This document shows positions 1 to 64,000 of a stretch of 64,000 nt of DNA, one piece after another (within the stretch, counting starts at the first letter, position 1; every line of letters begins with the position of its first letter). Under the pieces are notes generated by a model. The model saw only the letters and a list, made by a program, of their open reading frames with translations. It searched no databases and was not told the DNA's origin. Made by a program: the position numbers and the translations under genes. This stretch comes from Eledone cirrhosa (lineage: Eukaryota): contig OZ024749.1 in NCBI GenBank assembly GCA_964016885.1, positions 24,242,001-24,306,000 of the forward strand. The letters run 5' to 3'.

Positions 1-42
1 TGTATATATATATATATATGTAGATATAGATATATATATATG

Positions 43-77
<35 letters not shown>

Positions 78-136
78 GTATATGTATATATATATATGTA
101 TTTGTACATTTATATATATATATGTGTATATGTACC

Positions 137-167
<31 letters not shown>

Positions 168-203
168 TGTACCTATATATATATATATATATATATATAT
201 AGG

Positions 204-264
<61 letters not shown>

Positions 265-289
265 GTATATATGTATATGCACATATACA

Positions 290-333
<44 letters not shown>

Positions 334-2101
334 GCATTAATATTAGTTTAATTTTCTTTGTAAATGTGATAAATATGAATTTAGTTGTGATTGGGTCGGT
401 GCGTTATTTTGTGCCACGCTGTATATTAACAAAATTTCACATAAAGGCGGCAAATTGTTTGTCTTTAAAATGTCAAATATAATGTATTGCGCTATACGTT
501 TCGGGGCTCTGCGATCTGTTTCATATCCCGCTGGCGCCAGTATTAATTTACCTCCTTTCCATGTCGTCAAATAAGGTGCCAGTGAAGTACTCGTTTTGAT
601 ATTACCCTCTACCCATTCTCTCTTTCTACATCTTTGTTCATACTCTCTCGCTTCTTCATCCATACGCACTATAAACTCCTTCTCTCTATAGCTTTCTCCC
701 TCTCTCTCCTGAGTGTCGATTAGGATGCTTTGGTTCCTGCCTTCAAATTGTACGCTAAATCGGATCTAGGTTGTCCTTACTGCGGTACAGACTATTGGAA
801 GTACTTGAACGATGTTTCCTTGTTCAGGATACATTCGCCCTCTGCCAACAACGTCGGAGATGTTCAAAGAGTTATTAGCTCTCTTCTATTTCCTCTTCAC
901 AAAAATATATGGAAAGTAGAATATATTCCTTCACCGCTAAATGTATTTATTAATTTAGTCTTCTCTAGTGACTTTGAAGAAGACATCGCTCTGCATCTTT
1001 ACCGATATATCTATGTATTTAAGTGTCATCGATACCTTTTAAGAAATCTTCTCACTAATTAAAAGCTAAGAGATTTTGTCATTGACCTCCTTAGAGGCAA
1101 ATCTCAGAAATTTCGTACCAAGTAATGCTATGGCGTCGTTAAACTATTCATCGCAGGCAAATAATCAAAGTTTAAAATTCTGATTAACGGTTTAACAAAG
1201 AAATTTGGAGTGAACGAGAGCTTGTTGACGCTCGTGGCAATTTTTTGCTGAAATTCCGGCTGACGTAATGAAGATGCATACAATCATAATGTAATGGAAG
1301 TATAGCACACATTCCGAAGAAAAAAACAAATGAACTCAGATAGACTGATAAACACTCTCTAGTTTTCATTAGTGGTTTCATGTTTACTTCGACGAAATGA
1401 CATGTGATTAAAAACTAATTGATGGCCGCAGGATCTATAGACGTTGCATTAAACAGCGTCTGCTGCTGCTGCAGCAGTCGAAATTGACAGTTATAATTTA
1501 TTTGAGAGAGAGAACGAAAGAGAGACAGATTGAAAGTGAATGGGGAAGAGATTGGGCTGGAATTGATTTATTTAATTTTGTTAGGTGATTTAAATATTTT
1601 TTGATTTTTATTAAATTATATTAAAGAAAATAATAAAATAAAACTATAAATACAGAAATTCTAAAATAAAAATGTGTTTAGAAATCGATGTACGTTTGAT
1701 GAATCTGTTCATACATTCAAATACTGAGGGGCGGGGGGAAATCATATTTTATACCTATATATACATATGAAGAATCTCATTTAAAATGAGAACTCATCAG
1801 TATATATAACAAATCGTTAAATTTAAACCTTTAATAAAAGAAATACCTGTCCTTCGCAATACATGAGTAGAACATGTATCAATACTTGTAATAGAATTCC
1901 AGTTTTGTTTAAATTCTACACACAAATACGTCTTTTTCTCACATATCGGTCTTCGTCTTTGCCAGGTGTTACTTTTCATGACAGTATTTAAACTGCTTCA
2001 TTCGACAAGCTGACATTGTGTGCAGTTGTGTTCATTTTAAAACTAACATGTTGAATTTATGTATCCCATTGAAGACGCGCATAGCCCAAATTGTGTAATA
2101 T

Positions 2102-2181
2102 CTGCTGATATTGCACAGTTCACTGTACGTAATATTTTAGTGACTGCTAGAGCCAGAATGTTGCACAGAAACTAGGTCCGG
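2102..2181 (+). ncRNA. Possible decayed hammerhead
   Basis: CTG-CTGATAT-TGCA..TGCA-ca-GAAA-CTAGG-TC-CGG; core is non-canonical. Confidence 0.35.
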
Positions 2182-2342
2182 TTAGTTTTTTAATGCGGAG
2201 GTATCATTACCAAAACACGGCCAGTATACTCACTTACTAATAGGGTGCACTCTGAATGATAAAGTGCAGTTACTCAACTGCAAGCTTCCTAAATCGTTTA
2301 ATGGGTAACGGGCGGCGAAATGAAATCGGTAAGTTTCGTATA

Positions 2343-2412
<70 letters not shown>

Positions 2413-2434
2413 TATACGAAACTTACTGATTTCA

Positions 2435-2478
<44 letters not shown>

Positions 2479-2500
2479 TATACGAAACTTACCGATTTCA

Positions 2501-2925
<425 letters not shown>

Positions 2926-2977
2926 CCCAATAAACCTTTATTTGTCTGCCTCTCTGTTTTGTTCCCGTCCAAATGTG

Positions 2978-3022
<45 letters not shown>

Positions 3023-3555
3023 TAATAAAAAATATATGGATTAGAAAGCAAGACATTTAAAACAAGATGTAATCCTTACAGTGTTTCGTTTGAAAGTACA
3101 TTTATATATTATCCTCTATTCTTATCATATGTGTCTCTTACTTTGTTATATATATATATAAATAATATACACACGCAAACACTTATATATATACAGGCAT
3201 TAGCAGGTCTGAGCACAATCTCCATATATATATAAGCAAGACAGACACCAACAAAAGCAACAACAACATCATCATTAACACCAACAACAAAGGATGTACC
3301 TGCAATCATTTGGATAATATAAACAGCAGCAAGTGTAATTAAAACAAAAACAAAAGCAACAATAGGAACAACACCACCAACAATCACTTTGATAACAACA
3401 ACAACAGTAACAACATTATCATCCAGAATCATTTGACAGTATAAATAGCAAGTTTAACAACAATAATAATGAGAGCAACAGTCACACAAGCGTAACAACA
3501 ACAAAAAACAATAGCAACAACAACGACAACAACGATTATTTTGACAATATATAGC

Positions 3556-3921
3556 AACAACAAAAACAACACCAACTACAAAAACAACAATAAAAACAAC
3601 AACAACAAAAACAACAAAAACAACAAAAATAACATCAACAAAGACAACAAAAATAACATCAACAAAAACAACAAAAATAACATCAACAAAAACAACAAAA
3701 ATAACATCAATAGAAACAACAAAAATAACATCAACAAAAACAACAAAAATAACATCAACAAAAACAACAAAAATAACATCAACAAAAACAACAAAAATAA
3801 CATCAACAAAAACAACAAAAATAACATCAACAAAAACAACAAAAATAACATCAACAAAAACAACAAAATCAACATCAACAAAAACAACAAAATCAACATC
3901 AACAAAAACAACAAAAACAAC
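3556..3921. repeat. 24-bp minisatellite (AACAACAAAAATAACATCAACAAA)n
   Basis: About 12 near-perfect units. Confidence 0.95.
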
Positions 3922-4134
3922 AGGCGTCTCAAGACGAGACTTTTCACTTTGTTCCAATAGAAATGTATTTGTACTTTTAATTCTTTTCCTTCGACGTTGC
4001 ATGTTAGTTGACGTACGTTTTAAAAGGGATTTTATGTTTCTGAACTTTAAATGACCGAATATATTTGTAGCCAGTAGGTGGGAAGTTCATTGATTTACCA
4101 TTCCAAATTCATGACAGGCCTGAAACAAAATAAT

Positions 4135-4310
4135 TGTTTCTACTTTTGGCACAAGACCAGCAATCACGCAGTGCATTACTGGTACTTTATTTTATCGACC
4201 CCGTAAGGATGAAAGGCAAAGTTAACCTCGGCGGGATTTGAACTCAGATAGTAAAGGGACGTAACTACGCTGAAAATCATGTCCGACCCTTTACCGATAC
4301 TGCCAATTCA
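4135..4310 (-). mobile_element. tRNA-derived SINE (family A) with 16-bp target-site duplication
   Basis: A box TGGCAGTATCGG, B box GAGTTCAAATCCC, body GCCTTTCATCCTTACGGGGTCGATAAAATAAAGTACCAG; CCTGAAACAAAATAAT at 4119 and 4311. Confidence 0.9.
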
Positions 4311-4326
4311 CCTGAAACAAAATAAT

Positions 4327-4965
4327 GTTTTCCGATATAGGCACAAGGCCAACCATTTTGGGGATGGGTAATGTTGAGTAAATCGACCCCAGTGCGTGAC
4401 TGGTACTTTATTTTATCAACACCTTAAGGATGAAAAGCAAAGCTAACCTCGGCGGGATAATAATTATGGTTTCTGATATAGGCACTTGTCCAACAAATTT
4501 TGTGGAGGGGAAAGTTGATTAAATTGATCCAAATGCGTTAATGGTGCTTTATCTTATCAACCCCTTAAGGATGAAGGGCAAAGCTAACCACGCTGAGATA
4601 CTAATTATGGTTTCTAATATAGGCGTGCGTCCATTAATTTTTGGGGAAGGGAAAGTTGGTTAAATGTTGTTGATTAAGTGCGTTAATGGTACCTTATTTT
4701 CCCAACCCCATAATGATGACGGGATAGGCTAACCTCACCAGGATAATAATTATGGTTTCCGGTTTAGGTACAAGGCCAACAATTTGGATGGGGTGAAGGA
4801 AAGTTGATTAAATTCACCCCAGTGCGTTAATAGTACTTTATTTTATCAACCCCTTAAGGATGAAAAGCAAAACTAACCTCGGCGGGATAATAATTATGGT
4901 TTCTGATTTATACACAGGGCTAACAATTTAGGGCGATGGGAATGTCGATTAGATCGACTCCAGTA
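4327..4965 (-). repeat. Tandem array of headless SINE bodies, period about 143 bp
   Basis: About 4.5 units starting AATAATTATGGTTTC and ending AACCTCGGCGGGAT. Confidence 0.85.
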
Positions 4966-4984
4966 CCCACTTAAACATACCCAC

Positions 4985-5215
4985 ACCGACCATAATTAAA
5001 TATGGAATGACACGCGATGCCCCCCCCCCCCACACACACACAGCCCCGGCGGTCAGAATGGAGAAGGCGTTTCCCCGGAGGACGGCAAGGGAGACGCGCT
5101 GGAAAAGCCACTCCAACTCGCGGGGCTCGCACCTGCGGCTGGCCTGCTCATCGCCTATGGTGGTGAGTAGGGAGGTAGCCGTAGGGCCGAGGACACCAGA
5201 AATCTCCACTGCCAG
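4985..5215 (-). mobile_element. 3' end of a CRE-type non-LTR retrotransposon (restriction-like endonuclease C-terminus)
   Basis: EISGVLGPTA..EPRELEWLFQRVSLAVLRGNAFSIL motif. Confidence 0.75.
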
Positions 5216-5217
5216 GG

Positions 5218-5743
5218 GTACTGTAGTTTATTTTATTATGATGAAAGACAAAGTTAACCTCAGCAAATTTGAACTCAGAAAGAAAAGGAGGGAAACTATA
5301 TGCTCCAATACTTCAACGATACTGCCAAGCCACCGCATTTATATAATAATAGTTGTTTCTACTTTAGGCACAATGCCAGCAATTACCCAGTGCATTACTG
5401 GTACTTTATTTTATCGACCCCGCAAGGATGAAAGGCAAAGTCAACCTCGGCGGGATTTGAACTCAGATCGTAAAGGGACGTAACTATGCTGGAAAGCATG
5501 GCGTCCGACCCTCTACCGATACTGCCAAGCCACCGCATTTATATAATAATAGTTGTTTCTACTTTAGGCACAATGCCAGCAATTATCACAGTGTATTACT
5601 GGTACTTTATTTTATCGACCCCGTAAGGATGAAAGGCAAAGTTAACCTCGGCGGGATTTGAACTCAGACTATAATAATAGTTTCTACTTTTGAGACAAGG
5701 CCAGCAATTACTCCAGTGCATTACTGGTACTTTTTTTTATCGA
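5218..5743 (-). mobile_element. Cluster of about 4 family-A SINE copies, full and partial
   Basis: Repeated B box and body. Confidence 0.9.
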
Positions 5744-5759
5744 CGCATTATCTACTGAT

Positions 5760-6240
5760 GATATCTGCAGATATTATGTTCAAGGACATAACGCATCAGC
5801 CAGTCCGGGAAACAGCCTCCCACTCCAACGATTGTGAATCCAATTCTTTAAACACGAGCCACGTTCCTACCCATTAAAGTACTCCACAAAACATTTTTCA
5901 ACATCACCAGCAGAGATAGAAAAACTCTTCACAGTTCAATTTTATAGGAATTGGATTGAATAGGACAAGATTCACGGTGTCCTTTATCAATAGCCGGAGT
6001 CAGCCACCACAATTATAACTAGTGATATGAGATCCTCGATTAAGTGACCTTACGTTAAAGTCGATCCTAGATCATGCAAATTCATACTTCCTCCTTTACT
6101 TGCAGCCACAATTGTCGGATTAAAGAAAATAAGAGGCCATTCACCTGCATCCCTGAGAAGGTAAGTTGATCCGCTCTATATTTCCAAACAGATTTTTTAA
6201 TATATATATATTTCATTAGATTTGAAAAAGAATGTTCGAA
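5760..6240 (-). pseudogene. Highly decayed GIY-YIG-like PLE relic
   Basis: Frame-hopping peptides loosely like a PLE endonuclease (KGHRESCP..SYKI), followed by a CTGATG-started hairpin region. Confidence 0.3.
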
Positions 6241-6452
6241 TGTTCTGAGAATATAAAATTGATAATTAAATAAACATCCGTAATAAACTAACCGAGAAAT
6301 GGGAAATTTTCTAACTAATAAAAACTCCGACACAAAATCAATGGTGCGTATGTTTTATTGGCAGAATGACACTTCCAGAATCAACAATGTCTCATCAAAC
6401 GATGGGACATCAAGAATCTTGAATCTTGAAAATAGAGTACCTGTACGTACGT

Positions 6453-6564
<112 letters not shown>

Positions 6565-6661
6565 GGGAATGGACGAAGAACCCAAGAGCACACACTTCGT
6601 CCGTTCTCATGTCGATTCGATTTGGATTGCCTCGGAAACATAACCTTATTATGTAAAAAGC

Positions 6662-6731
6662 TGTCTGACGATGTCGCGACACTGGCGCACGGAACAGTGT
6701 GACCACTGTCGCCATTGAAATATATATCACA
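6662..6731 (+). ncRNA. Type I hammerhead ribozyme
   Basis: TGT-CTGACGA-long stem II-GAAA-TATATA-TC-ACA. Confidence 0.75.
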
Positions 6732-6778
6732 CCATTATTATTAAGACATGAACACCTGAAACTACTTCGCTTTTCCTT

Positions 6779-6833
<55 letters not shown>

Positions 6834-6871
6834 CTGATAGTGCTGATATAGTGCTTCTTATAGCTTTAATT

Positions 6872-6909
6872 GCCCTGATGAGTCCTTAATAGGACGAAAC
6901 ATTGTTGGC
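6872..6909 (+). ncRNA. Type I hammerhead ribozyme
   Basis: GCC-CTGATGA-GTCCT taat AGGAC-GAAA-CATTG-TT-GGC, then AATAAA. Confidence 0.9.
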
Positions 6910-7414
6910 TAATAAAGACTTTTGATGTATTGAAGGCTTCTTTGGTTTATTTTCATAATTCTTCGGCTCTGTTTAATTACATTGAGCTATACCTTTACTG
7001 TCATTTCTATAATACGAAAAGGGTGTTTAACTCCAACCCACTCTAGTATTTTAATTCTTATATATATATATATATATAGAATAAGGAAAAACGAAGTAGT
7101 TTCAGGTGTTCATGTCTTAATAATAATGCTGTGATATATATATATATATAAATGTGTGTGTGTGTGTGTGTGTTTGTGAATTTTAAAAGGGAAGTGAGGA
7201 TCTATACAAAACAGTGGTTATAGAGAAAGGGTGAAATTGGAAATAGCACGGAACAAATGTGAGGGACAATTGTTTTAAAAAAGAGTTTTATAATGTATCT
7301 AAAGTATATAGATTATATAAAACATACACATATATATATATATATATATTTTTTTTTTTCAGTATATCTTGGTTGCTTACGGAGTAAAACAACATGTGTA
7401 CCACACCAATTCGG

Positions 7415-7469
7415 ACTGCCTGAAGAGGTCACAGCCAATGAAGGCTATCACCGAAATATATATAGCAGT
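7415..7469 (+). ncRNA. Type I hammerhead ribozyme
   Basis: ACTGC-CTGAAGA-GGT..ACC-GAAA-TATATA-TA-GCAGT, then AATAAA. Confidence 0.9.
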
Positions 7470-7513
7470 ACATCTTTAATAAACGAAGCCAAATTTTAAA
7501 TATTTGACTTAAT

Positions 7514-7593
<80 letters not shown>

Positions 7594-8154
7594 GTATGTA
7601 AAAGGTAAACAGAAATAATCGCTACAGTATATGGAAGGTATATATTTATTTGTATGTTTGTTTTTATATAATTATATAAATATATATATATATATTTCAA
7701 GGGTTAAACTAATATATATTTTTTTAGGTACTGTGCCCTTTGTTTTGTGCTTTTGTTTTCCTGTTTACCTTTTACATACATATGCTTATATACAGAAAAG
7801 GAGAGCTATTATTACAAGGAACAGTATGTACCGATAAAGACGTATGTAATGGAGAATATTCTATATAATGACATATCTTTTTTCTATTTGTTTTTAACAA
7901 CATTTCTGTCATATAACCAAGTTTTCATAATTGCTAAGAAGGAAGAATTGCGATTAAGATGGAAATAATCCGCTACCTTGATATTGTCGTTTAATGAAAA
8001 GTACTAAAATCGGCCCTATCTCATTTCAAATAATGTATATATATATATAACCACCTATCAAACATAAATTGATGGAAATAGAGTTATACTGTTTCTACTC
8101 CACATACTACCACTTTTATATCGATTTACTTACTATTTCTATATTATTTACATG

Positions 8155-8227
<73 letters not shown>

Positions 8228-8780
8228 ATTTTTCTCTTTTCAATTCCATACAATTCGCTTACCCCTTACATATACACTCACAAAAAAAAAATAATCATAC
8301 ATATATACCATCAGTATTAGATTTCAAATAATGTATATAATTATACTTTCGTTTTCTTTTACAAACTGATGTTGGTACTGATCGTGTAATTCCCCTCTTC
8401 TCTTTATAACACATTTTAATATGTTTAACCCTCATTACGCAGGCATGTCCCAGATTCAAACAAAATGCACTCGCAGAGTCGTTATTGCATTCGACATAAT
8501 GCTTTGAATAAATTGGAAACGGACTTTTACATTCTGAGTTCAAATCCTTCCAAGCATTACTTTCCTTCCTGAGTCAATAGAATAAAGGACCAGTAACGCA
8601 TTGCAGTCTAATCGATACTGCCCCAACCCAAAATGTGAACAGAACTGCAGACACTAATGTTTCTGGGTATCACCTTCATCAGTTGTTCACCTGCCAAATC
8701 AGGCCGATCAGTCACTGTGTATTTTTGAAAATAGCATATATTTTCACTAGCTCTGACAGTTGGCAGGTGAACAGTGAGCC

Positions 8781-8820
8781 GTACTGATGAAGGGTGATAC
8801 CCAGAAACATTAGTGTCTGC
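8781..8820 (+). ncRNA. Type I hammerhead ribozyme (inverted partner at 8646-8685 has a broken stem I)
   Basis: GTA-CTGATGA-aGGGT gat ACCCa-GAAA-CATTAGTG-TC-TGC. Confidence 0.75.
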
Positions 8821-9100
8821 AGTTCTGATCACATGCCAACACAAAAGCAAGAATGAATTGTTCATTCTACAGACATGGCTATAAAATTGAGGCTTGTTTG
8901 CATAATTGCAAACGAATCGAATGTTATTTAATATTCGAAAAACTCAGATTATATTTAATATAGAGAGAGGGAATTGGAATAGAATTAAGTGTCACCATAA
9001 CATTAACTAAATGATATTTCCTAATAATGGGGCGTATAAAACCACTAAAGAGAAAACGATGGTGTGGATACCCCTCAGATCTGATGGGTTATATGTCTAG

Positions 9101-9355
9101 GTGGATTGGCAGTATCGGTAGAGGGTGGGACACCATGCTCTGCATAGTGTTACGGCACTTTATGATCTGAGTTCAAACCCCGCGGAGGTTAAATTTGCCT
9201 TTCATCCTTACGGGGTCGATAACATAAAGTACCATTCACGCACTGGAATCGGTTTAATCGACTTTCCCCTCACCCAAAATTGCTGGCCTTGTCCCTATAT
9301 AAGAAAACATTATTAGAATATATAATGCTGGCCTTGTGCCAAAAGTAGAAACAAA
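9101..9355 (+). mobile_element. Family-A SINE, full length
   Basis: A and B boxes, body, duplicated GCTGGCCTTGT tail. Confidence 0.9.
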
Positions 9356-9905
9356 TTTTAGAATATATTTTGTAGTCAATGTTACGGCGATGATTCTCTT
9401 TATATTGAAATAGAAAGAGAAGCATCGCCGTAGCATTGACTACAAAATATATTCTAATAGAAATACATTTTATAAACACACGCACGCACGTACGTACGTA
9501 CGTACGTTCGTGTGTGTGTGTGTGTGTGTATATTTATGCATATGTATTTACATATATTTATTAGTTTCTCAAATTCTCCCAAATTTTTCATATGGAATGT
9601 TATGTTTATAATCCATAAATTTCCAATTGCAATAATGATAACATTTAAAATTTAATCACTTTAAACACTTCACAACTAATTCTTAAGTAATTACTAAGTA
9701 ATTATTCTTAGTATATTTTATTTGTTTGTTTCATAATTACTATGTCTTCCACTCACACGCTGGCACACACAATATCACTCAATCACACTCTCTCACATAT
9801 TTATATATACATATAAATGTGTGTGTGTCTGTATATATATATATATGTATACAAATAGATGTGTATATATGTATATACAGTATATATATGTGTTTGTGTA
9901 TGCTT

Positions 9906-10070
9906 GGTCGCTTTCGAGTGCTACTGGTAACATGTAATCAGTACAACCTATCTTAGTCGTTGGCGACTAAAGCGGCAACGCCACCAGCTAGCTTGGTGAT
10001 ATTTGGACACCCTGGGGAATGAAATACGAGACACGGCAAAGGGCGGAGGAACTCAGCATAGTCAACGCCT
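9906..10070 (+). ncRNA. Divergent copy of the structured 5' motif (candidate ribozyme)
   Basis: Shares GTGCTACTGGTAACATGTA, CAGTACAACCT, TCGTTGGCGACTAAA, GGCAAC, TTTGGACA, CAAAGGGC, AGTCAA with 19742-19923. Confidence 0.5.
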
Positions 10071-10420
10071 GACCAAATAGTATTTTTTTGGTTTTATTTT
10101 CACCTGGGAGTGACAGGCCCCCAGTTGTTTTCACAACACTTTTCTAGGAGAGCGAAAAAGCCTGCGGCTTTAGGAGCATCCGATGATGTTGACCAGTTCT
10201 CCCTTTTCGGGTTGTTTTCGATGCTCAGGGAGTGGGAGTGGTCGAGAGCAAATCCTTTCCCCACTTCAAAAAACCTTCAAAGCGCGGGTATTGCTTGTTC
10301 AGGATATGTTACAGGTTCGTCTGGCTGGACTTAGCCTAAAGTCGCACCAAACTCTATGATCTGACAAGTAATTGCAATACCTCTGTAGTAGTAATGACAT
10401 TCTGTCATTTCTACTACAGA

Positions 10421-10495
10421 GGTCTGACGAGCTTCTGATTCCGGAGTCGGGCCAGATCGAACCTTGTGCTCATCAGTTGCAAAACGCGCGTCACC
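10421..10495 (+). ncRNA. Hammerhead ribozyme with GAAA changed to AAAA
   Basis: GGT-CTGACGA-GC..GC-AAAA-CGCGCG-TC-ACC, then AATAAA; the change is consistent with CpG decay. Confidence 0.7.
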
Positions 10496-10638
10496 AATCA
10501 ATAAACGTAATGGAGTAACAGCCCATCCTTGTTTGATTATACTACACTCTGTCCAGCACTACACCTCGACACAGAAGTGAACCTAAACATCGAGTGCTCA
10601 CCTGGGTGAACCTACAGCAACTCCGCGTTACACTTCCT

Positions 10639-10679
<41 letters not shown>

Positions 10680-10690
<11 letters not shown>

Positions 10691-11115
10691 ATGTGTGTGT
10701 GTGTACGTGTGTCTGTGTGTGGTTATATTTGTGTTTATCAATATAGATATTCGTAAAGATGAGAGAAGCGCTATGCTATCCAGTTTCCTTAATAAATCAG
10801 TAATTTAAAATCGGCATATGATGTTCAAGCTGTTGTAGATACTGGTGAGGATTGTTTGGCCATGGGCTGCAGCGCTCAAAATTTATAAATGGAGAGAGAA
10901 TTCTCTGCTCATTTATAAATGCCCAACAATCCTCAGCAGAATCTACAATGGCTAGAACATCCAAACCCGATTTTAAATTACTGATGTTTAAGAAAACTGG
11001 ATAACAGAGCGCTTCTCTCTTCTTTACCAATATCTATATTGATAAAACACGCAACGCACGCGCACGCACACGCACACTCACGCACACACACGCACACACA
11101 CACGCACATACGCAC
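10680..11115. repeat. About 430-bp imperfect palindrome
   Basis: 10731-10814 pairs with 10967-11050, 10820-10860 with 10921-10961; inner ATTTATAAAT arms; (GT)n and (AC)n outer arms. Confidence 0.85.
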
Positions 11116-11169
11116 ATACATACATACGCACGCACGCACGCACGCAAGTAGAGTGGACGGTGATGAGTA

Positions 11170-11406
11170 GGAATTGTATGTACGAATCAAAAGCTGCTGG
11201 AATTAGTTAAACAATCTACTGCAGTCAGAATAAAGTATTTGGCTAGTTTTCTCTTTATTTTTTTGTCTACATGGTTATATAAGCAGGACTTATTATTCCA
11301 ACACAGATTGCTAATGTTCGTCAACTCGTTAAGAGAATTTTCATAATTCTATTATTTTCTATAGAACGTATCAAATCCAATTATCACACGGGTAATTGTG
11401 TTTGAC
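11170..11406. repeat. Dispersed repeat, near-identical direct copy at about 34808-35044
   Basis: Direct sequence comparison. Confidence 0.85.
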
Positions 11407-11431
11407 TGCACCAACAGATACATATGCAGAC

Positions 11432-11578
<147 letters not shown>

Positions 11579-11579
11579 T

Positions 11580-11616
<37 letters not shown>

Positions 11617-12089
11617 TTATATATATATATATATATATATATACATAGATAGATAGATAGATATACATATATAGATAGATAGATAGATATAGATAGATAG
11701 ATAGATATATATATATATACATATAGATAGATAGATATATATACATATATAGATAGATATATATATATACATATATAGATAGATAGATATACATATATAG
11801 ATAGATATACATATATAGATAGATAGATAGATATATATACATATATAGATAGATAGATATACATATATAGATAGATAGATATACATATATAGATAGATAG
11901 ATAGATATACATATATAGATAGATAGATAGATAGATATACATATATAGATAGATAGATATAATATATAGATAGATAGATATACATATATAGATATATAGA
12001 TAGATAGATATACATAGATAGATAGATATAGATGGATAGATAGATATACATATATAGATAGACATATATATATAGAGAGAGAGATAGAT

Positions 12090-15000
12090 ATTAATTTCTA
12101 TTTGCCACCAGGGCATCAAAGATTGGGACAAATACAAAGTGGAAGTTTACATACATTTAAAAAGACGTGTAAAAAACATATAAAAAATTAAATTTAACAA
12201 TCGATGTACTCAATAGGGAGGGGGCGTTGATGTGGGTCGCACATACCCCCGAAAAAAAATGTGTAACCCTCCTCTTCTGGAGCACAAAGAGCGGGTGCTC
12301 CCTTCCTCTCCTCCTTCTACTCTCTCACCTACAGGCTGATATAGAGAGAAGGTCCATTCACTTGGGCCATTCTCGCCACTTTCACCCACCTTTCATAAAA
12401 CTTGCTGGGGTAGAGCACATCAATCTCCATTCTGATCCTGCTTCTAAAGTGGTACTTGAAATAAAGGACCAGTTGTTGGCCTGAGAGAAAGGTGTCTGAC
12501 CTAAGCCCTTTCAACCTCGTCCACCATACAACCTCTTTCGTCATAGCTATCACACAGAAGAAAACCGTCTCTCCTTCGTTTTTGAAAGGGGGAGGCGGTT
12601 TGATCGTGACAATGTACTCGGTGGTCAACCGGATAGGTCCCACCCGCGACAGTTGTCGTTCCACATATCCCCACAGGTCAGCAACACCCGGGCAGTGTAC
12701 GAATGCGTGTGCGACGGTTTACTCGTCACGCACGCATCTCGGACAGATCTTCTTCGAGGGGACCCTACCCGGGCGCCCGTGTCTGTAGAGCTTGTCCCGA
12801 ACGAGTAGAGCTCCTCGGTAGCATTGCCAAGCCAGGGACTTTTGGAAGTTGTTCATCGGTCCCGGGCCAAACGTCCTACCGAACAGACTGGCTAGCTCGT
12901 CTTCCTCCATGCCCAGAGCCTCTCCGAGAGCGTCGTCGACATTACTGCGCACCAACCCTCTATAGAATGTTGAGGTTGAGTCTCCACTGATTGCCGGATC
13001 CGCTTGCCAGAGGGCCGCGAGCGCCTGGGCACATTCAATGGGCCAGTCGCCCACTTTTCTCAGTCTTTGCTTGATCCAGGATTGCAGCTCGGTGAGGGAG
13101 ACGAGTCTCGGAAAGGCTCGCCTCACGAACAGGGCCCACACCGGCTGACCGGTTAGGAATACCTGGAGGTGCCGTAGCCTTAATGCGTGTCTACGCATCG
13201 TCAGCCACGGCTTCCCCAGCCCTCCGTTCGAAGGGTGTTGACAGCAGATGGATCTTCTCAACAAAGGAGTCCGCTTCTTCCAAAGGAATCGGAAGACAGC
13301 GCGCCCCATTTTAGCGAGTGTTTTCTCTGGGCAAGGCACGACGGTCAAGCGGTAGTAGATGACGGACGCTATATAAGCGTTCGCCACCTCCGCTCGACCT
13401 TTAAGGGATAGTTTGCACTCGGCCCACTTCTGGGCGAGTGCAAAGACCCTGCCCGTTACCTTGTCCCAGTTTTTCTCAACCTGGTGGTCCGGTTCGAACC
13501 AGACCCCGAGTAGCTTCACCGGTCCCTCCATCCAGCACCCGACGATGCCGTCGGAGGGCATCGGTTTGCCCCTCCACGATCCGAGTTGCAAACCGACGGA
13601 CTTGTCCCCGTTCAGCTTGGCTCCTGTAAACCTTTCGTATTCCTCCAGTAAGGTGCCGATCTGCCGATTTCCGAGGCGCACGACACCATTACTGTCACGT
13701 CATTGTCGTAGGCCGACACCGCTTTCCGTAATCCCGGTTCCAAGGGAATGCCCTGCAACAGCTCCAGCTTCCGCAGTAGAAGGGAGGAGAGAGGGCATCC
13801 CTGTCGGATGGATCGCGTGATTTGGAACGGCACTGAGAGGTAGCTGTTCACCTTGACCCTCGAGCACGTGTTGCTGCTGTGCATTGGAGCAATCCAGCCC
13901 CTGAAAACGGGCCCGAAGCCTGCCGCCGCGAGCACCGCATCCAAGTACTGATTGTCGACCCTATCGAACGCCTTAGATTGATCCAAGTTGATCAGGGCCC
14001 CACCAAAGCCGGGTTCGTTCCCTACCCTCTCTACGATGTATCGCATGAGGTGGAGGTTGTCGTGTATGTACCTACGCTTATCCCACCAGGTTGCCGACGA
14101 CAAGCGCCAACCTCTTCGTTAACACCTTGGCCAAAATCTTTAACTCTGTGTTTAGCAGAGTTATGGGCCTGAAGTTATCTATGTCATCCATCTTATTCTC
14201 GTCCTTCCTCACCAGCTGATTACGCCCTTGGTCACAGAACTGGGAATTCTCCCGTTCTGTTGCCAGTTGCAGTAGACCGCCTCGAGGAGACCGGAGCACA
14301 AGTCCGGCATAGCTACATAAAGTTCGTATGGTAGACCATCGAGACCCGGAGATTTGCGTTTGCCGCATTGGCTCAGCGCTTCCCCTATTTCAGCGGCTGA
14401 AATCGGCCTTTCGCAGGACTTCGTCTACCCGTCCGAGAGCCGCGCCAGACCGTCGAGGTATGGACCGAAATCCATGGCCTCACCAGGCCCGCCTCCCCTC
14501 CCGAACAGTCGTGCAAAGCGCCGTTGAAAGGCCGCGCTCATCCGCTCAGGTTCAAGGATCACGCGTCCATTCTGGTCCTTCAAAGACCGAATCGTGGACT
14601 TGTTTCCACTTTTTGCCCCTGTCACTCGGGCCCAGCTAACAGCTTTGGCTCCCTCGTTACCCAGAGCACGTATTTTACTCCTGATAACGCAGCCCTCGTG
14701 CTTCGCGTCAAGGAACTGTTCTAGGGCCGTTCTTGACGCCAGCACGCTGGCCGCGTTGCCACTCCTAATCGTCTTTTCTACTCTATCTATTAATTCCCTT
14801 TCAGTTCTATTCCTATTTGATGCTAATTCCTGACTAAAACCTATCGATTCTATTCTAATTTCTCTCATAAGAGAGCCCCACCACCTGCTGTTGACAATTG
14901 CCCCCGATAACCTCTGCTTAACTAGAGTGCTAATCCGCTTACTGTAAGCTTTGTTTGTCGGTAAGGACAAGTTTAGCCTCCAGTAACCGGGTCCTTGTCT

Positions 15001-15640
15001 ATAGGTTATATCAAGGTTGACCTCTCCGGTCACCAACTTGTGATCCGAATAGTCAACCAGGAACATTCGTGGACAGCTTAATATGTCTCTATCCTTGTTT
15101 CTAACTAGGAACCTATCTAGGTACGACCTAGATGTTCCGCAAATATTAGTCTACGTCCACAGTGGCACAGTCGGAAAATCTAGTCAATATCTATCGGTCA
15201 AATCAAATCGGCCGATTAATCGTTTGAGTCTGTTACCCCCTTCTCCCCCCCCCCCCACCTCTATCGGGACATGCCCCTACATAGTCCCAACGTGCATCCA
15301 GGATACCATTCCAGTCCCCCACTAAAAGCAAGGAGCGAGACGTTCCCAGAAAAGTCTCCAGGAGTCGGAAAAAGTCTGGTCGCGGTGTCCCAGATAAGCT
15401 GCCACCAGCCTGAAGGCTCCACCTTCACTACTGCCGACGTCTAGAACCACCAGTCGACCCTCCGGGTCCAGGTGTACCTGCTGTGTGGCAAAACCCAGGT
15501 GTTTTCGAAGAAGAACGATAACCAAACCCCCCACCCCTCGGCTGACAGAAAGATGCGTAGATCTCAAAGTCGTCGAAGATGGGGACCAGGTGGCGCACGC
15601 TGCTGATCCTGGACTCGCAAATAGCCATGTACGTCAATAC
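12090..15640 (-). mobile_element. Tx1/L1-clade non-LTR retrotransposon ORF2 (APE endonuclease, RT, zinc knuckle), frameshifted, with 3' UTR
   Basis: Consecutive minus-strand fragments: AICESRI, GRLVVLDV, YSDHKLV, GPGYWRLN, NFRPITLLNTELKILAKVL, NLDQSKAFDRV, RQGCPLS, LSLKGR, GGLG, CPRC. The 3' end runs into (TCTA)n. Confidence 0.95.
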
Positions 15641-15986
15641 TCATCTTTTTCCATTTCTCCGAGGGTTCTTAACCCCACTATCAGGCTAAATAATTTCTTT
15701 AATTTCTTTAGACAAAATACGGTGGTAGCTTACATTTCTAATAATTTCAAACCAACTCACCTGTTTCGAAAATATATTCTTACTTGAATATTTATATATA
15801 TGTATATATATGTATATACATATATACATATATATACATATATATATGTATATATATGTATATACATATATACATATATATATGTATACATATATACATA
15901 TATACATGTATATATATATACATATATAAATACATATATACATATATACATGTATACATATATACATATATATACATATATATACA

Positions 15987-16252
15987 TCCCAAAAGTCAGC
16001 TCAAAAGTGACACAGAGGAGACTGAGGTTGGCTGGACATGCTCACCGACATCCAGAGTTGACATTGCACTCAGTGCTCCTTTGGGAGCCCCTACATGGAC
16101 ATACTAGAAGAGGAAGACCAAGCTTAACATATGTTGATGCCATAAGGACAGACACTGGTCTGTTGGAGATGCAGGATATGGCAGCGATAATGAGGGACAG
16201 AGAACGCTGGAGAGAACTCGTCCATGGATCTCGGGAATTTTACCCGCCTTAG
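15987..16252 (+). mobile_element. RTE-type LINE 3' fragment
   Basis: [36 protein letters not shown], ending in TAGA/TA repeats. Confidence 0.85.
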
Positions 16253-16255
16253 ATA

Positions 16256-16314
<59 letters not shown>

Positions 16315-16522
16315 TATATGTATATGTATATATATATATGTCTGTATATGTCTATATATATATGTATGTATATGTATATGTATATGTATATAAGTATATA
16401 TATGTAAGTATATGTATATGTATATAAATATATATATGTATATATATGTATGTATATATATATATGTATATATATATGTATGTATATATATATGTATGTA
16501 TATATATATATATATATGTATG

Positions 16523-16553
<31 letters not shown>

Positions 16554-16574
16554 GTTTGTATATATATATGTATG

Positions 16575-16605
<31 letters not shown>

Positions 16606-16636
16606 GTATATGTATATATGTATATGAATATATATA

Positions 16637-17439
16637 TGAAACAAAATGAAAACGAAATTTCATTTCTCACTCTTAGTATGGCACTTACTTAAATGTAAGT
16701 ATGCATGTATACAAGCTTGAAACTAGTACATCGTTCCTGTGTCAGTGTTGAACAAAAAGGTGACGTGGTTGCCTTAACACCGTATGGCATAAATTCAGGC
16801 TGTTCAGTTTGTTTACAAACGAACAAAGCGACGTTAGCGCCGCTAAACTGATACGTGCATATATGTATGTGTACCTGTATGCATATGTATATATATATGT
16901 ATATATATATATATATGTGCATGCTACTGTACGTCTGTATACATATATGTATGTACGTATACATGCATACTTACATTTAAGTAAGTGCCATACTAAGAGT
17001 GAGAAATGAAATTTCGTTTTCATTTTGTTTCAATTTATCGTTTTCGGTATGCCTGACCGATTTAACTCACTCAATATGCAAATTAGGCTGCTCAGCCGTT
17101 AATTTTCATAAGGAAAGTATATACTTTCGAACGTTCAACTATCTGGCAGATGGGTAAACGGTGCTGATGATAGCTAACAAGCTTGAAACTAGTACATCGT
17201 TCCTGTGTCAATGTTGAACAAAAAGGTGACGTGGTTGCCTTAACACCGTATGGCATAAATTCAGGCTGTTCAGTTTGTTTACAAACGAACAAAGCGACGT
17301 TAGCGCCGCTAAACTGATACGTGCATATATGTATGTGTACCTGTATGCATATGTATATATATATGTATATATATATATATATGTGCATGCTACTGTACGT
17401 CTGTATACATATATGTATGTACGTATACATGCATACTTA
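16637..17439 (+). mobile_element. Non-coding hammerhead-bearing element: partial tandem (period about 466 bp) with inverted 5' segment
   Basis: 16711-16973 repeats at 17177-17439; 16637-16709 is inverted at 16959-17032. Confidence 0.8.
17157..17201 (+). ncRNA. Type I hammerhead ribozyme
   Basis: AACGGTG-CTGATGA-tAGCT aaca AGCTt-GAAA-CTAG-TA-CATCGTT. Confidence 0.9.
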
Positions 17440-17489
17440 ATATATATATGTATATGTATATATATATGTATATATGTATATGTATATAG

Positions 17490-17548
<59 letters not shown>

Positions 17549-17726
17549 ATATATATATGTATGTATATATATATATGTATGTATATGTATATATATATAT
17601 ATGTATGTATATATATATATATGTATGTATATGTATATATATATATATGTATGTATATATATATATATGTATGTATATGTATATATATATATATATATAT
17701 GTATGTATATGTATATATATATGTAT

Positions 17727-17790
<64 letters not shown>

Positions 17791-17868
17791 ATATATGTAT
17801 ATGTATATGTATATGTATACATATACATATATGTATGTGTGTATATATGTATATGTATATGTATATAT

Positions 17869-17902
<34 letters not shown>

Positions 17903-18123
17903 ATATGTATATGTATATGTATATATATATATATGTATGTATATGTATGTATATGTATATACATATGTATATGTATGTATATGTATATACATATGTATAT
18001 GTATGTATATGTATATACATATGTATATGTATGTATATGTATATATATATATGTATATGTATATATATATATATGTATATGTATATATATATATATGTAT
18101 GTATATGTATATATATATATATG

Positions 18124-18192
<69 letters not shown>

Positions 18193-18264
18193 ATATATAT
18201 ATATATGTGTATGTATATATATATGTATATATATATATATATATATGTATGTATATATATATAT

Positions 18265-18296
<32 letters not shown>

Positions 18297-18337
18297 GTAT
18301 GTATATATATATATGTATGTATATATATATGTATATG

Positions 18338-18386
<49 letters not shown>

Positions 18387-18478
18387 ATGTATATATATAT
18401 ATATGTATGTATATATATAATGTATGTATATGTATATATATATATATATATGTATGTATATATATATATATATATGTA

Positions 18479-18509
<31 letters not shown>

Positions 18510-18642
18510 GTATGTATATCTATATATATATATGTATGTATATGTATATATATATATGTATGTATATGTATATATATATATATATATGTATGTATATATG
18601 TATATATATATATGTATGTATATGTATATATATATATGTATG

Positions 18643-18717
<75 letters not shown>

Positions 18718-18782
18718 ATCTATATATATATGTATGTATATCTATATATATATGTATGTATATGTATATATATATATATGTA

Positions 18783-18813
<31 letters not shown>

Positions 18814-19073
18814 GTATGTATATGTATATATATATGTATGTATATATATATATATGTATGTATATATATATATATATGTATATAAATATATATATGTACG
18901 TTTATGTATATATATATATATATATGTATGTATATGTATATATATATGTATATTAATATATATATATATGTATGTATATGTATATGTTATATGTATGTAT
19001 ATGTATATACATATATGTATGTATATGTATAAATATATATATGTATACATATATATATATACATATATGTATA

Positions 19074-19137
<64 letters not shown>

Positions 19138-19262
19138 TGTATATATATGTATCTATAAATGTATGTGTATATATATATGTATGTATATATATACATGTAT
19201 GTATATATGTATGTATATATATATGTATGTATATATATATGTATGAATATATGTATGTATTT
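17440..19262. repeat. Compound (TA)n/(TATG)n microsatellite, about 1.8 kb
   Basis: Direct. Similar tracts at 1-330, 11433-12090, 26121-27700, 30790-31950, 37310-39010, 42593-43622, 47505-48335, 52742-53515 and 58305-59530. Confidence 0.98.
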
Positions 19263-19269
19263 ATATATC

Positions 19270-19655
19270 TCTTTCTCTTAATTTCGAGTATATTTTTTTG
19301 ACCGGCGACCTTCCTGGTGGCAAGGTTGTAAAAGAAAAGAAATTGTCATCCCTTGAATCGCAAGAATGTTTTGCAAATTTTGAAGGTGCCAGCTATCGCA
19401 CTCATTTGTAGACTATGAATTAGGGAGCTGCGTGTTTTGTCCGCAAATCCAAGCTCAGTCATACTTTGGTCTAAGCGGGTTGGTATATAACCCGTAGCTC
19501 CAATAATGATGGGTATGAAGCTAAAGGTGTATCTTGGATACTGGATTTGTAAACTCCTCATCAATGGTCCGTAGATGTCCTCCTTCTCCTGTATTTTTCT
19601 GACAACGTTTACATCAATTGGGCAGCTCATCTTCTCAACAGAATACATTTTCAGA
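19270..19655 (-). mobile_element. 3' end of an R4/Dong-type non-LTR retrotransposon (RLE domain)
   Basis: SCPIDVNV..EKEDIYGPL..IPIIIGATGYIP..LQMSAIAGTFKICKTFL. Confidence 0.8.
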
Positions 19656-19741
19656 GTATGTATATATGTATGTATACATATATGTATGTATATATGTATG
19701 TATATATGTATGCATATATGTATGTATATATATATATGTCA

Positions 19742-20346
19742 GGTCACCAGTTGGTGCTACTGGTAACATGTATCCCAGTACAACCTGTCTCATGGTCGGG
19801 TCGTTGGCGACTAAACTGGCAACTCCACCAATGTTTCTTGGTGAGGAGGGTGACTTTGGACATCCTGCAGGACTAAAAACACAACTTGTCAAAGGGCAAA
19901 GGAGCTGTTAAGAGTCAATGGCCACCCAAAATCACCGGGAGAGATGACCCCTTAGCCTTTGTCAAGGCAGAATTCTAGGAGAAGGTAAACTCTGTTATAA
20001 CACCTGCAACTCTGATTGTATCCAATGATGTTGAATTGTTCTTCTTTTTGGTAAATATTATCTTGGTTAAGAGAGTGGGACTGGCTTTGTGCAGTGCCTT
20101 TGCTCACTATAAAAGCTTCACAGCACAGCCATTGCTTTATATCTGGAGATCTCTCTGCACTTGTCGTCACATGGTACAATGGGCCCAGCACAATGTGTCA
20201 ATAATTGTCACAAGTGTAGTGCTTGTACCAGAGTCTTCAAGTCGCTGGCTGGACTAAAAAGTCACACTCGTTCAGAGCATCGGTTGAGGTTCTCCTCCAT
20301 GGATATAAAGTAGTGGCCGTACTCGAAAACGAGTTGACAGCCACCA
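19742..20346 (+). mobile_element. About 600-bp non-coding element resembling an RTE 5' UTR, with structured 5' motif
   Basis: Contains CTAGGAGAAGGTAAACTCTG, which I recall from RTE 5' UTRs; a second copy is at 51149-51530; bounded by microsatellites. Confidence 0.65.
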
Positions 20347-20431
20347 TATATATATATGTATATATATATGTATATATGTATATGTATGTATATATATATA
20401 TGTATATATATATGTATATATGTATATGTAT

Positions 20432-20467
<36 letters not shown>

Positions 20468-20659
20468 GTGATATTTATATGTATATATATATATATGTAA
20501 ATATATATGATATGTATATGTATGTATATATATATATGTATATATAATGTATATATATATGTATATATTTATGTATATATATATGTATATATATATATGT
20601 ATATATATATGTATATTTATATATATATGTATGTATATATATATATGTATATATATATG

Positions 20660-20697
<38 letters not shown>

Positions 20698-20834
20698 GTA
20701 TATAAGGGAGAGGATTAGGAGTGTGTAACACCCCACTTATCCAATAGGCAGTATAAAGTTAGCTCGATGTCTGAGGACAGAGCCGTAATATAATTAACAA
20801 CAAAGAACGCTTAGAACATAGGTATATCTTTAAT

Positions 20835-20880
20835 TGCTAACAGTGTTTCGTCCCCACTATAAGTGGGACTCATCAGAGCA
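20835..20880 (-). ncRNA. Type I hammerhead ribozyme
   Basis: TGCT-CTGATGA-GTCCCACT tat AGTGGGGAC-GAAA-CACTG-TT-AGCA, then ATTAAA. Confidence 0.9.
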
Positions 20881-21842
20881 TAAAGAGTGAGTACATATTA
20901 CACAAGCATTAACAAAGCCAAGACAGAAGAATATATATGGGGATGCCATAAGTTGGGAGGAGTTTAAAGAGTAGAGTGAATCGAGTGAGATAGTGTAGAA
21001 AATAAAATTGGAGGATAAAGAATAGTAAAAAGTAAAAAATAACATTGAAGAAATAAAAAATAAACATTGAAACATAAGCATTGAAAAATAAGAGGTGCTA
21101 TCACTCGCAGTTGGGCAGGGTGCTGTTAACATACAGTTACATACAAGCATACGCATAAGCATGAGCACCCGCATGCAACCACACAACAGGCAGCCATATG
21201 CAACACATATAGTATAGACTAATACAAATAACATATCATGGACGAGTATGCAAAAGCTAAGAGATAAATGGTAGATATACAATGGGTAAAAATACAATGG
21301 GTAAAAGTAAGATAAACAAAGGATAAAAATAGATTAACCATAGATAAAAAATAGATTAACCATGGATAAGAGATAGAGAATAGATAAGGAATAGACAAAA
21401 ATAGATAAGATAGATAAGAGTAGATAAAAATAGATAAAAAATAGATAAAAAATAGATAAAAAATAGACAAATAATATATATAAAAAATATAAAAAATATA
21501 TATAAAATATACAGATAATAAAGATAAAGGGTAAAGAATAAAATAAAATAAAATAAAATAAAATTATATAAAATAAAATACAATGAAATAAAATAAAATA
21601 AAGTAAAGTGAGATAAGATATATATTTTTTGAATATATCAGGGGCACACGAACGCCTTAAGTGTTACAGTTAGCCATATCACAACAATCAAATGCTCAAA
21701 TGAGATTTATAATTAACAGGTGCTATGTCCACACTCGATTGAGTTGACCATTGCAATGCAATGGAGACATCCCAGGTTGGGCAGTCACAGAAGTTCACAC
21801 TATATATATATATATATATGTATGTATATATACATGTATATA

Positions 21843-23467
21843 TAGTTATACTTGGGGAGGGTCATATATGTGTAATATTGCCAGAATTAATAACATAACA
21901 CACTCACTGTTTGGTTGGTTTTCGCTTTTCGCTTTTGTGTCTTTTAGATCGGTTAATCTAATTTATTCGGTCCTCAATGTTGCCATTGATGACCGACGGT
22001 CAAAAATGATACAGATACAATATAGACACAAACACATATATATAGTTTATCAAAGTTCTTTCGTTGCACATCTGCAGCATCGTCAATGGTGCTATTGTTT
22101 CCTCCCGTTACATTTTATGTCTACGCCATTTTTATTTAGTCTGTCTATATATTTATTTATTTATTTGTTTCTTTCTTTCTTTTATTTCGTCTTATTTGCG
22201 CATGCGTTTGCGTGTTATAGTGTTTTGTTTGATGTGTGTTTGTGATTGGGTGACTGTGTATCGGTTAATGTATACTATCTTTACTAGTGTGTGTTTATAT
22301 GTGTTTGTTGTTATTGTGCTTGTGTATGTATTTATTTATTTATGTATCTATTTATTTATTTATTTATACTTCTCTTAGGTCAGTGTTGTTAGTTTGGGTG
22401 TTGTTGTCATTCCTTTCATTCTTTCTGTTTAGTCTTGGCCTTCTAAGTTCTATTTCACTGGCCTCTCTGATTTGCCTATCTGCTGGGTCATTTCTATGTT
22501 TAGATATTATAATTTCTATGTTGTCTATGTTACCGTCGCGTTGTTGTCTGGCATGTTCGTATAGTACTGATCCGTTTTTTCGTCCTTTTAGTTCCCCCCA
22601 GTGTTGGTCTATCCTTTCACCTATGCTACGAGCTGTCTCGCTTATGTATGTTGTTGTCATGTTGCTGCATGTACCCTCTGTACATCTTATGCTATAGACT
22701 ACGTTTCTAGGTTTACGTTTATCTGGCGGATTTGATGGTGGTTCCTAGCTTTTCTACCACCTTAATCTTTCAGTGGGTCTTTCTCAGGGCCTTTCTACAC
22801 TGGTTTGCTAATTTCCCTCCAGGGGTAGCGTTCACAAACAAGACACTCTGGTATATCTGGTTGTTGTGAGGTGGCTTTCCCTATCTTCATGTCTAGCCCC
22901 ATCTAAGCTATTCCATGATTTGCTCCTGTATAATGGGCAAACTCCTTTCATGTCTAGTTCTATGAGGGTCTTATACTTCTCCATGGCTCCTTCGTATACT
23001 CTTACTCTGTCTCTTTGGTTGTAGCCAGAGAACTGCATGCGTTTGATGAAATGTTGGATGTATCTTTCCATTTCTGTTGGGTCGCACATGCGGGACACAT
23101 TCATCATCACTCGTACCAAATCTGCGATCAGAATATTAAACTTAGCACTACTGGACATTGCTGAGTTTTTGAGTATCAGGTATTTGGAGGCCATGGGTTT
23201 AGCATAGTGTGAGTGGAGAATTTGGTCTCTCTCGTCTATAGTGTTAATCCAGAGTTCCGTGTCTAATACAGGTTGTCTATTGTTCGGGTGTTTGGAAGGG
23301 AAGTCGATAGTTACAGTTATACTCTGGTGTATGGAATTAGCTATCTGCTGGATGCTTTCCATTGTACTACGTTCTAAATCAAACTTATTAGTGCTCTCTA
23401 GTGGGGATGTTCTTATAACGATATTGATATCGTCTACGTAACGAGAGTACATCTCCTTTCCCACCAT
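21843..23467 (-). mobile_element. Degenerate canonical EN+ Penelope-like element (RT C-half, GIY-YIG, pseudo-LTR)
   Basis: ORF 22832-23467 with YSRYVDD, PVLD, HYAKPMAS; ORF 22364-22660 with YISETARSIGERIDQH, REASEI, LN; terminus resembles that of the 23686 element. Confidence 0.9.
22049..22090 (-). ncRNA. Decayed hammerhead ribozyme in a PLE pseudo-LTR
   Basis: ACCA-TTGACGA-tGCTGCA gatg TGCAAC-GAAA-GAAC-TT-TGAT; core C replaced by T. Confidence 0.65.
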
Positions 23468-23843
23468 ATCATGAAAAGGTTGGCAACATCACCAGCTATG
23501 CTGACGCCAATATGTATATATGTGTATGTATATATGTATATGTATATATATATGTGTATATATATATGTATATGTATACATATATATGTATATATATATA
23601 TATATATATGTATATGTATATATATGTATTTCGTTTCTGAATTTGTTTAGCAAGATTCTTTATCTGAAATCGTGTGTTGAAACCGATATTGTTATACGTT
23701 GGGAGGGTCATGTTGCCAATAAGAAACACACGCACCAGTTGCTTTCACTTCAATTTATTATATATTTATAAATTTACAAATTTATAAATTTATAAATTTC
23801 TGGTTGGTTGGTTGGTTCTACAACCAGATAGTTGTTTATATAT

Positions 23844-23888
23844 AGTCATAGTCCTTTCGTCACACACTCTGTGACCTCTTAAGTGACT
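23844..23888 (-). ncRNA. Hammerhead ribozyme with mutated core (CTTAAGA), inverted copy of 24564
   Basis: Identical to 24564-24608 except for a core G to T change. Confidence 0.75.
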
Positions 23889-24563
23889 GGGGATTCCTTT
23901 CTTTGTCTCCGTGCCTCTCCATTGTTCTGTCCTACGCCATTTTGTTTCTGTGTGTGTGTTGTGTGCTCAGTTTGCGCATGCGCCACATCCGGGTGTCTGT
24001 GTGTGTTTATGTTCATTTATTTATTTGTTTATTTATTTATTTATTTACATGTTATTGGTTGGTTGTTTGTTCTATGTGTGTTCTATGTGCGCTCATTTAT
24101 CCGTTCGGATAAATGAACGGATAAATGAACACTGGCGAGACCTTAAAGATAATAAAGAATCATCTGTACTCTACCAACATGCTAAGATAGAACACAAGGG
24201 TAAATTAGAGAACATAGAAATAAAAATAGAATCTACACACAGAAAATATGCAATGTTTAGACAAATTACAGAGGCAATAAACATAAAAGAATTACAACCA
24301 AAATTAAATAGAAAATATGAGTGGAACAGCAACATCACAACTTACAATTAAGGACAAAATGAAAACACACACGTAGATCAAACAACCAACCAATAACATG
24401 TAAATAAATAAATAAATAAATAAACAAATAGATAAATGAACATAAACACACATAGACACCCGGATGTGGCGCATCCGCAAACTGAGCACACAACACACAC
24501 ACAGAAACAAAATGGCGTAGGACAGAACAAAGGAGAGGCACGGAGACAAAGAAAGGAATCCCC

Positions 24564-24608
24564 AGTCACTGAAGAGGTCACAGAGTGTGTGACGAAAGGA
24601 CTATGACT
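24564..24608 (+). ncRNA. Type I hammerhead ribozyme in a PLE pseudo-LTR
   Basis: AGTCA-CTGAAGA-gGTCACA..TGTGAC-GAAA-GGAC-TA-TGACT, about 210 nt downstream of the GIY-YIG stop. Confidence 0.85.
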
Positions 24609-24767
24609 ATATATAAACAACTATCTGGTTGTGGAACCAACCAACCAACCAGAAATGTATAAATTTATAAATTTGTAAATTTATAAATATATAATAAATT
24701 GAAGTGAAAGCAACTGGTGCGTGTGTTTCTTATTGGGAACATGACCCTCCCAAAGTATAACAATATA

Positions 24768-24798
<31 letters not shown>

Positions 24799-24800
<2 letters not shown>

Positions 24801-26117
24801 GATAATAATGGAGCTGCGGCGCTGCAAATGGGTTACATATGAAAAGGTTTGTCCTCATCAGTGGCCTTCCAACCGTCGTAGGCATTTCGTCGCATTAAAG
24901 GCCATATACCTCAGGTTGGTGCGAGCAACGGCTAAAAAAAAGTCGTTGGGACACGTAAATAAAGGGGACGATAGGGTAAACAAACAAAATGGTTTAAGCA
25001 GCAGAAAGTGATGAAGAAGGAAACAAGTCCCAGATTTCTATGAATATAAATTCGGTGGAATCGTGAACGAGAGAATAAAGACCATCAAACCTTGTTGAAA
25101 TGTGAGCAAGGAAGGAATTTCGCACAGGTCTAACGGGAGGAAGAAGGGGTCTGGTCTGCGAATTCGGTAAACATAAGTTCTGTGAAGTCACAAACGAGAG
25201 AGAGAGAGAAAAAAAATTAATACCGGCTTGGCCAAGTGCCCGCGAGAAAAGGATAACGGACAGGTCAAACGGGAAGAAAGGGGAGGAGGAGAGGTAGTGA
25301 CAGAGAGTGAGTGAGTGAAAGGTGAGGAAGAGGCTAACAGAGAGAGAGAGACTGCTAGAAAGGATAAAGACACAAATAACAAAACAGACTGGTGGCAGCG
25401 GAGGAAAAAATATATGTGTAAATATGATAATAATGGAGCTGCGGCGCTGCAAATGGGTTACATATGAAAAAGTTTGTCCCCATCAGTGGCCTTCCAACCG
25501 TCGTAGGCATTTCGTCGCATTAAAGGCCATATACCTCAGGTTACACATATATTTTTTCCTCCGCCGCCACCAGTCTGTTTCGTTCTTTGTGTCTTTACCC
25601 TTTCTAGCAGGCTCTCTCTCTCTGTTAGGCTCTTCCTCACCTTTCACTCACTCACTCTCTGTCACTAACTCTCCCCTCCCCTTTCTTCCCGTTTGACCTG
25701 TCCGTAATCCCCTTCTCGCGGGCTCTTGGCCAAGCCAGTATGAATTATTTTTCTCTCTCTCTCGTCTGTGACTTCACAGAACTTATGTTTAGCGAATTCG
25801 CAGACCAGACCCCTTCTTCCTCCTGTTAGACCTGTGCGAAATTCCTTCCTTGCTCACATTTCAACCAGGTTTGATGGTCTTTATTCTCTCGTTCACGATT
25901 CCACCAAATTTATATTCATAGAAATCTGGGACTTGTTTCCTTCTTCATCACTTTCTGCTGCTTAAACCATTTTGTTTGTTTACCCTAGCGTCCCCTTTAT
26001 TTACGTGTCCCAACGACTTTTTTTAGCCGTTGCTCGCACCAACATGAGGTATATGGCTTTTAATGCGACGAAATGCCTACGACGGTTGGAAGTCCACTGA
26101 TGACGACAAACTTTTTC

Positions 26118-26121
<4 letters not shown>
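24799..26121. mobile_element. Non-coding direct-plus-inverted repeat element (PLE-like architecture) in (TA)n
   Basis: 24799-24918 repeats at about 25423-25542; about 24837-25422 is inverted at 25541-26121. Confidence 0.8.
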
Positions 26122-26151
<30 letters not shown>

Positions 26152-26170
26152 GTATATGTATATATATATG

Positions 26171-26213
<43 letters not shown>

Positions 26214-27072
26214 GTATATATATGTATATGTATATATATGTATATGTATATATATGTATATATATATATGTATATATATGTATATGTATATATATGTATA
26301 TGTATATATGTATATGTATATATATATATGTATATGTATATATATATGTATATATATGTATATGTACATATATACATATGTGTATGTATATATATATATA
26401 TGTATATGTATATATATGTATATGTACATATATACATATGTGTATGTATATATATATATATATGTATATGTATATATATGTATATGTATATATATATATG
26501 TATATGTATATATATGTATATATATGTATATGTATATATATGTATATGTATATATATGTATATGTATATATATATGTATATGTATATGTATATATATATG
26601 TATATGTATATATATATGTATATGTATATGTATATATATGTATATGTATATATATATGTATATGTATATATATATGTATATCTATATGTATATATATATA
26701 TGTATATGTATATGTATATATATATATATGTATAGATATGTATATGTATATATATATATATATATGTATAGATACGTACATATGTATGTATATGTAAAGA
26801 TGTATATATATATGTAAAGATACGTATATATATATATATGTATATGTAAAGATATGTATATATATATATGTATAGTTATCTATATATATTTTTATATGTA
26901 TATATATATATGTATATGTATAGATATGTATATATATATATATATATGTATATGTATAGATATGTATATATGTATATGTATAGATATGTATATATATATG
27001 TATATATAGAGATATGTACATATATATGTATATGTATAGATATGTACATATATATGTATATGAATAGATATG

Positions 27073-27105
<33 letters not shown>

Positions 27106-27607
27106 GTATATAGATATGTATATGTATAGATATGTATATATGTATATGTATATGTATAGATATGTATATATGTATATGTATATGTATAGATATGTATATA
27201 TATATGTATATGTATATCTATAGATATGTATATATATGTATATGTATATGTATAAGTATATATATGTGTATATGTATAGATATGTATATATATATGTATA
27301 TGTATATGTCTATATATGTATATATATATATGTATATGTATAGATATGTATATGTATATATATATATATATATATATGTATATGTATATATATATGTATA
27401 TGTATAGATATGTATATATTTACATGTATAGATATGTATATATGTATATGTATAGATATGTATATATATATGTATATTATAGATATGTATATATATATAT
27501 GTATATGTATAGATATGTATATATGTACATGTATAGATATGTATATAGATATGTATATGTATAGATACGTATATATATATGTATATGTATAGATATGTAT
27601 ATATGTT

Positions 27608-27648
<41 letters not shown>

Positions 27649-28700
27649 TGATATGTATATATATATGTATGTATATGTATATGTATATGTCTTTGTATGT
27701 ATTAATAGAAAGCAATGTACATGATGCTAATTTTATTCAGTTGAACAAGACTTCATGGCATCTTTTTAAATTAATTTTTACACCATATGTCTTTAATTAC
27801 AAATGAACTAATTAATGTCGAATACCATAGCCATATATTGTAATTTGAACATCTCGTAAGTTGGGTAAGTTGGTTATATACATATATATCACCATAAATA
27901 GCTGTTCGTCTATCTTTAAGTTCATTATCTAGCTAGTCTCGTAATCCCATGATTCTAAGTTTTGTTTTATTAAAAGTTACTGGAAAGACGAAGACACGCT
28001 TGATGAAGGATCTCCCTGATGTTTCCTGGCTGTTGCAGTAGTTGTTTATGGCCATTCTCCGCCGTAATGTCTTTACCTTTTGAGGCACTACCCAGACTAG
28101 GGTGTAAAGCATGTCTCTTCTCTTGTCCCTTTCTTTCGTTGCTTGATCCTTTTTTTTTCTCTTTCTTCTTTTCTTCCTTCCTTTAATAGTGTGTTTTGTT
28201 CGTATTAGATACCTCTCATTCATGTTTACGTAATTATATCCTAGAAAATTTCACTAATTAATGAATAAAAATTAAAATTACTTGTTCAATTTCTCCTGAA
28301 AAAATAATGTTTTGATTTGAAGATGGTATGTTGCTAATCAAACTTCAAACCCGGGTGTGCCTCGAATAAAGGAACATACCCAAGAGCTATGAACCATTTT
28401 AAGATCGTCTGCTTACATTTGCAATACACTCCTACAAAATGTCCCATGTCTGTTGTTTGTAGTCTTTTCATTCCGTTTTTTGAAAGGAAATTGTAATTTA
28501 ATTATACTTAATATTGGTAAATGATATTATGGACAAAGACAACATATATGTTTGAAAGCTTTATTAAATAATTCGATGATATATTGTTAATGAGAGAAAA
28601 TACCAGTAAATACAGAGATAAAGTGAGTTACATATACTCGAACCATAAGAAGCAAAATCGCTCTGTTTGATGTTTTTGATAACGTAATATTACTCAGAGG

Positions 28701-29052
28701 CAGGGTCGGAGTAAATGGAGTCAAAAGGGGAAATTTCTTCTGGTCTCCTGTGCTGTGGGGCCCACCTAGCGATGGCTACTGCAATATATGTGTCCCCTCT
28801 ACTTAGCTTTTTACTATTACGAGTTTTAATTTAATACCTGTATATACAACATTTCAATTTCAGTTACTTGCACGAAGCTTCTTTTGATATGTAAAATTGG
28901 ATATTTGTGGCGTAGGCAAATTTTTTGTGTATGAAGGGCCACCTAAAACTGAAGTAACCTGGGCCCCACAATGTCTAACATTGTTTGTGTATGTGTCCCC
29001 AGCCCCTCAACCTGAGGTGCGCCGGGTCCTACATGGTCTAAATCTTACCCTG
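28701..29052. mobile_element. Degenerate hAT-like MITE
   Basis: CAGGGT..ACCCTG termini; flanks CTCAGAGG and TTCACAGG (6/8 match). Confidence 0.5.
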
Positions 29053-29260
29053 TTCACAGGTGTTACAAATATTCTCATATAACAAAATAATAAATATATT
29101 GCTACATTGATCACATCGTCATTTTTATAGAAAACAATACAAACATTTGATCATCCTCATTTTCATGCCGTTCGATTTTACGGCAGACTTTGCCGAAAAT
29201 TCAAAAACAATATTTGTGTTCGCTTTAACGTTGTAGATACTTAAACGTATTCGTGACAGA

Positions 29261-29926
29261 ATATATATATTAATAAAAGTCTGTAATTGCTTGCTTGCTT
29301 GCTTGCTTGCTAGCCTCTCTGTAATGCAATACAGCCGAAATGGCGCATAATGGGAAAATACTTTGAAAGGAACTTACCCCTGAAATGGGAATACAAATGG
29401 AATGAAACAAGTTTCACATAGAGCGAAGCACGGGTTCCCAAGATATGGGGTTTTTGGGTACCTTCATAAACATAGAGAGAGAGAGAAGGGTAGGGAGAAA
29501 GAGATAGTGGCTGCGAGAGAGTAGATTGCAAGAGAGACATAGGGAGAGGAGACAGAGAATGAGAGAGAGATAGAGTGAGAAAGAGAGCTGTTGGTGTTGT
29601 CGTGTATATATAAATGTGTGTGTGTGTGTATATGTGTGTGTCTATGTATGTGTCTATGACCAGAGTATATAGATCACAGACACCCACATATATATATATA
29701 CATAGACACACACACACATAGACATATATATATATATATGTGTACAAACACACACATTTATATATATATATACACACACACGTATATATATATGGGTCTT
29801 CCAGTTTCATTTCACATTATATACATGTGTGAGTATATTTAAATTTTTTAGAAATTATTTTTAAGCGAACATGATTTTAAAATATATTTTGAAGTGAACG
29901 TGACACATGGGCCAAGGGTGGTCTAG
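29261..29926 (+). mobile_element. Possible non-autonomous Helitron-like element
   Basis: ATATATATTAATAAAAG start followed by (GCTT)n, internal GCGAAGCACGGG, CTAG-T end. Confidence 0.4.
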
Positions 29927-29938
29927 TAATATTATAAT

Positions 29939-30121
29939 AATTGTTTCTACTTTAGGCACGTGGCCAGCAATTACACAGTTCATTACTGGTACTTTATTTC
30001 ATCGACCCCATGAGGATGAAAGGCAAAGTTAACCTGGACGGGATTTGAACTCAGACCATAAAGGGTCATAACTATGCTAGAAAGCATGGCATCCGACCCT
30101 CCACCGATACTGCCAATCCAC
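29939..30121 (-). mobile_element. Family-A SINE
   Basis: A and B boxes and body. Confidence 0.9.
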
Positions 30122-30785
30122 TTATAATAATATCAGCATTCATTTCAGCCAATATCCCCATCCGCTCTCCATAAAGAATTTATCACAAATTATCACAAAA
30201 ATTTAGTGTTTTTGATTGATTTCGATGTATGAAAATGGTGGCTATACACTCTGTGACTGAGTTATTGACCACCACTCCGTCCAACCCCATAGACATTTTA
30301 TTTAACTAAATTTATAAACGTATTCGACGTTGAAATGAAAAGAAAGGAGCGTAAAGCAAATTTGTTAATAGAAAATAATTGTATGTACGAGAGATAATAT
30401 TATAATATTTTTTCTACTATGAAATAAATGTCACGCAATCAGGATGTCATGAATTCAATGACTAGGATTTAATTTCATTTCAATTAAATCAGTCGCGTTC
30501 ACGTAGCCATTATTCGAATTTTAATTAATTATATATTTTGAATCGGGATTTTAAAATGCGTAGAGATATAACGTCTGTTTATTTTATCAGAAATGGACGA
30601 ATCTAATGTTTGACATTGTAATCTTCATTAAAATCGCTTCGTTCGAAATTTGAAACATGGATGTATAAAGTTTATTACCTGGCAATACTTTGTGGCTTTT
30701 CCTGTGCATGACTTCTTCGAAAGATTCTATTATATATTTCCTAGAATTCATTGTACGAAACGGGATATGTATGTATGTGGGTGCA

Positions 30786-30829
<44 letters not shown>

Positions 30830-30908
30830 GAATATATATATGTGTATATATATATGTGTATATATAACAACTAGAATATATAACTGTGTATATATATATA
30901 TGAATGTA

Positions 30909-30975
<67 letters not shown>

Positions 30976-31030
30976 GTGCCTGTGTGAATGTATGTGTTTA
31001 TGTATGTATATATATATGTATGTATATATG

Positions 31031-31101
<71 letters not shown>

Positions 31102-31150
31102 GTGCCTGTGTGAATGTATGTGTCTATGTATGTATATATATATGTATGTA

Positions 31151-31182
<32 letters not shown>

Positions 31183-31587
31183 AATATTTATATATATATA
31201 TATACATGTGCCTGTGTGAATGTATGTGTGTATGTATGTATTTATACATGTATGTACGTATGTATGAACATATATATGGCTGCATGTATGTATGTAGTGA
31301 TATATCTCTTTATGTATGTATATATGTAAGCAATTGTTTTAAAAGTATCGCCGCTGATTGGCGTTAACAGGCGAACGAATGCTGGAGTTACTAGCAACCA
31401 CCTCCTTGCAATATCACGTGTTATACTTTAATCAACTACAAAGAATAATACTGTACCACAATATTTGATTGTCATTATAAATATATGATTGTTCTCGAAA
31501 CAATTTCTTATGCATATATATACACACGCATATATAAATATTCATATATATATACACATACATATATATATATATACATATATTTAT

Positions 31588-31622
<35 letters not shown>

Positions 31623-31920
31623 GTACACACACGCGGATGTTGAGCTATATATATATATATATATATACATATGTATGTTTCTATATATATATATATATAT
31701 ATGTATGTTTCTATATATATATATATATATATATATACATGTTTCTATATATATATATATATATACATATGTATGTTTGTATATATATAATATATATATA
31801 CATATGTATGTTTGCATATATATATATATGTTTGTATATATATATATATATATGTTTGTATATATATATATAGATATGTATGTTTGTATATATATATATG
31901 TATGTTTGTATATGTATGTT

Positions 31921-31956
<36 letters not shown>

Positions 31957-32244
31957 GTAGGATGTGAGTTTTATTGTTGTACAATAAAGCAATGCAGATA
32001 TCGGATAAGTAGCACTCTACAGTTTATATGACTGGAGTATAAATAATATATAAGATCAAAAGATGTTTAAAAGAGTTCCATGTATTTTATTATGCGCATT
32101 TCAAAAACATGGAACTCTTTTAACCATCTTTTGATCTTATATATTATATATATACATATGTATGTTTGTACATATATATATATATATAATATTATAATGA
32201 AATCACAGGAGGCTGGATTTGTGTAAATCCTTGAAAGGTTTATT

Positions 32245-32302
32245 ATACTATGATCATTTCAATGACCGGGTTCCGTATGAATCCGGTGATATCATCAGGT
32301 AT
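32245..32302 (-). ncRNA. Type I hammerhead ribozyme (inverted copy of 34184)
   Basis: ATAC-CTGATGA..ACCGG..CCGGT..GAAA-TGATCA-TA-GTAT. Confidence 0.85.
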
Positions 32303-34183
32303 TCGAAATATAATACGTGAATGTAATAGGTAAAAATCGAGACCCTGATATGTTTATATATTTATACCTCTGCTGTACCAATGTGCTCTTCCACGTATTC
32401 CACTTCTATGTATCCATGTATTTCTACCCCTCACATTGGGACCTGTACCCATTAGCTCTTCCACGTATTCCACTTCTATGTATCCATGTATTTCTACTCC
32501 TCACATTGGGACCTGTACCCATTAGCACACGACACTAGAATGTCTCCTCCTGAGAACAAAAATTAAACATTACACGACTATATCCCGTACTCTACATCCC
32601 ACTAGGATAAATTACAGATATACATAATACAATTAACGTTTCTTCATAAAAGACTATTTAATTAAACCCCGCAACCCAAAACCTCATAGAAGTTATTTGA
32701 ATGTCTAATCTTCAATTTTCTGTTTGTTCAATTCTCAATCCTCTTACTCCTTAGTTTCATAATGTTATTCTGAATTCTTTCAACTTCATCCGATAGAGTT
32801 AAGCAAAATTCTAAAGTTCCAACTTTCTGTCGGACCGTTGGGTGGGTTTTAGCGGCGGCGCGACCAGCTCCCTGGCGAACGGGCTCACCTGGAGTGATTG
32901 GAAAAATAAATTCCCCTTCTTTCAGTAAATGAAAATACTCGGCGTGGCTTAATTAGCCATGGGGCCTGGGGCGCGGCCGGTGTTTTAACCGCCAAATAGT
33001 ACCTTTAAATTACAGAACAAATCGGAACTATTATATATATCAACCTGAAACTGTTGAGCTTTAAGTTTTCTAACCTCTTTAATATGGAATATTGATTATT
33101 AATTTATTAATTTTTTAACTTCATCCTATAAGTCTAAACATTGTTACACACTGACCCCCAATATATTCACCTCTGCTAAGATGCGAGTCCCTGTGAAAAT
33201 TTTGTCGCGCCACTCCTGGCCCGACTGTGGTGTGACATTAATATCGACCTTCCTTCCTCTCTCTTTCTATCTTCCTTCTTGTAGCTATCAACCATTACTC
33301 TTTTACTTCTCTAAGCTAAATTTTAAAGTTCCAACTTTCTGTCGGACTGTTGGGTGGGTTTTAATGGCGGCGCGACCAGCTCCGTGGCGAACGAGCTCAC
33401 CTAGAGTGCTTGGAAAAATAAATTTCCCCTTTCAGTAAATGAAAATACTCGGCGTGGCTTAATTCGCCATGGGGCCCGGGGCGTGGCCGTTGTTTTAACC
33501 GCCAAATAGTACCTTTAAATTACAGAACAAATCGGAACTATTATATAATTAATTGTTAAACTGTTGAACTTTAAATTTTCTAACCTCTTTAATATTGAAT
33601 ATTGATTATTAAATGTTTTTAACTTCATCCTAGAAGTCTAAACACTGTAAAACACTGACTCCCAATATATCCATCTCCGCTAAGATGCGGGTCCCTGTGA
33701 AAATTTTCTCGCGCCACTCCTGGCTCGACTGTGGTCTGACATTAATATCGACCTTTCTTCCTCTTCCTTTCTATCTTCCTTCTTGTAGCCATCAACCCTT
33801 ACTTTTCTACTTCTCTCTTCCCTTCCTTCTCTCCTCTCCTCCTCCCTGCAGACTTATCTTCCTTCCCCCTCTTGCTTGCCTATATCTGACTAGTAGTAGT
33901 TACCTTCCTCTTTTAGCTGACATTAACCCTGACTTCTCTTCTTCTTTCTTCCCCCTTCTTCTCCTTCCTTTCTTTCTTTCTTTTACCTTGTGTCATGGGA
34001 TCGACGTTAACCTATGCTCCCATCTCTTTCTGTTTTCGTTCATCTGACCGGTAGTAGCATACTATAAAATTTAGCCACGTCACTCCAGGGCGACCGGCTG
34101 AGGTTGAAGGAACAGAATAGCCCTCGGGTCTCGATTTTCAGCCCCATGGATTTTACCTATTACATTCACGTATTATATTTCGA

Positions 34184-34241
34184 ATACCTGATGATATCAC
34201 CGGATTCATACGGAACCCGGTCATTGAAATGATCATAGTAT
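34184..34241 (+). ncRNA. Type I hammerhead ribozyme
   Basis: ATAC-CTGATGA-stem II-GAAA-TGATCA-TA-GTAT, then AATAAA. Confidence 0.85.
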
Positions 34242-34478
34242 AATAAACCTTTCAAGGATTTACACAAATCCAGCCTCCTGTCATTTCATTATAATATTTA
34301 ACTCCGTAATAGCACCACCAACTACAAAAACAAAGACGGTTGAACTGCTTTACGTTGAGTACTCTCTATATTATTGCATTACGATTGACCATACGGAATA
34401 GACCAGCTCTACACAGTGGTGAACCTCAAACCTGAATAAATATATATATATATATATATATATACATATGTATGTTTG

Positions 34479-34511
<33 letters not shown>

Positions 34512-34518
34512 GTATGTT

Positions 34519-34567
<49 letters not shown>

Positions 34568-34636
34568 GTATGTTTGTACATATATACATATGTATGTTTG
34601 TATATATATATATACATATATATACATATGTATGTT

Positions 34637-34688
<52 letters not shown>

Positions 34689-35336
34689 TGTATGTTTGTG
34701 TATATATATATACATATATATTTATATATAATCTACAGATATAATTTCAGAAGATATACCCCTAAGACAAACGCTATGCTGTGTACGGAGGTGACACACT
34801 TGGGAAAGAATTGAATGTACGAATCAAAAAGCTGCTGGAATTAGTTAAACAATCTACTGCAGTCAGAATGAAGTATTTGGCTAGTTTACTCTTTATTTTT
34901 TGTCTACATTGTCATATAAGCAGGACTTATTATTCCAACACAGATTGCTAATGTTCGTCAACTCGTTAAGAGAATTTTCATAATTCTATTATTTTCTATA
35001 GAACGTATCGAATCCAATTATCACACGGGTAATTGTGTTTGACTAAATCAATACATGTACACATTCATGCAGAGTTCCAAACACTCACATACATACACAT
35101 ACACATACATACACACATACCCCCCCCCCCATATATATACGTGTGTGCGTGTATGTTTGAGTGAGTGTGTGTTGGCATATATACGAATATATATATATAT
35201 ACATACGCATAAAGATGCCCCTGACTCTCCATGTACACCATACTCCTCTCTCTCTCTCTCTTTCTCTATCTCTCTTTCCCTCTCTCTTTCTCTCTCTCTT
35301 TCTCTCTCTTTTTCTCTGTCTCTCTTTCTCTCTCAC

Positions 35337-35418
<82 letters not shown>

Positions 35419-36686
35419 CCTCCCTCTCCCCCTCTCTCTCTAATCTTGACAGCGGCGCCGAGTTTTCCAACTATGCCGAAAGTTTGTTCCCACTGTATAT
35501 ATATATATATGTGTGTGTGCGTATGTATACACCTATATATGTATATTTATATATACATATGTGCGTTTTATATAATGCTACAGCACCATTCCATTGTTTA
35601 TTTGTGTTTGGCATAGTCTTATACGTTGTACACAGATTTGTCAGCATGTGTGGTTGTGTGTGTATGTCTTTATCACCAAATATGGCATAATTTTAAGATT
35701 GTGTATGACCAGCTTAATTTCACACCCAGCTTCATATATTCTATTTCGTGTTATGATTCATTCTTACGTGTCGTACATTTTAAAACTCAAAAGTCACTAC
35801 GTCGTAACCATTCTAGTCGTAAATTCTATCGTGACATTTAGCGGGAGAGTCATTCTCTTTCTGCTTTGTTTTCTGTAGAGTCTGGGTTTAATTTTCCATT
35901 ATATGGGTGGGTTCATTAATCTGTCTTCAGATATAATGTTTACTTTAATGGTTTCTAGTGTGCCAATATGATCTAGTTTGGTAGATTAGCTGAGAATCTC
36001 AGGGATTCTTTTGTGATCCTTCGATGTTTCCACACGTAACAAGCCAAAAATCTATGAAAGATCTAATAATTGTTTTAATATAAACCACATATTGTCATAC
36101 ATGCAGCGTAAGCGTAACAAATTATAAATGTTTCGGTACTTCAACGATTGAGAACTATATACCAGGTCCTTAATTATGGATTCTTGTCATTTCCTGTAGG
36201 ACTTTCAACACTCAAATCCTACATGGATATCCTGAGGATACCTGAGTGTTACCTGGTAATATTTAATTTGAAATATGCCTAAATATTAATGATATGATTT
36301 GAAGCATCATCTTCGGTTGCCACCCGATTTAAATTATATATGTACACACACACATATATATATATGGATACATGCATCGTGTATATCTAACAAAAATTAT
36401 CTTCCTCGTCTCTATTTTCCTTCCAATGAATCAACACAGAAATGAATAAGGAAATGTCACTTTAGAATTGTTCTTCTTTAATATAGTTCCATTTAAGTTA
36501 TTGGCACTACAATACGGATAGTTAAGGGTGACACCTACAGCCTTTGTAATCAGTGCGGAAAATGAAGGGAGTTATGTAACGCCAGTCAATAATTTGTAAC
36601 ATCTAAGACGGTTACCTTTCCTGAATTTCCAATAATCACATAGCTGAAACTCAGACATAACATCGATTATATATAATATATATTTA

Positions 36687-36723
<37 letters not shown>

Positions 36724-36737
36724 GTATATATATATAT

Positions 36738-37010
36738 AGGAACGAGTAGGACCCCGACGGCTGAGCTCAAGCCGTTTCGACGGCTAATTCCGACCCTACC
36801 ACGCCGTATCCAGACTTTTCCGCTAAGCTCAAGTTATTTCACCCGCACCATGCGAAAACACAACATCGACTTTCCAGAATTAGCCGTCGAGACGGCTTCA
36901 GATCAGCCGTCGGGGTCCTACTCGTTCCTATTACCCACTCTACTACCCTAAGTATTGAGTACTTTGGTGCGTTATGGTCCACCTGGTTCCTTACCACATT
37001 TCCTTCGTTG
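36738..37010 (+). mobile_element. Short PLE-terminus element with inverted 5' segment
   Basis: 36738-36789 is inverted relative to about 36876-36930; the 3' part matches 50008-50143; sits in (TA)n. Confidence 0.7.
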
Positions 37011-37312
37011 TGTATATATATATATATATATACATACTTGCCTGCATCCATGCACCCATACCAACAAACGTATAATAAATACATACATAAATGCATATGT
37101 GCATACATAGTTACATACATACATATACCTGCATACATTCATACATATATACATACACCCACATAGTAAATTGGAAATTTAGGAAGTTAATGAGCTTATA
37201 TAGAAAATAGAAAAATGTTCTTTCTACTTCAAATCCACATGGTATAGACAAAATTTAAATAAACAATACCAAACCATCTCTTGTAGAACTAGAAAGTGTA
37301 AGCGACGGCTTA

Positions 37313-37395
<83 letters not shown>

Positions 37396-37489
37396 AAACT
37401 AATCATATGTGCACTGCCTCTTCGCTTCCACATTTTTTTGTTTTTTGTTCTGTTTACTTTTTAAAATATATGTATATAAACACACACAC

Positions 37490-37543
<54 letters not shown>

Positions 37544-37582
37544 TCATAAATATGTTTATTTATGTATATATATGTGTGTGTG

Positions 37583-37642
<60 letters not shown>

Positions 37643-37647
37643 AAGAT

Positions 37648-37696
<49 letters not shown>

Positions 37697-37701
37697 AAGA
37701 T

Positions 37702-37760
<59 letters not shown>

Positions 37761-37825
37761 AAGATGTTTATATATATATATATACATAAAGATGTTTATA
37801 TATATATATATATATACATAAAGAT

Positions 37826-37874
<49 letters not shown>

Positions 37875-38232
37875 AAGATGTTTATATATGTATATATGTG
37901 TGTGTTTATTTATGTATATATATATATATAATTGTTTATTTACACACACACGTATGTATGAGAGAAGGAGAGAGAGAGAGAGCGAAGAAAATGAGTGAGA
38001 GGGAAAGATAGATATTTCTTGGCAAATCGTTTTTAAATTGATTAACATAATATACACTGAGAAAGACAAAAGACCGTTATTGAAACAAACAATTGCATGC
38101 CAAATAAAATTTATATGTACTTGAGGAAAATCTAAAATGTATATAAATGTCGAATAGTATGAAGAAATAACGAATTCCAGACTTTGGAAATATACACTAA
38201 TACGTATGAATGTGTATATATATATATATACA

Positions 38233-38277
<45 letters not shown>

Positions 38278-38283
38278 GCATAA

Positions 38284-38314
<31 letters not shown>

Positions 38315-38376
38315 TATACACACACATACATATATATGTATATATACTTATACACACTCACATATATATATACACC

Positions 38377-38432
<56 letters not shown>

Positions 38433-38511
38433 TATATACACACACATACACACATATATACACAAACACACACACATATATACACACACACATATACACA
38501 CACACATATAT

Positions 38512-38586
<75 letters not shown>

Positions 38587-38908
38587 TATATGTACACGCA
38601 CACACACACGCAGACACATACACAGACTATCACTGTTATTTTTATCTGAACTGAATCAATGCCTGGCCATAAAAGTAGTTCGTATGTAAACAAATAAGCA
38701 ATATGCCAATGTCAATTTCAACGCCGTTCTTTGAACATCAGGAAGCAATAAACCATCCCCATTCTCTCTCTCTCTCTCTCTCTCTCTCGAGAGAGAGAGA
38801 GAGAGAGAGAGATGGATGCTTATATGCCTAAATATGTGTGTGTGTATATATGTGTCTATATCTCCGTGCAAGTGTATATATATATATATATGTATTTATA
38901 TATATATA

Positions 38909-38944
<36 letters not shown>

Positions 38945-38975
38945 CCTGTGTGTGTGTCTATATATTCGTGCAAGT

Positions 38976-39014
<39 letters not shown>

Positions 39015-40574
39015 CCTATACACATATATATATCTGTGGGTGGTGTACGTGTGTGTATGAGTTTCTGTCTTCATGTAGGCTTCTCTTACTTTCTATGTAA
39101 TCTTGGTTCCTCTCTCGCTCTGTATTTCTAAATATCTCACTCTCTCTCTTTCCCCTTTTTTTCTCTCTCGTTTTTCAATTCTGTCTAGTAATAGATGAAA
39201 TCTATTGACAAATATGATCGAGTGTTTCGGTGCCATGATCGATTTCAGCAATATGCAGACAGTTTCCAATCTCTAGCGAGAATAAGTGGCATGAAAATTC
39301 CACCATAATCTCTTTCTGACAATTGTAAATCTACCAAGCTACATCTATCTCAAATATTTCAAGCTGGAACCAATTTGACATTGATCACATTAAAACTTCC
39401 TATTGGTATTTCACTTTATGTTCTTTGGAAATTATTTATTTTTTTCATTCTTTATTCATATACATATTTATTTATATTTTATTATTTTATCGCATTCATT
39501 CTTCTAAATGAGGCCATATTGTAATATCACGTTTTTTTTTGTAAATCTTATTTTTATTTAGGTTGTTTTATTTTGGTTGTTTGATTTATTGTCTAAGAAT
39601 TGAGGATTTACTCTTGTCGGGATATTTAAGAATCTGAAGTGCCTTTGACTAGAATAATCTATGAATATATGCATAGCATATTGGAAATAGTATCCATTTT
39701 AAAATCAGACATATGATATAAATTATGGAAAAATGTGATGTTGTGGTTTTCATGCCTTTGTAAAAATCATGATGGTCTTAAGGAAAATGAATACAATGCC
39801 ACCAGTAATATATAGATTGACATATTTCAAATGTTCTTCATGTATAGGCTTTTAACATTGCCACAACATGGGTATAGGATATGATATTGATAATACACAG
39901 ATAAATCAAATAGGTAATATATTTTAAATATTTTAATAACATATAAGTATATCGCATTCACACCTACACGGATATTACAAAATTTGTAAGACAGTGCAAT
40001 ATTGTTAAGAGTTTGTAGGCATGTTCTCATGCTCCGTATATCATGTTTATGTATTTGCTCTAATGACTTGTTCTGTATTTGACCCGATATAAATACGTTT
40101 TAGTTACAATTTCCTTAGACAGTGGGAAAATGGTAGTGCCAGGCACCCATTCCAGTTTTTCTGCAATAGGTTCTAGGGCAGAAAGGAATATATGAAACTT
40201 AGGACAGAGATTCGGTTCGAGTCTTTGCAACCGAGTGGAAATGTTGTGATGATGGTGTTAACCCAAGTGACAACTCTCTCCTATAACCGATGCAAAAGTG
40301 TATGTTCTGTTAATAATACATTTATGTGCAGTGTGGGTGACCTGAAGCGAGGGAGATGAATTCAATCGTCTGTAGATTTAAATACATAAGAGACGTAACG
40401 GCAGAGCCCACGTTATTTTTCAACGAAGTAATCCTCAAAACGATGACATATACCGAATGCTGACATCAGAATGGGATCTGCTAAAATTCCCCAAAGCAAG
40501 CGGTTCTTATGTACCAGTCAACAGACTACGTAAAAAAAAAGTCTGAAGTTTGTCACAAGCCAGACGGCTAATCA

Positions 40575-40800
40575 GAGAGGTGCTTATCCCACTTTTCGTG
40601 AGGTTAAGCGACTGAGAGTAAAATAGACCTCAATAGACAGAACGTCAGTCCATGGCAGGGTTAAATTCTTAGCTACTGCCAGTAGTCATTTCAGGGGAAT
40701 ATAATGGGGCAACGTCAAATGAAGTGTTTTGTTCAAAAACACAGCACACAACAGAGTCAAAGAATCAAACACACTTACCACAAGGCCACACTCCCCCACA
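40575..40800 (-). mobile_element. Older tRNA-derived SINE (family B)
   Basis: Head GGGAGTGTGGCCTTGTGGTAAG (A box), TGTGTTTTTGAACAAAACACTT, tail TCGCTT..GGGATAAGCACC. Confidence 0.6.
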
Positions 40801-41159
40801 GAGGCTACAAGATACTTAAAACATTTTGATTCCAGCCACTCACTACTGGATATGTTATTAATACTCAAATCTATTACAGGCGGTCATGATTTCGTTCTAA
40901 TTTTACGAACGTGATACAAAGCTGTCTGAGAAAACATATCAAAAACTCCGTTCTAATATTTAATAAACTCAACGCGCTTCCTTTGTTGCTTTTCTTCTAT
41001 TTTTATTTTTATTTTCATTTCTGTGCTATATCTATTTCAGTATACTTATAAGGTATTGATTTTCTTTTTCTTTGCTTTTTGCTTTCTACTTATACATCAG
41101 TGGAGTGTGTCATGATGGGGGAAAATATAGACATCGTCACGTGAATTAATAACAGCGGT

Positions 41160-41191
41160 GCTGTATTAGTTTCAAACACTTCATCAGCAAC
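41160..41191 (-). ncRNA. Minimal type I hammerhead ribozyme
   Basis: GTTG-CTGATGA-AGTGTTT-GAAA-CTAA-TA-CAGC; stem II is about 1 bp. Confidence 0.65.
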
Positions 41192-41354
41192 TATATATAT
41201 TCTGTTTTCTAATGATTTTTGTAATATTAGTCATCGTTCATTTTCCTGAGTACTTGTCAGATTTTGATGCTCTCTATTCTGATACTTCTAGAAAACAATT
41301 TGAGTTTCAAGCAACTTTCATTTGCTCGCTTCTCTCTGTTCAAAAATGAAAGAA

Positions 41355-41600
41355 AGTATTGGAGGAGCTGGTGCAGTTATGTACCAGCATCTATGTATAG
41401 TCGGTCATCAGAAGAAAGGAGGTAGGTGTAAAAGCCAAAAAAGCTATGTTCAATGTGGTGTCCGTGCCTACCCTCAGCTAATGTAATAAATATTGCGTAA
41501 AGATGTAAGAATTACTACAAACAATAACAGTGGCTGAAATAGGGTTACCAGAAAGGTTTTCGGGAAATGTTACACGACGTGAGTGGCTCTGAGATCTGAT
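41355..41600 (+). pseudogene. Decayed RTE/Rex3-like LINE RT C-terminal fragment
   Basis: SVIRRKEVGVKAKKAMFNVVSVPTLS and ITVAE, with stops and frameshifts. Confidence 0.55.
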
Positions 41601-41728
41601 GAGAATACTTAAAGAAAAAAATAGGTGCACATATCTTACAAGACCCAAATGATGTCAAGTCTTCTTTTAATAATTTCGAGGACGATTTATAATCTGGTCC
41701 AGTACTAGAGTTAATGTTTTATTTATAT

Positions 41729-41837
41729 AATTGTTTCTACTTTTGGCACAAGGCCAGCAATTATCCCAGTGCATTTCTGGTACTTTATTTCATCGACCCC
41801 GTAAGGATAAAAGGCAAAGTTAACCTCGGCAGGATTT
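41729..41837 (-). mobile_element. Family-A SINE, 5'-truncated
   Basis: Body and tail match. Confidence 0.85.
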
Positions 41838-41872
41838 TATTTATATAATATTTAACAAAAAAATAGAAATAT

Positions 41873-41933
<61 letters not shown>

Positions 41934-41974
41934 GTATAGAAATATAGCTATATATATATAGGGAATTTAATCAT

Positions 41975-42590
41975 AGAGCAGACTGGAACTGAGACCCGAC
42001 CCCAAAGGTACCGTGGTCCATCCGGATCTACCCAGATTGATAGCAAAAAATGTAACTGCAGAAGCACCGCCACCTGCCCATGGCTGGGAAATGCCTTACC
42101 AAAAACATAGTCTACGACTGTAAGGTATCCACTCCTTATAGAACATTTAGGTATGTTGGGGCAACTGCCACGGAATTTAAGGGTAGATGGTATAATCACC
42201 GCCATACCTTTAATAGATTAGATAAAAAAAATAACACGGCACTTTCGGAATTAGTCTGGAAGCTTAAACATCAGAATATAGAACACTCCTTATCCTGGTC
42301 CATAGTTTGCTCAGCCCAACCTCATAACGGCAGCACGGGCGTCTGCATTTTATGTATAACTGAAACTTTTCATATTATTAGAGGCGCCCCCCTATTAATT
42401 AATAGAAGAGCGGATTTTTTCAGCAACTGTCAACACAGAACCTCGAAAACCTTCCGCAGGATTTTTGAAAGGTAACCTACCAATAACTCCTCCCTCTCTA
42501 CTTTAGCCATAGAGTTCTCTCAATAAACGGACAGCCACACACGTAGGTAGTTAGACGGCTAAGATTGTTTGCGCACTTGCAAACGATACT
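41975..42590 (+). mobile_element. PLE 3' fragment (CxC linker plus GIY-YIG)
   Basis: CNCRSTATCPMAGKC, IVYDC, YVGATATEFKGRWYNH, CILCITE; flanked by (TA)n. Confidence 0.9.
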
Positions 42591-43388
42591 ATTATATATA
42601 ATATATATATATATTATATATATATAATTTAATATATAATGTATATATATATTATATATATATTGTATATATATAATTTAATATATAATGTATATATATA
42701 TTATATATATATTATATATATATATTATATATATATTATATATATATATATTATTTTATATATATTGTATATATATATTATATATATATTATATATATAT
42801 ATTATATATATATTGTATATATATATTGTATATATATATTATATATATATTATATATATATATCATATATATATTATATATATATATCTATTATATATAT
42901 AATCTGTATATAATATATATATATATATACTATATATATATATATATATAATATATATCATATATATATAATATATATATAATATATATATATAATATAT
43001 ATATAATATATATATAATATATATAGTATATATAATATATATATAATATATATAATATATATATAATATATATAATATATATATAATATATATAATATAT
43101 ATAATATATATATATAATATATATAATATATATATAATATATATAATATATATATATAATATATATATAATATATATATTTAATATATATATAATATATA
43201 TATTTAATATATATATAATATATATATTTAATATATATATAATATATATATAATATATATATAATATATATATAATATATATATATAATATATATATAAT
43301 ATATATATAATATATATATAATATATATATAATATATATATAATATATATATATAATATATATAATATATAATATATATATTTTATAT

Positions 43389-43431
<43 letters not shown>

Positions 43432-44959
43432 TTTATATATATAATATATATTTATATATATATAATATATATATAATATATATATATACATATAATATAT
43501 ATAATATATAATATATATATATAATATATATATACAATATATAATATATATATATATATATATAATATATATATATATATATAATATATATATATATTAT
43601 AAATATATTATATATATATATATAATCTTCAAAAGATCATCATATACACCTTGCAGTTAGCTGGACCGTCACATCCTCTATATAATGATGTATTTACTCT
43701 TGCACATCACCGAAGCCGAATATCAGATCAAATAGCTACTCCTAGGGAAATCTATGTTTACCAAGGTAGACAGAACTGTATACACAGACACACGTGGACG
43801 CAGAGTCATTGACACACATACATACTCATATGTTTATATATATATGTGTGAGTGTTTGTATTTATATGCACATACATGTATGTGTGTATATATAATTATA
43901 TTTATATACACATGTAAGTGTATATATATATGTGTGTGTGTCTGAGTGTTTGTATGTAGGTAAGTATGTATTTATAGGCACATACATGTATGCGTGTGTA
44001 TATATATATATTTATATATACATGTGTGTGTGTATATATATATATATTTATATATACATGTGTGTGTGTATATACATCTATACATCTGTGTGTGTATGTG
44101 AGTGCGTGTGTATGTGTGTGTATATATATATATATATATATAAACATAAATTATGATATTCAACCTTGTTTTAGATGACATACATTTCATCCGCGCGTGC
44201 GTGCGTGCGTGCGTAGCGAGAGAGAGGGAGAGAGAGAGAAAGATAGCTTTTGTGTTTGTGTGTCATTTTTGGCATTTGTTTATTACTATCACAACGTCTT
44301 TCTATGTCACTCCATATACATGTGTCTGTTCATAAACATGACACTATCTCCACACCGGTATGTGAAACTCATATGGAAATCTCTATAACATAGTAAGATA
44401 TCGATTATTTTGTTCTGCACTACAAAAGATTTCCTGTAACCAATTCAGATATGAAAGCTAGATAGACATATATTTAGTGAAATGTATCCGAATTCACTCA
44501 ATCTTGGCTAGATGATTCCAAAATCAGATCGGAAAATATTTAGAATAAAAGAACGTGTCAAATACTTACAAAAAAAAACACACACACACAAATAGACGCA
44601 CAGACACGCACACACACATATATATATCTAATATATATTTGTGAAATGGGCGGTCGTTGAAATTCAAATGTGTACGGTTAAATGGTAGTAGACGTGGTCG
44701 GACTGACATGAAAATGTACACACCTATGTAAAAAGTGCCATGTAAGCAAATAGACGAGATTTTAAATCTCTACCTTGAAAAATGTGGTCCCTGGGGCCCT
44801 AAAACTATCGCGTTCGGTGAGTTATTTCCCCCTGTTCTAATACTTTTGTCGTATTTACAATTTCATCATCCTTCTACATTTAACGATCATACAGTACCGT
44901 TTTATGAAATCGATTCTGCAGTACGGTCACTGTTTTCCATCAAAAGAAATAAAACCCTC

Positions 44960-45469
44960 GGCGATACTTTTAGTGTCCTAAATTATCATCACCGACATTC
45001 AATTATTAGCTCCACCCACTACACGATACGTCACGAAAGTAAATGTTTCGAAAACATTTTAAACTGTATATCGTAACAATATAGTGTTTAAAGACATTTT
45101 TTTTCTGTTGTTAAAAACTGTAAATCTGTTTTTAAAAAAATGTATTTAGCAGCAATTTTTTTTTCTGTTAAAAACTGTAAATAAATATTCATGTAAAAAT
45201 GAAGCATAGTTTTTCTGTGAAAAACTAAATAAATATTTATTTTGTTCAAAAATTAAATCAAAAATCTAATTTTCTCTGTTAATATTTTAATAAATATTTA
45301 TTCTAAAAATTCAATGTTTTTTCGTGTAAAAATGAAGCATGTAAGAAAATGAACATGTAAAAATCAAGCCGCAGCAGCTGATGACGTGTCGTGATGTATC
45401 GTGTAGTGGGTGGAGCTAATAATTTAATGTGGATGATGATAATTTAGGACACTAAAACCAAGTATCGCC
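44960..45469. mobile_element. MITE with about 75-85-bp TIRs starting GG and an 8-bp TSD (Merlin-like)
   Basis: GGCGATACT..AGTATCGCC termini; flanks AAACCCTC and AAACCCTT. Confidence 0.8.
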
Positions 45470-45533
45470 AAACCCTTAAATTGCGAAGAAGGGACGCGTG
45501 TTTTTATTTTAAATCTAATACATGTTAACCACC

Positions 45534-45718
45534 ACGGATTGGCAGTATCGGTAGAGAGTCGGACACCATGCTTTCCAGCATGGTTACGTCCCTTTACAGT
45601 CTGAGTTCAAATCCCGCCGAGGTTTACTTTGCCTGTCATCCTTACGGGGTCGATAAAATAAAGTACCAGTAATACACTGGTTAATTGCTGGCCTTGTACC
45701 TAAAGTAGAAACAATTAT
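45534..45718 (+). mobile_element. Family-A SINE
   Basis: A and B boxes, body, tail. Confidence 0.9.
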
Positions 45719-46057
45719 TTCTGAAGATGGCGGGTAGCGAAGACGTATGTATCTTTTTCTTACTATGATATTTTGTAATAAGTTTTACATAGATCAATAA
45801 TTGAATGAACATACAGCGAACTACCACCCCCCCCCACACACACACACAAACGATCGTAAAAGAATGAGTTTTACTATGAATCAAAAGTTTTGTGTTTAAT
45901 TTCATTGTTTTAATATTTCTATTTTGACTCTGTATCCAATTGAATTATATCGTTGATAACATTTTTGTATTTTAAACTTTGCTTCACGACATCTACATAC
46001 GGATTACATTGAGTTCTTTATACGGTTTAGACCCTACCATTGAGTGGTAGATTTATC

Positions 46058-46103
<46 letters not shown>

Positions 46104-46280
46104 ATAGTAAGGTGCATTATTGGTTGTGTAAAAAGGTCCAATAACTTTATGTTAGCAATATAAGTCCTCCAAGCTTTTGTATATCTCCAATTCCATTCGA
46201 GGGAACAGCTAGATGATGTAAAACGGAGTATAAGTATCAAAATGAAAATCCGAAGGCAAGGTAAAATTCCAATAATTTAA

Positions 46281-46354
46281 TCACGACACATGTTTCAATA
46301 AGAGATAGATCGATTTTGAAGCCATGATAGATTATCACTGATCTCATCAGGTGA
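46281..46354 (-). ncRNA. Type I hammerhead ribozyme
   Basis: TCAC-CTGATGA-long stem II-GAAA-CATGTG-TC-GTGA, then TTAAA. Confidence 0.8.
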
Positions 46355-47503
46355 AAATGAATTGTCTTCAAATTCTCGATATGAGGGAGAAAAATAACGA
46401 TGTTCTCTCACAGAATTCATTTCCTCATATGGAGACACACCAGTCAGTCAGAGACATGGCGACTGCTATTAGCTTTAGTTGAGGTCATAAAAGTTTTCAG
46501 ATTTCTATCGCTTCAAAAGACGCTGGACATCAATCAAATCTGTAGGGATACAGTCAGTCACAGTTAAAAGTGAATGGGTACACACACACTCCACACATAC
46601 ATACATCGGCTCGAGGTCAAAGAAAAATATATACATATATATACACACACCAACACAGTATAAAACCCGTAGAATTAGCGTGCGTGGGTACACACACACT
46701 TTTATACACACCGAAGCGATGACCGAGAAAAAACAAATATAAGAATGTACCAACACAGCACTCACCGAAAGTTAGTTATGTCGGTCAAATCTCAATTTGA
46801 CGATGTAAATTGCAAATATTGGGTAAACCAACGCTACACACACGCGCGTGCGAGCAAGTAAGTTCAGTTCAGTGTTCTGCTATACGTGTATAGATAGAAT
46901 TGTAACATCCATATCTTCAAGTGTGTTATGGTATATACGCATCCGAATGGTCCACAAAATGTGAAGAGCAAGCAATCAGCTCATGTCGAACTCCTTGTGT
47001 ACCGTTGTCCCGTTGAGAATCCGTGTCACCAAAATCCGTGCGTGCAAGCAACTGCAATGTGGGCCGGCAAAGGGCTCCGTGTAGGGTTGGGTATTGGGTA
47101 AATGCGTCCGCAAGTGCGATTTCCCGTCACATGTGCCAATGAGCTTTTAAGATAGTTGTTTTAGTGGTGGAGGTGTGTCATCCAACACAGAAGGTGAAGT
47201 CGGAAAACACAGGACAGTAAAATCCAAAGGATGTGTGTAGGCCCATTAATGGTGTGTCAGTATTATTGTCCAATCCGTAACAGTGAGTCCTCCATGGTTA
47301 GATGATCACGCATCAAAAGCTGGTGTAGTGTTCAGTCGGTAGGAACGTGACAGTCGTAAATGTGGGCGCTCAATGTCTAAGGGAAACGGGTACTGTGCGT
47401 AGAGCTATGTATAGAGAGCGTAATCGGTCCTAACTAAGTGTGTAATCAATCTAACTATTTACTAGCTAGGTATTCTAAAAGAGAGCACTCAGCTGTGAGA
47501 ACT

Positions 47504-47536
<33 letters not shown>

Positions 47537-48339
47537 TATATATATATAATATATATATAATATATATATAATATATATATATAATATATATATATAATAT
47601 ATATATATAAAATATATATATCTAATATATATATCTAATATATATATAATTATAATATATATATATATATATAATATATATATAATATATATATATATAA
47701 TATATATATAATATATATATATATAATATATATATATTATATATATATATTATATATATATATATATACTATATATATAATATATATATATAATATATAT
47801 ATATTATATATATATATATATATATTATAATTATATATATATTAGATATATATATTAGATATATATATATAATATATGATATAGAATATATATATATATA
47901 ATATATGATATATAATATATATATATAATATATGATATATGATATATAATATATATATATAATATATTATATATAATGTATATATATATATAATATATGA
48001 TATATATAATATATATATATGATATATAATATATATATATATATAAAATATGATATATAATATATATATATAATATATAATATATATATTATATATATAT
48101 GATATATAATATATATATGATATATAATATATATATATATATAATATATGATATATAATATATATATATAATATATATATATAATATATGATATATAATA
48201 TATATATAATATATATAATATATATAATATATATATATAATATAGATATATATGATATATATATATAATATATATATATAATATATGATATATAATATAT
48301 ATATATATGATATATAATATATATATATAATATATGATC

Positions 48340-50143
48340 TCTCCTACAGCAACACACCAAACTTTGCACAAAACATCGTCTCCTCTTACAACAATAAACT
48401 CAACCCCTATGGAAGAAATAACCTAAATAGCAGTGGAGAGACGACCAGGAGGTGCAACTGTCCTGATGGATCCATTTGCCCCCTCGAAAATAGATGCAGA
48501 GATCGTAATGTGATCTACCAGTGCAACGTGAGGACGGACACCTCCAACAAGACTTATATAGGATTAACCGCATGTGACTTCAAGACCCGGCTATACCAAC
48601 ACAGTCATACCTTCCGCAACCCGGCCCGGTTCACGCCACCACACTTTCGGGCCACATCTTGGACCTCAAGGATAACAATATTACCTATGATCTCACTTGG
48701 AGCTTACTGTCCAGAGCCAACTCTTACACGGGAGGACGCCGTCCGTGCAATTTATGCGCGGAGGAAACTTTACAAATACTGTTTTCGACGGTCCAACTCT
48801 TAAACAAGAAAGATGAACTGTTAACTGCATGCAAACACAGATTGCGTAGGAATTACCTCGCCCTCAAACCCCATAATGACCCCGGGGGGGGGGTAGACAA
48901 TGGCTGTAACACCCCACTTGCCGATTTTGTAATGGGTAACCCCTGCTTGCAAAGGTAGACGCAAGATCTTCCTTTATATCTTTTTATCGCTTCCTCTATA
49001 TTTTCTTCTTCCCCCATCCCTTCCTAGCACTTCCACCCCAGTCCTCTTTCTTTGTTGTCATCCTTTTCACTTTCTCGCCCAACCGAGGCAGCTACTCGGT
49101 CCTTTGTAGCCTCAGTACCCCCACCCTCTTCCCCTATTCTGTGATAGAATTGGCTCACTCCGCTTTTTATAGCAGATGTGATAGACCCCGGATACTTGCC
49201 TTCTTATCCGATGGGTGCCCCTTTTCCGTGCTTTCTACATTTCTTAGTGATATCTTTATTTTAATTTCTCGTATATCAGTATTTTTTTTCGGGGGGGAGG
49301 GGGGGGGGGGCGAATTCTGAATTAATTTTCCGTATCAAATTTTTCATATACTTCGTACGAGCATTTATGTAGTTTGCACTAGAATTTTTTGTATCGTAGC
49401 GGCACCCATAGACATAGTATTAGTATTCTTTTTCGGGATTCTGAATTATTATTTCGTGGTAGTTCCTTTTGTATTTTGCCCCGCCCCCCACATTTGTTGA
49501 CCCGTCACCGTAAGCTATACTCGGTTGATTACTACTACCTCTTAAAAGGGTCTCATTATAATTCCGTCCCACCTAGTAAACTTTTCTTTAGTCTAGCAGT
49601 ACCACCGAGAGACTTAATAGCTGTCCTTAGAGAATAGTAACCAGAATTTGTTTTTATATTTAATTGTTTTTTTAACATTCTCGGTATTTTTCTATATATT
49701 TACCCCATATTGTTATACCGATTGTTTCGACTTCCTCCCGCTCCCCCTCCCTAGTATATTTCCTTGACCTCCTGCCCTGCTGTAGTTGGTACTATCAACG
49801 CACGACTGGGTTTCATCCACCCCCTCACCCTCTTTCTTCTACTGGCAGTTTCAGCTACCCCTTCCGTCCACAAATTGCCATGATAGAATTATGTGTCTCA
49901 ACAACAAACTTTTGACCAATCCTTGTGACAATCACTTTTACCATATATGGAATTACCCTCTGAGAAGCTCGGCTATTCATATACGAGGATAAAAATGTTC
50001 ATTTAGTCCAGAATTAGCCGTCGAATCGGCTTGAGTTCAGCCGTCGGGGTCCTACTCGTTCCTATTACCCACTCTACTACCCTAAGTATCGAGTACTTTG
50101 GTGCGATATGGTCCACCTGGTTCCTTACCACATTTCCTTCGTT
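48340..50143 (+). mobile_element. PLE 3' fragment (CxC linker plus frameshifted GIY-YIG) with long 3' region
   Basis: CNCPDGSICPLENRC, VIYQC, YIGLTACDFKTRLYQH, CNLCAEE, LLNKKDE. The terminal 50008-50143 also occurs at about 36873-37009. Extent of the 3' region is inferred. Confidence 0.8.
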
Positions 50144-50610
50144 ATATATATATATATAATATATATATATAATATATGATATAAAATATATATATATATA
50201 TAATATATATATAATATATATATATAATATATGATATATTATATATGATATATAATATATGATATATAATATATGATATATAATATATGATATATAAGAT
50301 ATGATATATAATATATGATATATAATATATATATATATAATGTATGATATATGATATATGATATATAATATATATATATAAAATTATAAAAATTATGTTG
50401 TAATGTGCGCAATTAGTTGTGTGTGACCCTCAGCAGCACATATACGACCCATATGGCCCTTGAGGGACCCTCACATTGACATGCCTGCTTTAAATTCTTT
50501 AAGTTTCCCTATATTTTCATACCAAAGAATAAAACAATCAATTAGATATCTCTTCCAGTAATTTTCTGTGCAGGTAGGAAATTCCGCATTATACTAGTAC
50601 TTACCTAATA

Positions 50611-50825
50611 ATTATTTCTACGTTTGGCACAAGGCCCCTAATTACACAGTACATTACTGGTACTTTATTTTATCGACCCCCGTTGGGATGAAAGGCAAAG
50701 TTAACCTCGGCGGGATTTGAACTCAGATCGTAAAGGGACGTAACTAGTACTTACATAATAATGATTTCTACTTTAGGTATAAAAGCCAACAATTTGGGGG
50801 GAGGGGAAAGCCGATTAAATCAACT
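50611..50825 (-). mobile_element. Family-A SINE with TSD-like flanks, next to an older SINE tail
   Basis: ACTAGTACTTAC.TAATA at 50593 and 50743. Confidence 0.85.
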
Positions 50826-51148
50826 CTATTTATGTAGCTTTTAATATGTTTAAGGATGTTGCTAAGGTGGTAGGTTTCGCAAGTGGAGCATGCTATTATA
50901 GATCTTAATTTGAGGTCATTATGTGAAGGGATATTGATGAATATATCTGTGATTCCTTTGTATGTGTTACTTATATTTTCACTTTTATGTATCTTAGGAA
51001 TACCAAATAAAAACTAGATTCACTCATTAATTTCTGCTGACTGTAGTGTTCGGCCTTTTCAGTATATGTTTCGTCTTCTAAAATGGAGATAACTATAGTT
51101 ATCCGTCTCCAATATGACTGTATGTAAGTATATTCATATATGTACATA

Positions 51149-51530
51149 CATGGTGGCTGCCAACTGGTTTTCGAGTACGGCCACTACTTTATATCCATGT
51201 AGGAGAACCCCTACCGATGCGCTGAACGAGTGTGACTTTTTAGTCCAGCCAGCGACTTGAAAACTCTGGTACAAACACTACACCTGTGACAATTATTGAC
51301 ACATAGTGTTGGGCCCATGGTACCATGTGACGACAAGTGCAGAGAGATCTCCAGATATAAAGCAATGCCTGTGACGTGAAGCTTTTATAGTGAGCAAAGG
51401 CACTGCACAAAGCCAGCCCCACTCTCTTAACCAAGAAGATATTTACCAAAAAGAAGAACAAGTCACCCTCCTCACCAAGAACCCTTGGTGGGGTTGCCAG
51501 TTTAGTCGCCAACGAGCCGGCCATGAGACA
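51149..51530 (-). mobile_element. Second copy of the 19742 element, 5'-truncated and internally deleted
   Basis: Aligns to about 19786-19856 joined to about 20037-20346. Confidence 0.8.
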
Positions 51531-51602
<72 letters not shown>

Positions 51603-51631
51603 TGTGTTTAGGGTGTATATATATGTGTATA

Positions 51632-51669
<38 letters not shown>

Positions 51670-51954
51670 TGTAAACATGCAAACAGATATTTATATTTAT
51701 AAGTGCATGGAAATAAGATTTAAAATCATTGTTTCTTGAGGTGAGATACATAATCACTACCGGTGCCTTAAAACTCAACAGGTAATGGACTTCATGCATT
51801 TGTTTATTTGAAATAAATATACCTGGAAAATATAAACATTAAAATGTAACATATTAACTACATTATGGAATAACAAGAAGTTTCGGTGACCTACATTACT
51901 CGTCTGACTCCCTTAGAGCTTGAACTACATCATGGTTATCTGTCTATTAAAGTA

Positions 51955-52031
<77 letters not shown>

Positions 52032-52041
52032 CTCTCTCTTC

Positions 52042-52081
<40 letters not shown>

Positions 52082-52170
52082 ATATATATATATATAATTG
52101 GTGTTGGATGCTTAAAGCGGCCGTATGCAGTACCGTTTGAGCACTCAATGCTCTCATAGAGCAGAGTATG

Positions 52171-52449
52171 ATATCACAAAAAAAAGAGAATCAGTGTTGC
52201 AACGAATGGAATTTATTGGACATTACAATCGTTTCTGTGGCGACCAGCTCGAGGCACGATCGATGTGATGATCGAACCTGGGAAAATCTGCTTCGTACAA
52301 TCAAGACGTATCTGAGGACCTTGCGATTTTCAGAGTCAGGTTCGGACATCAAATCGATCGTGCCTCGAGTTGATCACCAGAGAAACGATTGTAATGTCCA
52401 ATAAATTCCATTCGTCGCAACACTGATTCTCTTTTTTTTTCTGTGATAT
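52171..52449. repeat. About 280-bp fold-back element
   Basis: 52171-52280 is the reverse complement of 52337-52449 with scattered mismatches. Confidence 0.9.
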
Positions 52450-52499
52450 ATACGTGAATCTATACCATCTTCTTTCTCTTTCGCTCTCAACAATAATAA

Positions 52500-52597
52500 T
52501 TGTTTCTACTTCTGGCACAAGACCAGAAATTATCCCAGTATATTACTGGTACTTTATTTATCGAACCCGTAAGGAGGAAAGGCAAAGTTCACCTCGT
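52500..52597 (-). mobile_element. Family-A SINE fragment
   Basis: Body and tail match. Confidence 0.8.
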
Positions 52598-52738
52598 AAT
52601 AATAATAATAACGGTTTCTTAATCGACCAAAATATCTATATGTAAAATCACATTGCAAATCCATTCCTTTCAGCTAGCCTAACCTCCTTTGTACACAATC
52701 TCACACACATACCTCTCCCACGCACATATACACAGGCA

Positions 52739-52796
<58 letters not shown>

Positions 52797-53338
52797 TTCA
52801 TGCAATTGACTTATGTTTCGTCACTATATATGTATATATATATACATATATATATACATATATGTATTTACATATATATACATGTGTAAATATATATATG
52901 TATATATATATATATGTATATATATATATGTATATATATATCTATATATGTATGTATATATATATGTATTTATTTACATATATATGTATTTATTTACATA
53001 TATATATATATATATATATATGTATTTATTTACATATATATATATATATATATATGTATTTATTTACATACATATATATATATACATATATATATTTATT
53101 TACATACATATATGTATATATATATATGTATTTATTTACATATATATATGTATGTAAATATATATATCTATGTATATATATATATGTATATATACATATG
53201 TAAATATCTATATCTATGTATAGATATATATATATGTATTTACATATATATATATGTAAATATGTATATACTTGTATGTATTGTATATATGTATATATAT
53301 GTATGTATTGTATATATATATGCATGTATATATATATG

Positions 53339-53421
<83 letters not shown>

Positions 53422-53425
53422 AATC

Positions 53426-53463
<38 letters not shown>

Positions 53464-55264
53464 GTGTGTAATCATATATATACATATAGGAAAACACACA
53501 TATATATATATATAAATATCTGTTTGTGTGATTGGGTGTTTTAGTCTGGGTGGCTTTACGTTTCTAATTAATTAGGAAAGTTTTCTCAGAAATGATATCT
53601 CATTAATGCTCATAATTATTTATCATATATTTGGTCATATCTTCACCTACATCAATAGTCATCGAGACTACTTATTAAATATAATTAACTCTAGTGTTAA
53701 TACATTTAATACAGAAGCCATTGAAAAGCTCACTAATAATATTCATATCATAAATTGATTTACAATGATAATGCTTCGTGTATTAAATACGATACTAATA
53801 GCTCTATTGTTCCTAATATCGATGCTAAATTAACTATCGTGAAAACTACAACGCCTTCGCTATTTAGAACATAGGAATACTAGGGATTGCTGGGAGATAT
53901 CCCCAACGTTTCTAAAAATATATTCTCGAAGTTATACTTTCTGAGTTAAGCACAAGTACAGCAATAGTGGCGTATCCAATAGGTATATAATATTTGTTTC
54001 TACTTTTGGCACAAGGGCAGCAATCCCTAACGATTCGTCAAATAAACTACCTTAATATATTCATGTAATAATATTTTCTAATTTAGGAGCAACACCAATG
54101 CTAAGTTTTGGGGCCTTGAAATTCACCTTACGGTTTCGCATTATGAAACGGATGCCGAGTTGGGTTCTTAAACAAGGCTCTTCAATTCACGTTGTTTTCC
54201 ATTATAGTGCTGTATACTGTATTGGACAACCAAAACGAAATTAGATTTCTACATGCCGTCGAGTAGTTTAATCCGTTGGCATTATCTTTGTCTGACTGGA
54301 GTGTGGATCGCACCATTCTAGTCAGTTCACAACCTAAAAGAGACATGTGTGGATGAGAGGTTGTATATATATATATGTATATATATATATAGAGAGAGAG
54401 AGAGATAGATATAGATATATGCGTGTGTGCGTGTGTTTCTGTGTGTATATATACATCTCTATTTACATGTGTATCCTAATGTACATATCGAAAGTCATTT
54501 ATTTCTAACAATCAATTGTTTACGCAACATTTCTGGAATATTTGAACTGCTATTTCTAGGATGCAGATAGATCAGACCACGTAGAGGCTCCTATGTTGGC
54601 TCTAATACGTAATACGGTCTGGTTAATTTAGCTGTGTATCTGATTCACATTTAGTGTCCCCTTTATAACTATAATCATATTTTCATTTAGCCAGCCGTCT
54701 TGCAGTAATTTTATAGAGCGAGGTGAGAGATTATCCCATTTTTAGCACATTACTTACACATAACATAAATCTTTCAGCAAGAGAACATCTCGTAACGAGA
54801 ACCGCCATTGCTATCGATTATATAAATATAAAATATCGTTGATTCTCATTAATTGACACACTTAATTGGTTTAGCTGTCAATGCTTTTGTTCCATTGATA
54901 TATATATATGCCGATCTTGTTCAGCCATAGGTCAGCCATGACAGAGCAAACCTATGATCAAATGACTTTCAACTTATATCATCCTGTCTTTCATGTTAGA
55001 CATTGTGTCTCCTGGACTACAATTTAATTAGCCTACTTCCAATTTGAAGACAGGTAGCTGATGATTTGTGGGAAATAACAATAGCTATTCATACCAGTCA
55101 GCTCGTTCGAACAACCAGGCAGACGTTTCATCGCTGTTCTTTCCTATTATAGAAAATCCAGGGATGTTTCGTATCCTATCAAAATATCCAATCCCTTATG
55201 TTCTCCTATATGTATATATATATTTATATATACATATATATATATGTATATATGTATGTATATA

Positions 55265-55314
<50 letters not shown>

Positions 55315-55345
55315 TTGTATATATATGTATATATGTATGTATATT

Positions 55346-55407
<62 letters not shown>

Positions 55408-55859
55408 GCTTAGAGTTTAGACTCAAAGAGGTCATTTACAATCATTTCAGCTCTGCAAAACCTCGTGTATTTTCGCTACGCTAACCAGACCTTAGATATT
55501 TTTCTGAGGTAGAGTTATTTTATTTTTATCTGGGTACCTATTGATAAACACAGAAAAAGTTGCTTAACTCACTGCTAATTAGTTAATTATTTTACTATTA
55601 TACCATCCTTTGTGAAACATGTTTGAAGTTTGAAGTTCTGACCGATCTGCGGAAAAAGTTTGTATTTTCAATTTTAAACGTGTCTAGGTACCAAGGCTTT
55701 TTGCCCATATGAGTCTGTGAGTATTGATTTATTATTTTCTAGATCGTACAGGCAGACCTTATGTTGTTGAATTAAGATTTTTCACTCTAGCGATCTATTT
55801 AGTCAATTGCAACTATAACATGTAAATGTTCATCATATATATATATATATATATATTTA

Positions 55860-56609
55860 TGTATGGATGAAGGATTCTAGAATACCAAAACAACTCTTTT
55901 ATGGAGAGTTGGTTAAAGGAAAACGACAGCCACATAAACCAAAAAAGAGGTATAAGGATTCCTTGAAAGCCTCTCTGAAAGACGCTAACATCTCTGCTGA
56001 TACATGAGAAACTATTGCTGCTGATCGTAATAAATGGAGAAAGACTGTATATGAGGGAAAAGTTGCCTTTGAGGCATCTCGAATCGCATACGAGAAAGTA
56101 AAGCGGGATGTGAGGAAGGGCATTGCTGTTGCACTTCCAGACGGCACATGCAGCGTCTGTGTGAGACTCTGCCTAAGCAAAGCTGGACTCGAAAGTCATC
56201 TTCGCAGTCATAAAGTAAGACCAGTGGTTGACTACCAGGCTGCTGTTGGAGATGCTACTCATCATGCTTGCCAAACATGTGGTAGAGAATGTAAATCAGC
56301 AGGAGGGCTCAAGCGAGATGCAAAAGTACACGAACTCCAACCACAGCCGACTATTCCCAGTGAATGTTTTGGTTGCCGACTCTGTGCAAGACAGTTTAGA
56401 TCATTGGCTGGGCTAAAAAGCCACATTCGATCGCAGCGCTGTTAGTTGCTATCGTGTGTGTGTGTGTGTGTGTAGATATGCTTATGTGTGTGCGTGTGTG
56501 TGTATATATATATGTATATGTATATTATTATTGTTGTTGTCGTTATTATTATTGTTGTTATTATTATTATTATTGTTATTACTGTATGTGTGTGTGTATA
56601 TGTGTGTGA

Positions 56610-56651
<42 letters not shown>

Positions 56652-56772
56652 ATATGTATATATATATATATATATATTTCTTTTTTTTTAAATTTATTTA
56701 TTATTATTATTATTATTTTTTTTTTTTTCTTCTCGTGCAATGGCCATACTTGATAACGAGGGGGCAGCCATC
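55860..56772 (+). mobile_element. RTE-type LINE 3' fragment with three C2H2-like zinc fingers; 3' UTR interrupted by microsatellites
   Basis: RIPKQLFYGELVKGKR..KRYKDSLK..DRNKWR, then CSVC..HLRSH, CQTC..DAKVH, CRLC..HIRSQ; one internal stop codon. Confidence 0.85.
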
Positions 56773-56898
56773 ATATATGTATATATATATTTACATATAT
56801 GAATATATTTGAATATATATGTATATATGTATGTATATATGTATATATATATATATATTTGTATATATATGTATGTATATTTATATATGTATGTATAT

Positions 56899-56973
<75 letters not shown>

Positions 56974-57160
56974 ATATACATATATATATATACACATATA
57001 TATGTGTATATTATATATATAATTTTGAAAATTTGCATACATATAAGGATAAACATAGGAAAATTAACAAATAGAAGACAAGGCAACGAACGAAAGCAAG
57101 ACAGAACGAAAAACAATCTTCTTAAAGGAAACAGTAGAACATTATTTTGAAAAAAAAAAC

Positions 57161-57300
57161 AATGTTTCTACTTTTGGCACAATTATGCCTATGGTTCTTT
57201 ATTTTATCGACCCCGTAAGGATAAAAGGCAAGGTTAACCTCGACAGGATTTGAACTGAAACCATAAAGGGCCGTAACGCTTTGCTGCAGAGCATGGTGCT
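57161..57300 (-). mobile_element. Family-A SINE, diverged
   Basis: Body and B-box region match. Confidence 0.8.
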
Positions 57301-57374
57301 GGTTCACAGGTGGTCACAGCGCCTGGTAAACGCAAAAGCACTTCTACACCACACTTTATATATATATATATATA

Positions 57375-57790
57375 TATGTAGATAAATCTACCAAGAGTTT
57401 ACGGTAGTGTCCAATCCGTATGAAGAACTCAATGTATTCCGGATATCATGGAAAAAAGAGATGTAATGAAAATCCACTTTCGGTGAAAGATAAACGGTAT
57501 ACAGAGTCAAGATAAAATATTAAACAAATAATGAACAAACAATTCCTTATATTAAACAAAAAAAGTTCACTATTTAACGATCGTTTCTAGGGTATATATG
57601 TGTTATAATTGGTATGCATATTTAACAGATCTATGTACAAAATTATACAAAATTATACAAATTATCAAGATTAAACATACATACCTAACTCATATATACG
57701 CCGTCTTCAGAAATAATGAAGTATATTTATTGATAATAACAACAATTCAAAATATCAGTTCAAAATTGACCAATGAAAACACAAAGGGTT
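57375..57790. repeat. Dispersed repeat related in inverted orientation to about 45716-46060
   Basis: Shared blocks GTAGATAAATCTAC, AGAACTCAATGTA.TCCG, ATACAGAGTCAA, CGCC.TCTTCAGAAATAAT. Confidence 0.6.
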
Positions 57791-58488
57791 AAAAGCAGTT
57801 TGGTGTGTGTATATACATGTAAAAACCTTACACATATTTTACAATAATGTGTGTATAATTTGTATGTGCATACTAAAAAGATGGATGCAAACACAAAATT
57901 TCAAGGTTAATATCTCTGTAAGCTTAATGCGCTGATAAGATACGCAATGATACTTATGGAGTCAAGCATATAAATATATTTTTTTCATACTCATACATAT
58001 CAGTATAATCACACATACATGTGCGTATATGCATAAATATACACATAACCACGAACATACAAACACACACACTCCCCCACTCACATTTATATATGTGGAT
58101 ATAAAATCATAAGCAAATAGAAATTAAGTCACTCACATAAAAACACTGGTACACACATTTCAAGATCAAGATACAGAAATTAGGTGGGAGGGGGGGGGAG
58201 GGGTCAGTATTAGATTGTCAGACCAGACTGCCTAATATAAATGTATCTATAAATTAAGAAAAATAAAAAAATAAAAACAATAAAATATAATAAATATAAT
58301 ATAATGTATATACACATACAGATATACATACACATACATACATGTACGCGCACATAGAGATATTTACACATACATACATACACACATACCTATACAGTCA
58401 TACACACACATACATTTACACGAACATACACATACACATATAAAAAGATATAAATACACACACACTCACGCGCAACACATACACACAT

Positions 58489-58541
<53 letters not shown>

Positions 58542-58873
58542 TAGACTCATATATATATATATACACATACATATATATATACAAACATATATATCCACAC
58601 ACTCATACCACCATAAATACACATATAAACACCCACATGTATATATATATATATATATATATATCCACATACACACACGTACACATATATATATATATAC
58701 ATATATACACATACATATATATATATACACACACATAAAAAACAGACATGCACATATATATATATATATATATATATTTCATTACTCTTATATATACACA
58801 TAGTATATATACATACACAACCTCACTTATATACATATACACATAAGTTATATTACAATAATAATAAAGAATA

Positions 58874-58908
<35 letters not shown>

Positions 58909-60646
58909 TATATACATATATATATATATATACATACATACATACACATACATACATACACATAAATATATACATACATAAATACACACATACGAATAAA
59001 GACATATATTCACACATAGACACCTATATACACATATATATATATATATATATATATATCTATATATATATATATACATATATATATATACATATATATA
59101 TACACATACACACACACACACACACACAGACACACATACACACTCACATATATATATATATATATGTGTATGTGAGTGTGCGCAAATACACATATATATA
59201 CACACACACATACAAACACACACAAACACATACATATGCATACGTGCACACACACACACATATATCACATAGATACGAAGATAAACATATAAATAGAGAG
59301 ACATACAAATATATACAGAACCCATATACACATACATACAAACACGCATATACATATACATACACATATACACATATATATATATATTCCTATATACAAG
59401 CATACACATACATACACATACATACATATACATACACATATACATACCACACATTCACATACACATACATATATAATACATATATAAACATATATATACA
59501 TACATATGTATGTACAATCATATATACACACTCAATCTTACATTCATATTTACATGCTCATATATGTATTTTTATATTTAGAAATAAATACCAAAACCTA
59601 TATAGACACCCACCTACACATATATTCATACATATATGCTTACAAAACCAGATGATAATAGTATGGGGGAAAGGGGGGGTTTGGAGAAGGGGATCAAAGT
59701 AAATATATGTTTCAAGAAACATATAATATTTTCCGTATCTTAATTCAATGTATGTTCTTACATATTTTCAGTGCTAGGAAATACGAAATCTATGCATCTC
59801 AAAACAAAAAAGTATACCATTAATCATATGTTAACTAAACCAAAGATAGTCAACATATTGATTTCCAAGGTGTAAATTAGTTAGGTTTATAATATTTGAA
59901 GCAGAATTATGAAGTCAAACAGTAGTAGATTATTAATTACATTATAACTAAATTAAAGTTAATAACGTTATGGTATCAATATTAGGAGATGAATTTAGTA
60001 ATAGGGAAAAGAAACCCAAATAAAAATAAAATAAAGTATTACATCGGTAGTAGCATATAAATTATATGTTAACTAAATTAAAAATTATATATTTATTTCA
60101 ATAGTATACGTTAATTAGTATATGTTAATTAGGTATACAATACATAAAGCAGATATTGTATTTCATCAATAGCATAATATAATTATATGCAAATAAAAAT
60201 CAAAATTAATACGCATACATATACATATACATACACATACACATACATATACATATACACACATATATATATATATATACATATATATATACATATATAC
60301 ATATATAGTCACATAAATATACATACAGATACACATACAACACACACATATACATATACATATAGATATACATATCTTTTTCAAAAAATTGCACAGAATA
60401 TATTAACTAGGTATATATCCAAAACACATCCCATTCTATGATTACATGACATTCTGCAATTCGTCTGTACAAGGATACTAATTTTAAGCAAATTAAAATT
60501 AAAGTTTTAGGTTGATTAAAACTAAAACCAAATAATAAATATATTTCCAAAATGTATATTAATTAGGTCTATAATACTAAAAATTCTTTCTCCGTCATAG
60601 GATACATGATATTATTTTGTTATATTTTATCTGTAAAAGAATTATA

Positions 60647-60682
<36 letters not shown>

Positions 60683-60870
60683 ATAATAAAAGGTTAAAAT
60701 AAATTAAAATTAATCTATAAATTAAATTACTGAGTATATATTAGTAATATTTAAAGGTTTTTCAAAATTTATGATTACATAATATTTTCTCATCTGTAAT
60801 AAAATATTAATTAAATTAAATTTATAGGTTAACTAACATTTAAATTAAATTAAATTCTAGAATAATGTTA

Positions 60871-63096
60871 TTAATTAGGTTTATAATATTTAAATGTTTT
60901 TTTTAGTTTATGATTACACGATATAATTAATTCCTGTCTTTTATTTAATAAGATATCCCTAGACTTCATTATTTCAAATAGTTCTTGGGAACATAATCTA
61001 CATTCCTTTCTATTATTTTGATAAGGGGTGGCTCTTTTGAGCACACTCCAGGTCAAATCATATTTTATATTTTTATTTTTATAACTATTGATTTTTTCTG
61101 CTAGAGATGTTGTATTAGCCAGTGCGGCATTTTTAAAGCTATGTTTGTGGGTATTATACCTTGTCTTAAAATTGTTAGAGGTAGCTCCTATATATGAGCA
61201 AATAGAATCTTTAGTTTTAACATTACATTTATAGACTATGTTGTTAACAAGACAATTCCCTTTTAATGGGCAGTTTGTTTTGTTTCTACAGTTACATCCT
61301 TTCGTTAATTCTGTATTTGAGGAGATATTATTGTTAATTTGATGTACTGGTGGTATACTTATGGTTTTCTTACATTTATATGCATTATATGCACTTATAT
61401 TTTGTTTTATGTTATTTGTTGTAGAGTATGAGAATTTAACTGTAGACCTATTTAAGATTTGATGGTATTTGTGGTTTGGCGGGAAGTTTTTCTCAAGGAT
61501 ATAAAAAAATTTTTTAGCAATATTATCCTTAACTTGTAAATTAAAAGGAGCATTATACCAAGTAACTCGTCTATTACGGTTTCTATGTTGTTTATTATTT
61601 TTATTATTTTTATATGTTGTATCATGATTTTTACTAGGAGGATTAATGTTAATGATCTCACCACAACTATTTTTAGTTATATTTGTAGATTTAGGTGTTT
61701 TATCTTTTTTATTAGGAGTTTTATTATTAATATTTATTATAGTTGTATGATGAGTAGTTTTTTGAGGGTTACTATACTTTATATTAGAAGATTTAGTATT
61801 TTGGGGTATACTGTGGGTGGCATTTAGGTGTGTACTTTTCATTTGGTGTTTGTTGGTAATATTATGCTGTATGCTTTCAGTATTTTTAGTAGAAGGTATA
61901 TACTCTAATCTATTTTTGTGGCCACTTCTATCTAGAGCTTCATTATAAAAGGTCGCATTTTTATCAAATACATCTTGGTTAGAAGAAAGGTTAGAAATTC
62001 TAAGTGATATATTATATGCAAGGTTTTTAAGGATAGATTTAGGGTGATTAGATTGTGAGTGTATGTAATGTAAGTTTTGGTTAGGTTTATGGTAAGGTTG
62101 GTATATACCCGTAGCTAAATCTAAAGTTATATCTAGGAAATTTACTACTTTACTTGTTTTTTCAAAAGTAATATTAAGATTATAATAGTCTTTAAGGAAA
62201 GTTCTAATATGCTTTTTGTTTTTTTCGATTTCTGAAAGGCTAAGGTTGTTAGAAAGAAGAAGACAGTCATCACGATATAAACCACCTTTGAGGTGGGGAA
62301 AAGAGGCATTTATGTTGAAAAGGAGAAAGAGGCCCACAAGATCAGTAATTTGGGCGGAATCGCTTGAACCCATAGTAATATCAAAAAGATTACTGTATGT
62401 GTTTCTGGTCCAGTATTCATTCTGAAATTCAATAAGTGTTTGTCTAGCATGTGTAATAATGTTAATGTCATCCGAAGTTAAATTAGATCTATTTTTAGCA
62501 AATATTAATGCTTTGTTCAGGAGTATGGGTGATATAGAAGAATAGTAATTATCTATATCAAATTGTAGGAAAGAAGCAGAAGATTTACACCTAATATTTT
62601 TAAACCAATTAATTACCTGGGAGGTGTTTTCCCAGAGTGGTAAAATAACGTATTTTCTTATTTGTGGGATGACTCTATCTAAAATTTTTTTGCTAATTAT
62701 TCCAATATCTGATTTGGAGGGACATATAAGTCTAATAGAAGGATTAGAGTTAAAGTTAGATTTGTGATCTTTCAGGTTGAAGTGTGGTCTTTTCAATGCC
62801 AAAGGTTCAGTTCTATCTTCAATATTTAGTTTTTTTACTATGTTGTGTGTTTTGTTGTTGATGTTGGTGAGTGACACATTATTAGATTTTTTATAATTTT
62901 TTCTGAGTTCTTTATATATGAACTCATTATAATGTTCAATATCCATATGATACAAGTTACCAGTTTTGTCCGAGTGGACATGGATTTTTTTAGACTTTTT
63001 TAGGTCCAATAGGGTAGAATCAAGGTCCTTTTGAAAGACGGATTTATACTTTTTAAATTTGAGGTGTTTAATTAAATTAAAAAAAAATCTGCCCAT
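60871..63096 (-). CDS. Penelope-like retroelement polyprotein: reverse transcriptase plus C-terminal GIY-YIG endonuclease (5'-truncated by inversion; resembles the Hydra PLE clade)
   Basis: 741-aa uninterrupted ORF. RT motifs FLQFDIDNYYSSI, ITMGSSDSAQITDLVG, GLYRDD, VNFLDITL, YHKPN; linker CNCRNKTNCPLKGNC; GIY-YIG IVYKC..SYIGAT..FKTRYNTH, CRLCSQE, LLNKRQE. Clade assignment is from recalled motifs, not a phylogeny. Confidence 0.95.
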   Translation of the reverse strand: MGRFFFNLIKHLKFKKYKSVFQKDLDSTLLDLKKSKKIHVHSDKTGNLYHMDIEHYNEFIYKELRKNYKKSNNVSLTNINNKTHNIVKKLNIEDRTEPLALKRPHFNLKDHKSNFNSNPSIRLICPSKSDIGIISKKILDRVIPQIRKYVILPLWENTSQVINWFKNIRCKSSASFLQFDIDNYYSSISPILLNKALIFAKNRSNLTSDDINIITHARQTLIEFQNEYWTRNTYSNLFDITMGSSDSAQITDLVGLFLLFNINASFPHLKGGLYRDDCLLLSNNLSLSEIEKNKKHIRTFLKDYYNLNITFEKTSKVVNFLDITLDLATGIYQPYHKPNQNLHYIHSQSNHPKSILKNLAYNISLRISNLSSNQDVFDKNATFYNEALDRSGHKNRLEYIPSTKNTESIQHNITNKHQMKSTHLNATHSIPQNTKSSNIKYSNPQKTTHHTTIININNKTPNKKDKTPKSTNITKNSCGEIININPPSKNHDTTYKNNKNNKQHRNRNRRVTWYNAPFNLQVKDNIAKKFFYILEKNFPPNHKYHQILNRSTVKFSYSTTNNIKQNISAYNAYKCKKTISIPPVHQINNNISSNTELTKGCNCRNKTNCPLKGNCLVNNIVYKCNVKTKDSICSYIGATSNNFKTRYNTHKHSFKNAALANTTSLAEKINSYKNKNIKYDLTWSVLKRATPYQNNRKECRLCSQELFEIMKSRDILLNKRQELIISCNHKLKKTFKYYKPN

Positions 63097-63679
63097 TAAA
63101 AGGGAATTGTCTTGTTAACAACATAGTCTATAAATGTAATGTTAAAACTAAAGATTCTATTTGCTCATATATAGGAGCTACCTCTAACAATTTTAAGACA
63201 AGGTATAATACCCACAAACATAGCTTTAAAAATGCCGCACTGGCTAATACAACATCTCTAGCAGAAAAAATCAATAGTTATAAAAATAAAAATATAAAAT
63301 ATGATTTGACCTGGAGTGTGCTCAAAAGAGCCACCCCTTATCAAAATAATAGAAAGGAATGTAGATTATGTTCCCAAGAACTATTTGAAATAATGAAGTC
63401 TAGGGATATCTTATTAAATAAAAGACAGGAATTAATTATATCGTGTAATCATAAACTAAAAAAAACATTTAAATATTATAAACCTAATTAATAACATTAT
63501 TCTAGAATTTAATTTAATTTAAATGTTAGTTAACCTATAAATTTAATTTAATTAATATTTTATTACAGATGAGAAAATATTATGTAATCATAAATTTTGA
63601 AAAACCTTTAAATATTACTAATATATACTCAGTAATTTAATTTATAGATTAATTTTAATTTATTTTAACCTTTTATTAT

Positions 63680-63722
<43 letters not shown>

Positions 63723-64000
63723 TATAATTCTTTTACAGATAAAATATAACAAAATAATATCATGTATCCTATGACGGAGAAAGAATTTTTAGTATTATAG
63801 ACCTAATTAATATACATTTTGGAAATATATTTATTATTTGGTTTTAGTTTTAATCAACCTAAAACTTTAATTTTAATTTGCTTAAAATTAGTATCCTTGT
63901 ACAGACGAATTGCAGAATGTCATGTAATCATAGAATGGGATGTGTTTTGGATATATACCTAGTTAATATATTCTGTGCAATTTTTTGAAAAAGATATGTA
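63089..64000 (+). mobile_element. Inverted duplicate of the PLE 3' end (GIY-YIG plus 3' UTR/pseudo-LTR), continuing past the window edge
   Basis: Reverse complement of about 60369-61273; ORF 63306-63491 is identical to the C-terminus of the 741-aa ORF. Confidence 0.95.

Follow-up and report, generated by a model that had tools for sequence, protein, structure and literature searches.

The window, meaning the whole stretch of 64,000 nucleotides of Eledone cirrhosa DNA that was analysed, hosts three related copies of a repeated element, as an earlier sequence-only reading of this DNA had reported. The first, at 19738..20347 (+), is a bipartite non-autonomous RTE element of a 608-nt type (family B), made of a 5' head, an RTE 5' UTR, the 3' end of an RTE ORF and a CAT/TATG tail, and has copies 97% identical throughout the genome. 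The second, at 9902..10360 (+), is a decayed copy of family A, 81% identical to the 5' end of the full-length RTE L122, and carries many private changes with respect to the family majorities. The third, at 51141..51530 (-), is a family-B copy, 5'-truncated and internally deleted; its first base falls just past the core of the RNA knot described below, and the copy is devoid of a structured core. The two copies that had been regarded as complete are indeed both placed directly 3' of TA/TATG microsatellites, in a host genome of 3.0 Gb which is rich in microsatellites. The motif is repeated far beyond chance. At least 1402 candidates were found in the own genome for family B, the best 40 showing 97% identity, and at least 2234 for family A, an older family, 79-84% identical to the copy at 9906; one core pattern has 2058 exact matches. 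The own-genome search may miss distant variants of the head.

Downstream of the head, the element at 19738 carries at 19936..20135 (+) a conserved region of the RTE 5' UTR, with CTAGGAGAAGG at 19975, which is found also in RTEs with other heads, and which we take to be the conserved mid-UTR domain of RTEs. The stretch at 20161..20298 (+) is a relic of the C-terminal C2H2 zinc finger of the RTE ORF, detected by weak zf-C2H2 matches below the cut-off. A few other features of the window were recorded. A piece of the RT C-terminus of another LINE lies at 15995-16222, and a near-perfect inverted repeat at 10379-10423, downstream of the family-A copy. The minus strand at 19726-19821, across the knot, matches Rfam RMST_5, a conserved region of a mammalian lncRNA (11.5 bits, E 2), probably by chance, possibly as an old RTE relic. 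The output of the whole-window Rfam scan and of the repeat finders was swamped by microsatellite and miRNA matches, and the mapping of TSDs is confounded because the insertion targets are microsatellites.

The head as the 5' end of RTE elements

RTE LINEs, and the bipartite deletion derivatives of ~600 nt that they have left in high copy number, have this motif at their 5' tip, as seen from loci carrying the family-A RT, which open with the whole head, and from one locus (L060) where the family-A head is joined to RTE 3' parts, namely the RT C-terminus and two zinc fingers. Among 20 loci fetched around the family-A RT, 7 open with the whole head, located ~620-630 bases before the endonuclease motif; 2 start inside the head, 3 just past it, and the remainder are truncated further in. 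The head thus sits at the 5' end of autonomous and non-autonomous elements alike, and the earlier description of a pseudoknotted RNA heading an RTE-type 5' UTR was right. The bipartite build is evident in family A, as both ends match 3.9-kb RTEs and the interior is deleted. The 3' half of family B ends in a C2H2 zinc-finger relic; a full-length parent of this family was searched for and not found. Passages of PMC5786205 describe bipartite non-autonomous RTE elements as a known type, consisting of a 5' UTR and an RTE 3' end, with a microsatellite tail and no ORF, and describe also a conserved mid-UTR domain in RTEs.

The exact position of the 5' end was derived from 40 copies taken in genome order, selected by a pattern which did not include the first 26 bases of the element. 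Of these, 36 reach the GUC at the start of the knot with two mismatches at most (three are borderline), and are preceded only by microsatellite or unique DNA. Two further carriers of this head are family F, whose UTR and the family-E UTR are 86-92% alike, and L281, a third full-length RTE lineage. Family E (L133-L144), also an RTE, is young, with frames still intact that reach 1245 codons, and has three zinc fingers. The knot was found as head in none of 12 family-E loci, and an HDV core in none of 8; since the family is young and intact without either, the knot is not required. Five family-E copies share an upstream extension of 0.5-1 kb, which may be a captured promoter. At one locus (L279, G000:C2:147900500-147906000) a knot head is followed by a LINE of another kind, whose endonuclease is ~30% identical to that of family E; known from this locus and a likely duplicate, it may be a chance junction. 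Tandem clusters (L023, L027, L036, L130, L141 and others) arise where copies of the three families A, B and F have landed in one another's TATG tails.

Structure and conservation of the knot

The first 57 bases of the family-B element (19738..19794, +) can be folded into a three-way junction with two pseudoknots, similar to a class 1a xrRNA. In the window copy, P1 is formed by 19740-44/19783-87, the P2 hairpin by 19745-56, and P3 by 19758-63/19775-80; C19757 separates P2 from P3, and the loop L3 spans 19764-74. The pseudoknot PK2 pairs 19767-70 with 19791-94. Of the two bases preceding P1, G19738 is predicted to pair with C19781, and U19739 to form a triple with A19759-U19779. The layout is common to all heads: GU, P1 (CAGGU/ACCUG), a P2 hairpin of 12-23 nt, a single C, a P3 of 6 bp opening with U-A and A-U, an 11-nt loop, a C plus one base, the 3' strand of P1 and, 2-3 bases further on, four bases complementary to the middle of the loop. 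A bulged hairpin follows at 19795..19820 (+), in the position of the viral P4, with GUCGG/CYGGC on GUCG/CGAC and a UAAA bulge; 35 of 35 and 29 of 32 cells are paired, with little covariation. The rest of the shared head (19821..19927, +) carries more short hairpins, CACCAAG/CUUGGUG, AGGGUG/CACCCU, CRGG/CCYG (with an A-U/G-C swap) and CUC-N4-GAG, and altogether ~130 further bases of the head are conserved along with the knot. The TACTGG/CCAGTA helix and the CACCA/TGGTG hairpin noticed earlier are both real. In the copy at 9902-10360 P1 is damaged, and a 7-nt deletion removed the 3' strand of PK2 (50.5 bits vs 89.9). The three-way junction is the minimum-energy fold of the isolated core for the window copy and for the foreign homologue L210, not for the foreign homologue L201.

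Homologues in other organisms were searched through an alignment of RTE endonuclease N-termini, covering the best 80 of 325 confirmed metagenome loci and the 2 relevant genome-bin loci of 4. A homologous head was found in 2 of these 82 loci, L201 and L210; their proteins share 46-52% identity with one another and with family A. A model (R1) built without L201 still finds L201 with 64.7 bits; the head of L210 has no DNA match in the own genome. A strict descriptor of the knot has one match in the window and two in 323,626 bases of foreign RTE loci, each at a head and none antisense. In a collection of viral contigs neither relatives of the RTEs nor the motif were found. Two further loci deserve mention. 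The 5' end of L202, sister of L201 in the protein tree, looks like a decayed knot from which P2 has been deleted. L225, an RTE in a bacterial genome bin (likely animal contamination), has a UTR 77% like that of family B and an unrelated head.

Pairing was counted in 10 heads chosen by hand, from 8 related families of the own genome and the 2 foreign contigs. Of 200 pair cells, 97.5% are paired, and slid controls range from 29 to 49%. Seven of the 20 pairs have changed on both sides (three in P2, two in P3, two in PK2), the double changes in P3 and PK2 coming from L210 and L201 alone; this result is not equalled in any of 500 shuffles. As an example, P3 is UACUGG/CCAGUA in the window copy and UAUCGG/CCGAUA in L210; PK2, set in register, is CAUG/CAUG in the window copy, CCUG/CAGG in L201 and GCUC/GAGC in L210. 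P2 varies from 12 to 23 nt and is still paired, and a fourth, longer P2 in a contig of another organism (30 loose letters, run X6) pairs as well. A small subfamily has a C-A mismatch in P3. These counts represent support and not a probability, since the structure itself was used to fit the alignment, the heads are related to one another, and the pseudoknot of L210 stands one column off. A tree of the RTE proteins, built by a quick method after dropping 25 of 91 rows (alignments shorter than 200 aa), requires three changes to account for the knot-headed rows; 88 of 500 shuffles are as low, and the tree therefore shows neither a single nor a multiple origin of the knot.

According to passages of PMC10747610, PMC8917146, PMC8571300 and PMC7527734, class 1a xrRNAs are built on a three-way junction, with a U.A-U triple between S1 and P3, a G-C pair between S1 and S3, a C between P2 and P3, P1 as CAGG/CCUG, a free L2, a pseudoknot of 2-7 bp between L3 and S4, and a P4 hairpin. 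As judged from letters and pairing, the first 57 bases of the RTE head have the secondary structure that defines this class. In the 10 heads the cells of P1 and P2 are 100% paired, those of P3 96.7%, and those of PK2, which is 4 bp long, 92.5%, with L210 counted one column off. The G of the GU preceding P1 faces the C of S3 as G-C in 10 of 10 heads (PK1), and the second S3 base varies among A, U and C; the pair is invariant, and is thus shown by position rather than by covariation. The U of the GU and the A-U second pair of P3, which occupy the positions of the triple, are likewise invariant in all 10, the contact itself being predicted. The single C between P2 and P3 is present in 10 of 10; P1 is CAGG in 8 and CGGG in 2, with a G-U kept. 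The P4 hairpin stands after PK2. Across distant lineages, almost no variation is seen in the L3 letters that flank the pseudoknot strand, U-A on either side of it. The spacing from the last L3 base to the first base after P1 is 15 nt, in line with the class 1a ring of ~15 nt, which is closed by a pair between an A ending L3 and a U following P1; in the RTE heads L3 ends in C, with an A one or two bases earlier, and L201 has a C after P1. RF01415 (Flavivirus_SLIV) is the best of 4227 Rfam families for the window copy, with 24.5 bits and E 0.012 over a 105-nt stretch chosen afterwards, and 20.7 bits in another scan; it is also the top family for L201 (15.4 bits, E 1.2), and L210 has no xrRNA match in Rfam at E<=10. 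Against the 3-Gb own genome, with 64 candidates scored, the model has three matches, all heads of this element, the highest at 29.6 bits. All these scores are far below the gathering cut-off of 54.5 bits, hence the head is not filed as an RF01415 member.

The sequence-only reading had proposed a different fold, a group I-like core akin to the lariat-capping ribozyme GIR1. We regard such a ribozyme as very improbable. The pairings said to survive sequence change, GTCGCTTT/AAAGCGGC in one copy and CCAGTT/AACTGG in the other, belong to different alignment registers and pair different columns, and are therefore not one covarying helix. In 34 family-A rows, including the 9906 copy, and 39 family-B rows, AAAGCGGC occurs in 2 and 0 rows, and CCAGTT in 0 and 34, respectively. 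The word taken for the Q element, AATCAGTA, occurs in 1 A row and no B row (1 of 73), that taken for S, CATAGTC, in 2 A rows and no B row (2 of 73); most of the resemblance to Q, S, P3 and P6 is owed to changes private to a single decayed copy. The CAAC/GTTG helix is not kept, as the 3' strand is GTTG in 3 of 34 A rows vs GTCG in 17. In favour of group I stand a likeness of GCGACTAAA to the R element and the crossing GACT/AGTC pair, which 7 of 8 aligned heads can form; against it, this pair never covaries, and P7 is broken in L201, where one of its four pairs is kept. In 8 aligned heads the group I structure has 75% of cells paired and a single double change, and 433 of 500 shuffles are as high in covariation; the core (P3, P6, P7, Q, S) is neither conserved nor covarying. 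In the knot, the strands assigned to P6 and P3 belong to P1, S3 and P2, which do covary. At full length, the two complete copies fold no better than shuffles (z -0.30 and +0.92). No match at E<=10 was obtained in Rfam for group I, GIR1, HDV, twister or pistol. The same reading was correct in setting the motif apart from HDV, twister and hammerhead ribozymes, as no Rfam match was found and an HDV descriptor detects nothing in these heads. Other folds were tried and discarded. The HDV core P3-L3(UCC)-P3'-P1'-GG-P4-CNRA-P2' is absent from both window elements and from 7 full-length family-A heads. Twister, pistol, hatchet and hammerhead were rejected by eye against their motifs, along with the absence of Rfam matches. 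An end-to-end GGUCR/YGGCC helix seemed compensatory between families A and B, and breaks in family F. The alternative helix GGUCGCU/GGCGACU, also proposed earlier, can form to a large extent (51 of 56 cells pair), shows no compensatory change, and competes with P1; it may represent a second conformer.

HDV-like heads and a natural exchange of heads

HDV-like ribozymes have been located at the 5' ends of RTE, R2, R4, Ingi and LOA elements (Ruminski 2011, as cited in passages of PMC5786205). We looked for their core in 60 foreign RTE loci with at least 700 upstream bases. The first version of the descriptor was too strict (1 of 60) and was loosened twice; with the last version, to which the counts refer, 10 loci have an HDV-like core, 2 the knot, none both, and 48 neither. 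Antisense controls gave 0 of 60 and shuffles 5 of 300, and no knot-headed RTE tested has the core. HDV-like heads were seen upstream of the ORF at L146, L148, L169 and L207; P1, P2, P3 and J4/2 are canonical, and L3 contains a hairpin insertion (26-29 nt loop).

A second RTE family of the own genome, with a 903-aa frame and DUF6451, has a native head with an HDV-like core (L106). Twelve native copies were fetched: the core pattern is present in 4, and L301 and L304 start with the P1 of the HDV-like ribozyme. The native head (L106, oriented 1780-2090; L301, L304, L307, L309) has a long J1/2, a P3 GGC/GCC and L3 UCCAAGC, and was missed by the Rfam scan. A chimeric form, in which the first 274 bases of family B precede the body of this family, exists as well; its junction has at least 20 exact matches, dispersed over 10 contigs, the native junction at least 15; as the patterns, of 25 and 27 letters, were matched exactly, both counts are lower bounds. 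Of the 12 chimeras fetched, 9 extend to the G of the knot: 8 reach its start, and a ninth carries an inverted piece that ends at this G; the others, 3 in number, are truncated. Six chimeras have unique flanks, and in all of these the G is the first shared base, preceded by T, C, A, T, A and A. On the evidence of these junctions, one RTE family has swapped its HDV-like ribozyme head for the knot, and has kept spreading.

Proposed function and relation to known systems

The head of these RTEs carries the sequence and pairing pattern of class 1a xrRNAs, and likely works as one, stalling 5'-3' exoribonucleases. Other RTEs free themselves from the host transcript by means of a ribozyme at the 5' end (PMC8501958; Ruminski 2011, as cited in passages of PMC5786205). 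The knot may do the same job by other means. Copies of the RTEs would be transcribed by read-through from host DNA, and decapping, or a cut upstream, would open the host leader to trimming by XRN1/XRN2. The enzyme would halt at the ring-shaped knot at the first bases of the element, leaving a unit-length, decay-resistant template for target-primed reverse transcription. That read-through transcripts are trimmed to the knot by XRN1/XRN2, giving a stable template of unit length, is in our opinion probable, and to this extent the earlier notion that the motif deals with the 5' end of the element was probably right.

Class 1 xrRNAs stall Xrn1 four bases upstream of PK1, with no need of protein (PMC12081666). 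Unlike these halt sites, chimeric copies show no fixed four-base leader before the G of the knot, which is the chief difficulty for the exonuclease model. The unpaired overhang could be dropped by the RT, or the RNA could be cut at the G, and the latter possibility keeps alive the hypothesis of a new ribozyme class with this fold, which cleaves itself just 5' of the G and resists nucleases as a side effect. The start of the shared sequence at the G rather than four bases upstream, as in the HDV-like heads L301 and L304, which begin at the cleavage site, speaks for such a ribozyme, as do the replacement of an HDV-like ribozyme by the knot in a family that kept spreading, and the near invariance of the L3 letters not engaged in the pseudoknot. 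We consider it improbable nonetheless, because the tertiary contacts of class 1a xrRNAs explain every conserved letter of the junction, no known ribozyme model or descriptor fits, the consulted passages on xrRNAs describe no catalytic member, and the sharp 5' boundary is the sole pointer to catalysis. It is similarly unlikely that the head acts chiefly as an internal promoter for Pol II, or as a structure bound by proteins or ribosomes, in which the xrRNA-type fold is a captured relic or serves RT binding or translation. A promoter would also produce uniform 5' ends and rescue a family that lost its ribozyme; the ~130 bases conserved beyond the knot, and the long upstream extension to which family E has turned instead, also speak for this reading. 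A DNA promoter leaves the compensatory changes in P3 and PK2 and the free length of P2 unexplained, however, and the knot stands at the extreme 5' end, where a block to exonucleases would be useful.

xrRNAs are described as viral structures (PMC12397905, PMC7527734, PMC12081666). None of the papers listed by the literature searches, subscription journals and supplements not included, deals with a natural xrRNA in a transposable element; the supplementary alignments of RTE 5' ends in PMC5786205 may show the head. We are inclined, though by no means firmly, to believe that a flavivirus-type knot serves RTEs in several animal lineages as a portable 5' module, and that host exoribonucleases carve the template out of read-through transcripts, which would make the knot a natural xrRNA outside viruses. 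If true, this would be a third route to the 5' end of non-LTR elements, beside promoters and ribozymes, and the match in class 1a letters would point to an exchange between retrotransposons and flaviviruses, in either direction. The shared fold may result from capture from a virus, from a gift to a virus, or from convergence. Putative xrRNAs have been reported in marine flaviviruses, one of which is a squid virus (PMC8128465). Should the knot resist Xrn1, the question of where non-LTR elements that lack a promoter get a defined and stable 5' end would have a new answer and, given these marine viruses, the origin of flaviviral xrRNAs could be put to the test. Thousands of potential decay-blocking modules would be present in the host genome, and could leave sfRNA-like fragments of host transcripts. 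The knot bears also on genome writing from RNA templates, in which R2 donors are limited by 5' stability (PMC12222951).

Group I introns and GIR1 resemble the RTE head only in short look-alikes of P and R, and P3, P6, P7, Q and S are not conserved in it. In build, the window elements are ordinary members of the bipartite non-autonomous RTEs, the structure of the head not being described in the passages of PMC5786205 devoted to them. The job proposed for the knot is that of the HDV-like and twister ribozymes of other RTEs. HDV-like heads share with the knot the position and the clade; in either case the 5' boundary of the element coincides with an RNA module, and in one family the two have been exchanged. 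The knot head, however, lacks the HDV core, and would block a host nuclease instead of cleaving. Twister variants at the 5' end of Perere-3, thought to free the element from the host transcript (PMC8501958), are again structured RNAs at an RTE 5' end; the knot differs in having no twister match, and no part of its structure supplied by the target site. The closest likeness is with the class 1a xrRNAs of flaviviruses (ZIKV, MVEV, DENV), with which the knot shares the three-way junction, the GU before P1, P1 as CAGG/CCUG, C-G as first pair of P2, the single C between P2 and P3, A-U as second pair of P3, C as first base of S3, a 4-bp pseudoknot between L3 and S4, and a hairpin downstream. Flaviviruses make sfRNA by exonuclease stalling at xrRNAs. 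The RTE knot differs from them in the first P3 pair and the last P1 pair, both U-A, in an 11-nt L3 ending in C, in occurring as a single copy, in an Rfam score far below the cut-off, and in a resistance which is predicted only; the ring-closing A-U pair of the ZIKV xrRNA is not clearly kept in the RTE heads. Above all, the viral structures sit in the 3' UTR, the RTE knot at the extreme 5' end of a retrotransposon.
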